Shown here one piece after another: positions 1-64,000 of a DNA stretch of 64,000 nt. The notes beneath the pieces are model-generated. The model made no database searches. It saw only the letters and a list, made by a program, of their open reading frames with translations, and was not told the origin of the DNA. The DNA is from a virus (Duplodnaviria; Caudoviricetes), in IMG/VR virus record IMGVR_UViG_3300020375_000001, positions 64,001 through 128,000 of that record. One strand, written 5' to 3'. Numbering within the stretch: the stretch's first letter is position 1; the number at the start of each line of letters is the position of its first letter. The position numbers and the translations under genes were made by a program.

Positions 1-6
1 TATTAC

Positions 7-1320
7 TTACCAACCACGGTTACCCCAATTACCTTGGTTACCAAATTGGTTACCGGTAGGGTATGGAGTAGACTGCCGCATTGGTTGTTGTGGTTGACCG
101 CCCCAGCCAGTATTTTGCTGTTGAGGCTGTGCCCAGCCAGGTCCACCAGTATTACCAAATGTTTGTGGCTGTGAATACGGGGTGGATTGACGTGTGTGTT
201 GTGGATTGTTTTGCTGCGGGTTAACCATATCCTGAAAGCGACGCTTGGTCGGTGCCGTTTCAGCAGGTGCTTCCTGTGCTGGTTTTTGCGCAAACGAAGT
301 AGCTGGCTTAGGTGCACTCTGCGCCAACTTTTCAGTCAGCGTCATTTTACGACCTTCTTCCAGTACTTGTTCTTGCTTAGCAGACCAGTCCAGTTTCTTA
401 GACTTACCAGCAGGCGCTGCAGGCATAGCAGGTGTTGGTGGTTCAACCTCCTCCACTTCGTTAGGGTCAACCGCCCCTTCATTACCACGCAGGTTGGGAA
501 TCAGACCTTTATACGGGTCCAATTCTTTCACGTCATCTTCCCACGATACATCGATTAACAAATCATCGAAATCTTCGCCCCAGACTTTCTGGAACTTACG
601 CAGGACAACGTTCAGACGCTTAGCCGTAGCAATGTAAGCATGAAGCAATGCGTGGAACGACGGAGCCACCATAGAGTTGCTACCGAAGCTGTACGCATGT
701 TCATTGATATCCGGCAGAATAAAATCAAACATATCAAAGAATGGTTTGAAATCGGACTTACGGAATTTTACACCAAAGATAGTGCGGTCTTTGTTACTGG
801 CTTCCATACGCAACGGTGAGTGTACCGTAGCAAGGCGATTGTATTTCTTATCACCCATTTCACCAGAACGCTTCACAAACAGACCGATAATCTTTTCAGC
901 TTCTGCTGGGTTGATACGGTCAAGCAATGAATCCAATGACTTCACCGTCTTAGCGTCAAAGTCTGGTACCAGCTTCAGGTATTCCTTCTGCTTGATAGTC
1001 AGTGGCTTTTGACGTGCCGGGTCAGCTGCTAACTCACCCAGACCTTGGATAAGTGTTGCAGCAACGAAGTTCAGTTTGAATTGCATTTGGTTACGCAGTT
1101 CGAACAGTACAGCGGATTCACCACGCATTACGTTTTCAGACATTGGATGGAACGCAATATGGTTATCCCAGTCAGGGTTACGCAAAATCTTTTTGGTAGG
1201 CATTACCATTTGCTTACCAGCAATTTCTACCGGACCTTTAAATGCGGTAACAAATCCCTCGCTGTTTACATTCCAGCCAGCCGATTCAACGATAGCTGTA
1301 TATAGTTCTAATAAATCCAT
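7..1320 (-). CDS. Conserved Chimalliviridae nucleus-block protein (phiKZ gp70-like) with Q/N/G-rich disordered C-terminus
   Basis: 437-aa ORF directly downstream of the PicA-like gene, matching phiKZ gp68-69-70 order; the last ~150 aa are low complexity (RQSTPY twice, GW repeats). Confidence 0.6.
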   Translation of the reverse strand: MDLLELYTAIVESAGWNVNSEGFVTAFKGPVEIAGKQMVMPTKKILRNPDWDNHIAFHPMSENVMRGESAVLFELRNQMQFKLNFVAATLIQGLGELAADPARQKPLTIKQKEYLKLVPDFDAKTVKSLDSLLDRINPAEAEKIIGLFVKRSGEMGDKKYNRLATVHSPLRMEASNKDRTIFGVKFRKSDFKPFFDMFDFILPDINEHAYSFGSNSMVAPSFHALLHAYIATAKRLNVVLRKFQKVWGEDFDDLLIDVSWEDDVKELDPYKGLIPNLRGNEGAVDPNEVEEVEPPTPAMPAAPAGKSKKLDWSAKQEQVLEEGRKMTLTEKLAQSAPKPATSFAQKPAQEAPAETAPTKRRFQDMVNPQQNNPQHTRQSTPYSQPQTFGNTGGPGWAQPQQQNTGWGGQPQQPMRQSTPYPTGNQFGNQGNWGNRGW

Positions 1321-1380
1321 TATGGACTCCCGTTTATTTAAGTCTTATTCGAATAGGGGAACCGAAGTTCCCCTGATTTG

Positions 1381-2814
1381 TTACCACTTACTTGAATCAG
1401 CCGAGCCAAAGACTTGGATGTTCGATGATTGTTCAGTAGCCATACCTACGGTGTTTGTCACCGCGTAGATATCTGAGGCCAGTGAACTCAGGTCGTTATT
1501 GTTGTTACCAATGATTGGTGCAGTCAGACCATCTGCGAAAGATGGAATTACATACGGTACCGGTGGCTCATTATTAACTTGGATAGAGATTTTGGTTTCA
1601 CCCAAGATATCTACTTCCATATCCAGTGTCACAATGAAGTTCCAGTTGTTGGTAACGTCGGGCATTACAATGTTTTCCAAACGGTCCAAGAATAACTGAA
1701 TATATCTATCCAGCGGAATGTCTTGAACAAAGCCCCGTGGTACATCTGTCAGGGTAGCGTGAGGCTGACCATTAACAGTGGCGTTTGTCGCGGAGAACTT
1801 TACCTTGGTCAGTAGACATTCCATTGCTAACGGCGGTACCGTATTGGATAGAATGGTGGCCATGATAGAAGTTACATCAGAACCTTTAAAGTGCTCTGTA
1901 TTCTCCGTATAGGCAGACGCCTGTTTAAGTGGTGGCGATAACTCAAAGTGCTGTGTTACGTGCAGTGTAGAGGGAGACAGGTCACACAACAGTCCGTAGG
2001 TAATATAACCTTCTTCAAAGTAGTTACCCTGGTCATCCCAGTTACGCAGTAGCGTATCGTCTACAATACTTGCTTCACGTACCTTGGTGGTCGCTTCATT
2101 GAAGATGTCCGCCTGATTGCCTTGCATGTGGTCGACATTGTTTTGTGCCGAATGCAAAGCTTTCATGGACTTAGCCAGATACTGGTTGTGGTTAGTATTA
2201 ACTCGCTCAGATTTACGAGCACCAGTAGAAGCTATTGCACGGAAGTCGTGCATCTTCACCTCTTCTTGCGGATAGAAGTTGGTTGCCTGCAGATTATTGA
2301 ATACGTCTTCAGGACGCATTACAACGCTCTGATTTTGGAAACCACCACCATGTACAATCAGGTCGTTAACAATGATGTGGTTTGATTCCCAAATCTGCCA
2401 CTGACCCATGCCCATCATGCGAAGTACGATAACATTATTAATGTACATCCGCATGTTCGGGTCAAGATGGTCACTGAACGGTGCTTTACCAACATGGTCC
2501 GTATAGCCAATGATGATTTTACGCGTTGGTATATTACCAACCATCAGCTCAATTTCCATGAAGAAGCGATAACGACGTTCGTTCCAACCCTGAGTAATGT
2601 TGATATCACGACCGGCTTCAGAAGACGGACGAAGGATAGTGGAAGCAACACCGGCTACTGAGTTAGCTGAGATATTACTACCATCTTGGGTCGCGTTTTT
2701 CAACAAGCTCACATTACGCGTATCGTCAATGTAAGTATTGTAAGGACGTGCCGCCTGTTGGTGGTACGAGCCGGTTTCAATAAACATCAACTTGGTTACG
2801 TTAAAATTTGACAT
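1381..2814 (-). CDS. picA: Phage nuclear protein-import factor PicA/Imp1 (phiKZ gp69-like)
   Basis: ~477 aa, directly after the gp68-like subunit; probable start MSNFNVTK with AAGGAAG SD; assigned mainly by synteny and size. Confidence 0.6.
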   Translation of the reverse strand: MSNFNVTKLMFIETGSYHQQAARPYNTYIDDTRNVSLLKNATQDGSNISANSVAGVASTILRPSSEAGRDINITQGWNERRYRFFMEIELMVGNIPTRKIIIGYTDHVGKAPFSDHLDPNMRMYINNVIVLRMMGMGQWQIWESNHIIVNDLIVHGGGFQNQSVVMRPEDVFNNLQATNFYPQEEVKMHDFRAIASTGARKSERVNTNHNQYLAKSMKALHSAQNNVDHMQGNQADIFNEATTKVREASIVDDTLLRNWDDQGNYFEEGYITYGLLCDLSPSTLHVTQHFELSPPLKQASAYTENTEHFKGSDVTSIMATILSNTVPPLAMECLLTKVKFSATNATVNGQPHATLTDVPRGFVQDIPLDRYIQLFLDRLENIVMPDVTNNWNFIVTLDMEVDILGETKISIQVNNEPPVPYVIPSFADGLTAPIIGNNNNDLSSLASDIYAVTNTVGMATEQSSNIQVFGSADSSKW

Positions 2815-2897
2815 TCTTATCTTCCTTTTATTTTGCAATAAGATGCTTTCGGGTTATTTGATTCGTTACGATAATATATGGTTATTAATCGCACGAG

Positions 2898-4433
2898 TTA
2901 AGTTGACTTCGTTGTGTTCCCGTGGTCACCACGGTAGTGCTTGTCCAAATCCATCAAGAAACGTGCACACTCCGGACGGAAGTTGCTTGGGATAATCAAA
3001 GGAGTACCTTCAGCAGTTTCGTCTGTTTCTAATGGCGTGGGTAAGTTATTTTCAATATTAACTGAATTAACTTTATCCAACAGGTCATCAATCCAATCGT
3101 TACCGACGTTATTTTTCGACGTCAGTGGTTTACCGCTTGTGCGACGATAATGTGGATAGATTTCAGCCAGTATCTCCAAGTCCGCACGAGTTACGCGAGA
3201 CTTAGCATGTCCACTACCACCCAGTGAGATTTCACCTGGGTCGCGGGCTAAGAACTTCGCACTGCACAAAGCAGCAAGAACATCAAAACCACGAGTGTGT
3301 AAGATAGCTTGGCAGATACCTAGCAGATGACACATTGGTACATGAGTGATGTGGTATTGGGCAGAAGGTGCAATTACCTCTGAGACCATGTTACCGCAAA
3401 TCATGTAGTGTACTTCATTCACCACCAAGTTAGAGCGTACTAGGTTATCAATACAAGCCTTTACTAACTTGATATCGATGCCGGGTTGTAGTCGCTCTGC
3501 CATTGTTTCCCAGTGCCTGATGACGTAATGCTCAATGTCACGGGGTACACGTTTGGACAACTCTTGGCGGACACGGGTATTTTCCATGATAGACAAATTG
3601 TCTTCTTCACGGGCATTATCCGTAGGACGATGTTTATCACCTATGCGCTCGAATGATTTATCCATCTGGTCCATCTTGGATTTCAGATAGTTGTACATCT
3701 TACGCACAATGTGTTCAGTACCATCGTTAGGGTCAATCAGTAATACCTTACGAATCACCGCAAATGACAACAGCCACTCAGGTAACTCTTCAGTACTCAA
3801 TGAACCGTAAACTGCTGATGTAGTCTTACGGCTGTACGTAGAGTTGACGGTCACGTATACATTTAAACGCTCCCATTCAGGCCGCGCCATAATGCGTGGG
3901 TCTATCAAATCCATCGTACGGTACTCTTTATAAGCAGTACCAACATCTTTCGCTATCGCCGCCATATACTCACCAATAATTGGCAACAACGGCTTTAGCA
4001 CCATCCCCAAACGAACCAAGCCTTTATACTCGCTTCGAATGTAAGTTAGTTCACGAGGACCATCGTCTTCACTGTAGTGCTCATTAACTTCACCTGCACT
4101 AATGTCCAAGTGCATTTCTAGCCACCGGAACATTTTATCTACATCAATGGTGTCATACAGGCGAGCAATGTGTTGTTTTAGTTTTACAGTGAGCCGCTCA
4201 CGTGAACGTACGGAATCGAAGGACTCACGAATGTCATCGTAGGTCTCAAGTATTTCTTGCTGGTCTTCTTTACTCAAGGACGCTAAATAACGATTCAGTG
4301 GCCCCATGCTTCTTGCAGGGTCATTGACATTACTTCGGTCAAAGTTCTGTGTGTTGAATGAAATGGTCGTATCATCCAACTCTACTTTAACAGAAGTGAA
4401 TCTGTTGTTAGCAGGGTATATTTTTAATGGCAT
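2898..4433 (-). CDS. Non-virion RNA polymerase promoter-specificity subunit (phiKZ gp68-like)
   Basis: ~511 aa helical protein between the ChmC-like and PicA-like genes; GGAG SD before ATG 4433; early-type promoter upstream. Confidence 0.65.
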   Translation of the reverse strand: MPLKIYPANNRFTSVKVELDDTTISFNTQNFDRSNVNDPARSMGPLNRYLASLSKEDQQEILETYDDIRESFDSVRSRERLTVKLKQHIARLYDTIDVDKMFRWLEMHLDISAGEVNEHYSEDDGPRELTYIRSEYKGLVRLGMVLKPLLPIIGEYMAAIAKDVGTAYKEYRTMDLIDPRIMARPEWERLNVYVTVNSTYSRKTTSAVYGSLSTEELPEWLLSFAVIRKVLLIDPNDGTEHIVRKMYNYLKSKMDQMDKSFERIGDKHRPTDNAREEDNLSIMENTRVRQELSKRVPRDIEHYVIRHWETMAERLQPGIDIKLVKACIDNLVRSNLVVNEVHYMICGNMVSEVIAPSAQYHITHVPMCHLLGICQAILHTRGFDVLAALCSAKFLARDPGEISLGGSGHAKSRVTRADLEILAEIYPHYRRTSGKPLTSKNNVGNDWIDDLLDKVNSVNIENNLPTPLETDETAEGTPLIIPSNFRPECARFLMDLDKHYRGDHGNTTKST

Positions 4434-4476
4434 TCTGTTCTCCAATACTTTTATTTAACAGGTCCGTAGCACGTTT

Positions 4477-4494
4477 ATAATATATCTTTGAAAA
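4477..4494 (-). promoter_or_regulatory. Putative early-type promoter (TTTTCAAAGATATATTAT)
   Basis: Recurs at 15918, 28409, 19781, 2871 and 63597; resembles phiKZ early TATATTAC. Confidence 0.6.
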
Positions 4495-4499
4495 TATTT

Positions 4500-4985
4500 T
4501 CAATTGCGCCCGCACCAATCTTTCAGAGATTCCAATCTACAGATTGACAGAGGTTCATGGTAACCAGATTCATCCTTTTCAATGGTGAAATAATCCAATT
4601 CAGTTAAGACGTTATTCCTTGCCCCGCCTACTACACCAATTAGATACTCCACTTCGTCATTAAGTTTGAACGTTGGTTTAAAACCTACTGCGCTACCAAC
4701 TAGAAATAGCTTACGCGTTTCGCCACAAGTCGCTATAGACAAGTTATCAACAAACACTATTGTGGTACCGGTGGGTGGTATTTGTCTTGATATGGCGCTC
4801 TCTGGAACATTTGTGATGTCTCTCACCTTAGAGTCAACCGCCGCTATAGCAAAAGTCGACCTATGTTTGATGTTACGTATCAACACGCCTACATCTTTAG
4901 GGTTTTCAAACTGACTTAGGTCTAAAAGTTTGATGTACCATTTCTTTAGTTCCTCACCAGTATTTATTGCGTTAAAACTGGACAC
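4500..4985 (-). CDS. Hypothetical protein
   Basis: 161-aa ORF with GGGG SD, codirectional with neighbours. Confidence 0.7.
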   Translation of the reverse strand: MSSFNAINTGEELKKWYIKLLDLSQFENPKDVGVLIRNIKHRSTFAIAAVDSKVRDITNVPESAISRQIPPTGTTIVFVDNLSIATCGETRKLFLVGSAVGFKPTFKLNDEVEYLIGVVGGARNNVLTELDYFTIEKDESGYHEPLSICRLESLKDWCGRN

Positions 4986-5028
4986 TTTGATTTCCCCTTA
5001 GATAAAAAAAGAAAAGGGGGAAACGCCC

Positions 5029-5370
5029 CTATTCTTGTTCCTTTTTGGAAGGAGTATCTACACTAGCCTCAAGAAGCATATCTTGCAGCGCATACAGTTT
5101 TTCCAACCGACTACGGAATTGGTTACAGGTGGCACTAGTTAAAGCACCCATTTCCGCTTTATGCAGTTGGTCACTAACTTGGTCAATGGCCTTTTGCACT
5201 GCGTTGATGGGATGCGTGGGTTCGCTAGCACGTAACAACTGAATAGCCATTAGGTTTGCTATATGGTTATCCACTTCATTGTTCTCACCCCACATCCGTC
5301 TTTCGCTGGAAGCCTGGTCAATTGCTACCTGTAGTTCCTTGTTTGACATACCCATTGACATTGTGCTCAC
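5029..5370 (-). CDS. Hypothetical helical protein
   Basis: 113-aa ORF overlapping upstream gene by 4 nt. Confidence 0.65.
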   Translation of the reverse strand: MSTMSMGMSNKELQVAIDQASSERRMWGENNEVDNHIANLMAIQLLRASEPTHPINAVQKAIDQVSDQLHKAEMGALTSATCNQFRSRLEKLYALQDMLLEASVDTPSKKEQE

Positions 5371-5738
5371 CCCTTCTTCTTAAAGCGTGGGTTAGCCGGT
5401 ACGGGATAGATTGCTTGTACCTTAGGATACATTACATCCGCCCCATAGACTTCATATGCTTCATTACCAATTAACCCAGAGTGAACATGTTCAATGTTAC
5501 CCTGTTCATTAGTAAAGAATTCCCCATGTGGTAAAAAGCGTCGTTTAAAACGACCGTGCCATTCACCATTAAAGTTTTTGTTATCGTCCCCACTAGGGTA
5601 GGTCTGAGGACCACAGGCACTACATTTAGCAATGCCTAGGTCTTCAGGTTTATTCAATCTTTCATTGAACCTAGTGTGGAACCATCCGCAGGCTGTGTTT
5701 TCAGCACAGCCGCAGACTTGACACTGGAAGATTGACAT
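5367..5738 (-). CDS. Cys-rich putative zinc-binding protein
   Basis: CQVCGC and CSAC motifs; AGGA SD. Confidence 0.65.
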   Translation of the reverse strand: MSIFQCQVCGCAENTACGWFHTRFNERLNKPEDLGIAKCSACGPQTYPSGDDNKNFNGEWHGRFKRRFLPHGEFFTNEQGNIEHVHSGLIGNEAYEVYGADVMYPKVQAIYPVPANPRFKKKG

Positions 5739-5747
5739 CGGACGTCC

Positions 5748-6482
5748 TTAGAAAGGCATGTCGTCGTCGTAATCGTTACCACCGCCACTATTACCACCGT
5801 TGCCGTTACCACCGCCATTATTGCCGTAGTTACCGCCACCGTTGTTGTTGTTGTAGCCACCGCCGTTACCGCCGCCACGGTTGTAGCCGCCACCGCCTTG
5901 ACCTTTAGGCTGTGGTTCTTTGTACGTGATTGCGCTAACGATAGCCAGCAGTTCACGAACCTGACCGAAGTAACCTTTAGCAAACAGGCGAGACTCAAGA
6001 CCTTTCTCAATTGGTTGGCCTTCAGCATCTGTTACTTTGTGGAAGAACGGAGACGTCATGTAGAAGATAGCCTTCGGACGTTCCTTCGCTACCAACGACA
6101 GGTAGATGCGACCATCTTCGGCTTTACCGATAACAGTCTTCGATACTTCTACCGGTGAGTCTGAACGCTTACCGCCAGGCCACAGATAGTTTTTGTTTGA
6201 GATGTAGAATCGGCATGGACCATCGTGTTTGATGACTTCGTCGGACAGAGCAATCAAAGCTTGTGCAGTACGAATGTCCATGGCAGCACGAATCAGACCA
6301 TTGTCTTTATCACCTTCAACACCAGTATAAACATCGATACGCGGGTTACCATCTTCAGTTAAGTAGAACAGTAACGTAGGCGCTGATTTAGCGTTGTCCA
6401 GCTTTTCACCATAGAGACGCATTTTAGCGTGGTCCAAGGCAGTCTTCTTACGCTGCTTACGGAAGTTTTGTTGATTACTCAT
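5748..6482 (-). CDS. chmC: ChmC-like nucleic-acid-binding protein (phiKZ gp67 position) with G/N-rich tail ending DDDMPF
   Basis: 244 aa; basic N-terminus, folded core, GGN/YNN tail, SSB-like acidic tip; synteny upstream of the gp68-like gene. Confidence 0.6.
   Translation of the reverse strand: MSNQQNFRKQRKKTALDHAKMRLYGEKLDNAKSAPTLLFYLTEDGNPRIDVYTGVEGDKDNGLIRAAMDIRTAQALIALSDEVIKHDGPCRFYISNKNYLWPGGKRSDSPVEVSKTVIGKAEDGRIYLSLVAKERPKAIFYMTSPFFHKVTDAEGQPIEKGLESRLFAKGYFGQVRELLAIVSAITYKEPQPKGQGGGGYNRGGGNGGGYNNNNGGGNYGNNGGGNGNGGNSGGGNDYDDDMPF
5760..5900 (-). repeat. Low-complexity GGN/AAC coding repeat (ChmC tail)
   Basis: Encodes GGGNGGGYNNNNGGG repeats. Confidence 0.8.
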
Positions 6483-6584
6483 GGGAGCTTTTCCTTACGT
6501 GTGTCTTATCAATAAATAGAGGGGGTGAGTATTTTTTCACCTTATTCCCAACATTTGGTTAGTTAAAAGAAGTCAATGCGACTG

Positions 6585-6613
6585 CTATACAATCGCATGA
6601 GTGTGTAGTTTTT
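6585..6613 (-). promoter_or_regulatory. Putative middle-type promoter (AAAACTACAC-N13-TATAG)
   Basis: Upstream of chmC; motif repeated with fixed spacing. Confidence 0.6.
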
Positions 6614-6623
6614 GACCAGAAAG

Positions 6624-7439
6624 TTATCTTGGTTTATTCCGCAACATATCCTTCAGCATCTGGGCACCTAACTTATCCGTCATTTTGTTTAAGTCAGATT
6701 CCACCTTGGCGTTGGTTGTGATGGGCGACCATTTATTCTTCTTCGCCAACTCAATCAGTTCCAATTTCAATTTACGGGGATACGCTGCAAAGTTCTCCCC
6801 ATCCCCAAATATCTGCAACGTCATCGCATTAAATGGCATAAGTCCACTATCCTTACCAGACAGTTTACTGTTCCAGTAAGTTTTTGGTTTAATTTTGCCA
6901 GTATGTGATTCTAAGAGTTTGCAAGATGGGAAACTGTAATTTGATAATAAATCGATTGGTTGGTGCGTCAGTAATAAAACGGGTCGGTCTTCGCCCTGTA
7001 ACTTAATGTCAAAGATTTTAATACTATCACTTGCAGAACCAAATACCTCAAGTAGTGTTTCGGTAGTCAGTTGCAGTTCATGCTTTTGTCGAGCGGTTGT
7101 ATAACCCTTAGGTATGGCCTTTGGGAAACATCGAGCAAAAGATTTCTTCTCGGTGACATAATATACGACACGACGAGTATCATGACTCGCCTGACGTGTT
7201 AAATCACTAAGTACGTGCATCTCTTCCAATATCACTGGTGCTAAATCCATTGGGGATATAGTCAGCTTATCTTCCGTAGACAAACAATTAAGACAGTTAC
7301 GAACGAGTGTCCGGACGTTAACCCAGATGTCTCCCTTTTCACCGTCTTCTTTTAATACGACTTCCTCGAAAGGAATAGCCGTGGGAATAGAGACCGGGAC
7401 TTGTTGCCCCAGTTCTCTGTTTTCGAGTGAGGCATTCAT
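6624..7439 (-). CDS. Conserved Chimalliviridae core protein (gp66-like; possible 5'-nuclease/PIN-like fold)
   Basis: 271 aa, WVNVRTLVRN motif; position after the SbcD-like gene; fold is inference. Confidence 0.5.
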   Translation of the reverse strand: MNASLENRELGQQVPVSIPTAIPFEEVVLKEDGEKGDIWVNVRTLVRNCLNCLSTEDKLTISPMDLAPVILEEMHVLSDLTRQASHDTRRVVYYVTEKKSFARCFPKAIPKGYTTARQKHELQLTTETLLEVFGSASDSIKIFDIKLQGEDRPVLLLTHQPIDLLSNYSFPSCKLLESHTGKIKPKTYWNSKLSGKDSGLMPFNAMTLQIFGDGENFAAYPRKLKLELIELAKKNKWSPITTNAKVESDLNKMTDKLGAQMLKDMLRNKPR

Positions 7440-7440
7440 G

Positions 7441-7725
7441 TTAATTTACCTCGCCCTTTAGTTCCAAGACCAACCTACCAAACTCTTCGTCATTATTTAA
7501 AAAGTGGTAAGTTACAACTTCTGGTTTAACTAATGATTTAGGTATGGCAGTGAAAGTTATGTGTTCTAACCCACCGTTACGCAAATGATTGTATAAAGCA
7601 ACTTCTATGCTTTTAAATATTTCCTCTTTGGGGAGAGACTTGGCTATCCCCGCATCGGCCGTATCGTTAATCACCCCAGATAAACAATTGGTCATGTCCA
7701 GATTATTAGTTATACTACTAATCAT
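7441..7725 (-). CDS. Hypothetical protein
   Basis: 94-aa ORF tightly packed in the operon. Confidence 0.6.
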   Translation of the reverse strand: MISSITNNLDMTNCLSGVINDTADAGIAKSLPKEEIFKSIEVALYNHLRNGGLEHITFTAIPKSLVKPEVVTYHFLNNDEEFGRLVLELKGEVN

Positions 7726-7727
7726 AA

Positions 7728-8906
7728 TTACAATACTCCGTCGAGAAGACCTAACATCTTCTCTCGTTTAGGCATGTCAATATGGTCTAGACGTGCCTCG
7801 AGTAAACGTTTGACAGAATCTTTGGTAATATCGACAGTTTGATACTTAGTTACCAATTCCATTTTAGAATCGTTAACCATGTCTTCCGCAGCCTCTCTGT
7901 TAATGGTCCATTTAACATGGTCCCACATCAATTCGAGGTCACGTTTGGCTGCCGCTACTTCTGAGCCTGCCCGTGCAATTATTCTGACATGCGAATGCGC
8001 TGGTAACTTCTCCACCCGTTCTTTTAAAACGTCCATGGTGTCAGACAGCGTCATGTCTAAACAGCTAATCGTTATAAACTTAGTTGCAAGTTCATTTTCG
8101 ATAAAAGTAATATCGTCAGGTTTGTCCGCATGAATACACACACGGTAATGCCCTTTAGCACCTTCCTCACCATGACAGAGTCTATCAAAAGACCCATTCA
8201 CTAGCACAGAGGAATTATACTTCTTACTTTTGTACGAACGTTGGGTATGGTGGTGTCCAATGTCAACGTAGTGTTCGGTTATACCTAAGTACCGGTCAGA
8301 GAGGTGATGTGAAAAGTTTAAGTGTTCAGGTAATTGAAACTCAAACAATCCGTGCATGACACTGAAGTCAACCTTCTCTAATCCACGGTCGTGTAGTAAA
8401 CCTTGAACTTGCGACCATGTGTCGTTAGGGTCATGTTCCCATTCATCAGGTACATATAGAACGTTAATGTCTAACGACTCAATGTACTCAATGCACAGGT
8501 TCTCAATCCAGCGGAAATCACACTTGGATTCTAACAACTCATGTATCTGCGTAAACATACAACCCTGCTTCCAGTCATGCGAAGGCGTACCTTCTAATAG
8601 ACGTAACACAATGTTGTACTTTTCACACAGGCGTATTAGGTGACGGATAAAGATTTGAATCTCACCGATACCGTCATACGACAAATATAAGTTACGGTCA
8701 AAGAAATCCCCAGCAATAAAGATGACATCCAGTTCAGACGTTTCTTTGTTATCAGGAAAAGCTTTATGTAGACCATCGACTACGCTGACGGTAGGCACCC
8801 GTGGGTGCCCAACGTGTATGTCAGAAATGAAAGCAACATTGAGTTCGCCGCGCTTACATCTCTTCGAAATCATCGTCTTTGAACTCTGCTGCTTTTGGTT
8901 CTTCAA
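7728..8906 (-). CDS. SbcD/Mre11-like metallophosphoesterase nuclease
   Basis: ISDIH, IAGDFFD, EGTPSHD, MHG and GHHH calcineurin-like motifs. Confidence 0.85.
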   Translation of the reverse strand: MKNQKQQSSKTMISKRCKRGELNVAFISDIHVGHPRVPTVSVVDGLHKAFPDNKETSELDVIFIAGDFFDRNLYLSYDGIGEIQIFIRHLIRLCEKYNIVLRLLEGTPSHDWKQGCMFTQIHELLESKCDFRWIENLCIEYIESLDINVLYVPDEWEHDPNDTWSQVQGLLHDRGLEKVDFSVMHGLFEFQLPEHLNFSHHLSDRYLGITEHYVDIGHHHTQRSYKSKKYNSSVLVNGSFDRLCHGEEGAKGHYRVCIHADKPDDITFIENELATKFITISCLDMTLSDTMDVLKERVEKLPAHSHVRIIARAGSEVAAAKRDLELMWDHVKWTINREAAEDMVNDSKMELVTKYQTVDITKDSVKRLLEARLDHIDMPKREKMLGLLDGVL

Positions 8907-9423
8907 TTTTCTCGGACTTTAACCCGCCAATAGGTTCGAATCCGTAATACTCCAAGATTGCGTTCCACTGACGAACTTCTTCCAAGTCCACACCTTCTTT
9001 TACAATCTTCTCACCCAAGTTATCGATGATGTGGCGCTGACCCAATGCTGGGTGACGGTCATGGTACTGACGTGCCTCAATCATGATGGTGTGGGATGAT
9101 TTATGCGATTGAACATTAATCAAGGTGGGGTGGCGTTTAACCAGTGGTGGAACAACAAAGATGACTTGTCCGTTCTTCACTACATTTACAGACTCGTACG
9201 CCGTACCGGAGATATCCAGCCACGGTGACAGGTCAACGTTTTTAGCAGTGGACGTGAACATAGGCAAATACTTGTTACGGAAGTCTGCCTCAGGTATTGC
9301 ACGCACAATACCGTCTGTCATTTCACCAATTGATAACATGGCATCCACCAGCTCCGCAGGCATAGTGGTTTCATTTGTTTCGTACTTATCCGGAACTACG
9401 GGTACTTGTTTTTCGTCGGCCAT
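8854..9423 (-). CDS. Conserved jumbo-phage hypothetical protein
   Basis: Probable start MADEKQ with GAGGG SD; acidic C-terminus. Confidence 0.65.
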   Translation of the reverse strand: MADEKQVPVVPDKYETNETTMPAELVDAMLSIGEMTDGIVRAIPEADFRNKYLPMFTSTAKNVDLSPWLDISGTAYESVNVVKNGQVIFVVPPLVKRHPTLINVQSHKSSHTIMIEARQYHDRHPALGQRHIIDNLGEKIVKEGVDLEEVRQWNAILEYYGFEPIGGLKSEKIEEPKAAEFKDDDFEEM

Positions 9424-9424
9424 C

Positions 9425-9832
9425 TTAACCCTCGACATCATTAAGAACGTTCGTAACCTTTTCAATGGTTGAATTACGAACAGTGATTAAATATTGCATG
9501 TCTTGGCTTTTACCGTTATTGGTAATAACCCCACGCGTTACAATTTCTAGCTTAGCCCCGTCTTCTTTTATTTCGACGTGTAGGTCTACGCTATCAAAAA
9601 GTTTCTTAAGGTAATCCTCAAGCGTCTTCTGTATAGAAGATTGCAATTGAGTAATATTTTTATTGTACTTAGAGATAACCCATTGAATACTTACTATTTT
9701 ACCAGCAAATGTTACCGACTGTGAATTATCACTCGTGAAGGCATAAGACATCGCATGGTCTAAGCGTTCTGCAACATCCCCATCTTTAAGCCAACCCTTT
9801 GCCGATAAAGTTGGTATTGTTCTATTGTTCAT
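9425..9832 (-). CDS. Conserved jumbo-phage hypothetical protein
   Basis: 135-aa ORF in core operon. Confidence 0.65.
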   Translation of the reverse strand: MNNRTIPTLSAKGWLKDGDVAERLDHAMSYAFTSDNSQSVTFAGKIVSIQWVISKYNKNITQLQSSIQKTLEDYLKKLFDSVDLHVEIKEDGAKLEIVTRGVITNNGKSQDMQYLITVRNSTIEKVTNVLNDVEG

Positions 9833-9890
9833 ATCCCAGGTATCCCCATTACAAAAAAGAAAGGAGTTTTCACCCCCCTCTTCTATTTAC

Positions 9891-10499
9891 TTACAGTCTG
9901 TCGTTTAGAGGAGACGTTGTATCCTCACGACGGCGCTTCATCAACAAACGTTGTGCACCCCAAGCTGCCTTGATATCCACTTGTTGCGTAAACGTCAAAT
10001 CATCTTCTGCGTTTACATGCGACTCGTAGTAACTGGTACAGCAGCCACCGCCCTCTTCGTCTTCCATAAAGATACCGTCAGTAACACGACGATAATCTGC
10101 ATGGTCTTCGCCGATGCGGTTAGGTTCCCAATCATCATAAGTTTTAGAATAACCATCACAAATTTGTTGGTTACGCATCTCACGAATTTCAGGGTCGGCC
10201 ATAAGCCAACGTTGCATAGTAAGTTTAGCTTGCTGTAGAGCACCCACGTCACCAACATACTTGATGTCGTCAGTGTCCCATGCATGGCGAAACTTACGCG
10301 CCAGAGCTTCGGTACGACGGTATGCTTCTTCACTAGTTGCTCGTTCTACAAGCTCCCGCTTTTCTTCGAAGAAACTACGACCGGCTTCCGTTAAGTTTTC
10401 CCAACCTTGTGTAAACTGGTTCTTAACAAAGTCGATTGTACCTTTGTGAGGCAGCCCGTAGACTGAAGCATCGAATGCGTCGAGGCTATCTATCTGCAT
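9891..10499 (-). CDS. Conserved jumbo-phage hypothetical protein
   Basis: 202 aa, AGGA SD, preceded by TAC-N15-TATAG promoter. Confidence 0.7.
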   Translation of the reverse strand: MQIDSLDAFDASVYGLPHKGTIDFVKNQFTQGWENLTEAGRSFFEEKRELVERATSEEAYRRTEALARKFRHAWDTDDIKYVGDVGALQQAKLTMQRWLMADPEIREMRNQQICDGYSKTYDDWEPNRIGEDHADYRRVTDGIFMEDEEGGGCCTSYYESHVNAEDDLTFTQQVDIKAAWGAQRLLMKRRREDTTSPLNDRL

Positions 10500-10537
10500 A
10501 TCCTACCTTTCCTTTTATTTCGTTAAAGTTTGCCCAC

Positions 10538-10565
10538 CTATAAAGATAGGCAAGGGTGTAATTTT
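10538..10565 (-). promoter_or_regulatory. Putative middle-type promoter (AAAATTACAC-N13-TATAG)
   Basis: Upstream of 9891..10499. Confidence 0.6.
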
Positions 10566-11718
10566 ACGACTCATTATCCGCGTTTACTTCATCAAAGAAC
10601 GTTTCCAATTCATCTAAGCGACGATTAATATCATCGTTCAGGTGACTGATTAGTTCCAGATTAAAGTGGTTAATCGGGATAAAGATGATACTGCGGTGAA
10701 CTCGCACCGTCTCATCGTCCCATACACCTTCAACATCGTCTGGTATGTCATCTGGATGATATATGGCTAAACGTGCTTTGAATCTATCTTTTACAAACGC
10801 CACGGTCTTTTTACACAATAATTCAGAGTCCGACTTAATCGAACATAAGGGATTGTACAGTTCCGCATTTTCATTGTAGCAGACAGCATATACCTTCATC
10901 TCATCTTCAGACATTGTGCGCGGTGCACGATACAAGAAGAATGGATTGTTAGGTAGTTGGTCACGTACGCTAGGGAAGTTAGTTGCAGCTGCAATCAAAA
11001 CGTCTTTTGGAATGTCCGTTTCCAGATTATGAAAATCAAAGTCCAGTCCAATAGAGTCCAGATAACTATTGACGTTATCCTCTATCTCCCCAGTAACCTC
11101 TTGCACGTAAATATCCATAAGGCGATTGTTCTCCGTCAGGTATTCTTCAATCTCAGGGTCTTGGGGTTCGTAGATTTTGCAATCCGCGTAAGGTGCAATT
11201 TGTTCTTCCAACGAAATGCCTTCTTCATACGCCCATACCACCTGAACAAAGCGATACGGTAACATCTGACCATGAAATTTCTCTACCTCACATTCCTCAC
11301 GGATAATAAAGGTGGCGTAGTCTACAACATGTCCACTATCTTCCAATAATGGATTACGAATCTTTTCATCGTCATGTGTTTCTGGCGGTGACCATAGCAA
11401 CTTTGCATTGTCTATATCAAACAACACTTTAGGGTCAGTCTCATCACTGAGTGTAAGGGCTTTACCACTTTCATCCGCGACCATATGTTCAAACAGTGAT
11501 GGCGTTAAATTACATGACTGGTAACCCATGGGGAAGACCATCTTAATGTCAAGTAATCCCAGGGCAGGGCGATTGTGCGTATGCATCTCAACTTCAGAGC
11601 TGGTTTCAGATTCCACGGTATGAATAATCTGCTCTTTACGTAACAGTGCCGCCAAGCCGATTGCACAAATATCTTTTGGCATTGGGTTAACGGGTAAATC
11701 TATATTTAAAGTGTTCAT
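10564..11718 (-). CDS. Acidic hypothetical protein
   Basis: Probable start MNTLNID with AAGGAAG SD; lies in the interval where phiKZ encodes gp59/Imp3 (positional inference only). Confidence 0.65.
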   Translation of the reverse strand: MNTLNIDLPVNPMPKDICAIGLAALLRKEQIIHTVESETSSEVEMHTHNRPALGLLDIKMVFPMGYQSCNLTPSLFEHMVADESGKALTLSDETDPKVLFDIDNAKLLWSPPETHDDEKIRNPLLEDSGHVVDYATFIIREECEVEKFHGQMLPYRFVQVVWAYEEGISLEEQIAPYADCKIYEPQDPEIEEYLTENNRLMDIYVQEVTGEIEDNVNSYLDSIGLDFDFHNLETDIPKDVLIAAATNFPSVRDQLPNNPFFLYRAPRTMSEDEMKVYAVCYNENAELYNPLCSIKSDSELLCKKTVAFVKDRFKARLAIYHPDDIPDDVEGVWDDETVRVHRSIIFIPINHFNLELISHLNDDINRRLDELETFFDEVNADNES

Positions 11719-11764
11719 TAGTCTTCCTTTTATTTTAACTAATAAAGGTAGGGGAATTTCACCC

Positions 11765-12331
11765 CTACTCAATGTCGCCTAACTTATTCTTTACCTCATT
11801 CAAGGTATACATCCCCACAATGGGTTTGTGTTCCATGAAATCGTCTGACAATAAGCCACGCATGATTAACAAATCGTTGACGTTAACTGACTCTGGGTTA
11901 TCTACCTTAGAACGCCCACAGAGGACGTAGGGGTAGTGAGACATGAAATCTAGTAGTACCGCTCGGGTAACCAATTTCGTATCCTGTCGCCAGTGTACAG
12001 CGTCATGCATGAAGATGGTTGGTGCTTCAAATATCGTGGGGTATTTAGAACCCTTATCGCGATACAGTCCGACCCAACTATCTTCTTCTTTTAACACGCG
12101 GTCTAATCCTACCTTTGCACGCATTACGTACGGCAGTATATAGACGCTAATCTGGGATTCGCTCCACCGGTTGAGCTTAGCAATAGAAACGAATCGTTCA
12201 GTAGCACATGTTACAACATCATCCATTTTGAAAAATGTTCTTAGTACATCCATTTGCGGTTTGAGTGCCTCTAAAAGAGTTTCCTTAAATCGCCTGTAGT
12301 ACCGTACTTCTTTTTCTACGCCTTCAACCAT
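11765..12331 (-). CDS. Hypothetical protein
   Basis: 188-aa ORF with GGAG SD. Confidence 0.65.
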   Translation of the reverse strand: MVEGVEKEVRYYRRFKETLLEALKPQMDVLRTFFKMDDVVTCATERFVSIAKLNRWSESQISVYILPYVMRAKVGLDRVLKEEDSWVGLYRDKGSKYPTIFEAPTIFMHDAVHWRQDTKLVTRAVLLDFMSHYPYVLCGRSKVDNPESVNVNDLLIMRGLLSDDFMEHKPIVGMYTLNEVKNKLGDIE

Positions 12332-12344
12332 GTTACATCTCCTT

Positions 12345-13064
12345 TCAGTATGTCAATAAGCGTTCCACCCAATATTTTGTTGTTGCAATGGACAGTTCTG
12401 CCTCACGACGTAACTGTTCCAATAACTCTTTGGTAAAATCAGTGTAGTGTATAACGAAAGTTCCACTTGAATAATACCAGCGGTAGTCGGGTAATTTGTT
12501 TAGGTGGTAAAACACATCGTCGTCAACACGGTCAAGGTTAACTACCGCGATGCGACAGTTAATGTATGTCTCGGCATACCCTACCTTCTCTTTACACAGC
12601 GCCTCTACAGGCATGGCATGGCGCAATAGTTCGCACATAGCTAAACTGTGTCGTTTAGAAACGTAGTCCGTAGAATATTTCACGGGTCTACTAGCAACCT
12701 GCTTATATTCTTCGTACCAATTCCCAATAGCCTGTTTGGCTAGAAACAAACTATCAATAATTTCTTCATTCACAATACGTCGACCAATGTTCACGTCAAC
12801 GTAGAGAAATAATCTAACACCATCAAAATAGAATTTAAACCAGCCATCACTAGCTAACTCATTGTTAGACATGAACTTGAGGATAATGGTTTCCTCAAAT
12901 AGCGGATTTATATTGTATAACCACAGTCTAATGTTTTCCATCTTAGAATGCATGTTTGGTGTAGGATGTATTGTTTTCAAGGGACTCACTGCGGCGTATC
13001 TAGGCTTCTCCGATAAACCTCTAATCTTAGCGCTGAAATCTCCTATTACTGCTTCGTTCAGCAT
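12345..13064 (-). CDS. Hypothetical protein
   Basis: 239-aa ORF. Confidence 0.65.
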   Translation of the reverse strand: MLNEAVIGDFSAKIRGLSEKPRYAAVSPLKTIHPTPNMHSKMENIRLWLYNINPLFEETIILKFMSNNELASDGWFKFYFDGVRLFLYVDVNIGRRIVNEEIIDSLFLAKQAIGNWYEEYKQVASRPVKYSTDYVSKRHSLAMCELLRHAMPVEALCKEKVGYAETYINCRIAVVNLDRVDDDVFYHLNKLPDYRWYYSSGTFVIHYTDFTKELLEQLRREAELSIATTKYWVERLLTY

Positions 13065-13165
13065 TCCTGGATAATTCCTGTTTTGTTATTGTAGTTATGG
13101 TTGTAGACAAAAAGGGATAGCGAAGCTAAACGACTATCCCCTCTATGATATCTTTGTGAGATATT

Positions 13166-13411
13166 TTAGGTTACGATATTCACCATAAAACTTGAAGCCA
13201 GCAGAGACGCTAATACTCGTGCTGAATAGAATCGGAAATTGATTCTAATGCAAGCTTTGATGATTAAGAAAAGAATACATATCGAGTAAGTCTGTACCAT
13301 GTACTCTTTTCCCCATGACTCCGTAAGGATGTAACCTAGTGCAGTAAACACCAACACTATCTCAAAGAACTTTGCAGGTTCCCGTATATCTTTATAACGT
13401 ACTTTTTGCAT
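13166..13411 (-). CDS. Small membrane protein
   Basis: GGAG SD; 2-3 hydrophobic segments. Confidence 0.6.
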   Translation of the reverse strand: MQKVRYKDIREPAKFFEIVLVFTALGYILTESWGKEYMVQTYSICILFLIIKACIRINFRFYSARVLASLLASSFMVNIVT

Positions 13412-13423
13412 ACCAATCTCCTG

Positions 13424-13636
13424 TTATTCATTGGCTGTATTTCTACTACTGCGACACGCCCGACACCAGCTCTGCGCTATGCGCCTGCGATATCGTTCAC
13501 CCCGTTTACCATCTACCACACGAGTTCCGAATGCATCATCTAGCTCTCGTCTAGTACTTGCATATTCTGGACACTGTGGACACTGATGCGGTAGCACCAC
13601 CGCATCTATTATTTTCTCTTTCTTCTTCACCGCCAT
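13424..13636 (-). CDS. Small zinc-finger protein
   Basis: CPQCPE and WCRAC motifs; GAGG SD. Confidence 0.65.
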   Translation of the reverse strand: MAVKKKEKIIDAVVLPHQCPQCPEYASTRRELDDAFGTRVVDGKRGERYRRRIAQSWCRACRSSRNTANE

Positions 13637-13844
13637 CTTTTACCTCTTTTCCAATAAACAGCATTAAAAACGGGACGATGATAAATACTGCAAAGGCACA
13701 ATACAAACTAACCACCTTGAATCAACCCAATAGCAAAGTTGCTGATGGCGTGACCTATGACCGTCCCGACGGTTAGACCTATAATACCTAGCAACAGTAA
13801 TAACGTGATGTACGCTGCTGGTTTTAGTCGATAAAGTAGAGCAG

Positions 13845-14168
13845 TCATCTCTTCCCCTCTTGTTCTTTTAGTTTATCCCATAAGGCCAATCGTTCTGGAC
13901 TCATGAAGTAGTCATTGATGTCCCCGCCATCTCGACACTCAGGACATTCGTGAATTTGATAGGATGGGTTTTCCCAACCATCCCGTTCGGTTTCCGTAGG
14001 ACACTCACTGACTTTAAATGTTTTACCACAACTACCACATTTACACAGGTCAGCCTTGACTTCACTTGAATGTTTAGGTTCCGGAAACCCTTTAAATGTT
14101 AATTCATCGTTTGTTACCATTGAACCAGCTCCTCGGGTTAATGCGACCATCGTACCACATGACCACAA
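13845..14168 (-). CDS. Zinc-ribbon protein
   Basis: CKCGSCG and CPEC motifs; probable start MVTNDEL. Confidence 0.6.
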   Translation of the reverse strand: MWSCGTMVALTRGAGSMVTNDELTFKGFPEPKHSSEVKADLCKCGSCGKTFKVSECPTETERDGWENPSYQIHECPECRDGGDINDYFMSPERLALWDKLKEQEGKR

Positions 14169-14331
14169 ACAGAAAGACAGCCGACAGAAATAAACCCATT
14201 ACCAGTCCTTCCACTTTAGTCCAATTTATCTGAACGCCCAATAGATGAACGACGCCCATTAGTACAAAGCCAATGGCAAAGCCCAATACTACACATTGAC
14301 CATTGCTCAACTTACTTACAAACTTATCCAT
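14104..14331 (-). CDS. Small two-TM membrane protein
   Basis: Two hydrophobic helices; AGGA SD. Confidence 0.6.
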   Translation of the reverse strand: MDKFVSKLSNGQCVVLGFAIGFVLMGVVHLLGVQINWTKVEGLVMGLFLSAVFLFVVMWYDGRINPRSWFNGNKR

Positions 14332-14345
14332 TTATTGTTCCTTAA

Positions 14346-14384
14346 ACGACATAAGTGGGACGACAGCGCAATGCCATCGTCCCA
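14346..14384 (-). terminator. Hairpin plus TTATGTCGT terminator after the nvRNAP gene
   Basis: TGGGACGA/TCGTCCCA stem. Confidence 0.65.
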
Positions 14385-14389
14385 GTCAG

Positions 14390-15874
14390 TTATTGTCCTA
14401 CCGCTAAAAGGTTTTCATGCTCACTGAAGTAACCACACAGCGTAGAACATGTCGGGGCTGGAATGCTTACAATACCAGATACACTTCGCGGTTTATGCAA
14501 ATCCTGAATACCCAAGTGAGTAGACATGTTATAGAATTGCTCAAACAGTTTCCGGTCAGTGATAAGTAGCAAGTTAAGCGCATCCCCATCAAAGTCAGCA
14601 TTAGGACCTTTCAACACCAATACCGATAAACCAATCGTATTATCTTCAAGGTTGTCGGATTTGAATTTGGTGACGTACAATAACTGTGCAGACAGTCTGT
14701 CCAACGTAGGGTTACGCTGTAGAACAATTGGAATACCCTTCTTACCACTGCGTATTGTGGCGTAAGGGGATTCTTCAATCAATTCATTCAGAATCTCTGC
14801 AATCTCTTCATCGTAATGGTTAGCGGCCAGCGACAGTTTGTAAGACCGTTCGCGTGGAGTGTAACCACGTTTATCGAGTTTGTTAGTAATGTGGATACGA
14901 AACAGACCGATAGCCATTGTCCACGGCATGTGACATTCGTCGTAGTCGTGGGTGTTAGAGATGGATGTGATAACGCCACGAGCTGTGAACTCTAGACGAG
15001 AACCGAACACATGGTGTCGCGACATCCCTTCTTTACGCCCAATGATGTCTTTATAGTTAACCTTGTAGTAGTTCGAGATTTGCTCATGAAATCTGAATAC
15101 CCGGTTCTCTATCACCCGCTGTGAATGTGGTACATTAGCACCGCTCACACTACAGATGGCTCGTATTGCATCAAGACACTCAACCTGACTAGGGTCAACT
15201 ACTTTACCCGCCGTTGTTGTTTCAGTAACAAACGCAATCCGGTTTGGGATTGGTAAGTACTTGGTAAACGTCGAGTCGTAGTTATCCACCAGCAACTTAA
15301 ACACCGCATCACGTCGAATCTGTGTTGCTAGTTTAGAGTCACCGGTTTTACCGTAGTCGTTCTGATGTAGGTAGGTAATGATATCTTTGTAGTTATTAAC
15401 AAAGTATTCCCAGCCACGCTCAAAGCCCGCATTACGGAGATTATCAATTTTCGCTTGGTGCTCAGGATTGTATTTGTAATCCTTGTTGGCAAACCACGAA
15501 ATGAAACTGGTGTCTGACTTACTGAAGTGTTCTTGCAGAATGCTCCAGATATCAGGGTTACACAGATACGAAATTGACTCCGGTGGACGAATCCAAACTA
15601 CTGGATTGATGTCGCTACCAAAAATATCTTCGACTGGTGAATTACAGTGGGGACAGATTTTACCCTTGTTTGCAACCCCTCGTGTGGGATTGTCCGTACA
15701 CGCACATTTGGGGACAGATTCAATTGTGTCTCCATCGTACGTAGTAGTAAGTAATCGCGATAGCGCTTCGCGGCCTTCTATTGTTTCGGGCGAGAAGTCA
15801 TTCACGAACACTGGTGTGTAAGGTAAATCATCAAATACCTTTTCGTGGTTTACGACTCCGAGGTGATAACCCAT
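14390..15874 (-). CDS. Non-virion RNA polymerase beta-prime N-terminal subunit (phiKZ gp55-like)
   Basis: Zn motifs CAC/CPHC, RHHVFGSRLEFTARGVITS, QRNPTL and the catalytic NADFDGD. Confidence 0.92.
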   Translation of the reverse strand: MGYHLGVVNHEKVFDDLPYTPVFVNDFSPETIEGREALSRLLTTTYDGDTIESVPKCACTDNPTRGVANKGKICPHCNSPVEDIFGSDINPVVWIRPPESISYLCNPDIWSILQEHFSKSDTSFISWFANKDYKYNPEHQAKIDNLRNAGFERGWEYFVNNYKDIITYLHQNDYGKTGDSKLATQIRRDAVFKLLVDNYDSTFTKYLPIPNRIAFVTETTTAGKVVDPSQVECLDAIRAICSVSGANVPHSQRVIENRVFRFHEQISNYYKVNYKDIIGRKEGMSRHHVFGSRLEFTARGVITSISNTHDYDECHMPWTMAIGLFRIHITNKLDKRGYTPRERSYKLSLAANHYDEEIAEILNELIEESPYATIRSGKKGIPIVLQRNPTLDRLSAQLLYVTKFKSDNLEDNTIGLSVLVLKGPNADFDGDALNLLLITDRKLFEQFYNMSTHLGIQDLHKPRSVSGIVSIPAPTCSTLCGYFSEHENLLAVGQ

Positions 15875-15917
15875 ATGTAGCTCCTTTTATTTATTATACG
15901 GTTACTGTATCCCCTAG

Positions 15918-15935
15918 ATAATATATCTCTGAAAA
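15918..15935 (-). promoter_or_regulatory. Putative early-type promoter (TTTTCAGAGATATATTAT)
   Basis: 44 nt upstream of the nvRNAP beta-prime N start. Confidence 0.6.
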
Positions 15936-15990
15936 AAAGTAGAAAGCTAAAATAAGTAGGGAGTCCTGAGACTCCCTGTGAACGTTTTAC

Positions 15991-16407
15991 TTACTTCTTC
16001 AGAGCAACCGTCCAGCCTTTCACTGTAAAACCGCTTGGGTCTTTTGTCAGGCGGTTAACAACGGTATTGATTGTACAGTCACAGATGTGTGCGATTGCCT
16101 CTGCGGTATGTACGGTTTCAACGACATCACCTTTAGAAACGGTGTAGGATTTTGATTCTGCAACCAAATCTGCTTCCACAACTTCTACAGTCCACCCGCC
16201 GCAAGTATGTGTAGGTTCGTCACCTTCCAACTTTTCACGAAGTGCATCTACCGCGATGTCAAGATAACCATTGGTCAGGATGAACATGAAACGTGCACCC
16301 TCATCTACATTGGTCAAAGGATATTTGTTGCCGTTGGGGGCCACAACGCGTACCACTTTATCACTCATGGTTTTCAACCTTATAATAGTTAGTTTGTTTA
16401 CAGACAT
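15991..16407 (-). CDS. Putative NUMOD1/HTH-like DNA-binding protein, paralog of 16722..17117
   Basis: Two internal repeats ending GWTV; TAEAIAHICDCTINTV helix-turn-helix-like segment. Confidence 0.5.
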   Translation of the reverse strand: MSVNKLTIIRLKTMSDKVVRVVAPNGNKYPLTNVDEGARFMFILTNGYLDIAVDALREKLEGDEPTHTCGGWTVEVVEADLVAESKSYTVSKGDVVETVHTAEAIAHICDCTINTVVNRLTKDPSGFTVKGWTVALKK

Positions 16408-16468
16408 AAAAAGAAGTTACGGCGTATTTTTTAGCCAAAAAAAAAAGAAGGAGCTTTCGCCCCTACCT

Positions 16469-16762
16469 TTATATCTCCACATTTGTGAAGACGGTTATAC
16501 ATATTGATAGCGTAGATAACCCAACGGCCAATCTTGCTATAGGAACTCCTGAGGCATCATAATGTATCCAACACTCATCAGTCACGCAGACAATGAACAA
16601 GGTTAGGATTAGATACATGTTCATCTTTCCCGGTATTCCAAATATGTTCGCCAGTATAACTATAGCAATGGATACTAGCCATATCAGGTAACTTATTCTT
16701 CTTTCCGACCTCAGTATCATATTACCATCCCACATTTTGTTTCCGGTAGCGAAAACCTTCAT
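16469..16762 (-). CDS. Membrane protein
   Basis: Three hydrophobic segments. Confidence 0.55.
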   Translation of the reverse strand: MKVFATGNKMWDGNMILRSERRISYLIWLVSIAIVILANIFGIPGKMNMYLILTLFIVCVTDECWIHYDASGVPIARLAVGLSTLSICITVFTNVEI

Positions 16763-17117
16763 GGGTATTACTAAAGCCGTTGATGAGTGTACGCACCCTA
16801 GCTTCTTTTATTCCCATTACTCCAGCACATTCTTTAATAGAACTGAAATACCTTGGTTCATTGGTACTAAGGGACGTCACAACTACGCCAATTCCGGCAC
16901 GCCTTGCTGTGTAATCTACAGCTACTGTCCAGCCTTTATATTGATAATTACTGCGAGGATTACGTTTCAACCCTTTAAGGATGTTGTCGTAGTCTTCTTT
17001 CTGTAACTCATCGCTGACGATGACCAGTGTACGCACTGCATCTTCTAACGAAGGTAAAGCATGTTCCTTACCCGTTGGACTAATAACCACACCTTTAAGT
17101 TCAGCCATCTGCACCAT
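16722..17117 (-). CDS. Putative NUMOD1-like DNA-binding protein
   Basis: FSSIKECAGVMGI motif typical of NUMOD1; GWTV repeat shared with 15991..16407. Confidence 0.55.
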   Translation of the reverse strand: MVQMAELKGVVISPTGKEHALPSLEDAVRTLVIVSDELQKEDYDNILKGLKRNPRSNYQYKGWTVAVDYTARRAGIGVVVTSLSTNEPRYFSSIKECAGVMGIKEARVRTLINGFSNTHEGFRYRKQNVGW

Positions 17118-17400
17118 CCGCCTTTGCTACGTTCGTTTTAAGTTTAGCACGGTTAGTTTGTACGTTGTGCTGTACCGCCACTTTTACTACGTCATGTGGC
17201 TCAAAGCCTGACAGCTTACACAGAATTACCAAGTGGGAAATGGTCATGTCGATTGTTCCATCCATAATCGCCTTTGCCTTGACGTTATCGCACATCAAAT
17301 TTTCAGCAACCACGTCAACATTCATCCCCGCCAATTTTGGCTGAAGTATTTCACGTACGGTGCGGTTTATTCCCGTCACCCATTTTAAATTAGTCCCCAT
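17101..17400 (-). CDS. Xre/Cro-like HTH protein
   Basis: VVAENL...IMDG..DMTISHLVILCK pattern; AAGG SD. Confidence 0.55.
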   Translation of the reverse strand: MGTNLKWVTGINRTVREILQPKLAGMNVDVVAENLMCDNVKAKAIMDGTIDMTISHLVILCKLSGFEPHDVVKVAVQHNVQTNRAKLKTNVAKADGADG

Positions 17401-17429
17401 TTTACCTTCCTTTTATTTTAGTAAACATT

Positions 17430-17684
17430 TTAGGTTATAAAGCGATGTAAGTGTAGCGACGCTATGCAAACGCAACACACGATGATTAATGTAATCAGGA
17501 TACGCTGTGCTGTATACGGCTCAGTTTCCCCAATCATTACTACCCTGTCCACAACAACGGCTAGGAGACCCGTAGCGAACATGGTAACTGTCAAGTAGAC
17601 CGATTCGGTGGTGATATGCACACCAAGTACAGCAAAACAGAATATAATAGCAACTAGTGCTGTATACCTCAACTGCAGCCTCAT
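17430..17684 (-). CDS. Three-TM membrane protein
   Basis: Hydrophobic segments; AGGA SD; promoter at 17719-17746. Confidence 0.6.
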   Translation of the reverse strand: MRLQLRYTALVAIIFCFAVLGVHITTESVYLTVTMFATGLLAVVVDRVVMIGETEPYTAQRILITLIIVCCVCIASLHLHRFIT

Positions 17685-17718
17685 TGCACGATTCCTTCTT
17701 ATCCGTAAAAAGACCCCA

Positions 17719-17746
17719 CTATAAAATTACGGCGTTGTGTAGAAAA
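17719..17746 (-). promoter_or_regulatory. Putative middle-type promoter (TTTTCTACAC-N13-TATAG)
   Basis: Downstream of the chmA terminator. Confidence 0.55.
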
Positions 17747-17755
17747 TGTAGTTAG

Positions 17756-17789
17756 GCAAAAAAATAAAGGGAGCCGAAGCCCCCTTTAT
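17756..17789 (-). terminator. Intrinsic terminator after chmA
   Basis: AAAGGG...CCCTTT stem with TTCG loop followed by a T tract. Confidence 0.7.
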
Positions 17790-17809
17790 TCACGATTTAC
17801 ATGTTGCGA

Positions 17810-19705
17810 TTACCAGGTGGTACGTGCGTTCATGTTTTGGTATTGGTTACCACGACCGCCGAACTGGTTCTGCTGGTTGAACATACCAGAGTGCTGGTTA
17901 CCTTGAGAGGCAAAGCGCTGGTAGTTAGTTGCAGGACGAGTACCGGTAGTCATGTCTTGGTAGATACCTTCTGGACGTACATTTGCACCGGCTGCTGCAC
18001 AAGCTGCTGCCAGAGTCATGATGAAGTCTGAAGTGAAGTCCACACGACGAGAGTAACCAGATACGAATACTGAGCCTTCGCCCAGCAGACCACGCAGGAT
18101 GTTCAGACGACGCTGTAAGCGGAAGTCTTCTGGAACGTTAGTTGCAGTGAACGTATCCACGTAATCAGTAACTACTTGCAGGTCGCTTCCGCCTTGCAGG
18201 TTCAGCATTGCCAAGTAGTCGATTTCGCGCAGGTCTTTCTTGTTGCCTTCTGCGTCAACGTAGTAACCGTTGTGGATACGGGTTACGTCGCCAGTAAACA
18301 ACTGCTTACCTTTAAACATGTTGCTGAAGTTACCGTTAGTCAGCGTGTCCGCTGCATTCACGATTGCTTCAATCGCTTTAGGGTTACCACAGGCAGCATC
18401 GATGAAGATGTGCTGTACCCAGCTCATTGGACCGGCTTCTGCGATATCCATAGAGTATACCATGTTAGGGTGTACTGCTACGCCAAGCAATTGAAGCAGA
18501 GTCTGAGGAGTGAAGTCTGCTGATTTAGTATCAACTTCCACATCCGCCAGTGCTGGACACTCGTACTTAACAGCACCGATATCGTGCATGTCAGTACCTT
18601 TGATGTTGTAGTTAGGCAGGAACGCACGAGCCCAGTTGTGGTCTTCATCAAGTACCGCAGCTGATGCCAGGCCTTGCAGTTGAAGTTCCAGGCTTACTGA
18701 GTCCAGACCGTGAGTGATACCAGTCATGATGAAACGAGGCAGGTAACATTGAGTCGCCGGTGCAGCTTGTTGTCCCCAAGGACCTTGCTGTTGTGGTTGA
18801 CCCATAGGCTGACCAAATACGTTTTGCTGCGAAGGCGGCGCTACGTAGATAAGGTCCATGTAACCAGTTACTTCAGAAATCATCAGCTGTTGCTGACCCC
18901 AGCCTTCATCGTGACCACCTTGGTTAGAGGTAGCTTTCATAGCAACTTGAATGTCGCTACGTACGATTTCGCCAACACCAGTTTCAGTGCTAGTAGCCAT
19001 GAAGTCCAGACGGGCAGATACGGTTTCGTTCTGCGGGTCCCACAGTGCAACAGTGTACTTCTCTTCGATGCCACCCAGTACACGGTCAAGCAGACCGATG
19101 TTAGAGTTGCTTACGTCGAATACGACATTGTGCAGACGTGGCTCGTCTTCGTGGCTCAGGCCGCGAGGGATAACAATCAAACCGGCTTCATGTAAAGTAA
19201 CACCTGCATCAAAGTGACCAGACAGTACTTCCTGAACAATTGCCCACAGGCGGTCAGATTGGATATCACCAGGTACACGCTCAACTTCAACGTTAGTGCC
19301 GTTGATGTTATTTTGGCGCGGTGCCAGTGGTTCGCCAGATTCTTCCAGTACCAGGGTAGATACTGCAACGGTGTTCTCAATTTGAGAGCACGCCAGAATC
19401 AGAGAGAATGGTAAGCCGTAACCATCTTTCTCAACGGCGAAGAATTTGATTTCGTCAGCGCCTTCTTTCTTCAGGATTTCCTGGAAAGCTTCTTGGTAAG
19501 CTGCAATGTTCTTACCAGTACCCTGACGGGAGATTGAACGACGGATACGTGCGTTAGCACCGATGATGCCAGAACGTACCTTTTGTTGACCACCTGGGCC
19601 ACGACCTTCAGTGCTCTGAGTAGCTTGCTCAGTTTCACCCGCTTTCTTGAAAGCAGCTTCCATTGCACTTTGACCGCTTTGTTGCTTGTTGTCTTTAATT
19701 GACAT
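17810..19705 (-). CDS. chmA: Chimallin, major phage nuclear shell protein
   Basis: 631 aa (typical chimallin length); flexible N- and C-termini; between DNA polymerase and nvRNAP beta-prime N as in phiKZ gp54; strongly biased codon usage. Confidence 0.88.
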   Translation of the reverse strand: MSIKDNKQQSGQSAMEAAFKKAGETEQATQSTEGRGPGGQQKVRSGIIGANARIRRSISRQGTGKNIAAYQEAFQEILKKEGADEIKFFAVEKDGYGLPFSLILACSQIENTVAVSTLVLEESGEPLAPRQNNINGTNVEVERVPGDIQSDRLWAIVQEVLSGHFDAGVTLHEAGLIVIPRGLSHEDEPRLHNVVFDVSNSNIGLLDRVLGGIEEKYTVALWDPQNETVSARLDFMATSTETGVGEIVRSDIQVAMKATSNQGGHDEGWGQQQLMISEVTGYMDLIYVAPPSQQNVFGQPMGQPQQQGPWGQQAAPATQCYLPRFIMTGITHGLDSVSLELQLQGLASAAVLDEDHNWARAFLPNYNIKGTDMHDIGAVKYECPALADVEVDTKSADFTPQTLLQLLGVAVHPNMVYSMDIAEAGPMSWVQHIFIDAACGNPKAIEAIVNAADTLTNGNFSNMFKGKQLFTGDVTRIHNGYYVDAEGNKKDLREIDYLAMLNLQGGSDLQVVTDYVDTFTATNVPEDFRLQRRLNILRGLLGEGSVFVSGYSRRVDFTSDFIMTLAAACAAAGANVRPEGIYQDMTTGTRPATNYQRFASQGNQHSGMFNQQNQFGGRGNQYQNMNARTTW

Positions 19706-19780
19706 ATCAATTTCCTTTCATGTTTTTAAATCGATTTATTTAAAGTGTTTTCTTTGCAACGTTGCTGTTATTGCACCTGA

Positions 19781-19813
19781 ATGATATAGATGTGAAAACC
19801 CTTTGAATCGACT
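19781..19813 (-). promoter_or_regulatory. Putative chmA promoter (AGTCGATTC-N16-TATAT)
   Basis: Same element and spacing at 44390-44419. Confidence 0.55.
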
Positions 19814-19926
19814 TGGGATTAAAATTAAACGCACACAGTGCTGTGATGGACAGGGCATACTGTCCTAGGAAGCCATCACAGCTTCTCTACATATATATAG
19901 GAACGATGTGTAAAAAATATTTGAGG

Positions 19927-20082
19927 CTATGATTCCCCAAGGTTTCCCACACTTTCCTTTATACAGTAGCTAAGTTCCTCACCCAATTCAGCGAGTTCTT
20001 TAATCTCGGCCAGAGACAAGTTTTCTCTACAGAGTACTCGTCGCCTTAGGAGATTCATGGCTTCTTCTATTTCTTCATCCAT
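19927..20082 (-). CDS. Small acidic protein (51 aa, not in ORF track)
   Basis: Hand-translated MDEEIEEAMNLLRRRVLCREN...GES; GAGGTG SD 5 nt before ATG. Confidence 0.6.
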   Translation of the reverse strand: MDEEIEEAMNLLRRRVLCRENLSLAEIKELAELGEELSYCIKESVGNLGES

Positions 20083-20146
20083 TTTTCACCTCGTCTTTTT
20101 AGTTTATTTATGATTCCTCTTAAATTACTCCTGCAAGGATACACAC

Positions 20147-21238
20147 ATGCAAAACTTAATCTTCGGTGACCTACCAGACTTTGAAGTCTCTAAGGTAGAG
20201 TACCCAAAACTTGATTACGTGTTGCGCGGCCTAGAAGCTAACCTAGAGAAGGTTCTCAACTACGAACGCCGTAACAGTAAAGTAGTGGCGTCCGACCATC
20301 CGTTATTAGGAATGCTAAACCAAGCAGGACAAATGCTCGATGCAGATATCCGCTTTCATTATTTAGCAGCCCTAGACCTAAACGATAAATGGTGTGCGGC
20401 ACATGACATCACAACTGCTTCTAAGGCAGCATCACCGTACCTAGGTGAGTTCCTCAATGGTGGAGACATCGAGTTTCTCATTAGTTCCGTTGACAGAATA
20501 CCTAACAGTAAGTTTGTGAATGGTGGATATGCAGATTGGATTAACTTAACGCCCGTCAGAGTTGTGGCTTGTAATTACCATGACAGTTATCCATGGATTC
20601 CAGGTGAAGCACCTGAGAATGGTAACCGTTGGGCCATGATTGCAATTGACTTGCCAATGCTCTCTATAATGTATCGCGAATGGGTAAAATTTCTCAAGAA
20701 AGAAAATCTTGAAGAAACCCGCTCGGCATTTATTCGCAACTACGTACTGGCCAATGCTATCAAATCGTTACAGATGGCAAAACAATTAGTTCGCCTAACT
20801 CGAATGAAACAAGGTTTGGATGTAGACCATGTTCGCTCCGATTCAGAAATATCAGTGGTAGATTACGAGTCGCGTTTAGTTAAGGCTCAGTACTCCATGA
20901 TTAAGGATAATTCCTTACGGGACCTTAACTGGGTTGAACTACTACAGAACACCAAGATTGACCTCGACCAAGATTTAGGATACTTCCTAGATATAATCGA
21001 GACGGCAGAGACAAGCCAAAACCGCTGGGCTCTGGCTTTATCTCAGGTGCACCTGTGGCGCTTCTTATTATTACACGATAAAACCGATGGTGTAAACCAA
21101 CAGTATCGTGAACGGTTACAACGTTTCTTATACGAACTTAAACGTGACCGTGGCGTTAACGGTATCCGCAACTACCAAGCGGTTAACTTAGTTCGTGATG
21201 AACTTGAGCGTATCGCACAGCTATGTAAAGAAAGATAA
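20147..21238 (+). CDS. Conserved phiKZ-like protein (gp52-like, probable virion structural)
   Basis: 363 aa, opposite strand between DNA polymerase and chmA as in phiKZ; AGGA SD; function by synteny. Confidence 0.55.
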   Translation: MQNLIFGDLPDFEVSKVEYPKLDYVLRGLEANLEKVLNYERRNSKVVASDHPLLGMLNQAGQMLDADIRFHYLAALDLNDKWCAAHDITTASKAASPYLGEFLNGGDIEFLISSVDRIPNSKFVNGGYADWINLTPVRVVACNYHDSYPWIPGEAPENGNRWAMIAIDLPMLSIMYREWVKFLKKENLEETRSAFIRNYVLANAIKSLQMAKQLVRLTRMKQGLDVDHVRSDSEISVVDYESRLVKAQYSMIKDNSLRDLNWVELLQNTKIDLDQDLGYFLDIIETAETSQNRWALALSQVHLWRFLLLHDKTDGVNQQYRERLQRFLYELKRDRGVNGIRNYQAVNLVRDELERIAQLCKER

Positions 21239-21242
21239 GTCT

Positions 21243-21271
21243 GTGGGGTGAAAGCCCCACACTTATGTCGT
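21243..21271 (+). terminator. Hairpin plus CTTATGTCGT between convergent genes
   Basis: GTGGGG/CCCCAC stem. Confidence 0.65.
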
Positions 21272-21273
21272 CT

Positions 21274-23430
21274 TTATACACCTGTTAAGAAAGGTAGGTC
21301 TTTCAGGAAGTCAGATGGTAACTTAGAGTTATACTGATTCTTCATGAATATACCCAACGACTCTAGTACCAGGATGAACGGTTCTAACAGCGTAGCACAC
21401 ACTTTACGAATGTCCTTTGCTAACAACAGTTCTTTAGGTACACCCACCTGACTTACGACTTCAAGTGGCAGTAAAGCAATTTTGTAATCAGTTTTTGATT
21501 TACTGTCCAACCATTTTTCCATCCGGTAGGCAATCTCTTTATCCTCAATCTTACTCAACCATAGCTTAACCGCTGTCTGGTTAGGTAAGTCCAAAGATAA
21601 CTTCACGCCAATGTATGGTGGTGGTGGAGCTTTGCCGTAAGTAGGTCCAAAGACATAATCCCACATCTCGTAATGTTGATACGGGGAACTTTCTGGGTTC
21701 TTATACGACTCCATTGCTTTTACTGCAGAGAACTGGAGATATTCGGTTTTACCCGTCACCAGTGAATTGGTAATCTCTTCTTCAATCTGCACCACTTCTT
21801 TTAACAGGTTAGTGAGCGATAACATCTTACCTGCCATTACGTCATCCATAATGTTTTCGGTAAAGGTATTAAACCGGTTCATGATGTGCTTAGGAATCTT
21901 AGAGTTCTTCAGCGATACACCTTTATACTCAGGCTCTAGTTCATCGTACACGTTACCTTCACACGCACTGATGTAACTAAAGTAATGCTTCGCTTTAGTA
22001 GTCAGTGATAATACTGGGAAGAAGAATTCGTTCTTCATTTCCAGTTTACGGATGTGGTCAGGGATAACCCCCATACCCGCTGAGAGCTGTGCCAGTAGAT
22101 GCACGGTAGTCTGAGACGTAAGATATACCATCACCGCACCAACAGCGTTAGAAGTATCGTCAAAGCCCATGTCACCATCGTTGTACCACTTCACCCAATC
22201 TTGTACCGTAAAGATAGTAGAGTCGGTGTCTGAAACAATTACCGTCTTACGGATAGACTGTAGGAAGTAGGCCATAGACGGTGGCGGGTTATCCGTGCAC
22301 CAGAACGAACCAATTAGTAGAGAGAACTTCTCTAACGTCTCGTAGGTCTGTTTCACCTGTGCGGCCACCAACGCATATCGCTCAGGATGGTCTTTCTCCA
22401 AATCCCACCAAGTAGAGCCTTTCAGTTCCGCTGCACACACGATGCCAATCAAAGCCGTGACGTCAGCATCCATCTTTTCAATCCACTCTTTAGGGTTATC
22501 GATTGGAGTAGTTGCCTTAACTGCCAGTGGCGTGATAAAACTACGTACTACCTCAGGATTAAACTGCGTTAGGTGATACAAGTCCTGTGTGTATAAGTAG
22601 GCAGCACGTTGTAACGGAGTCAATGCTTTGATGTAATCTGCAATACGCTGAAACCTATCTGGAGCACGCCAATATTGGTCAGTAGAACGCCTTACTGCAT
22701 CTGTTACCTCTTCTGCAGTTGGGTAGTGTAGATTGTAGGCGGACATAGCCATTTCAATCTTATCGTAGTTGCTACACTGAACCACGGATACAATGTTGTT
22801 AATCGCAATGTCGGCATTACGGTAATGACGATTACCCATCAGGTAACGTTCCGTATTTGCATTCGAATAAGACGTTGCAGAACGACACGTGGACGTTAGT
22901 GTAGGGTGAGCCGATTTCAAGTACAGTGAGTTATGTGCACTTAAGTGAGCACCAGACACAGAGTTGTTCTTAATTTTAAATGTAGACTGCAATACGTGCT
23001 TGATTGCTGCTGATTCATGGTCACCATTTGCCTTGTCTTTCTGACCTGCCTTCTTAACCACTTTACGTTGAGCAACGTTACCATCAATGTATTCAGAGAG
23101 GATAGAACGTTTCTCATTTGGATTGATGTAGTTAGTTAAAGTAGGGGCCATCAGGTATTCTTGGTCTTCGATATCAGACAAGAACTGGCTGAAAGGAATA
23201 ACTTTCTTTTGTCTACCTTTCTTTTCGTCCCGCAGTAAGATACGGGTCGCTGGGTCTTTAGTTTCGAACTTCCCGCCCTTACCAGTTTCTTTTTGTACAA
23301 ATGCAATGGCTTCCTCAATAGGAATGCCCTCTACGGTGGCAAGATAATGTGCTGTATCTTTTATAGCCGCATCCAGAATACCTAGGTCTCTGCCGTATTC
23401 TGTAGCAGGTTTTACGAAAGGAGATAACAT
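21274..23430 (-). CDS. Family B DNA polymerase, polymerase subunit of the split jumbo-phage enzyme (gp50-like)
   Basis: FKIKNNSVSG (motif B), SDTDST (motif C), KAKHY, YKGV; no exonuclease domain. Confidence 0.88.
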   Translation of the reverse strand: MLSPFVKPATEYGRDLGILDAAIKDTAHYLATVEGIPIEEAIAFVQKETGKGGKFETKDPATRILLRDEKKGRQKKVIPFSQFLSDIEDQEYLMAPTLTNYINPNEKRSILSEYIDGNVAQRKVVKKAGQKDKANGDHESAAIKHVLQSTFKIKNNSVSGAHLSAHNSLYLKSAHPTLTSTCRSATSYSNANTERYLMGNRHYRNADIAINNIVSVVQCSNYDKIEMAMSAYNLHYPTAEEVTDAVRRSTDQYWRAPDRFQRIADYIKALTPLQRAAYLYTQDLYHLTQFNPEVVRSFITPLAVKATTPIDNPKEWIEKMDADVTALIGIVCAAELKGSTWWDLEKDHPERYALVAAQVKQTYETLEKFSLLIGSFWCTDNPPPSMAYFLQSIRKTVIVSDTDSTIFTVQDWVKWYNDGDMGFDDTSNAVGAVMVYLTSQTTVHLLAQLSAGMGVIPDHIRKLEMKNEFFFPVLSLTTKAKHYFSYISACEGNVYDELEPEYKGVSLKNSKIPKHIMNRFNTFTENIMDDVMAGKMLSLTNLLKEVVQIEEEITNSLVTGKTEYLQFSAVKAMESYKNPESSPYQHYEMWDYVFGPTYGKAPPPPYIGVKLSLDLPNQTAVKLWLSKIEDKEIAYRMEKWLDSKSKTDYKIALLPLEVVSQVGVPKELLLAKDIRKVCATLLEPFILVLESLGIFMKNQYNSKLPSDFLKDLPFLTGV

Positions 23431-23454
23431 CTCGAATTCCTTTAGTTAGAACTT

Positions 23455-23482
23455 CTATATTAAAATGGAGTACAGTATTTTT
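23455..23482 (-). promoter_or_regulatory. Putative middle-type promoter (AAAATACTG-N13-TATAG)
   Basis: Upstream of DNA polymerase. Confidence 0.55.
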
Positions 23483-23565
23483 TCGTTTAAACAAAAAAAA
23501 GAGGCTATGCCTCTTTTCATTTAAGGGGTAGGAATCTACCCCTCCTTAATTGGATATGTCACCTT

Positions 23566-23994
23566 TTAATAAAAGTAGTGTCTCATGCGGCAACGATACC
23601 ACACCTCGAAGGCATCTCTATCTTCGCGTAATGTAGCGGGACAAATCGCCTCCATGATACGTCTACGCATTTCGTCCGCACCCAATTTCTTTAGTTCTTC
23701 CTCTACGGTACCTTCATTGTCATGAATGATGCATTCGGAGAAAATTAATGCAGACGCCATATCCCCATCATCTTCAATGGTGTAGTAGTGGTCGTAGTTA
23801 CTTTGATTGACCTCTACCTTACCATCTTTAATACGGTAACGCATACGGGCAAATCCCCAAACTGTAACCGTGTGACCCATGTGTTTTCTACTCAGTTCGA
23901 GCGCCCGTTCAAGAACATCTCCCTCAGTAACAAATTCATCCGCCACATCGACGGTGCCTTTTATTGCGTGTACTTGTATATTCCACATTGCCAT
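23566..23994 (-). CDS. Hypothetical protein
   Basis: 142 aa, AGGAG SD. Confidence 0.65.
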   Translation of the reverse strand: MAMWNIQVHAIKGTVDVADEFVTEGDVLERALELSRKHMGHTVTVWGFARMRYRIKDGKVEVNQSNYDHYYTIEDDGDMASALIFSECIIHDNEGTVEEELKKLGADEMRRRIMEAICPATLREDRDAFEVWYRCRMRHYFY

Positions 23995-24042
23995 TTTCTC
24001 CTTTTATATTTAAACGGCATAACTAGGGAGGTAAGTACCTCC

Positions 24043-24276
24043 CTAATAAACTCTATGTTGCTCCCCACGCCCCATACGTAATAACCTCTCAAGTTCTTCA
24101 GCGAGGGTTATACGCAGGTTACGCTTTATCAGTAGCACTATGTCTACCATAATATCGCGCTTGACACGAATCAGTGCATGTTGGTCAAACCCATTTAACG
24201 TTATCGATATATGTGGATACGACTTAGAAATATACTGCGTTCTGTTTCCGTATCTTCGTACATCGAACCTGTCCAT
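24043..24276 (-). CDS. Hypothetical protein
   Basis: 77-aa ORF in operon. Confidence 0.55.
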   Translation of the reverse strand: MDRFDVRRYGNRTQYISKSYPHISITLNGFDQHALIRVKRDIMVDIVLLIKRNLRITLAEELERLLRMGRGEQHRVY

Positions 24277-24280
24277 GAGT

Positions 24281-24694
24281 TTATACCATCTTAGCGTCCA
24301 CTAGTGTCCAACCGGCAGCCGCAATGTGATTACGGAGTCGGGTTAAATCGGTTGAGCTGATATTTTGGATTCTAACTACCGCAGTGCTGGAATCGCGTTG
24401 TTCAATTGTCGTAGGATTAATCCATGGGATACCTACGGCCGTAAATTGCCCATTCGGCAGCTTAACCTTAATGTAATAGTACTGAGTAGGGTCGTCGGGT
24501 GCGGTACCCTGTGCAAGCATTGGATAGATATTGCGATGAAGCGTATATGGGTCTATCAATGCCTTAGCAGAGTCGGCATCTAAACTGCCCACTACTTTAA
24601 CGTTGTCAAACTTAGTTGGTAGTACAGCCTTCACGTTTTCAAATACGCTGAAGCTAACTACGTCCCCAAGTTTTATACCGGGAATTACTTCCAT
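24281..24694 (-). CDS. Conserved Chimalliviridae protein (gp49-like, SH3-like)
   Basis: HRNIYPML...PDDPTQYYY...GIPWI pattern recalled from phiKZ-like core genes. Confidence 0.6.
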   Translation of the reverse strand: MEVIPGIKLGDVVSFSVFENVKAVLPTKFDNVKVVGSLDADSAKALIDPYTLHRNIYPMLAQGTAPDDPTQYYYIKVKLPNGQFTAVGIPWINPTTIEQRDSSTAVVRIQNISSTDLTRLRNHIAAAGWTLVDAKMV

Positions 24695-24696
24695 TG

Positions 24697-24978
24697 CTAC
24701 ATAACCTTAATCATTAGGGATTTACATTCGTCTATAGCCTCAAGTCCAGCCACAGAGAAGAAATCTAGTTTAACACCATACGATGAAAGAGTATCCAGTA
24801 GCAATTCTAGTAAATCTAAAAATGCTGGATGCATCTCTTCCACCGGTTTCTCCATTTCCTTTCTAAACACAGCCGATAGAATATCAATGGGTTCTGGTAC
24901 GTCATCTATTTGGAATTCCCGATAGATTCTGTCCATGTAGTACGACAACCGCAGAGGTTGGACAAGTACTACTTTCAT
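24697..24978 (-). CDS. Small acidic protein, array member
   Basis: 93 aa, GGAGG SD. Confidence 0.65.
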   Translation of the reverse strand: MKVVLVQPLRLSYYMDRIYREFQIDDVPEPIDILSAVFRKEMEKPVEEMHPAFLDLLELLLDTLSSYGVKLDFFSVAGLEAIDECKSLMIKVM

Positions 24979-24987
24979 ACAACCTCC

Positions 24988-25395
24988 TTAGTTCATAACT
25001 TCCACTATTACATCTCCGGACGGTAGCATCTCAATCACGTACAATGTAGGTAGGTTCCTTTCAGGGTCGGTATTTAAAGCACCGAGTCCTATCCGTAACA
25101 TTATTCGATTGGCACGCTGCGCTAACTCACAAAGGTCATCGCTCAGGTTTGGTATATCTGGAATGGGGGTATGTCCAGCAGAGATACCAGCGTACTCTTC
25201 TTCCAATCCCAATAGATGATTATTAACAGTGTCGTAGGGTTCATAGAAATTGTTAGGGTGAACTACTTGCGCAGCATCTATAATGATGTTGACAAATACC
25301 TCTGGGTCGATTTCCAAAAGCCCTGACCTGTTCATAAGGTCTGTTACCAATGTAGAAAATTCTGCACTAGGTAACATAGCACGTTCTTTTGCCAT
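24988..25395 (-). CDS. Small acidic protein, paralog of 25405..25812
   Basis: 135 aa; MAKERAMLP... and ...GDVIVEV align with neighbour. Confidence 0.7.
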   Translation of the reverse strand: MAKERAMLPSAEFSTLVTDLMNRSGLLEIDPEVFVNIIIDAAQVVHPNNFYEPYDTVNNHLLGLEEEYAGISAGHTPIPDIPNLSDDLCELAQRANRIMLRIGLGALNTDPERNLPTLYVIEMLPSGDVIVEVMN

Positions 25396-25404
25396 GTTGT
25401 TCTC

Positions 25405-25812
25405 CTAGCCACAGATTTCTACAACCAAATCTCCTTGATGGGACATGTCCAGTATAGTAATACATGGCCAATCTTTATTTGGGTCATTGTTAAAACGGTC
25501 TAACTCCAAAGCCACCATCGTACGATAAAGCTTTACCGCCAAGTTACTTAGCGTGTCGTGGAGATTAGGTACATCAGCTAGAGGAACAGCGTCCATAGTA
25601 ACCAAGCCTATTTCAGTACCTAAGGCAAGTAGGTTATTGTGAATAACGTCATTCATCATCGCCCAGTTGGTATCATTAAAGGCAAGTGCTGCATCTAACA
25701 ATACCATGGTTAGTTTTTCGTAATCTACTTCTGGGATATCACACTCAACAATAAGTTCAGCCAGTTCCCTTGAGATATCACGTGTTGGTAGAATAGCGTG
25801 TTCTTTCTTCAT
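25405..25812 (-). CDS. Small acidic protein, paralog of 24988..25395
   Basis: 135 aa; MKKEHAILP... and ...GDLVVEI. Confidence 0.7.
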   Translation of the reverse strand: MKKEHAILPTRDISRELAELIVECDIPEVDYEKLTMVLLDAALAFNDTNWAMMNDVIHNNLLALGTEIGLVTMDAVPLADVPNLHDTLSNLAVKLYRTMVALELDRFNNDPNKDWPCITILDMSHQGDLVVEICG

Positions 25813-25815
25813 AAG

Positions 25816-26196
25816 CTACTCCAGTAAAAAGAATGCACTGTTTCCTTTCAACTCAGAAAAGTAAGCTTGACGTTTAGGGTACGCCCGTGCTACTTCCCCT
25901 AGGTTCTTGTTAATGAATCGAATGGTATCATTAAGCAAGGCAACCAGTGCGTTGTAATCGTTACCATCAGCAAACTCCATACTCTCTGCAATATCGTAAG
26001 ACATCTCCGATACCGCATCCACATCATCGCTGTGAGGCGCTAATGCGGATAGCAATTGAAGTATGTCTTCGAACGATAAACCAAAGGATGTATCTGTGGA
26101 GTATACTGGGCTACGGTGGTGTTCCAACTCGTACCGTAAACGGTCAGTGTTGATAATAACCACAATCGGTTTATTAGTGGCCATAGATATATACAT
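25816..26196 (-). CDS. Small acidic protein, array member
   Basis: 126 aa. Confidence 0.65.
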   Translation of the reverse strand: MYISMATNKPIVVIINTDRLRYELEHHRSPVYSTDTSFGLSFEDILQLLSALAPHSDDVDAVSEMSYDIAESMEFADGNDYNALVALLNDTIRFINKNLGEVARAYPKRQAYFSELKGNSAFFLLE

Positions 26197-26551
26197 CTCC
26201 GTTTAATAGTTCTACACTTATCTCTATACCGCAGAGGAACTCATCCAGTTGGTAGAAAGAAAGCAAATATCGGGCATAGGTAAAACCTACGTGGGCAATA
26301 AGTTCATCTTCTTCAGAACTCATACCCACATCCCAGAAATTATACATTTCCATTCGGTTATACCACATCCTTCTAGCCAAATCTTCATTTGCTCTGCGCA
26401 GTGACGAGAACCCAACTTCAGCCATTAGGTAAATGGTGCTAAGGATAAAGTCTTGTCTCGTCATTTGCACAAAATCTTCTATCAGGATGTTTTCACCCTG
26501 CAAAGCCCGTTCAACGCTATCGCCAGGAATAACGCAAACTACTTTGCTCAT
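26174..26551 (-). CDS. Small acidic protein, array member
   Basis: 125 aa, ends NGDVYIYGH. Confidence 0.65.
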   Translation of the reverse strand: MSKVVCVIPGDSVERALQGENILIEDFVQMTRQDFILSTIYLMAEVGFSSLRRANEDLARRMWYNRMEMYNFWDVGMSSEEDELIAHVGFTYARYLLSFYQLDEFLCGIEISVELLNGDVYIYGH

Positions 26552-26562
26552 TTTGTCATACC

Positions 26563-27045
26563 TCAGTAACTGTAAGCAGAACGCATCCGCTCAGGAACGT
26601 AACCACCCGCCTCTTCGAACATAGCCTCTTCTTTCAAGTGACGCTCATACTCGAGTGCGCGACGGTCACCCCGGTCGATAATCTTTAGGTTGTACACAGC
26701 TCCCGCAGCGTCAACGTCCAGAAATTCAACCTCGTACAGATGATGGTCACGAACAGGACCTAATGCATTAGCCACCATTTCGGTTAGCAGATTACGCATT
26801 ACTTTACGTGCCCGTTCGATGTTATCTGTTGGAAAGCCCATGTCACCAAACTGAGCCTCTTCATATTCTTTCTCTTCCCAATAGCTCATGGGATTCATTG
26901 GTTCAAGGATAAGACGTAACTCCGCCTCAACCCAAGGTCGCCAATTAACCATGTCTAATATAAGACTGTCGTGAATACTCAAGGCTTTCTTAGTTTGGCT
27001 AATCGCTGGGCCTAAATCAAAGATTGCTCCAAGTGCGTTTGCCAT
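26563..27045 (-). CDS. Acidic hypothetical protein, array member
   Basis: 160 aa. Confidence 0.65.
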   Translation of the reverse strand: MANALGAIFDLGPAISQTKKALSIHDSLILDMVNWRPWVEAELRLILEPMNPMSYWEEKEYEEAQFGDMGFPTDNIERARKVMRNLLTEMVANALGPVRDHHLYEVEFLDVDAAGAVYNLKIIDRGDRRALEYERHLKEEAMFEEAGGYVPERMRSAYSY

Positions 27046-27050
27046 ATTAC

Positions 27051-27578
27051 CTACCTGAAATCTGAAATGCCGTCTTCTTGGACTGTACCAGTAATAGAGA
27101 AACTTACCAGCTTTTCAATAGATGGAATCTCTGTCGAGTTAGTATGTTTCATGTAGCGATACAATACTTCCGCGTAGTTACCTTGGTAGATAACAAACAG
27201 ACCACCATTTCTAAAGAACACGTCCCACATGCCAAAAGGATGACGCTTAAAAATATTCGTCATTAACATTTCAGCGTAGTCCATGACATATGTCGAATCG
27301 CCTGTCCACTTCTTACCGTGTAGTTTTTCCAATACACGAATGGAGACGTATTTGGAACCAGCATCGTATTCCACGTTGTTGGCAATTACATCTTGGAAAC
27401 TATCGACGATAAATGTCTCAAGACCTTCTTCCGACTCAGGCAGTTCAAACCCCTCATCAGCAAAATTTGCCCTGGCACAGTTCTTCAACGTTGTTCCGTC
27501 CAGTATAAAACAACCAGACATGATAACGTCTTTAGAATCCCGCACCATTTTGTAGATTGGGTATTTCAACTTCAACAT
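27051..27578 (-). CDS. Hypothetical protein, array member
   Basis: 175 aa, GGAG SD. Confidence 0.65.
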   Translation of the reverse strand: MLKLKYPIYKMVRDSKDVIMSGCFILDGTTLKNCARANFADEGFELPESEEGLETFIVDSFQDVIANNVEYDAGSKYVSIRVLEKLHGKKWTGDSTYVMDYAEMLMTNIFKRHPFGMWDVFFRNGGLFVIYQGNYAEVLYRYMKHTNSTEIPSIEKLVSFSITGTVQEDGISDFR

Positions 27579-27946
27579 GTTATCTCCAATAATGACTCGC
27601 GTATTTTTATTTTAATGTTTGCCACTTGCACTTCACCAAGTAAAGTTCGCATGTGACGCTCCCGTTTATACAGTTCTTTGTCTACACGTCCTGTCAGTTC
27701 CGTTGGTACAGAATGTAGGTAACGGTATAGACTATCAGGGATGGGTGCACGTGAATTGTGTTGTGGTAAGTGTGCAGCAAACATCAGCGAGAATTCTCTT
27801 AGACGTTGGTGGATGATAAGCTCTACAATATTATCCTGTAAATGTTGATACTCTGGGTACTCCGTTAGTATCTCTTTTACATAGGTAGTGACTGCTCTTA
27901 TTTCCCATCCGGCATCTAAGATAACAAGACGTTGTCTCTTACTCAT
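27572..27946 (-). CDS. Hypothetical protein, array member
   Basis: 124 aa, GGGAGAGG SD; promoter at 27988-28015. Confidence 0.65.
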   Translation of the reverse strand: MSKRQRLVILDAGWEIRAVTTYVKEILTEYPEYQHLQDNIVELIIHQRLREFSLMFAAHLPQHNSRAPIPDSLYRYLHSVPTELTGRVDKELYKRERHMRTLLGEVQVANIKIKIRESLLEITC

Positions 27947-27987
27947 TTTGCCTCTCCCGTTTATATAGAGGATATAGATTCCTCCCC

Positions 27988-28015
27988 CTATACTAAAAGC
28001 ATTCTATGTAAATTT
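27988..28015 (-). promoter_or_regulatory. Putative middle-type promoter (AATTTACAT-N13-TATAG)
   Basis: Heads the small-acidic-protein array. Confidence 0.55.
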
Positions 28016-28124
28016 TATACGGCCTGTATACCGCTGTAATCAATTAGGATATACTGGGGATACGGTAGTACTATTTAATGTTTAATCTACCCTCTACGTG
28101 CTTCTCTGGAAAGATTTAAAGGGG

Positions 28125-28376
28125 CTAGTCCGTTGTGTGGACGTATACCTTATCGTCAGGGGTAAACACCGGTAACGTTGCTGTAAACGTAGTAGCTACT
28201 TGGAGTGTCCCATATACTTTATTCAGATGGGCAATTATCCCTTCGGGCATGTCCCCGCTTCCCAACACAATGTAGATGTGTTCTGGGTCGCAGAGCTTTC
28301 TGGTTTGTAAGAAGTCTCCCTTCTCAGATTTCCCCACCACCTCGATATCGTCAGATACAACTATAATAAGTTTCAT
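28125..28376 (-). CDS. Small hypothetical protein
   Basis: 83 aa, AAGG SD, early-type promoter at 28409-28427. Confidence 0.65.
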   Translation of the reverse strand: MKLIIVVSDDIEVVGKSEKGDFLQTRKLCDPEHIYIVLGSGDMPEGIIAHLNKVYGTLQVATTFTATLPVFTPDDKVYVHTTD

Positions 28377-28408
28377 TACCTTTCCTTTTATTTGTTTACT
28401 TCACCAAG

Positions 28409-28427
28409 ATAATATATCTTTATAAAA
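28409..28427 (-). promoter_or_regulatory. Putative early-type promoter (TTTTATAAAGATATATTAT)
   Basis: Upstream of 28125..28376. Confidence 0.55.
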
Positions 28428-28437
28428 AAATAGGTAA

Positions 28438-28465
28438 GACGGCATAAGCGACGGCATCGGCCGTC
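28438..28465 (-). terminator. Hairpin plus CTTATGCCGT ending the post-phuZ non-coding region
   Basis: GACGGC/GCCGTC stem. Confidence 0.6.
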
Positions 28466-28685
28466 ACATACTTAGATGTTCTAGTCAATGTTCTAATGGA
28501 TATTGACCACGGGGGAATTATCGCTTATGCACTTTCTTATCACCCTACTAGAGGTAATGCTTACAAATCCATTGGGGCGTAATGTAAGACATCTCTCGTT
28601 CGAAGCAGTTAGTCCTTGTGGACCACTATAACCAATTCCCATTTAAGGGAGCTTTGTGTTTGCCAGATTGTAATTTTTTAAAAAC

Positions 28686-28940
28686 CGTTAGAACTGGTCC
28701 GAGGCGGGCGCTCCTAATTAAAGGAACCCCCGACTCTTTCCAGCCTGGTTCAACCCCGGCAGGGTACCGCTAGCTTACATGGGCACTTTCGTCGTTGGTG
28801 AAGTGTGCCTCTGCCGTCAGCGCACGGCTCAGAGTCATGGTGTAAGGCGAAATTGAAAAACTCCCACACCAGAGAATCAGCTGCGTCCCCGCCGGGGTAA
28901 CCACAGCAACGCCGACGAGAACCTTAAAAGTACACCCGTC
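28686..28940 (-). ncRNA. Putative structured non-coding RNA of unknown family
   Basis: ORF-free; ~57% GC (138/240 hand-counted over 28681-28920); six stem-loops and a possible pseudoknot; strand inferred from upstream TATAGTATG and the downstream minus-strand terminator. Confidence 0.6.
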
Positions 28941-28970
28941 TACATACTATAGGTATTTTTAACTTAACTT

Positions 28971-29960
28971 TTATAAAATCAAGTCAGTGTCTGCATCGAT
29001 TTGGTCGGTGCCCGACAATACTCTACGTGTATTAACGTTGCGCGATTCAGTAGCACGACTGTAATTGTCTACTTCTTCTTGGCGGTATTTGATTAAATCA
29101 GCAATACCATCTACCGAGATGATGTAGTGTAGTTCAGTCAGCCCATCTTCCAGACCATCCAAACGATAACCAATACAAGAGTATTCAGGCATCAGTTCAG
29201 GAGCCGGTGCATCTTTATCAACCAGTAGCGTCGCCACTGAGATAGGTGCGTCGATTTGCTTTGCTACTTCCACCGAATCACAAATCTCAAGTACTGACAG
29301 TTGAGCCGGTACTGAAGTTGAGTGATTATAGAAAGCCCAGTTACGGACATCACGTTGGTCAAGCTCATCGTTCTGCTGTGAACACAGAGCAGCCATGGCT
29401 TGGATTGTTGCATTACAAGTTGCGTCTACCTGACTACGTCGAGTAGTTGCACTGTTGTGGTGGTAACTGATGATAGTTGGTTTATCCAACGAGTCACCAA
29501 TAGCCGCCAGAGACTTCAGGGTGTTCAGACTGTTTAGTGCAGTGATAGATGACTCAGAAGAACCTACTGCAATAGCGATGGCAGGAATACCACGCTTCAA
29601 CAGTTCTTTAACCAGAAGAGGCCCTACTACAGAACCCGTACCGCCAGAGGTAGAGAAGACAACAATGTTGAAACCAGCAGGTGGTTGTTTCTGCAATGCC
29701 GCACGAATGTTTTCGTTAATTACCGCAGCGTTGTCACGGCGAACTTTACCCGAACCCTCACCTTCATCTGTAGCTAAGAAGAACGGAACGTCATTCTCTT
29801 TGTGCTCAGCGGTATAGTTAGACGTTGAGGAGTCAATCAGACCCACTTCAATGTCGGAGTAACCGCGACCAGATGATTTGTTGGCGAATGGGGATACGAT
29901 GTTGATACCGCAGCCACCACAACCGTAAAGACGGATAGTGCTTTTGTTAGAATCACTCAT
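28971..29960 (-). CDS. phuZ: PhuZ phage tubulin
   Basis: YGCGGCGINI, GEGSGKVR, STSGGTGS tubulin signature, NDELDQRD T7 loop; 329 aa. Confidence 0.95.
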   Translation of the reverse strand: MSDSNKSTIRLYGCGGCGINIVSPFANKSSGRGYSDIEVGLIDSSTSNYTAEHKENDVPFFLATDEGEGSGKVRRDNAAVINENIRAALQKQPPAGFNIVVFSTSGGTGSVVGPLLVKELLKRGIPAIAIAVGSSESSITALNSLNTLKSLAAIGDSLDKPTIISYHHNSATTRRSQVDATCNATIQAMAALCSQQNDELDQRDVRNWAFYNHSTSVPAQLSVLEICDSVEVAKQIDAPISVATLLVDKDAPAPELMPEYSCIGYRLDGLEDGLTELHYIISVDGIADLIKYRQEEVDNYSRATESRNVNTRRVLSGTDQIDADTDLIL

Positions 29961-29977
29961 AGTTGATTTCCTTCAGT

Positions 29978-30676
29978 TTACGTGTATTGGGAATAATCAA
30001 TGTTAACGTAGTTACCCTTTTTATCTACAGGATAGCGCATAACCGTGTTAACGTGAATTTGGTGACTGGCTCGTTTCTTGGCAGCTTCAATTTGCTGATA
30101 CCACCAATCACGAGGTCGTACAGTTACGTGGGCATTTCGACCATCAGGTAAGAATGTTACCGCCGGACCAAGATGAATTGTAACATGCAGTACCTTAGTT
30201 GTTAGATTAAACAGTTCATCTAAGAACCAAGGAATGTCTTGTGCTGGAATATGTTCTAACACATCCGTGCACACCACCATCTCCCCAGGGAAGGTAGGAT
30301 ACTCAGAGAGCTCCTCGATTCCAGGGTCGTACATTACAACGTAAGGACGGCCAAGGTAATCATAAACAGAGTCATGAACCGGACTCATTTTATTACCTTT
30401 GTCGTCTTTCTGCACAATCGTTTTGTCGATATATGGCTTTACGAAGAACGCATCGGGGTTACCACAACCAAAGTTAATAAGAGAACGGCAATCGTTCTTA
30501 TCCATTAACCGTTTAATAACAGGAGCTTCTTTACCATACTCCCCGTTAGCAAACATCTCTTTTGGAGCGCGTTTGGTTCCGTTGGCTAAAGACCCACCTT
30601 CAGTTGAGTAGAGCAGGCGATACTGCTCTGCGAGTGAGAGGTAGTCCTCGCTCGGATTTTGTTTTGTGTATTTCAT
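29978..30676 (-). CDS. Class I SAM-dependent methyltransferase
   Basis: LINFGCG motif I, YDPG, VVCTDVLEHIP, NAHVTVRPRDWW; type often found in glycan loci. Confidence 0.8.
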   Translation of the reverse strand: MKYTKQNPSEDYLSLAEQYRLLYSTEGGSLANGTKRAPKEMFANGEYGKEAPVIKRLMDKNDCRSLINFGCGNPDAFFVKPYIDKTIVQKDDKGNKMSPVHDSVYDYLGRPYVVMYDPGIEELSEYPTFPGEMVVCTDVLEHIPAQDIPWFLDELFNLTTKVLHVTIHLGPAVTFLPDGRNAHVTVRPRDWWYQQIEAAKKRASHQIHVNTVMRYPVDKKGNYVNIDYSQYT

Positions 30677-30704
30677 TTACCTAAACTCCGCCATGTGGCT
30701 AGAC

Positions 30705-30731
30705 ATAAATAACTATAGAAGTGTAAAAATT
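30705..30731 (-). promoter_or_regulatory. Putative middle-type promoter (TTTTTACAC-N13-TATG)
   Basis: Upstream of the methyltransferase-phuZ pair. Confidence 0.5.
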
Positions 30732-30769
30732 ATATCGTCAAAAGAAAGGGACTAAGTGCCCCTAACTTT

Positions 30770-31477
30770 TTACAATTTACTATAGCTGGTAAACTGCAGT
30801 TCAGGGAATTGCTTCTCTTCACTTGTGTCGGCCAGGTACGTATTTAACGCACGACGGTCATGCATCAACTTAGCAATCTTTCCATCGGTTGTTTTCTTTG
30901 GCAACAGCCTGTCTTCATCATTACTGATAAAGCGTTCTTCTAACAAGACGTCCAATAAGAACTCTTGTACTGCATTTAGATAACGTCGAGCTTTACGTTC
31001 ATCGTCAGAGACCAGTGGCTCAACCTGTAATTCCATCCACGCTACTTTAGAACTGGGTGGGGGATTAACAAGCATGAAACAACGAGTACGGTCACGATAG
31101 AATGCAAAGTCACCAATCTCAGCATCTTCTAAATGCTGTAGGTCGGATACGTCCTCTATAGGCCACTGTGAGACAGAGACAGGGATACCACCAGGGGTTA
31201 CACCATCTCCTACCCAGAAGCGTCTGTCATCAGTCGTAAAGAGCGGTTCACCAAGGTCAGGAACAAAGGTAGGACGTGCCTCATTAAGACCAACTCGCAT
31301 CCGTATAGGTATTACTTTAGCGGTCTTTTTCTCAAGGGGAAGCTGATTCAGAGGGGCTGGTAAGCTTTTCTTCTGAGATACATCCCCTTTCTTGTCGCCC
31401 TGTTTGATAGCAGCCCTCGGACTTACATTACGGCGCGACCTTTGTGGTTTGTTGTTTATTTCACCAGACATTTTCAA
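30770..31477 (-). CDS. Tail-fibre-associated protein with Mtd_N-like domain
   Basis: GEPLFTTDDRRFWVGDGVTPGG motif; basic disordered N-terminus; chaperone-like C-terminus. Confidence 0.6.
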   Translation of the reverse strand: MKMSGEINNKPQRSRRNVSPRAAIKQGDKKGDVSQKKSLPAPLNQLPLEKKTAKVIPIRMRVGLNEARPTFVPDLGEPLFTTDDRRFWVGDGVTPGGIPVSVSQWPIEDVSDLQHLEDAEIGDFAFYRDRTRCFMLVNPPPSSKVAWMELQVEPLVSDDERKARRYLNAVQEFLLDVLLEERFISNDEDRLLPKKTTDGKIAKLMHDRRALNTYLADTSEEKQFPELQFTSYSKL

Positions 31478-31503
31478 CTTCCTCTAATTAATTTGGAGTT
31501 AAC

Positions 31504-32319
31504 ATGGGTGCTATAGAAAAAGCAATTAGCGAGGTCCGTTTTGCTATTCCTTACGAAATACTAAACGAGACTTTTAAGATAGACACCGGTTATAGTGCCA
31601 CTCGCACTGCTGGTATTAAAACTTCTCTGGAGTCACGCATCCGAGAAGAAATCCTCGATAAGAAAGTCCTTGAGGATTGTAACCTCATGGGTGGCCATGA
31701 AGTTATTGTTCCTTTAGCGGGGCTTTCCTTACGGTACGCTCAGGACAGAACCTTTGTGGTTACAATTCCTAAGAGTCGTACTGAAGGACTCAGCATTACT
31801 TCCGTACTTAGTGTTGCCCAAGCACCTGATGGTTGGATGGGTAGCGTGTACACTAATGCAAACGCAATGAATAGCTTCTCCAATCGAATGGATGCTATCA
31901 TGCAAGGAAGTATTGGTGGCGGTAACATGGCTCGTATAGAGGCCCGAGTAAGACTCATCGGTGATAACGTGGTATACGTTAAAATGATTGATGAGACTAT
32001 GTCGGACTTGTTCTTACGTTGCCGTGTAGGGTCAGACGAAAACATGTCTCGTCTTCCTGCCGCCTATTGGTTGGACTTCTCCAAACTTGTCATCTTGGCT
32101 ACCAAGGCCCACATCTTCAGAGAACTTGCCATCCGGATGGATGAAGGTCAGCTGTCGGGCGGTCTTAATCTTGGTCGCTTTAAAGAGACGGTTGATGAGT
32201 ATGCTGATGCTCACCAAATGTACAATGAGTTCATCCATGATAGTTGGCCACGTATAGCGGCCTTGACTGATGAGGAACGACATAGTCGGGTAATCCAACA
32301 TCAATTTGGAAGACCATAA
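31504..32319 (+). CDS. Conserved phiKZ-like virion structural protein
   Basis: 271 aa, plus strand late-type orientation; resemblance recalled, not searched. Confidence 0.5.
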   Translation: MGAIEKAISEVRFAIPYEILNETFKIDTGYSATRTAGIKTSLESRIREEILDKKVLEDCNLMGGHEVIVPLAGLSLRYAQDRTFVVTIPKSRTEGLSITSVLSVAQAPDGWMGSVYTNANAMNSFSNRMDAIMQGSIGGGNMARIEARVRLIGDNVVYVKMIDETMSDLFLRCRVGSDENMSRLPAAYWLDFSKLVILATKAHIFRELAIRMDEGQLSGGLNLGRFKETVDEYADAHQMYNEFIHDSWPRIAALTDEERHSRVIQHQFGRP

Positions 32320-32517
32320 CTTGTCGCAGTGATATGGGAGTTCCTAAGGGGACTCCCTGTCTACATATGCCTTAAAACTGATTAGACATACATAAGGCCC
32401 TCTCCTCCTAGCGTCGGTTCGGCTAGGTTACTCGCTTTCGCTCGTAGAATCAATTCAACTCTCGTAGACAAGCTACTCGACTTTTTATATTCAAATCGTT
32501 AGAGACTTGAGTAAAAA

Positions 32518-32805
32518 TTATTTACTGAATTGATGCCAGAAGATTTTGAGCTTACCTATGAAGCACGCCTCGCGATAACGACTCAGAACGTACTCGTAAT
32601 GTTTACCCATCTGTGCCATTTCCAGCCCCAGTTGTTTCTTAGACAACTCGAGCATTCGTGGTTCTTTGAACTTGACTGCACAGCGGAGCTTGTACTCTAG
32701 CAGTAGCACCTGCTCGCCCAGTCGGTTCTCAGTTAGACGGTTAAACCTTTTGAATAAACTTCTGAGAGCAGAGGAGAGTTCCCTGTCGGATAATGCATTC
32801 GACAT
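32518..32805 (-). CDS. Hypothetical protein
   Basis: 95 aa, GAGGG SD. Confidence 0.55.
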   Translation of the reverse strand: MSNALSDRELSSALRSLFKRFNRLTENRLGEQVLLLEYKLRCAVKFKEPRMLELSKKQLGLEMAQMGKHYEYVLSRYREACFIGKLKIFWHQFSK

Positions 32806-32924
32806 GATAGTGAACCCTCGACTTTGTTATTCATAACAAAAGTTTAATTTTACATATACAGGTTATTTTAAGATAACGTGTGTAGGTTTTTTACACCTTA
32901 CTGAAAAAGAAATTGGAGATTGCA

Positions 32925-33278
32925 ATGAGTAATGCACAGCCTGTGGCTAACCAACCAATGACCCAAGAACAAATGGAACAAGCCTTACGCGAAATGCAGG
33001 CAACTGTACAGCAGCAAGCAGAAACCATCAATAAATTACAAGGCTCTATCCGTAACCTTGGTGGTAACCTGAAGTTCCTACGTGACTTGGTAAATGAATG
33101 TGTTCACTTAACTGAGCAAACGTCTGGTATTGTTGTTGAGCACGTAAGCACACTGGACAAACGTTTAGATAGCGTAGGTACCATCTTCACTGACAAAATC
33201 AAACGTCAGCTTAAAGAGCTTGATGAAAGCGTATTGGTGGATGCAGTAATTACGCAGGTAGATAAAGACGAGGAGTAA
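32925..33278 (+). CDS. Coiled-coil protein
   Basis: Heptad-rich; GGAG SD before ATG 32925; first gene of the GT operon. Confidence 0.65.
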   Translation: MSNAQPVANQPMTQEQMEQALREMQATVQQQAETINKLQGSIRNLGGNLKFLRDLVNECVHLTEQTSGIVVEHVSTLDKRLDSVGTIFTDKIKRQLKELDESVLVDAVITQVDKDEE

Positions 33279-33282
33279 GTCC

Positions 33283-34149
33283 ATGGGTCAGTTACTATAC
33301 GAGAAAACCGTTAAGTTCGATAGTAAGGCCGGTAAGCTTGCTCACTCTGGTTTCCTATCTCGTTCAGATGCAATCACTGAATCGAATAAGATATACAAGT
33401 ACTTGGAAAAGCGTTGTGCTGAACTGAGACGCAAATTGTCCTATGACCTTTCCTACAATGGTTTCCCCCGTGACTTGATTGTTACCGAAGCCTTTGGTGG
33501 GCATGGTTGTTTGGTTATTCACCCTGCCGACGATGACTTTACAATTAAATTGTTAAAAGGTTGCGGTAAAGGTGAACGCGACTTTGACTTCCTGAGCGTA
33601 AAGAAAGATAAGTACTCTCTGTTTGATGCAGAACATCCAGCGAAGAAAGTGGTTATCCTGCCGGGTACTAACTTACTGTGTCGTATGTCACCGAATGTTA
33701 TTAAAGGGATGAACAAGCCAGGGGTTTACTTTAAGCCTCACCCAATCACCACTGAGTTCTACATTCGTGAAATCGAATCGTTCGTTGGCCGTGATAAACT
33801 TATCCATAAGCTGGCCTCAGGTGCTAAGGTACTTGAAAATGCGGATGAGGTTTGGGTATCGCGTTCTACGGAACTTGGTCTGTACGCTAAGCTGGACGGT
33901 AAAAAGGTACACACGTACAAAATCAATTACCAGAACAAAGGTAGCTATTTTGGACTGTATGACCAGATTGACCGGTTAGAAGAAGTACTTTCAACTGCAC
34001 GCTCTGGCGTCATCTTCCCAACCGATGATTACGAAGCGCAAATTGACGAGTACCTCGCCTATTACGAAGAAAGTCTTGCTGGGTATAAGCCCAAGGCTAA
34101 GCCACGCGTAAACCAGAAGAACAAGCGTAAAAGAAAGAAGAGGAAGTAA
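33283..34149 (+). CDS. GT-B glycosyltransferase, KpsS/KpsC (Capsule_synth)-like, candidate CMP-Kdo-dependent transferase
   Basis: FKPHP (KxHP) and ADEVWVSRSTELGLYAKLDGKKV, matching the DxVxTxxSTxGxEAxxxGKxV pattern; K/R-rich tail. Confidence 0.65.
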   Translation: MGQLLYEKTVKFDSKAGKLAHSGFLSRSDAITESNKIYKYLEKRCAELRRKLSYDLSYNGFPRDLIVTEAFGGHGCLVIHPADDDFTIKLLKGCGKGERDFDFLSVKKDKYSLFDAEHPAKKVVILPGTNLLCRMSPNVIKGMNKPGVYFKPHPITTEFYIREIESFVGRDKLIHKLASGAKVLENADEVWVSRSTELGLYAKLDGKKVHTYKINYQNKGSYFGLYDQIDRLEEVLSTARSGVIFPTDDYEAQIDEYLAYYEESLAGYKPKAKPRVNQKNKRKRKKRK

Positions 34150-34152
34150 GTC

Positions 34153-35142
34153 GTGATAGTATTTACTTGTGTAGATAAAGAAAGTGAAGATGCTGCTGTT
34201 ATCTGGGCTGCCTCACTACAACAACAGTTGCTAAAGGGGACAGGTGGGGTTCGTACCTTCATCTTCCATACGGCAGATGTAGACGTATCGCGGTTTACTG
34301 ACTTCAGTGCGTTCTGTGTTTCTGTGGGTAATATGGAAGGGCAGAGTAAACAAGAGATGCTGATTCGTGTCTTGGACATGATGCACAGCCGTGGTTTTGA
34401 AGACCATGTCATGTATGCACACACTGATGTATTGTGGCAAGGGGATGTAGAAGAGATTCGCAACTGTCCTCTGGATTCAAAGTTGTGGCTGGCTGCCCGT
34501 AACGAACACGTGTACTTCGATTCAAAGCGTAATCAGAAGTTCTACCCAATGTACGATGAGGACTATCAGCGTAAAAGTACCATTGCGCCCATGGGTTACT
34601 TCAACAGTGACGTAATGATGTTGCTGATATCCGGTCTGTATCGCGCTGTGAAGCGTGCTGGCTACGCATCCTTAGAAGAACTCTATCTTGCTAAGAAAAT
34701 GTCTAAGGGCTGGTCTCCGACCGATACACTAAACTCTTTGATTACTGAGTACATCAACTTGTTTGACCGCTACAATGCCTTTACCGAAGAATATTTTGAG
34801 TTGGACTTCGGCGAGATGCTTAGTCGTCGTATGGAGATTAAGTTATCTAAACTGGTTAACTTTGTAGGGGTACACAAGCCTTGGCGTGAAACTTCGGACT
34901 TTGACCTTCCTGAGTTGGCCGGTGCTATGTATCCATTCCACCACTACTTACAAGCTTGCGATATTTACCGTACGTATATCACCAAAGATTTCTACGAACG
35001 AGTAAAAGCAAACGTACACCGTTACCGAATGATTGTTGATTGGGAACGGGACGTACTGGATGCTGCGCGACCGTTAAAGGAAAAATTGGAAAAGTTCGAT
35101 GATGACCTAAAGCAAATGATGCAGGACATCAAAGCAATCTAA
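34153..35142 (+). CDS. GT8-like (GT-A) glycosyltransferase, divergent
   Basis: YAHTDVLW (DxD position), YFNSDVMML, YNAF and FVGVHKPW motifs. Confidence 0.75.
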   Translation: MIVFTCVDKESEDAAVIWAASLQQQLLKGTGGVRTFIFHTADVDVSRFTDFSAFCVSVGNMEGQSKQEMLIRVLDMMHSRGFEDHVMYAHTDVLWQGDVEEIRNCPLDSKLWLAARNEHVYFDSKRNQKFYPMYDEDYQRKSTIAPMGYFNSDVMMLLISGLYRAVKRAGYASLEELYLAKKMSKGWSPTDTLNSLITEYINLFDRYNAFTEEYFELDFGEMLSRRMEIKLSKLVNFVGVHKPWRETSDFDLPELAGAMYPFHHYLQACDIYRTYITKDFYERVKANVHRYRMIVDWERDVLDAARPLKEKLEKFDDDLKQMMQDIKAI

Positions 35143-35157
35143 AAAAAAAAGATTGCC

Positions 35158-35200
35158 GACGGCATAATTAGTAGGGGCCATTGCCCCTACTTTATGCTGC
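35158..35200. terminator. Bidirectional terminator between the GT operon and a convergent gene
   Basis: GTAGGGG/CCCCTAC stem with TTATGC motif on both strands. Confidence 0.7.
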
Positions 35201-35201
35201 T

Positions 35202-36032
35202 TTAATATAAACCATGTTTCTGTAACGCTTCTTTGATGTCAAACATTAACCCATTTCTTACACCCCGCCAATAACTATCGGAGTAGGGCCAAACGTATTC
35301 TTTAGTTACTTCGGTGATTAGTTTATTCTCAACCTTAGATAACTTACCGTTTTGTTTGTTATCAATAACCATACGCGCCAATTCCAACAGCCTTGCATCG
35401 CTGATTTCTACATTGAACGGTGGCTTGTTATCAATCTGACCTTCAACAAGTTTATTTCTAAATAACTCAGCCACGCCATACACCGGTGCATTTTTACCAA
35501 CAACCGTAATTGGCCTTGCACCTTTAGGTGGGAATATAATGCAGGTCTCCGGATTACGTGGATTGGGCACGTATTGAACCGTGGCCTTAGGTGTCTTCAA
35601 TTTACAACCTTCCAATAGATTGCGAGATGACAGTGGTGGTATTTCCAGCATTTTAGTTAAGTTATAGACAGGGTCATAGTTTATCCGATAAATAGCAACA
35701 CGAGACCCTAACATAGGTATTGCAACAATGTCGCCTGTGACCAACTTTGGCATTTTACGAGTTAATGCGACATCAAACTTGGGAAGGTCTTCTTTCTTCA
35801 TAGAGAAAAGTTCTTCCAAATTAGAATCGGCCATTATCCCAAACAAGTCACCAGTTATGTTTTCTACATCAAAGCCAACAACGTGTATTTCAGTAAGTTT
35901 AGAAATGTCCTCTGCCCAACGACTAGGGTCATCGAGAATCTTATCCATTTCTAATATATCCACAGTAGTCTTACCCGACAACTTACTGCTATCATGGTTA
36001 TAGCCACCCTCTGTTAAGATTATAAGTTTCAT
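35202..36032 (-). CDS. Hypothetical protein
   Basis: 276 aa, AGGAAGGA SD. Confidence 0.7.
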   Translation of the reverse strand: MKLIILTEGGYNHDSSKLSGKTTVDILEMDKILDDPSRWAEDISKLTEIHVVGFDVENITGDLFGIMADSNLEELFSMKKEDLPKFDVALTRKMPKLVTGDIVAIPMLGSRVAIYRINYDPVYNLTKMLEIPPLSSRNLLEGCKLKTPKATVQYVPNPRNPETCIIFPPKGARPITVVGKNAPVYGVAELFRNKLVEGQIDNKPPFNVEISDARLLELARMVIDNKQNGKLSKVENKLITEVTKEYVWPYSDSYWRGVRNGLMFDIKEALQKHGLY

Positions 36033-36147
36033 TTGTTCCTTCCTGTTGTAGATAAATGAGGTATTATCCTCATTAATAATGTATGTATGTAATTTTATTG
36101 ATAGGGCATAAACAGGGGTTCCCTAGGGAACCCCTACCTATGTCGTT

Positions 36148-36690
36148 TTAACGATATTGTACTTCTACTTCATACCCTATAGCAATACGAAGATGCTCGA
36201 TAATTTTAGCATCCGGTGCTCCCTTCTTTATTTCCTTAGCAACTATGTACCAAGGAAGAGAACCTTTCATGTTACCAGATGTGGTAATCTTAGACAGCAC
36301 AGTTCCTCTCTCAATTTTATCCCTAATGAGAACTATAGCGGAACGGACGTGTAGTGGACTGTGGCGCATACCACCAAACGCCATGTGGGCAATGTGACTA
36401 ATGTCAGGACCAGTTATTTTATCAAGCCAAGGTACGATGGATAGCGCTGGTTTAGTATCTTCCGTTAAAAAACGGCTGCACTCTTTTTCTAAAGCTTCCT
36501 GCCACGATGCATTATGCACATCCGTAGGGTCACTCAACTTATCCAAACGAGGTAAAATATCCTCTGCAACATGGTTAAGGATTTCGGCATTGAAATTTTC
36601 TAACTGCATGTCCCACACTAGAGTAGCCAGTGTACTTTTAATGTTGGCAATAGCAACTGCTTCTAAGATTTTATCGGCATCGATAATCAT
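36148..36690 (-). CDS. Hypothetical protein
   Basis: 180 aa. Confidence 0.65.
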   Translation of the reverse strand: MIIDADKILEAVAIANIKSTLATLVWDMQLENFNAEILNHVAEDILPRLDKLSDPTDVHNASWQEALEKECSRFLTEDTKPALSIVPWLDKITGPDISHIAHMAFGGMRHSPLHVRSAIVLIRDKIERGTVLSKITTSGNMKGSLPWYIVAKEIKKGAPDAKIIEHLRIAIGYEVEVQYR

Positions 36691-36720
36691 TGTTCTTCTT
36701 ACCTTTTATTTAAGTATCAT

Positions 36721-37194
36721 TTAATCCAGATAACTGGCATAACGCAAAACTTCACTGTACCCATCGATAAACCCTTTGGTACCAAACGAAGTAGGGCCTA
36801 AGTGAACCACAGTCTTCGTTAGAAACTCATCGATGATGTACTTTGTCTCATTTTTATATTTAGGCCAGAGTTTAACGACATTGTCATCACACTCGCCTTC
36901 GTAAGTAATGATTCTACCATTAACATCCCAGACATTCGGGTATCTGTCGGTGTCTAATAGAGCACATACGTTTTTGTCGGAGTCTTCGTCACCGTTAACT
37001 ACAATAATCTCAACGCGCATTTCTTTGTCGTAAAACAAACGTATCGTGATACCATAGCCAGCCGGACTGACACGGGACGGAGATTCAAAGACCACATCTT
37101 TAACACGTTCCCACTTCTGTGGCTTCAAAGGGCCGGAAGAACCAGCAGCAAAGGAAAACAAAAGTAGTACGATAGTGAGTTGGAATTTAAACAT
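36721..37194 (-). CDS. Secreted or periplasmic hypothetical protein
   Basis: Signal peptide MFKFQLTIVLLLFSFAAG. Confidence 0.65.
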   Translation of the reverse strand: MFKFQLTIVLLLFSFAAGSSGPLKPQKWERVKDVVFESPSRVSPAGYGITIRLFYDKEMRVEIIVVNGDEDSDKNVCALLDTDRYPNVWDVNGRIITYEGECDDNVVKLWPKYKNETKYIIDEFLTKTVVHLGPTSFGTKGFIDGYSEVLRYASYLD

Positions 37195-37206
37195 ACACCG
37201 AGCCTT

Positions 37207-37656
37207 TTAGTTGGGTTGATAGAAATGTACAGTGATACCATCTTGGCATAAGTGACGTTCCACCAGGGGTAGAACATCATCTATAACCAAACCGCCAGCA
37301 CCGCACCCCAGGGGTGGGACATGTAGAGTTTTAATTGGGCTACGTGGTAAACAGCGACTAAACTTGTATAGCACATTGTCCACCCACTCTACCCTACTGC
37401 CGTGACGCCACTCATATTTAGTCGGAACTAACATAAGTCCATAGTCATCACGTAACAAGTAGAAGTCCAATGTGAGTAAGTTGAAGTTACCAGACTTACA
37501 ACGTTTCCGATAACTCTGATATACCAGTGGGAACCTTTCCTTACATTCTTTAGCAAGTCCAAGTCCCATTACTCCCTCACAATTCACAGGAATAAGGACA
37601 ATCCCGGTTTTAGTTTCCCAGATGTCTTTTCCTTTCTCTATAATGAGTTTACCCAC
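37207..37656 (-). CDS. Macrodomain ADP-ribosylhydrolase (DarG/TARG1-like)
   Basis: IPVNCEGVMGLGLAKECKERFP, PTKYEWR, PPLGCGAGGL motifs. Confidence 0.85.
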   Translation of the reverse strand: MGKLIIEKGKDIWETKTGIVLIPVNCEGVMGLGLAKECKERFPLVYQSYRKRCKSGNFNLLTLDFYLLRDDYGLMLVPTKYEWRHGSRVEWVDNVLYKFSRCLPRSPIKTLHVPPLGCGAGGLVIDDVLPLVERHLCQDGITVHFYQPN

Positions 37657-37674
37657 ACTGTCTCCATAGGTTAC

Positions 37675-38490
37675 TTACTCGGACGAACAAGTAACACGTA
37701 AAGCCCTTACCTTGGAGTTGCGTAGATTACTGGTAGTGGTAAATCCCTCGTGCTGTATAATAGCTGTGGTCCCTAAATACATCTCAGGACTGTTATACAT
37801 GTCACGTAAGTCGTGGCGTTCAATGCCTCGCTTTACTTCTACCGGTTGTCTAAACTCAGGAACCTTCACTAAGATGCCCCCAACTTCACCCCACCGTTTT
37901 GAATCAAGAAAGCCCACTACTTCCAAATGGTCTTCCTCAACTTTACTGAGTCGATAAACTTTCTTACCCACTCTAACTACCGCTGAGGTATAACCCCGGC
38001 CATAGATGTTTTTAAGCTGACGTTTAAAGTCGTTAGGTCCTGCTACCTTATTCCAGCGAAGCAGTTTCATTTTCTTAGATTCACCAGGAAGCCATTCCTC
38101 TAGCTCCATGTCATCCAGAGTCTGATAAACCAAATCGTCTTTTTTAAGTGGACAAAGCACAAACCCAGCTTGTGACGTCTTACCAAGTAAGGCATTCTTA
38201 GCCGTGATGCTTGCTTTCGTTGCACCGTCACGTGCTTGACTGTGCCAAAGAAATAAGTACTTGCCATATTGTAAGCGAGGTTCTAAGTCCTTCATTAACT
38301 TCAATACCGATGGGTAGCAACAAGAGTATTGTTCACCATCAATAGTAGCGGTTACACCGCTGAAGTTTTTAACAACATGAAGTAGAACCCCAGTTGTATA
38401 CGGTCTTACTACAACACCTTTAGCCAGAGCCGAATCCGTAATGTTGCCTAGTACCGTATGTTCCCGTTTAAATGAATTGTTCTTGCGCAT
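37675..38490 (-). CDS. ATP-dependent DNA ligase-like protein with degenerate catalytic motifs
   Basis: C-terminal ligase-type OB fold (VGGILV...MYLGTTAIIQHEGFTTTSNLRNSKV); KxDG replaced by YTTG. Confidence 0.6.
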   Translation of the reverse strand: MRKNNSFKREHTVLGNITDSALAKGVVVRPYTTGVLLHVVKNFSGVTATIDGEQYSCCYPSVLKLMKDLEPRLQYGKYLFLWHSQARDGATKASITAKNALLGKTSQAGFVLCPLKKDDLVYQTLDDMELEEWLPGESKKMKLLRWNKVAGPNDFKRQLKNIYGRGYTSAVVRVGKKVYRLSKVEEDHLEVVGFLDSKRWGEVGGILVKVPEFRQPVEVKRGIERHDLRDMYNSPEMYLGTTAIIQHEGFTTTSNLRNSKVRALRVTCSSE

Positions 38491-38607
38491 TTTATTGTCT
38501 CCATTTATCACGCGCTTGCAGAACCTTTATATATGAACTTTAGACAACCATAAGTTGGATGCCCCTACAAAGGTAAAGCGTCCCGAGTAAAAAACGTAGG
38601 TATTATA

Positions 38608-39831
38608 ATGAAATTGACGATTTTAAAAATCTTCGATGCGGAAGCAGGACATCTTAAAATAGATAGCCGACTCATCAAGGACATCACTCGATATGTAGCA
38701 AGCTTCGTCAATAAGAATGACGATACCCTACAATTCCTTGGGTCACCCTTAGTAGGTGTTTATCCTTTCAGATATGCCAAGACGGATGAGAACGAGTGGT
38801 TCGATGATGTGCTTGAGATGGATGACCTTACCCTCCAAAGCAATATCCGTGAACACTTTGGTGATTCAGACAACAATCTTTCTGCCACATGGAAGATTTC
38901 TTCGAATGTCACCAACCTGTCTTTCGTGTGGTTGGCTCATAGGATTCGTAACTCTAACCTAAAAGACCGTGAAAAGACCGAAGGCGAAATGGCCTGTATG
39001 AAGATGTTACAGTATAAACTGATATCTTCTTTGGACTCTCATTTCTTCCGCTACCCTGCCAATTCTGAGGTTGCCTCTGCGGTATATGCCAGCCTCTCTA
39101 AGAAGTACTTGCTTAAAAAGTACGGCAGTTGGGCTAAGGTAATTGAAGCACGTTCTGAGGATTTACTAGGGGACGACTCTATTCATAAACGCGCCATTGA
39201 TAAAATGGATGACGATGAAGATATTGTCTACCTTATTAACGATACACAAGGTCGACATAAAGACATCTACAAGCGTGTGACCACATTGTTCTACGAGTTC
39301 CGTGAAAGTGACTCCCGCATTCAATCTATCTCAGCTACCATTGAGTTGTCTGGTGAGATGGGCGTTCGTGATAAACAGAACAACTACGGGAAGTATCGTG
39401 CGGCAGCGCATGATATAGCCTCTACGCCGTCCTCTCTGCTACGAGAGAAGGCATTGGGGGTCATTGCCTCAATTGTACATACAGCGCCACCACAGGCCGT
39501 TAAGGAGTCTCTGGAATGGTTAGCTTCTAACTACGGTGCACCTCGTACTGGTTACATCAAAGAGTTTGTTGAATTGAACATCACCCATGCGTGTGAATAC
39601 ATTCGTAAAAACGAACTTCCTTTAAGTGACCTTGCTACAATATTGGTTAGGCTTCGCGGTATCCATTTAGCGTCTCGCCAATCGGATAAAACCGTATTGG
39701 AGATTCGTGAGTTGGGTACTAAGATAACTGACCAGAGTGTACAGAGTAAAAACCAAGCGGTACATGCATCGGTACGTGCCGCGATTATTCTGTATTTGGT
39801 ATTGCGTACATTGGCTAAGGATAATTTATAA
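38608..39831 (+). CDS. Conserved phiKZ-like virion structural protein (gp32-like)
   Basis: 407 aa, helical; resemblance recalled, gene number tentative. Confidence 0.55.
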   Translation: MKLTILKIFDAEAGHLKIDSRLIKDITRYVASFVNKNDDTLQFLGSPLVGVYPFRYAKTDENEWFDDVLEMDDLTLQSNIREHFGDSDNNLSATWKISSNVTNLSFVWLAHRIRNSNLKDREKTEGEMACMKMLQYKLISSLDSHFFRYPANSEVASAVYASLSKKYLLKKYGSWAKVIEARSEDLLGDDSIHKRAIDKMDDDEDIVYLINDTQGRHKDIYKRVTTLFYEFRESDSRIQSISATIELSGEMGVRDKQNNYGKYRAAAHDIASTPSSLLREKALGVIASIVHTAPPQAVKESLEWLASNYGAPRTGYIKEFVELNITHACEYIRKNELPLSDLATILVRLRGIHLASRQSDKTVLEIRELGTKITDQSVQSKNQAVHASVRAAIILYLVLRTLAKDNL

Positions 39832-39898
39832 TGTATACAGAAAACGAGGTAATGGGTACTAAAGAAGAATCAATCTCTCCAGATTGGGACGTGTAACC

Positions 39899-39940
39899 AA
39901 AAAAAAATAAGGGAGGCCTCGGCCTCCCTGTTTATGTCGT
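39899..39940. terminator. Hairpin terminator
   Basis: GGGAGGC/GCCTCCC stem then TTTATGTCGT. Confidence 0.65.
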
Positions 39941-39986
39941 TTAAATAACATCCTATGACACTAACAACCTTTTAAGGGAGAAAGAA

Positions 39987-40247
39987 ATGGATGGTTACAT
40001 CGCACCAGAACAACTTGGGTTCTGGATGAACTATGGTGGTCTTATTGTAGACCTTAGCGTAAAAGTAGTAATTGCAATGTTCGGTCTTTGCATTTCTTAC
40101 TTTGCACTTATCTTTATTCAAAGCAGAGACAAACGTCTTGTTGAAATCAGGGAGAAATGGGATGGTACAGCTCAAGCTATTTATCGCGGTCTTACTATTG
40201 TCGGTATCTGCATTCTCATGGGGTTCATCCTTTCCGCGCCAATATGA
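39987..40247 (+). CDS. Putative holin
   Basis: 86 aa, two TM helices, directly upstream of and overlapping a lytic transglycosylase. Confidence 0.6.
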   Translation: MDGYIAPEQLGFWMNYGGLIVDLSVKVVIAMFGLCISYFALIFIQSRDKRLVEIREKWDGTAQAIYRGLTIVGICILMGFILSAPI

Positions 40248-40731
40248 CCCATACTTCAAGGCAGCAGCAAAATACCTTCCGCCTGGAATGACGTGGCAAC
40301 AACTTAAAGCTCAGTGTTATCAGGAGTCTCGTCTGAATCCTAAGGCAGTGAGTCCGGTTGGCGCACAGGGTCTGTGTCAGTTCATGCCGGGGACGTGGAA
40401 AGAAATGATGAAGTACGGGTTGAACAATCCGTGGAATCCTGCACAGTCTATTCGGGCTGCTGCCATCTACATGTCTTACCAACATCGGTTCTGGTCTAGT
40501 GAAAGACCGTGGATTGACAGAAGTATGCTAGCCACCGCTAACTATAATGCAGGTGGTGGCAACATGCTTAAGGCACAGAGAAAATGTCCGGGGAGTATCC
40601 TGTACAATGAAGTGGTAAAGTGCTTACCTGAGATTACAGGGAGGCATAGCAGGGAGACCATCGATTACGTATGGCTCATTCACTTCAAATGGTATCCAGC
40701 TATCTTAGCCGATGATGGATATAAGCCATAA
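40162..40731 (+). CDS. SLT-domain lytic transglycosylase (endolysin) with N-terminal signal peptide
   Basis: QESRLNPKAVSPVGAQGLCQFMPGTW, YNAG; ATG 40162 with GGGAG SD; MVQLKLFIAVLLLSVSAFS signal. Confidence 0.85.
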   Translation: MVQLKLFIAVLLLSVSAFSWGSSFPRQYDPYFKAAAKYLPPGMTWQQLKAQCYQESRLNPKAVSPVGAQGLCQFMPGTWKEMMKYGLNNPWNPAQSIRAAAIYMSYQHRFWSSERPWIDRSMLATANYNAGGGNMLKAQRKCPGSILYNEVVKCLPEITGRHSRETIDYVWLIHFKWYPAILADDGYKP

Positions 40732-40775
40732 CGACATAAAGCAGAGGGTCATTGCGACCCTCTTATTTTTTTGTC

Positions 40776-41006
40776 TTACCAGTTACTAAAGACCCAGAAT
40801 GGACTCATGATTATGGAAACTACTATAACGGTGAGGAGCATGTCCTTAAATATCACCCACCACTTTTCTTCATGGTGGGTATACCCGTTACAACAACCAC
40901 TGAACTCAGAAGTACATTTTCCTTGCTGGTAGTTGATGCAGGTTTTGCACCTGCTCATATCTTTGACTTGTCTGTTTACTGCTATACCACTGATGATATT
41001 ATTCAT
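40776..41006 (-). CDS. Small Cys-rich membrane protein
   Basis: CKTC..C..C CC cluster plus C-terminal TM. Confidence 0.55.
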   Translation of the reverse strand: MNNIISGIAVNRQVKDMSRCKTCINYQQGKCTSEFSGCCNGYTHHEEKWWVIFKDMLLTVIVVSIIMSPFWVFSNW

Positions 41007-41349
41007 ACTGACACATATCCATTATTATTTCTGTTTCGTCTGTTAACTCAAACTTAGGAAATAACTGGAGTATACGGTAAATGAATGCACCTGCGTCCCC
41101 ATGGTCGGTTATGTATTCCAGTACTGCTGTATCAGAACTCACGTCGACCTCATCCACTCGCCAACTATTTACCATCTGTTCACGCATGGATTCAATGCTA
41201 CCTAGGCAAGACACTGGTAATTCAGTCTTTACCGGTAACATTCTCTTTTCCCCAAACAATGGTCCAAAATACTCCTTGAACCATTCTCGTATATCGCAGG
41301 GTAGCGTATCCCATCTAATCAACACTACTTTCTTACTCACTATTCCCAT
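40999..41349 (-). CDS. Hypothetical protein
   Basis: 116 aa. Confidence 0.55.
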   Translation of the reverse strand: MGIVSKKVVLIRWDTLPCDIREWFKEYFGPLFGEKRMLPVKTELPVSCLGSIESMREQMVNSWRVDEVDVSSDTAVLEYITDHGDAGAFIYRILQLFPKFELTDETEIIMDMCQYE

Positions 41350-41633
41350 ACAAGCTAACTCCAGAGGGTTGGTAAACCTTATTATTCCTTTGTCCTTTAC
41401 CTATACCGCATGAGTAACGAATATCCTGTTAGTTACCGCTATTCATACGGCTCTTGTGACCTGTACAGCTATTACCAGTCGTGAGGGTTTTTACACAGCA
41501 ACGTTACCACTCTCCCCTCATGCAATTAAAGAGCTCGTTATTTTTTGGAACGACGGCATAAAGGGCGGATAGCCCGCCCCTTACGTGTAGCATAATTACA
41601 ATCTGTTAAGACGAGGTTTGCCCTAGTGTCTGG

Positions 41634-42380
41634 TTATGACGCGGACTTACAACCTATTCGGTCTGCTATCAGAGCAGACTCCTTTATGGTTGGCAGTTGA
41701 TAAGGCAAAACCTTTTGTAATTCCACAATAGCAATTTGAGTTGCGCAGTACATAGTACCTAACTCAATGGACTGTTCCATCAGAAACGCCACGCCACCCG
41801 AATCATCGTACACCAACTTATAGTATCCGGATGGCACGACATGATATTCATCTGCGCTGGGCAGCTTGGGCATCTCCTTACCGTAAACCGGACCTGCGAT
41901 GACATAGAATTCATGTTCGTATTGGGCTGCATACTTAACGGCGTCTTCCAATTCCCGCCACACACCTCGATTGAGGGTTTGGTTTTGTGGAACGACATTA
42001 CTCATGTAATCCAACTCATGCCGGTAGTGCGAACCATAGTGGGCTGCCGACGGCGCAAGGTGTCCCCTGTCCGCTTCCAACTCACTGGCGTTTGCACTTT
42101 TATAGTCAGATACCTCTAAGGTTTCATCACTTGGTAGGTCAGGGTCACTACGGAAAGCTCTTCCCGTTGGTGCACCATAGTTAACCGGATTAACCTCATA
42201 GGCTACCCAATTGGCAAATTTAGTTGTGGGATTGTTAGAGAGCGCGTAGACATGACGATAGATTACCGTTGAGCCTTCCGGGTTCTCAGGACATCCTTGA
42301 GGACAGTGCACTGAAATAGTCGAGGCCATTGCTGGCAAAGACATAACCAGAAACACCATTGCTGAAATAATACATTTCAC
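41634..42380 (-). CDS. Secreted DNA/RNA non-specific endonuclease (NucA/Serratia family)
   Basis: Signal peptide; DRGHLAP and SNVVPQ..LNRGVW..LE motifs intact; GGAG SD. Confidence 0.9.
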   Translation of the reverse strand: MKCIISAMVFLVMSLPAMASTISVHCPQGCPENPEGSTVIYRHVYALSNNPTTKFANWVAYEVNPVNYGAPTGRAFRSDPDLPSDETLEVSDYKSANASELEADRGHLAPSAAHYGSHYRHELDYMSNVVPQNQTLNRGVWRELEDAVKYAAQYEHEFYVIAGPVYGKEMPKLPSADEYHVVPSGYYKLVYDDSGGVAFLMEQSIELGTMYCATQIAIVELQKVLPYQLPTIKESALIADRIGCKSAS

Positions 42381-42420
42381 GATAATGCTCCTTAACTAAA
42401 TGAACGAAGTTGTTCATATA

Positions 42421-42780
42421 TTAGGCTGTATGTATCTTAGCTAAAGCAGCAGTTATTGGCCTACTGCTCTCAGGAGCTATATGGACAATAGAAAATTTAT
42501 GGGGATTCATCCTCACCCATAAGTTGTACAGGATGTCGTAGAAGTAATAATGGTGGTCACCTCTACGTTTTGCAATGTACGTTGGAGTTGGTTTACGGAA
42601 TACATACCTCAACCATTCCAAACAATCCGTTGTGGGTACTGGGAAAGCTTCGTTCTCGCCATACACAGGGATATGTACTAATGATGCAACTCCGCTGATT
42701 TCGTTTATGACGTAAACTGATTCTACTTCCGTGCTTCTTTGTTTCATGACGCACCCCCAAAAAAAAATAAGTCGATTCAT
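42421..42780 (-). CDS. Hypothetical protein
   Basis: Probable start MKQRSTE with GGGG SD. Confidence 0.55.
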   Translation of the reverse strand: MNRLIFFWGCVMKQRSTEVESVYVINEISGVASLVHIPVYGENEAFPVPTTDCLEWLRYVFRKPTPTYIAKRRGDHHYYFYDILYNLWVRMNPHKFSIVHIAPESSRPITAALAKIHTA

Positions 42781-42820
42781 AAAAAATAAAGGGAGCCGAA
42801 GCTCCCTTGTATTTATGTCA
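42779..42820. terminator. Terminator after lipoprotein gene
   Basis: AAGGGAGC/GCTCCCTT stem with T tract on the minus strand. Confidence 0.65.
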
Positions 42821-42821
42821 C

Positions 42822-44318
42822 TTATTCACCACAGGTAGACAGACTGCTTGTACCGCCAGTCCAAGTACCACACTGCTTAGTCCAAGTACCATCTGGATTG
42901 TAAGTAGTTACTTCATACACGTCTTGGTCGTTGTGCATGTGAACTTCTTGCGTCGCATTCCAGAACTCTTCAGAAGAGTAACGGTTATCAATGCGATACC
43001 AGCTGTCGGCGTCGTAGCCATAGTCATCTTCAAAGCTCAGAGAGATGTGAGACAGGGCGCTAGATAACCAGCCACCGCTTAAGTCTTGCGCATCTGCACC
43101 AATCATTGATTCAAACTTGTATACGTTCTCAGCGCCGTACGAGTGACCTGATTCAGTTTTAACAGTTTCGTTATCACTGTAGTAAGTTTTAGTCATCAGC
43201 ATTTGTGAAACATTCAGAGCCACGCGGTCCATAGTCAGACAGTTGCTCCATCCCACATTTTCCGCAGACGCAATATTCACCAGCGCATAACCAACACCGT
43301 CACCTTTCTCAGTGAAGTATTCAGAGATAGTACATTGACCATCTTCTAAGTTAGCGGCAACTTCTACTTCCAGACCACTGGCGTTAGTAGTACGTTGCTG
43401 ACGGCGATAAAGCTCCTTACCCTTTTTGTTCAGGCCTTGCTCCATGTTGTTACCGATTTCATCCCAGTTACCCGCACTCTGTTGAACGAATTCACGACGT
43501 GACCAGTTCTGACCACGAGTCGCTGACTCATCCTTAAAGTAGTATTCTACGAACGCTACACGAGAGTTAGGGTTTGCTTTTTCCAGCGCTACTGAATCGG
43601 CATAACCTTTAGTCAGGCCAGGTACCAAGCTTTTCGCCAAACCGTGCAGAGCGTTGTCCCCGCCTTTGACATAGTCAGAGTACAGGTCTTTCACTTTACG
43701 GTTGTAACGTTTAGCCACACGCTTTTCCTGCGCTTCCAGACGAGCGATTACACCCTTACGGATGGTTTCACTTTCGATAACAGATTCACAGGTAAGTTCT
43801 TCGCCGTCTTTGGCAAGTTCACGTTCAATGTGTTTCCACACAACTGAAGTCAGAGGCGTAACGTTACGCATGTCTTGTTGAGAAGTGATTGCAAACGAAG
43901 GTGGTACTGTCATGTAGTACTCTTCAGTGATTGGATTCTCAGGGTCATCCAAATCAACTGCACCTACTGGTACATGGGTTACCAGAGGAACGTACTGACC
44001 GCAGTCTTCGTGAACGTCTGGGATTTCAATTACGAAACCAGGGTTATCCGCAGTGGGCTCTGTAGTCACGGTACTTGGTTCGCCTTCATCGTATTTACCG
44101 TTGAAGTTCAAGTCCATGAAGATAGTGGCACCGACGATATAACCGTCGATTACGTTACCAGAGATTGTTACTGGCTCCTTGTCAGGAGTAGAAGTCGCCG
44201 GTGGTGGAGTTACCGCTGTTGGGGTTTCTGCCTTAGTGTCAGAACCACCGCCACCACAAGCTGTTAAAGTAAGTGCAACTGCGGCAGTCAGGATTGATTT
44301 ATTAAATAATGATTTCAT
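42822..44318 (-). CDS. Outer-membrane lipoprotein, Vibrio-like
   Basis: Lipobox LTAC followed by GGGGSD; VIDGYIVGATIFMDLNFNG Ig/EF-hand-like motif. Confidence 0.8.
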   Translation of the reverse strand: MKSLFNKSILTAAVALTLTACGGGGSDTKAETPTAVTPPPATSTPDKEPVTISGNVIDGYIVGATIFMDLNFNGKYDEGEPSTVTTEPTADNPGFVIEIPDVHEDCGQYVPLVTHVPVGAVDLDDPENPITEEYYMTVPPSFAITSQQDMRNVTPLTSVVWKHIERELAKDGEELTCESVIESETIRKGVIARLEAQEKRVAKRYNRKVKDLYSDYVKGGDNALHGLAKSLVPGLTKGYADSVALEKANPNSRVAFVEYYFKDESATRGQNWSRREFVQQSAGNWDEIGNNMEQGLNKKGKELYRRQQRTTNASGLEVEVAANLEDGQCTISEYFTEKGDGVGYALVNIASAENVGWSNCLTMDRVALNVSQMLMTKTYYSDNETVKTESGHSYGAENVYKFESMIGADAQDLSGGWLSSALSHISLSFEDDYGYDADSWYRIDNRYSSEEFWNATQEVHMHNDQDVYEVTTYNPDGTWTKQCGTWTGGTSSLSTCGE

Positions 44319-44389
44319 GTTTTCTTTTCCTTTCATGTAAAGAAATTGTTTATGGTTATAGTTAATTAAGTAACTACTTCACCTGTAGA

Positions 44390-44419
44390 ATATAGGTCTG
44401 ATGATATTTGGAATCGACT
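44390..44419 (-). promoter_or_regulatory. Putative lipoprotein-gene promoter (AGTCGATTC-N16-TATAT)
   Basis: Same element and spacing as upstream of chmA. Confidence 0.5.
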
Positions 44420-44468
44420 CTAGACGGCATAGAAGAGAGCCTGGCGGACTCTCAACTATACGAAGCTT

Positions 44469-44627
44469 TTACTTCCGATGCTGTCTGCGTTGGGTACGAT
44501 TCATGTGCCCACCACGCTCACCGCCAGAACTACTTACTGATTGACGCTTAGCCTTACGGCGACGTACCACATAAACAATCCCGCCGACAACAGCGGCAAC
44601 GATAATGAAAGGAATGTACTGTTCCAT
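44469..44627 (-). CDS. Small membrane protein (52 aa, not in ORF track)
   Basis: Hand-translated MEQYIPFIIVAAVVGGIVYVVRRRK...NRTQRRQHRK; GGAG SD. Confidence 0.65.
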   Translation of the reverse strand: MEQYIPFIIVAAVVGGIVYVVRRRKAKRQSVSSSGGERGGHMNRTQRRQHRK

Positions 44628-44687
44628 GACTTTCTACTCCAAAGTGATTTATCGTGCAAGAGGATTCAACCCTCTCATACTATCACC

Positions 44688-45137
44688 CTAGACGAACAGG
44701 TTTTTATATCCATCAAATCGCATTGAGGTAAAATCCCTACCCACAATGTAATGGTCAGTTAAAAAGATATCTAGCGGGTGAAGTACCTGCCTAATCTTTT
44801 TAGTTAACTCAATATCAAAGCGAGAAGGCATCGAGTCCTTAAAAGGATGGGAGTGCACCAAGGCCAAATTAATAGCTTTATGCTTTAGCGCAGACTCCAC
44901 GATGGGTCGACAATATGCGGTTACCTTATCCACAGTACCAAAGAACAATTCTTCATAGGCAATGACATGGTGGTTATGTCCCATGAGAATGACACCAAAG
45001 ACCTCGCGGTCATGTTGATGCATCTTGCACTCTAGGTACTTGCGAATATGCTCAGGTCCACTAAGACGCTGTCCTTGGATATTTCTATCAAAGACTATCT
45101 TAGCTGCACGTTCAAGTATCTCGTCATCCGTAAGCAT
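44688..45137 (-). CDS. radC: RadC-like JAB-domain protein
   Basis: REVFGV, ELFFGTVD, VHSHP...PSRFD, DHYIVG. Confidence 0.85.
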   Translation of the reverse strand: MLTDDEILERAAKIVFDRNIQGQRLSGPEHIRKYLECKMHQHDREVFGVILMGHNHHVIAYEELFFGTVDKVTAYCRPIVESALKHKAINLALVHSHPFKDSMPSRFDIELTKKIRQVLHPLDIFLTDHYIVGRDFTSMRFDGYKNLFV

Positions 45138-45139
45138 GG

Positions 45140-45337
45140 TTACTTCTTCTTACGGCTTGCTTTACGTGCTTTCTTCTGTACCGACCGTTTCTTTTTGGTA
45201 GCACTGCTTGCACCGGGTTTAACATACGCCTGACGCTGACTGGTGCCATATAAAGGTGAATGACTTAACCCAGCTGCAATTGCAGCCATCATAGCAGCTT
45301 GATGTGACATGTTGTGTACCCTACCTTTTGTCATCAT
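45140..45337 (-). CDS. Small basic protein
   Basis: Ala-rich N-half and K/R-rich tail. Confidence 0.55.
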   Translation of the reverse strand: MMTKGRVHNMSHQAAMMAAIAAGLSHSPLYGTSQRQAYVKPGASSATKKKRSVQKKARKASRKKK

Positions 45338-45489
45338 GGCGATAGTCCAAATCTAACGGAATGGTCTCGCCACTGGTTTTAATAATAGGTGGAAGGTCCA
45401 CCGGTTTCTTTTTCTTTTTAACTTCCCCATGTTCGGGGTGATGGTACGGGGAACTATGTCCCCGCCCATACAAGTTGTTTATTGACATA

Positions 45490-46695
45490 TTACTTTTCCA
45501 AGTCCCGTAGCCATCCAGTGAAGAAATCGCTCAAGGGTTTCTCCGGTGTTTCGGTAAACTTAAACGTTAGTTCCTTCTTATCCATCAGGTCAGCAACTAC
45601 AACATCTTGCTGGTCATGGACACTGGCTAACATGCCACCTATGGCAAATTGTCCAAGGACCGTTTCGCTGGGATAATCTACAAGAGTGGTTACCACTGGT
45701 ATATCACCTGGGATGTCGACCAATGATGTATCGGTGAATGGAAAGTGGTCCATATGAAACATGGGTGTGGTGTGACCACGTCCAATGTCGGGGTTTAAAG
45801 GTTGAGGAGTCTCAGTTGTAAAACAACCGTCGCGATTAATAACCTGATTACCGTACACCCCGTGAAGTTGAAGCTTTTTAGGCTTTAACTTTTTGGTTTC
45901 AGGGTCAAACTCAACCGGTTCAACGTGTTTCCAATCGGTAGGGGTATTACGTCCTTCCATACCAAACATCTCAGCGTTACGTTCAGCACGATAAGCATTG
46001 GATTCTTCTTCAGTATCGCTAAAGCAACGCCAAGAGTTACCCAAGTCTTCAAATGTACAAAGCTTAACGGCAAGGACATCATACTCGCTAATTTGCACAC
46101 CTTCTTCGGAATGGAATGCATCGGCATTGGGATAACAGCACTTGTGAATAGTCCCATCCTTCAACATGACATCATACGTGTCTTTAAATCGCCATGAATT
46201 GTAGGCAACCCAAACACCAAAATCATCAGGACGGTGTGTCCAGTGAGTGTAATCTTCTTTACCTTCAGGTGACCACTCTATTCCCAGCTGGGTTATGTCG
46301 CCAGACTCTATAGGAGGCTTAGGACGCTCGTAAGAGATGTTAGGGTCGGTCATTACACCCGTTTCAATCTTAAGCTTGTCAGACGCCTCTCTGTCCGCCT
46401 GAGACTGTGCTTCATTTTTCCACAGTTTGATTTCACTGATACGGTTAGCCAGTTTAGCGTAGTCGCCAACTCCCAACATGTCATCGGTGGCAATATCAAC
46501 CGCCTTATGGGACTGTAGTCGTTTACGGCTAGACCATGGGCCATAGTGTAGACAACCACCACAAAACCAATGGTTCTTTGGTAACATCATGTAATCGGTT
46601 TTACCCTGAAGACTCATGCCTTTTCGAGTATTGAAGATAGCAGGGTTGTCACAAGCCGGACAAAGACTAATTATTTTTCCACCTTTACTAAGCAT
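45490..46695 (-). CDS. Hypothetical protein with N-terminal zinc ribbon
   Basis: CPAC...CGGC; 401 aa. Confidence 0.65.
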   Translation of the reverse strand: MLSKGGKIISLCPACDNPAIFNTRKGMSLQGKTDYMMLPKNHWFCGGCLHYGPWSSRKRLQSHKAVDIATDDMLGVGDYAKLANRISEIKLWKNEAQSQADREASDKLKIETGVMTDPNISYERPKPPIESGDITQLGIEWSPEGKEDYTHWTHRPDDFGVWVAYNSWRFKDTYDVMLKDGTIHKCCYPNADAFHSEEGVQISEYDVLAVKLCTFEDLGNSWRCFSDTEEESNAYRAERNAEMFGMEGRNTPTDWKHVEPVEFDPETKKLKPKKLQLHGVYGNQVINRDGCFTTETPQPLNPDIGRGHTTPMFHMDHFPFTDTSLVDIPGDIPVVTTLVDYPSETVLGQFAIGGMLASVHDQQDVVVADLMDKKELTFKFTETPEKPLSDFFTGWLRDLEK

Positions 46696-47230
46696 ACGTT
46701 ACTCCTTTTAAGTCAATCAACTGAACCTTGTGGTCAGCAAAACACGTTGCATAACTCCACTCGTCTATATCTAACGATGTGGCCAGTACGAATTGGGGGA
46801 TACCCTCCAAACCACCGTTACGACTAATCCACTCCAAATATTGGTAGATGTCTTCGCGATAAAAGTAGTCGTCTACGATGACGATATCGTAGTCTTTGAA
46901 GTTTTCCGGTAACTCCCCAGCAGCGAACCCTATAGGGTTTTTAAAGGAACCCCAGCTCACAACCTTACCCTTTTCTATTTCTTTTGTTGCGGCTTCGTTG
47001 TTGCCAAGGTACAACACTTTCTTACCCATATGTTTGGCCATAAAAGTTGCACCCAACATTACAGCAGTGGTAGTACCTTCCTGTCTACCCATAACTACAG
47101 CGAGGTGTTTACCCCGTGTCATCATCTTAGCGATGGTAACTTGCTCAGGTTTAGGGAACTGCTCCATTATAAGGTGGGAGTATTTAATGGGGTGTGCACC
47201 TAAAACCTCATCGATACTTTTAAAAGACAT
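46688..47230 (-). CDS. Terminase/helicase-like P-loop domain protein, degenerate
   Basis: VMGRQEGTT (Walker A with K to T) and VIVDD (Walker B). Confidence 0.5.
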   Translation of the reverse strand: MSFKSIDEVLGAHPIKYSHLIMEQFPKPEQVTIAKMMTRGKHLAVVMGRQEGTTTAVMLGATFMAKHMGKKVLYLGNNEAATKEIEKGKVVSWGSFKNPIGFAAGELPENFKDYDIVIVDDYFYREDIYQYLEWISRNGGLEGIPQFVLATSLDIDEWSYATCFADHKVQLIDLKGVTYA

Positions 47231-47242
47231 CTTCGTTTCCTT

Positions 47243-47797
47243 CTACCACACGTTACCTGCTGCATATACTGCCTTGGTGACAATACTAGTCGGGTCGCAG
47301 TAATCGGTATCGTGGTTTATAATTTTAACGTAAGGGTTTAGTGCTTGTTGGTACTCCCCAGCAAATACTATTTCCCTGCTACGTATCGAGTAGTGAATTT
47401 CACGCAAAGCGTAATACGGCATGGAGGCAAACACTTGGTTATATAAATGTTCAATTCCATACCAAAGTTTGTTTGTACAGTCTTCCGCTCTATCGCCCTG
47501 TAGGAAAGAGATTGCCTTATACTGCACATAACTCCACCCACCAAAATCATTCACCACATTTCCCATGGCGTCGCGAACTGCCAATGCTTTTCGCAGGCAC
47601 ATCTCAACAAGGGTACACATGACTTCATCTTCTAGTCGGTTAACAGTAATGTCGTTTGCATATATACTCGGCAGAAAAGAAAGTGTCGCAACGACAATCG
47701 ATTTGCCGTTGGACATTTTCTCAATCTCTTCCATAGTACCTATTGCTAACGTCATTGAAGGGTCAATAACTTTGACCCGACAGTTCCGTATTCTCAT
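47243..47797 (-). CDS. Hypothetical protein
   Basis: 184 aa. Confidence 0.65.
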   Translation of the reverse strand: MRIRNCRVKVIDPSMTLAIGTMEEIEKMSNGKSIVVATLSFLPSIYANDITVNRLEDEVMCTLVEMCLRKALAVRDAMGNVVNDFGGWSYVQYKAISFLQGDRAEDCTNKLWYGIEHLYNQVFASMPYYALREIHYSIRSREIVFAGEYQQALNPYVKIINHDTDYCDPTSIVTKAVYAAGNVW

Positions 47798-47808
47798 AGG
47801 TTTTCCTG

Positions 47809-56646: not shown

Positions 56647-57711
56647 TTACTCCCGCATTGCAATCACATCAACATGGTCGTCCACATCGATGTCTGTATA
56701 ATTAGCGTTGAGCAGGTAAGTCAATTTACGGATACTGTATTCCGTTTTGTTAACTACTACACACCCATCCAACAATGATGGTAACTCATTAAAAGAGTCA
56801 TCTTCGAATATCCCCGTCGGTCCCATGCCAAGGTAGATGACTGCCATGGCATTCTTGTCAAAGGAGACTGGGTTGTCCTGAGCATACAATCTCTCAGTAC
56901 CTTCACCCTTCACCGCATCGACAGCTAAGAAATAACTGTAAGTCTGTTTAGTTTCTTTTATCTTAAAGAAACCGGCACCGCCATGGTACCTGACTAAATC
57001 GCGAAGCGCATGGTAACCCTGTGTGTCAATCGGCACACCAGCTCTAGGCTGTAGTGTATGTGTACGAGATGTAATTGCTGCCTGACAAGAAGAGCATTTA
57101 CCACAAGAGAAAAGTATCCCACCTAATTTGGTGGTGGAATCACAGAAAGAGATGTTTTTCATTACATCGCCAATACCGAAGTCGGCACAAATGCCATGTA
57201 ACCACGGCACGATATCCTCTTTACTCATTTTGAGTAAGGGGAAAAATATCTTAGGTTGGGTTACTGACTCTTTGATGTTCCACGACGAAGCTTTCCATTG
57301 TCTAACGACATCATCGTTCATGGAAATGGTGTCGTCTGCTACTGCCCCGACGGCGATGTAATCGGTTTCTTTTGGTATTAGAAAAGACAGTAGCGATAAC
57401 CAAAAATGTTTTTGTGCGTACCTGATATTATTTGGCCACGCCGTGTCTCCGACAATACCCGGCATTGTAAACTTGGTAAACTTAATGTTTCTACCCAAGG
57501 CCGATACACCAATAATGTTTGACAAACGGGTTCTAGCCAACTCTTCATGGTTGGGATTAGGTAAGTTAATTCCATTGAGACTTACTGCAGTGACATTAGC
57601 CCCAGCGGCGGCTAAGCCTAAAAGGGCGGCGGTTGAATCTAATCCACCCGACCATGGGACTACTACGTTTTTACCTTTATACTTTCTAAGGTTACCTGGA
57701 TTCTTTTTCAT
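56647..57711 (-). CDS. QueC-like PP-loop ATP pyrophosphatase with C-terminal extension
   Basis: WSGGLDS PP-loop; C-x12-CGKCSSC zinc site. Confidence 0.8.
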   Translation of the reverse strand: MKKNPGNLRKYKGKNVVVPWSGGLDSTAALLGLAAAGANVTAVSLNGINLPNPNHEELARTRLSNIIGVSALGRNIKFTKFTMPGIVGDTAWPNNIRYAQKHFWLSLLSFLIPKETDYIAVGAVADDTISMNDDVVRQWKASSWNIKESVTQPKIFFPLLKMSKEDIVPWLHGICADFGIGDVMKNISFCDSTTKLGGILFSCGKCSSCQAAITSRTHTLQPRAGVPIDTQGYHALRDLVRYHGGAGFFKIKETKQTYSYFLAVDAVKGEGTERLYAQDNPVSFDKNAMAVIYLGMGPTGIFEDDSFNELPSLLDGCVVVNKTEYSIRKLTYLLNANYTDIDVDDHVDVIAMRE

Positions 57712-58046
57712 CGGTCCCCGGCCTTAGGTGTTGATAGCTCATCAATAACTTTAGCCGATGACTCCAACGCTTCACGATTAATATTGGCTAAGGCTAAGCC
57801 CTCTGCACGATAGGCTGCGATGTCATTAATGAACTCTCTAACCAATCGTTTTTCCGTGGAGTCATTTAAGTTAAGTTCCAAACCTACCTGATTGCCAAAA
57901 GCTCCCTCATCCATGTTGGTTACGGTTATAGTGGCAAAATCACTATCGCCACCAACCTCTACCACCTCACGCATTTTCTCGCAGCTCTCAACGGACTGCT
58001 CCAGTTTTTTGAAATGGTCTTTTACCGCTTTTACTGCATAATTCAT
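57708..58046 (-). CDS. Hypothetical protein
   Basis: 112 aa, translationally coupled to neighbours. Confidence 0.6.
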   Translation of the reverse strand: MNYAVKAVKDHFKKLEQSVESCEKMREVVEVGGDSDFATITVTNMDEGAFGNQVGLELNLNDSTEKRLVREFINDIAAYRAEGLALANINREALESSAKVIDELSTPKAGDR

Positions 58047-58537
58047 TATTGTTCATCCCGTTTGATAAATTGACGACAGGGAATACCCTTGTCTAATAGA
58101 AACTGCTTACCATCGTGTTTCTTGTAATCGTTTTCATCGGGTAAGCTATCGGCGTTACGTTGGAACTCATTTAAGTACCATACCTCTTTTATTCCCAGCA
58201 AGTACATGCTCTTTGCACATTCTAAGCAAGGGCCATGGGTAATAAAGACAATAGCACCCACGGTAGTGTGCCCTGTGCGGGACAACTTATCTAAAGAGTT
58301 ACGTTCAGCATGTACTACTTCAGGGCGGGTCTTGTTGGGCAAATGTGGGTGGTCGCATTCGTACTCACATTTATTATCGGACCCAGGTGGCATCCCGTTC
58401 CAACCTACGGAGATTAATCCGTTGCTGGTAACCAGAATACTACCAACCTTTCTTCTTTTAGCTACGGACTCCTGAGAGCATCGAATAGCCATATCCATAT
58501 ACAATGGAAAATATTTGGACTTATGTGGGTCAATCAT
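58046..58537 (-). CDS. dCMP deaminase
   Basis: RRKVG, GWNG, HAERN, PCLECAK. Confidence 0.92.
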   Translation of the reverse strand: MIDPHKSKYFPLYMDMAIRCSQESVAKRRKVGSILVTSNGLISVGWNGMPPGSDNKCEYECDHPHLPNKTRPEVVHAERNSLDKLSRTGHTTVGAIVFITHGPCLECAKSMYLLGIKEVWYLNEFQRNADSLPDENDYKKHDGKQFLLDKGIPCRQFIKRDEQ

Positions 58538-58563
58538 GGCAAAATAAAATAGGTTACGTGGTT

Positions 58564-58591
58564 CTATAAAATAGTTACTGAGCGTATTTTT
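58564..58591 (-). promoter_or_regulatory. Putative middle-type promoter (AAAATACGC-N13-TATAG)
   Basis: Heads the dCMP deaminase-QueC-thyA-DHFR run. Confidence 0.55.
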
Positions 58592-58597
58592 TCATTA

Positions 58598-58790
58598 GAC
58601 GGCATAAAGCAGGGCAACTGCCCTACAAGACAAGACGAAAAAAAAAAGGGGCCCAAGGGAAGGGCCCCTAACGGGAGTGGAGGTCGCGAACCTCCTCGTG
58701 GACGCTACTGTGTCGTGCGAACCGCTTGAATAAAAAAGGAGAGAGGCACTAGTCCAGCTCTCCAAGGGGAACACTCAGAAAACACTCAAA
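58598..58790 (-). repeat. Stack of four hairpins, related to 50341-50460
   Basis: GGGCCC stem, GGGAGTGGAGGTC, TTATGCCGTC, AACACTCA direct repeat. Confidence 0.55.
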
Positions 58791-58813
58791 GATAGCATTC
58801 CCAGGACACTTCG

Positions 58814-59563
58814 TTAACCGACCTTATCGAGTCTATACATTAAGTTCACTAAACGCGATACTTTATATTCGAATAAGTCAGAGGAGCTATATACCACCAA
58901 TGTTCCAGTTGGGTCACAGTTCTCAGAAGGGGAATAGATTCCAGTTGATATTGGAAAGCACTCCGGCTCTTCACGATTTTCAAGAGCTGCAATTTCGAAC
59001 GTGTCGTAGGCCGCTTGCATTACTGCGTCGCGGTCAAACGCTTTGTCCTTAGACATAAGAAGTTCATGCGGTGCTGGTTTGGTAAGTACGAAGTCAATAC
59101 CTTTATCCAGCAGCAGTTTCTTCAACCCTTTCCACAGCGGAAGTTCCGACATGAGATAGGTGTCGCTAGTGAGATGTGGCCAAAGGTCAGGTACATCAAT
59201 CAAAACCATTCCCACGTCGCACTGGGCAGCGTTAAGGTTATGTTCTAATAAATCTAGAAAACATTGTGCGGTACCGTATCCACCCGCCATCGTAGTGACG
59301 ATGTCAAACTGTACGTTGGTATTACCGCTGTACAAAGCGTCGATTATCGTAGTAAGGGTAGACTCACCGTCAAACACTAGTACACCCCGTTTATTAGACT
59401 GCTCGTTTAAACCTTTAGCAGCTTCTCTAACAAGATATCGTGAGAACAATGACTTACCACTGTGTACATGTGAATGTACAACGATACCCAGTGCACTGTC
59501 AGGATTTTCGACGGTGGCAAAAATTGGTTCGAGCTCAGACCCCTGAATTAATGACTTAATCAT
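58814..59563 (-). CDS. RecA/DnaB-like P-loop domain protein, degenerate
   Basis: HVHSGKS Walker A lacking the first Gly; VLVFDGE; LIDVP. Confidence 0.5.
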   Translation of the reverse strand: MIKSLIQGSELEPIFATVENPDSALGIVVHSHVHSGKSLFSRYLVREAAKGLNEQSNKRGVLVFDGESTLTTIIDALYSGNTNVQFDIVTTMAGGYGTAQCFLDLLEHNLNAAQCDVGMVLIDVPDLWPHLTSDTYLMSELPLWKGLKKLLLDKGIDFVLTKPAPHELLMSKDKAFDRDAVMQAAYDTFEIAALENREEPECFPISTGIYSPSENCDPTGTLVVYSSSDLFEYKVSRLVNLMYRLDKVG

Positions 59564-59642
59564 TAAGTGATTCCTTTTATTTTGGTTTAATGTAAAAGAC
59601 TACCTTCACTCAAAAGATTATTTGAGTGTGTAATTTCTAGCG

Positions 59643-60065
59643 TTATTTATTTGCAGTGACTTTCTTCTTTTTACGGAAGTCCATCTCTTTACCAAGAACA
59701 GCGGTAAGCAGTTCTACACCCCTGTCCGTTATCCCGTAGGCAACGTAACGACCATCTCTGTGGCGATTAAGGTAACCCTGTTTAGCTAGGTTACGTAGTA
59801 AACGACATATGGCTGAGTATGACCACGACTTAACATCGTCTTGCCCCGATGTAAATGAGATATACATTCCTTCTACTTCACCCGGATAAATCGTTGGGTA
59901 ACGTGCAGAGTAGTTATCATTTACAATACCTAGGCAAACCAAGGCAGGTAGGGATAGACTAGCGCCACGCAATTGTGCCAACACACCTATGTCCCCTGAG
60001 ACTTTTAAAGCTTTACGGACCGTTTTATGGTTGGTGTCCTCAACCGGTACTTTTTGTGTTTTCAT
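59643..60065 (-). CDS. Winged-helix DNA-binding protein
   Basis: SAICRLLRNLAKQGYLNR...YGITDRG wHTH pattern; basic tail. Confidence 0.65.
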   Translation of the reverse strand: MKTQKVPVEDTNHKTVRKALKVSGDIGVLAQLRGASLSLPALVCLGIVNDNYSARYPTIYPGEVEGMYISFTSGQDDVKSWSYSAICRLLRNLAKQGYLNRHRDGRYVAYGITDRGVELLTAVLGKEMDFRKKKKVTANK

Positions 60066-60126
60066 TTCTTCATCCTGTTATTCGAAAAAAACTAAAACGT
60101 TATAAAAGAGGGGAAACCCCCTCCAC

Positions 60127-61182
60127 CTATTTACTACTATCACGCTCCATGGTATTATCCTCCAACGCCAAAGGGCGTGCAGTTCCAACCATTACGTGTA
60201 AATCGGGTAATTCTTGCATTACCTTCATTATCTCCTCTTGGGTGCAGTCCCAGTACTCCATTTCTACTAATACCTCACCTAAATTAAGGTCCGGTAAAAA
60301 CTTTGTAACTCTGTGACATAACCCCTTTTCAACCAACGTGTTTGAGAATTTAAATACATCAGCCTGACACTCAGCCCGATATGAAAGACAGTCTAACTTA
60401 GGCGCTGCATCCGCGTTATGGTAAGCGCCAAGATTGTAAATCTCGAGCTTTATGGTCTTCCCATCCTTTTGGATAACTGGTACCGAATCATCCGTAATAC
60501 CGCTAAGAACTTCTTTAGCCCCATACCACTCGATGACGCCAGCTAACTCACCCCAGAAATTATTGTCAAGGGAATTATCAGTAATGGCTAACTCGGTAGC
60601 ATGTTGGAACGCATGGAACTTACGGAACCCCAGATTTTCTATACTGAGCAAAATAACCATGGTTGGTTTTAGCTCAATGATGTTAGTCGGGAGTATTGCA
60701 CAGCGAACTACCTCTTTTCCGTCCTTACCAAAATAATACCCAGTTAGTTCCTTGTACTTTTTGGTTTGGTTAGGGTCACTGTAATCATTTAAACTAACCC
60801 CAAATATAAAATGTTTTGGAGTGACTAAAAGGGCAACGTCTCCCATGACCACAATTTTATCCATGTAACCACAGATATTGTCGTAAGTTGTAGCAATGAA
60901 ATTTTCATTATCTTTGGGATTGTGCACCATGTAAGGAACATCTTGGGACTCTAGTGAGTCTATGATACTACACACAGAGCTATTACTATTTAACCTTCGG
61001 TCGATATACTCATCCCTAGGTATGTGGTTATAACTTACAGTATCCGCATCGGAATACTTGCCAGTGTCGTTAAGTCTACGTACACCATTCTCACCAACCT
61101 TAGTTTGGTAAACTTTGCCGTCTACTGCAAAATCACCATCGGACCTTATTGCGGCGGCGTACGGCACGTTATACAATGACAT
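60127..61182 (-). CDS. Hypothetical protein
   Basis: 351 aa, GGAG SD. Confidence 0.7.
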   Translation of the reverse strand: MSLYNVPYAAAIRSDGDFAVDGKVYQTKVGENGVRRLNDTGKYSDADTVSYNHIPRDEYIDRRLNSNSSVCSIIDSLESQDVPYMVHNPKDNENFIATTYDNICGYMDKIVVMGDVALLVTPKHFIFGVSLNDYSDPNQTKKYKELTGYYFGKDGKEVVRCAILPTNIIELKPTMVILLSIENLGFRKFHAFQHATELAITDNSLDNNFWGELAGVIEWYGAKEVLSGITDDSVPVIQKDGKTIKLEIYNLGAYHNADAAPKLDCLSYRAECQADVFKFSNTLVEKGLCHRVTKFLPDLNLGEVLVEMEYWDCTQEEIMKVMQELPDLHVMVGTARPLALEDNTMERDSSK

Positions 61183-61793
61183 TATCTTCTCCTACCTGCT
61201 CTACGATTAGCCTGTCGGTTCATCGCTCGCTGTTGTTTGCGGTTAGGCTGATAGCCTTTTTGTTTTGGTATACGACATTCTTTTGGAAATAACATGCGGT
61301 CCCCATCGAAGTCGGCAAAGTGAACATCCGACATGGCGACAGCTACGTCAGCTAAACTTAACTCATGGTCCGGATGACTAGTCAGTGAATCCACCAACAC
61401 TACTTTATTGGATGTCGCCAAGGCAAGCATGGCTGCCCTAGTGGCTGCGCTAGCACCGCCTATAACGACGGTCTCACCTAGAATTTCGTCGAGCTTTTCG
61501 GTGGCTTGACGTACTTCGTACTCAGCCATAGCCTCTCCATCAGCTTTTGGTGTATGGGTAGTAAATGAACCGCAGCCGTAATGTTCCTTACAGTACATTA
61601 TCATCATCATGGTTTGGTCTTCACCAACCCAACCTGGGTCATGGGTGGCATCTTCTTCGTTATCCACCATAACCCAAATGGGTGCACCTTCTACACCGGC
61701 TCGAATTTCATCGATGTTCAATTTAATGAATTTACCAGTTTCGGTACACTTCAGTAACATGCGTTGTTCTGGCTTCTTCATTTCACACCCCAC
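61182..61793 (-). CDS. Hypothetical protein with Arg-rich tail
   Basis: Ends NRKQQRAMNRQANRRAGRRR. Confidence 0.65.
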   Translation of the reverse strand: MGCEMKKPEQRMLLKCTETGKFIKLNIDEIRAGVEGAPIWVMVDNEEDATHDPGWVGEDQTMMMIMYCKEHYGCGSFTTHTPKADGEAMAEYEVRQATEKLDEILGETVVIGGASAATRAAMLALATSNKVVLVDSLTSHPDHELSLADVAVAMSDVHFADFDGDRMLFPKECRIPKQKGYQPNRKQQRAMNRQANRRAGRRR

Positions 61794-62038
61794 CCATTAG
61801 TTCGTTCACGAATCATCAGTACCAGTATGTTTGCTGCGAGTGATAAAACAATCCAAATCAACAGCACGGTTGGTACCATTAACACGTGGCTATTAAATTC
61901 ACTGTGACCTAACCACTCACCCAGTAACCCGTAGCTATCCGAACAAAATGGCTGGACGGTAGCTAAAATAAACCAAGCAACAAGTGACTGCGTCACTATT
62001 GTAACCAAAGATATCTTTTTCATTTTTTCCCACATCAC
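61778..62038 (-). CDS. Membrane protein
   Basis: Two TM segments. Confidence 0.6.
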   Translation of the reverse strand: MMWEKMKKISLVTIVTQSLVAWFILATVQPFCSDSYGLLGEWLGHSEFNSHVLMVPTVLLIWIVLSLAANILVLMIRERTNGWGVK

Positions 62039-62096
62039 TTTTTCTCCTGTTATTTAAAAAGTAAAAGGCGACCCTACGGCCGCCTAGTATTGGGGT

Positions 62097-62459
62097 CTAA
62101 CTGATTAGCACGATTAGCATTGCAATAGATGTTGTGGCAATGATGTAACACATTACCCACAATACAAACCGTCTTAGTTTCTTTAAAATTAAAGTCCATT
62201 GAGCTTTGGCTACCGTGAGGTTAAGCATTACGCCATACGCCACCAGTAAACCAATTGGCCAAAGGAACCACCCGATGTGAAATAGAATGGCTGCGGGCAA
62301 TGAACCTACAGCATATTCTAGTTGTTTGTACAAGAACAGACTATCCTTACCGAATGCTAAGTTAATAGCAATCACACACGACAGCAACCACAAAGCTATT
62401 GCGATTGTTATACTTAAGGCAGCGGGAACTTGTTCAATACACCATGTCAACCAATCCAT
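62097..62459 (-). CDS. Multi-pass membrane protein
   Basis: Three to four TM segments; GAGG SD. Confidence 0.65.
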   Translation of the reverse strand: MDWLTWCIEQVPAALSITIAIALWLLSCVIAINLAFGKDSLFLYKQLEYAVGSLPAAILFHIGWFLWPIGLLVAYGVMLNLTVAKAQWTLILKKLRRFVLWVMCYIIATTSIAMLIVLIS

Positions 62460-62479
62460 CTTTCACCTCAGTATTACTT

Positions 62480-62842
62480 TCAAGCCACTTTCTGTTCGGT
62501 GTGCTTTTGCAGTTGGTCGAGGCGACGGCGAATGATACGGTCACGTTGTTTCTTCGTGCTACCGGCAATATCCTGCATGTAATCACGGCGTTCACCCACA
62601 TAGGCCATGAACGTTAAGGCGTCGGCGTAGTCTTCCACAGACTTGAGCTTTTTAGGATACTCAATGTTGTCGGCAGTAAGGACACCGTCTTTATATTCGC
62701 GGCGAAGTTCACCTTCGAACTCAACGCGGATGTTGGCTTTAGGGTCTTTAAATAAGAAGCGATTTACTTCTCCGTCGGGGTTAGCAGTGATAACGCTATT
62801 CGGCTCATCGACACCCGGTACCAGTAAGCTTACTTTCCACAT
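62480..62842 (-). CDS. Hypothetical protein
   Basis: 120 aa, AGGA SD. Confidence 0.65.
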   Translation of the reverse strand: MWKVSLLVPGVDEPNSVITANPDGEVNRFLFKDPKANIRVEFEGELRREYKDGVLTADNIEYPKKLKSVEDYADALTFMAYVGERRDYMQDIAGSTKKQRDRIIRRRLDQLQKHTEQKVA

Positions 62843-62874
62843 GACTTATTTCCTTTTATTTAAGTAAATTGATT

Positions 62875-63153
62875 TTAGAGAGCGAGGACCTTACGACCCT
62901 CAGGACTTTCAATAACTCCGGTTACCCAACCGAAACTATCAGACTCACCTGGGTAAACTTTAACGTTAAACTCATCTTCCAATTGGACGATGAGTCCGTA
63001 GTGCGGATTACCTTTGGGAGTAATGAGATATTTCTCGGCGGCGCTGAAAAACTCATCCGGTAATGAACTAAGTTCTACAAAGCCTTCTTCATTGACTGAC
63101 ACTTTTCTTTTATCAAGCGAAAGCATGTGGTCAACAATAACTTGGGGTTCCAT
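62875..63153 (-). CDS. Hypothetical protein
   Basis: 92 aa, AGGA SD. Confidence 0.6.
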   Translation of the reverse strand: MEPQVIVDHMLSLDKRKVSVNEEGFVELSSLPDEFFSAAEKYLITPKGNPHYGLIVQLEDEFNVKVYPGESDSFGWVTGVIESPEGRKVLAL

Positions 63154-63563
63154 CTACTATTCCTTTCTTCTAGGTCTAGTTTATTTCTAGTTAATAGGAT
63201 ATCGGCAACAATCTCGCCGGTATACTTTGGATTATCAATAAGAATTTGAATGGCTTCATCCATCAATCTTTTAGGTGGTGGAAATCCTGCCACCATATTA
63301 ATTGAATGAAATGTATTTTTACCACCATCTCGAGTGTACTCCATCGTCGCGCGTCGCTTACCTAAGTAAGAAACGTGTGATGCGGCCAACTCATGCACTT
63401 TATTATATTCCCTTCGGTGCGTGCGTAAATCTCCCTCCATGGTTATTTTATTTACCTCTACCAGAAACAGAGGACGTGCACCACCTAACAAAGCGTTGAT
63501 GTGTAACACCAATACTTGCCGTAGTAACTCCTCTTGTTCTTCACGAGTACCCATTAGTAACAC
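63075..63563 (-). CDS. Hypothetical protein
   Basis: Probable start MGTREEQ with AGGAG SD; true stop and overlap with next gene uncertain. Confidence 0.5.
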   Translation of the reverse strand: MLLMGTREEQEELLRQVLVLHINALLGGARPLFLVEVNKITMEGDLRTHRREYNKVHELAASHVSYLGKRRATMEYTRDGGKNTFHSINMVAGFPPPKRLMDEAIQILIDNPKYTGEIVADILLTRNKLDLEERNSRWNPKLLLTTCFRLIKEKCQSMKKAL

Positions 63564-63682
63564 TCCTGTTATTAGTTATACTAGTAGTACATCTTTATAA
63601 TATATTTTTAAAATAATTTAGTATTAATGGCAAAAGTAAATAGGGCCCCGACCAAAATCGGGTACCCTATTGTTTTCTGACG

Positions 63683-63901
63683 TTAGTGGAAAATGCTATT
63701 CGACTGAATACACCCACATGAAGTGCTCTCCCCAGAACACAAACTTGTCTCTGATACAATAATCTCTCCACCGCAATCGCACTTACATTTCCAATGTGGA
63801 ACCTCTTGCTGGGTTCCTACAGGACGCGCACCTACAAAAGCTGATACAGTGAGTTTATTAAAACGACCATTGGTTAGGTCTTGTTGGCTGTTATCAGTCA
63901 T
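63683..63901 (-). CDS. Stand-alone HNH/AP2-associated zinc-binding motif protein
   Basis: DLTNGRFNKLTV...WKCKCDCG...TSCGC; GGAG SD. Confidence 0.7.
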   Translation of the reverse strand: MTDNSQQDLTNGRFNKLTVSAFVGARPVGTQQEVPHWKCKCDCGGEIIVSETSLCSGESTSCGCIQSNSIFH

Positions 63902-64000
63902 AATACGACTTATACTCCATTATCATTTTATTGGAAGATACCTCTGCTTCCATAAAAGAAGAATGGGGCGTAATTTTTTTATCCTGCGAAAACTATGCCC

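What the first reader, a model, noticed from the sequence alone, without database searches (positions are those of the whole stretch)
28438..28945. Unassigned GC-rich structured ncRNA downstream of phuZ
Seen: 594 nt without a >=60-aa ORF in a densely coding genome. The segment 28681-28920 is ~57% GC and folds into six helices: 28880-28907, 28838-28871, 28809-28834, 28782-28809, 28743-28760 and 28694-28743. On the minus strand the 5' segment UCGUCG-gcg-UUG (28907-28918) is complementary to the loop CAACGACGA (28789-28797) apart from a 3-nt bulge, suggesting a long-range pseudoknot. A TATAGTATG element lies at ~28943-28951 and a hairpin plus TTATGCCGT terminator at 28438-28465. The AT-richer part 28470-28680 has weaker stems and a TAGAACAT direct repeat. 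Inference: a ~250 or ~500 nt phage RNA (ribozyme, decoy for RNA-targeting defence or toxin, RNAP/nucleus-associated scaffold, or phuZ 3'-UTR regulator). Strand is inferred.
Basis: partly seen in the sequence, partly recalled or inferred. Interest (0 to 1): 0.75.

Follow-up and report, generated by a model that had tools for sequence, protein, structure and literature searches.

The report
New abundant structured RNA after phuZ
The gene-free stretch after the tubulin gene phuZ of this uncultured marine nucleus-forming jumbo phage encodes a real, roughly 500-base folded non-coding RNA that matches no described RNA family and is found in ocean RNA samples at far higher depth than its neighbouring genes; what it does is still unknown.

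Summary
Window 28377-28970 has no conserved ORF. It contains the most GC-rich 250 nt of the 208-kb phage genome.

The minus strand encodes an RNA of about 503 nt (28943 to about 28441). It starts at a phiKZ-late-type TATG motif, inside the invariant TATAGTATG. It ends at a phiKZ-type terminator: a GC hairpin followed by TTATGCCGT.

Seven other uncultured phages (PhuZ 71-84% identical) carry a homologue at the same place, one copy per genome in the three whole records searched. Two covariance models built on five sequences found the three untrained ones. In those models 24 of 39 and 20 of 34 base pairs show compensatory changes, and 86-90% of cells pair against 30-51% in slid controls.

Rfam gives no hit. 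Contigs from marine metatranscriptomes of three studies hold the RNA. In one run a 489-nt contig (28447-28935) has depth 59, while phuZ has about 4.

The other two are the two strands of one long-range helix. The proposed pseudoknot and the direct repeat are not conserved.

Function is unknown. My best guess is a long-lived trans-acting scaffold or decoy RNA. Earlier notes of this scan report other, sequence-unrelated structured RNAs after phuZ in other jumbo phages.

The parts
28441..28943 (-). The RNA itself, about 503 nt, from the G of TATG to inside the terminator tail
   Evidence: RNA-library contigs cover 28447-28935 (X17) and 28607-28933 (X19). Contigs of X14 and X16 end at 28441 and 28442. 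Homologues of 393-506 nt have the same ends.
28943..28951 (-). TATAGTATG, a promoter-like motif. Its TATG matches the phiKZ late-promoter consensus, whose last G is the start site.
   Evidence: Invariant in all 8 homologues and the only exact copy in the window. The consensus is from PMC4666361. The start site itself is inferred.
28914..28940 (-). P1 hairpin (GACGGG / CUCGUC)
   Evidence: Compensatory changes among homologues, e.g. GACCUG/CAGGUU and GACAAC/GUUGUU.
28899..28913 (-). J1/2: invariant single-stranded word GCGUUGCUGUGGU
   Evidence: Invariant in 7 of 8, with one G-to-A change in L008. No conserved partner was found.
28753..28898 (-). Multibranch 5' domain. Long-range P2 (28887-28898 with 28753-28764) and P2a (28879-28885 with 28768-28775) close over P3 (28838-28871, conserved loop UUCAAUUUCG), P4 (28813-28828) and P5 (28782-28809).
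   Evidence: Model R1 finds the untrained L007 (E 5e-10), L009 (5e-6) and L008 (8e-5). 24 of 39 pairs have changes on both sides, and 89.8% of cells pair against 36-46% when slid.
28691..28751 (-). P6, a long interrupted hairpin
   Evidence: Model R2, helices 1-3: 14 of 23 pairs have changes on both sides.
28663..28675 (-). S1: conserved single-stranded AAUUACAAUCUGG
   Evidence: ACAAUYUG is present in all 8 homologues.
28606..28649 (-). H7 (CCC-UUAAAU-GGG, 28638-28649) and H8 hairpin (28606-28628)
   Evidence: In H8, 5 of 8 pairs have changes on both sides. H7 has one CCC/GGG to CUC/GAG change.
28541..28605 (-). Conserved internal loop CGAAC / UAGUA, between a short closing helix and the variable H9 hairpin
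   Evidence: The single-sequence minimum-energy fold gives this layout in 4 of 7 homologues. The H9 base helix differs in sequence in each. Its likeness to a loop-E/sarcin-ricin module is recalled, not tested.
28532..28540 (-). Purine/A-rich single-stranded tract (consensus CAAAAAGAAAAG in relatives)
   Evidence: Alignment.
28441..28530 (-). 3' subdomain. H10 (28521-28530 pairs with the 3' tail 28442-28451) closes over H11 (28482-28510), H12 (28466-28479) and the terminator hairpin (28450-28465).
   Evidence: H10 is predicted in the minimum-energy fold of 7 of 8 homologues. It has one clean C-G to U-A compensatory pair. 85.7% of cells pair against 27-39% when slid, but there is little variation.
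28439..28447 (-). TTATGCCGT terminator tail, a generic signal of this phage
   Evidence: 6 copies in the window, all on the minus strand and each right after a GC hairpin, where 0.44 are expected. It fits the phiKZ terminator motif ...YTTATKYYGT (PMC10914365).
28971..29960 (-). phuZ (329 aa), upstream and partly co-transcribed
   Evidence: Pfam Tubulin and TubZ_C_2 hits on the protein cluster. One contig bridges 28662-30704 in X14.

Best explanation
It is a gene for a stable, highly folded non-coding RNA of about 500 nt, in a clade of uncultured marine nucleus-forming (chimallin- and PhuZ-encoding) jumbo phages.

Shown:
- The sequence and its fold are conserved and covary in eight phages.
- It is single-copy in each of the three whole records searched.
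- No ORF is conserved.
- RNA libraries hold it as a discrete piece, at much higher depth than the flanking genes.
- Depth drops about 8-fold at its terminator.

Inferred:
- The phage's own non-virion RNA polymerase starts it at the G of an invariant TATG motif. Read-through from the methyltransferase-phuZ operon also makes it.
- Transcription stops at a phiKZ-type terminator.
- The 3' tail is then tucked into a long-range helix (H10). Together with the dense fold, this makes the RNA outlive the mRNAs.
- Its invariant unpaired parts are the surfaces that bind a partner. These are GCGUUGCUGUGGU, the UUCAAUUUCG loop, AAUACAAUCUGG, the CGAAC/UAGUA internal loop and an A-rich tract.

I commit to this reading: it acts in trans as a scaffold or decoy for an RNA-binding protein or RNA of the host or phage, rather than as an antisense regulator of phage genes. 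My split is about 0.93 that it is a real expressed structured ncRNA, and about 0.5 that it works as a trans-acting scaffold or decoy.
For: - Homologues sit at the same place in 7 other phages. Their nucleotide identity is only 47-74%, yet the helices are kept.
- R1: 24 of 39 pairs have compensatory changes, 0 of 500 shuffles reach the observed values, and 89.8% of cells pair against 36-46% when slid.
- R2: 20 of 34 pairs, and 85.9% against 30-51%.
- Sequences not used for training are found at E 5e-10 to 8e-5.
- The sense strand folds better than the antisense strand in 7 of 8 homologues.
- No ORF is conserved.
- Expression: the X17 contig 28447-28935 has depth 59.5, while phuZ pieces have 3.9-4.1. 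In X19 this RNA is the only piece of the 9-kb stretch that was laid. In X14 and X16, depth is 336-470 on the RNA and 33-73 just past the terminator.
- The promoter and terminator motifs match those published for phiKZ.
- Chimallin is present, E 1e-94.
- No complementary target sites for the conserved loops exist in the phage genome. That argues against antisense control of phage genes.
- There is one copy per genome.
Against: - No partner is known and nothing here tests binding.
- Logan contigs cannot give strand, true ends or true levels.
- In study P5, one contig runs from the RNA into phuZ at similar depth. The RNA is therefore at least partly the 3' end of an mRNA, and its excess in X17 and X19 could come from slower decay alone.
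- The family is narrow: 8 sequences, with PhuZ 71% identical or more. Models find nothing in relatives with PhuZ of 41-65% identity or in cultured phages.
- Covariation in the 3' subdomain is thin.
Confidence: 0.6

Rival explanations
1. It is a cis-acting structured 3' UTR of the methyltransferase-phuZ operon. It protects or regulates that mRNA. The abundant 500-nt species is only its nuclease-resistant remnant, or a 3'-UTR-derived fragment without a role of its own.
For: - No terminator lies between the phuZ stop and the RNA.
- In X14 one contig bridges 28662-30704, and in X16 one contig runs from 28530 to beyond 33450, at depths like that of the RNA.
- The place after phuZ is kept even in relatives whose RNA cannot be aligned (L010-L014, L025).
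- Serratia phage Moabite has a terminator 272-325 nt after phuZ.
Against: - A plain terminator hairpin is enough for the other five terminators in the window. A 500-nt, three-domain fold with invariant loops is far more than 3'-end protection needs.
- An invariant TATG late-promoter-like motif sits exactly where RNA contigs of two independent studies stop, at 28933 and 28935.
- Depth is about 15-fold higher than over phuZ in X17.
Confidence: 0.22
2. It is a ribozyme or another catalytic or self-processing RNA.
For: Its size, its multibranch architecture and its invariant unpaired nucleotides are typical of large ribozymes.
Against: - No Rfam ribozyme or intron model matches, even at E 10.
- RNA contigs cross the whole molecule without a break apart from a homopolymer variant at 28680.
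- It has no flanking exons and no tandem or circular context.
Confidence: 0.06
3. It is a DNA-level element, such as a replication origin with a primer transcript or a centromere-like site for the tubulin PhuZ (as tubC is for TubZ).
For: It is adjacent to a TubZ-family gene. It is single-copy. Origin transcripts that form R-loops are known in T4 (recalled).
Against: - Compensatory changes that keep G-U pairs on one strand point to RNA.
- There are no iterated repeats; the only repeat is private to the window's copy.
- Cumulative GC skew falls monotonically, with no turn at genome position 92.4-92.9 kb.
- The RNA is present at high depth as a discrete piece.
Confidence: 0.04
4. It holds one or more small protein genes that were missed.
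For: The window has 39-51-aa ORFs in the gap.
Against: ORF positions and frames differ among the homologues, and L003 has no sense ORF of 25 aa or more. Indels are not in multiples of three. The substitution pattern is pairwise-compensatory, not codon-like.
Confidence: 0.03

Closest known systems
GOLLD and ROOL (and OLE): large 'ornate' structured RNAs of bacteria, phages and prophages
   Same: It is several hundred nucleotides long, multibranched and supported by covariation. It is carried by a phage, has no coding capacity and has no assigned biochemical function. It is a single stand-alone gene with its own terminator.
   Different: There is no match to their Rfam models, even at E 10. It is not next to tRNA genes, and the genome has none. 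It is shorter than GOLLD. Homo-oligomer formation, shown for those RNAs by cryo-EM (PMC12286853), was not tested.
Small non-coding RNAs of phiKZ and 201phi2-1 found by Grad-seq and ONT-cappable-seq (PMC8545117, PMC10914365, PMC11512511)
   Same: They also come from nucleus-forming jumbo phages. They include intergenic or UTR-derived species seen next to longer mRNA-like transcripts. They use the same type of terminator motif.
   Different: Those are about 100 to under 250 nt, at other loci (PHIKZ297/298, and upstream of gp182/gp277). None is described after phuZ. This RNA is about 500 nt with three folded domains, and it shows no sequence likeness to cultured phages.
IMES-1 to IMES-4 RNAs (structured RNAs known only from marine sequences and exceptionally abundant in marine metatranscriptomes; recalled, Weinberg 2009)
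   Same: It is marine and uncultured, and it is far more abundant in metatranscriptomes than neighbouring genes.
   Different: The IMES models are in Rfam and give no hit. This RNA has a defined genomic home in a jumbo phage.
Abundant viral nuclear or decoy RNAs such as KSHV PAN (3' end protected by an internal element) or adenovirus VA RNA (recalled; an analogy only)
   Same: It is a virus-made RNA that accumulates to high level. Its 3' tail is predicted to be sequestered by an upstream element (H10).
   Different: There is no homology. The 3'-end protection here is an ordinary helix, supported by one compensatory pair only. Where the RNA sits in the cell is unknown.

Membership tests
Any Rfam 15 family (incl. 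GOLLD, ROOL, OLE, IMES, 6S, tmRNA, RNase P, group I/II introns, small ribozymes) | Score at or above the family's gathering threshold | tested here: not met
   There were 0 matches in the whole window at gathering thresholds. With E up to 10 on 28300-29050, only four chance-level hits appeared, at 10.9-18.3 bits against thresholds of 39-112.
tRNA / tmRNA | Cloverleaf or tRNA-like domain recognised by ARAGORN | tested here: not met
   No gene was found in the window or in the whole 207,748-bp genome.
phiKZ-type intrinsic terminator | GC-rich hairpin directly followed by TTAT-K-Y-Y-G-T (PMC10914365) | tested here: met
   The hairpin at 28465-28450 is followed, after GC, by TTATGCCGT at 28447-28439. 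All six copies in the window follow a hairpin. RNA contigs end at 28441 and 28442, and depth drops about 8-fold there.
phiKZ late (non-virion RNA polymerase) promoter | TATG with transcription starting at its G (PMC4666361) | tested here: inconclusive
   An invariant TATG lies at 28946-28943. RNA contigs of two studies stop 8-10 nt inside it, at 28935 and 28933. Contigs cannot prove a start, and a contig in X14 runs through it.
3'-UTR-derived RNA | Shares its 3' end and terminator with the upstream mRNA and is co-transcribed with it | tested here: met
   There is no terminator between phuZ and the RNA. A contig bridges 28662-30704.
3'-UTR-derived RNA | 5' end made by processing (monophosphate), not by a promoter | not testable with these tools
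   This needs dRNA-seq, cappable-seq or 5' RACE with and without a pyrophosphatase.
Large ornate RNAs (as a kind, not one family) | More than 400 nt, multibranched, many covarying helices, no ORF | tested here: met
Large ornate RNAs (as a kind, not one family) | Forms RNA-only homo-oligomers | not testable with these tools
   This needs native gels, SEC-MALS or cryo-EM.
Base-pairing regulator of phage genes | Conserved unpaired words have complementary sites in phage transcripts | tested here: not met
   With 0-1 mismatches, only the gene's own opposite strand matches. Other counts are at chance level. A 12-nt match at about 41595-41606 is not conserved in G001.

The most novel reading that the evidence does not exclude
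This is the founding member of an undescribed class of long structured RNAs of nucleus-forming phages. The RNA would be made inside the phage nucleus by the phage polymerase and kept next to phuZ across lineages while its sequence turns over quickly. It would serve a step specific to these phages. Candidates are a scaffold or decoy that neutralises a host RNA-binding factor or an RNA-targeting defence, or an RNA part of the nucleus, spindle or packaging machinery. On this reading, the unalignable RNAs at the same place in L010-L014 and L025, and those noted by this scan in other jumbo phages, would be its functional equivalents.
Probability: 0.2. Interest if true: 0.85.

Novelty: new variant of a known kind. 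Interest (0 to 1): 0.64.

Why it matters
Large structured RNAs without a known job are rare. Each one found so far (GOLLD, ROOL, OLE, raiA) has opened new RNA biology.

This one has strong comparative support and direct evidence of high abundance in the sea. It also belongs to the phage group that builds a nucleus and a tubulin spindle, where RNA traffic and RNA-level conflict with the host are open questions.

It gives experimenters a defined 500-nt molecule with mapped ends and a tested secondary structure for about 300 nt. That is enough for probing, cryo-EM and pull-downs.

The work also shows that the phiKZ terminator motif and the TATG start motif reach into a distant marine lineage.

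Tried and rejected
Searches that found nothing:
- Rfam at gathering thresholds and at E 10 gave nothing.
- blastn 'distant' against 50,697 phage records gave no match.
- Exact-pattern scans of IMG/VR found only the two known relatives.
- R1 and R3 with filters off gave no significant hit in L010-L014, L025, L026 or the phuZ loci of LucasX, Eowyn, RP12, Noxifer and Moabite. The motif-level likeness I saw by eye in L011 (a UUCAAUUU loop and a CGUUAC...GGUU word) is therefore unproven.
- No enrichment of complementary target sites for the conserved loops was found in the phage genome.

Leads that turned out to be chance:
- Of the five hits of the metagenome pattern scan, L015, L016 and L017 are chance matches and L018 equals L003. 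Only L019 was new.
- A second copy of CGTTGCTGTG and a 12-nt complement of S1 lie in the intergenic region 41350-41633. These words are not kept in G001, so I judge them chance.

Ideas rejected or left undecided:
- A search for a partner of J1/2 gave no consistent place.
- The P0 helix that RNAalifold draws between TATAGTATGU and GCGUUGCUGUGG never varies. It would lie largely upstream of the inferred start, so I leave it undecided.
- An origin of replication is not supported, because GC skew does not turn here.

Tools and data that gave no answer:
- The methyltransferase-like neighbour could not be typed. Pfam and PDB gave nothing, and only the PHROG 'methyltransferase' matched.
- Parts of the 9-kb stretch without contig cover in X17 and X19 are not evidence of silence.

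Full report
**Setting.** The window is bases 64001-128000 of a 207,748-bp IMG/VR virus record with direct terminal repeats.
- The record encodes chimallin, the nuclear-shell protein (17810-19705, minus; PHROG 4795, E 1.3e-94).
- It encodes a 329-aa PhuZ (28971-29960, minus; Tubulin plus TubZ_C_2).
- It is therefore a nucleus-forming jumbo phage.
- It is far from any isolate. The best tblastn hit of PhuZ in 50,697 phage records is 40% identical (a Xanthomonas phage).
- The runs that hold the stretch are marine metagenomes.

**The observation.**
- A 594-nt gap lies between phuZ and the next gene (28125-28376). It has only short, unconserved ORFs.
- GC rises to 0.59.
- Window 28701-28950 is the most GC-rich 250-nt window of the whole genome, 0.56 against 0.443.
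- The minus strand folds much better than shuffles (z -4.2) and better than the plus strand. The sense strand beats the antisense strand in 7 of 8 homologues.
- Rfam, ARAGORN and blastn against phages give nothing.

**Homologues.**
- I used PhuZ as a handle plus one DNA pattern scan.
- This gave seven further distinct copies of the element directly after phuZ: L006, L002, L019, L003, L007, L009 and L008. Their PhuZ is 71-84% identical.
- They are 393-506 nt long and only 47-74% identical to each other.
- All start with the invariant TATAGTATGU and end with a hairpin plus CUUAUGCCGUC.
- There is one copy per genome in the three DTR-bounded records.

**Ends.**
- TTATGCCGT occurs six times in the window, where 0.44 are expected. 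All copies are on the gene strand, and each follows a GC hairpin.
- It fits the terminator motif reported for phiKZ, a hairpin followed by YTTATKYYGT (PMC10914365). The 3' end is therefore a generic terminator of this phage group, not a special part of the RNA.
- The TATG in TATAGTATG fits the phiKZ late-promoter consensus, whose last G is the start site (PMC4666361).
- That would place the 5' end at 28943 and give an RNA of about 503 nt.

**Expression.** Seven RNA-library runs from four studies hold words of the stretch. I laid four runs from three studies on 24451-33450.
- X17: a single 489-nt contig covers 28447-28935 at depth 59.5. The phuZ pieces have depth 3.9-4.1, and most of the rest has none.
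- X19: the only piece laid is 28607-28933.
- X14 and X16: contigs end at 28441 and 28442, inside the terminator tail. Depth is 336-470 on the RNA and 33-73 on the genes just downstream. That pattern fits RNA, not contaminating DNA, and it fits a working terminator.
- X14 and X16 also have a contig that runs on from the RNA into phuZ and the methyltransferase-like gene at similar depth. Read-through from the operon therefore also makes this sequence.
- Contigs cannot give strand, exact ends or true levels. The start at 28943 and the independent promoter remain inferences.

**Structure** (window coordinates).
- 5' domain:
  - P1 hairpin, 28914-28940.
  - An invariant unpaired GCGUUGCUGUGGU, 28899-28913.
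  - A 12-bp long-range helix, P2 (28887-28898 with 28753-28764), plus P2a. Together they close a junction that carries P3 (loop UUCAAUUUCG), P4 and P5.
- Middle:
  - P6, a long hairpin (28691-28751).
  - Unpaired AAUUACAAUCUGG.
  - H7 and H8.
- 3' part:
  - A conserved internal loop CGAAC/UAGUA, between a short closing helix and the variable H9.
  - An A-rich tract.
  - H10, in which GCAUAAGCGA pairs with the very 3' tail UCGCUUAUGC. H10 closes over H11, H12 and the terminator hairpin.

**Tests of the structure.**
- Model R1 was built on five sequences.
  - It found the untrained L007, L009 and L008 (E 5e-10, 5e-6, 8e-5).
  - On its alignment, 24 of 39 pairs change on both sides.
  - 89.8% of cells pair against 36-46% when partners are slid, and 0 of 500 shuffles reach the observed values.
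- Model R2 covers P6 to H8.
  - It found L008, L009 and L007 (6e-9 to 5e-5).
  - It gives 20 of 34 pairs, and 85.9% against 30-51%.
- The 3' subdomain is more conserved, so it is less informative.
  - 85.7% of cells pair against 27-39% when slid.
  - 4 pairs have double changes. One of them is a clean C-G to U-A swap in H10.

- Two of its six 'helices' (28880-28907 and 28743-28760) are the two strands of P2.
- Its pseudoknot is no better than shuffled loops in any homologue.
- Its TAGAACAT repeat is private to this copy.

**How far the family reaches.**
- The models find nothing in relatives with PhuZ 41-65% identical or in cultured phages.
- Yet those uncultured relatives also have an ORF-free stretch after phuZ with the same punctuation: a TATG-type start and a hairpin-plus-TTATGCCG end.
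  - L010 and L014: about 270 nt.
  - L013: about 440 nt.
  - L012.
  - L025: about 590 nt after a 69-aa ORF, fold z -4.1.
- Among cultured phages the gap is short in LucasX, RP12, Noxifer and Eowyn (57-195 nt). It is 488 nt in Moabite, with an annotated terminator 272-325 nt after phuZ.
- Earlier notes of this scan report sequence-unrelated structured RNAs after phuZ in other jumbo phages. No look-alike of this sequence is on record there.
- These are leads. I did not test whether the RNAs share ancestry.

**Function.**
- Nothing here shows it.
- Against antisense control of phage genes: the conserved unpaired words have no complementary sites in the genome beyond chance.
- Against a DNA role: strand-specific G-U pairs, no iterated repeats, no turn in GC skew, and the discrete abundant RNA.
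- Against coding.
- Against known ribozymes.
- Two readings remain: a trans-acting stable RNA that binds a protein or RNA through its invariant unpaired modules, and a cis-acting 3' UTR whose remnant accumulates.
- I favour the first, for three reasons: the invariant TATG motif at the contig ends, the roughly 15-fold excess over phuZ in X17, and an architecture far richer than end protection needs.
- The tucked-in 3' tail (H10) gives a simple reason for the RNA's long life.

**Verdict.** This is a real, expressed, undescribed structured RNA family of marine nucleus-forming phages. The function is open.

Noticed in passing
window 24014-24022, 28439-28447, 35159-35167, 41553-41561, 50342-50350, 58599-58607 (all minus): TTATGCCGT follows a GC-rich hairpin at every one of six sites, where 0.44 are expected. 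It matches the terminator motif published for phiKZ, so that motif is shared with this very distant marine lineage (PhuZ 40% identical or less to isolates).
   Followed up: partly
window 2871-2879, 4477-4485, 15918-15926, 28409-28417, 63597-63605 (all minus): ATATATTAT recurs five times on the gene strand, 30-50 nt before start codons and after T-rich sequence. One copy sits just after the RNA's terminator. It looks like the early-promoter type of phiKZ-like phages (recalled).
   Followed up: no
window 29978-30676 (-): A 232-aa methyltransferase-like gene (PHROG 24759, E 6e-14; no Pfam or PDB hit) lies directly upstream of phuZ. It is on the same RNA contig as phuZ and the RNA in X14. A gene of this size is kept at this place in the relatives with PhuZ 56% identical or more. 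Its substrate is unknown.
   Followed up: partly
L025 4231-4815 (+): A marine relative with PhuZ 41% identical has a 69-aa ORF after phuZ. An ORF-free, GC-rich stretch of about 590 nt follows, from TACTATG to a hairpin plus T10ATGCCG. It folds with z -4.1. It is a second candidate long RNA and cannot be aligned with this one.
   Followed up: partly
L013 about 3700-3725 (+): The unalignable RNA candidate after phuZ in L013 (PhuZ 65%) carries ACCACAGCAAC near its 3' end. That is the exact reverse complement of the invariant GUUGCUGUGGU of the family studied here. The chance of such an 11-mer match is roughly 2e-4.
   Followed up: no
window 41350-41633 (-): A 285-nt intergenic stretch has a terminator in its first third. 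It contains a second exact CGTTGCTGTG and a 12-nt complement of the RNA's AAUUACAAUCUG. Neither word is kept at the matching place in G001, so I judge this chance.
   Followed up: yes
whole genome G000: ARAGORN finds no tRNA or tmRNA gene in the 207,748-bp genome. That is unusual for a jumbo phage of this size.
   Followed up: partly
window 28606-28628, 28521-28530, 28482-28510: Three CAUAAG-like words are all complementary to the CUUAUG tail that every transcript ending at this phage's terminators should carry. They lie in the H8 loop, the H10 strand and the H11 loop, and are best kept in the relatives. Only the H10 pairing has a compensatory change.
   Followed up: partly
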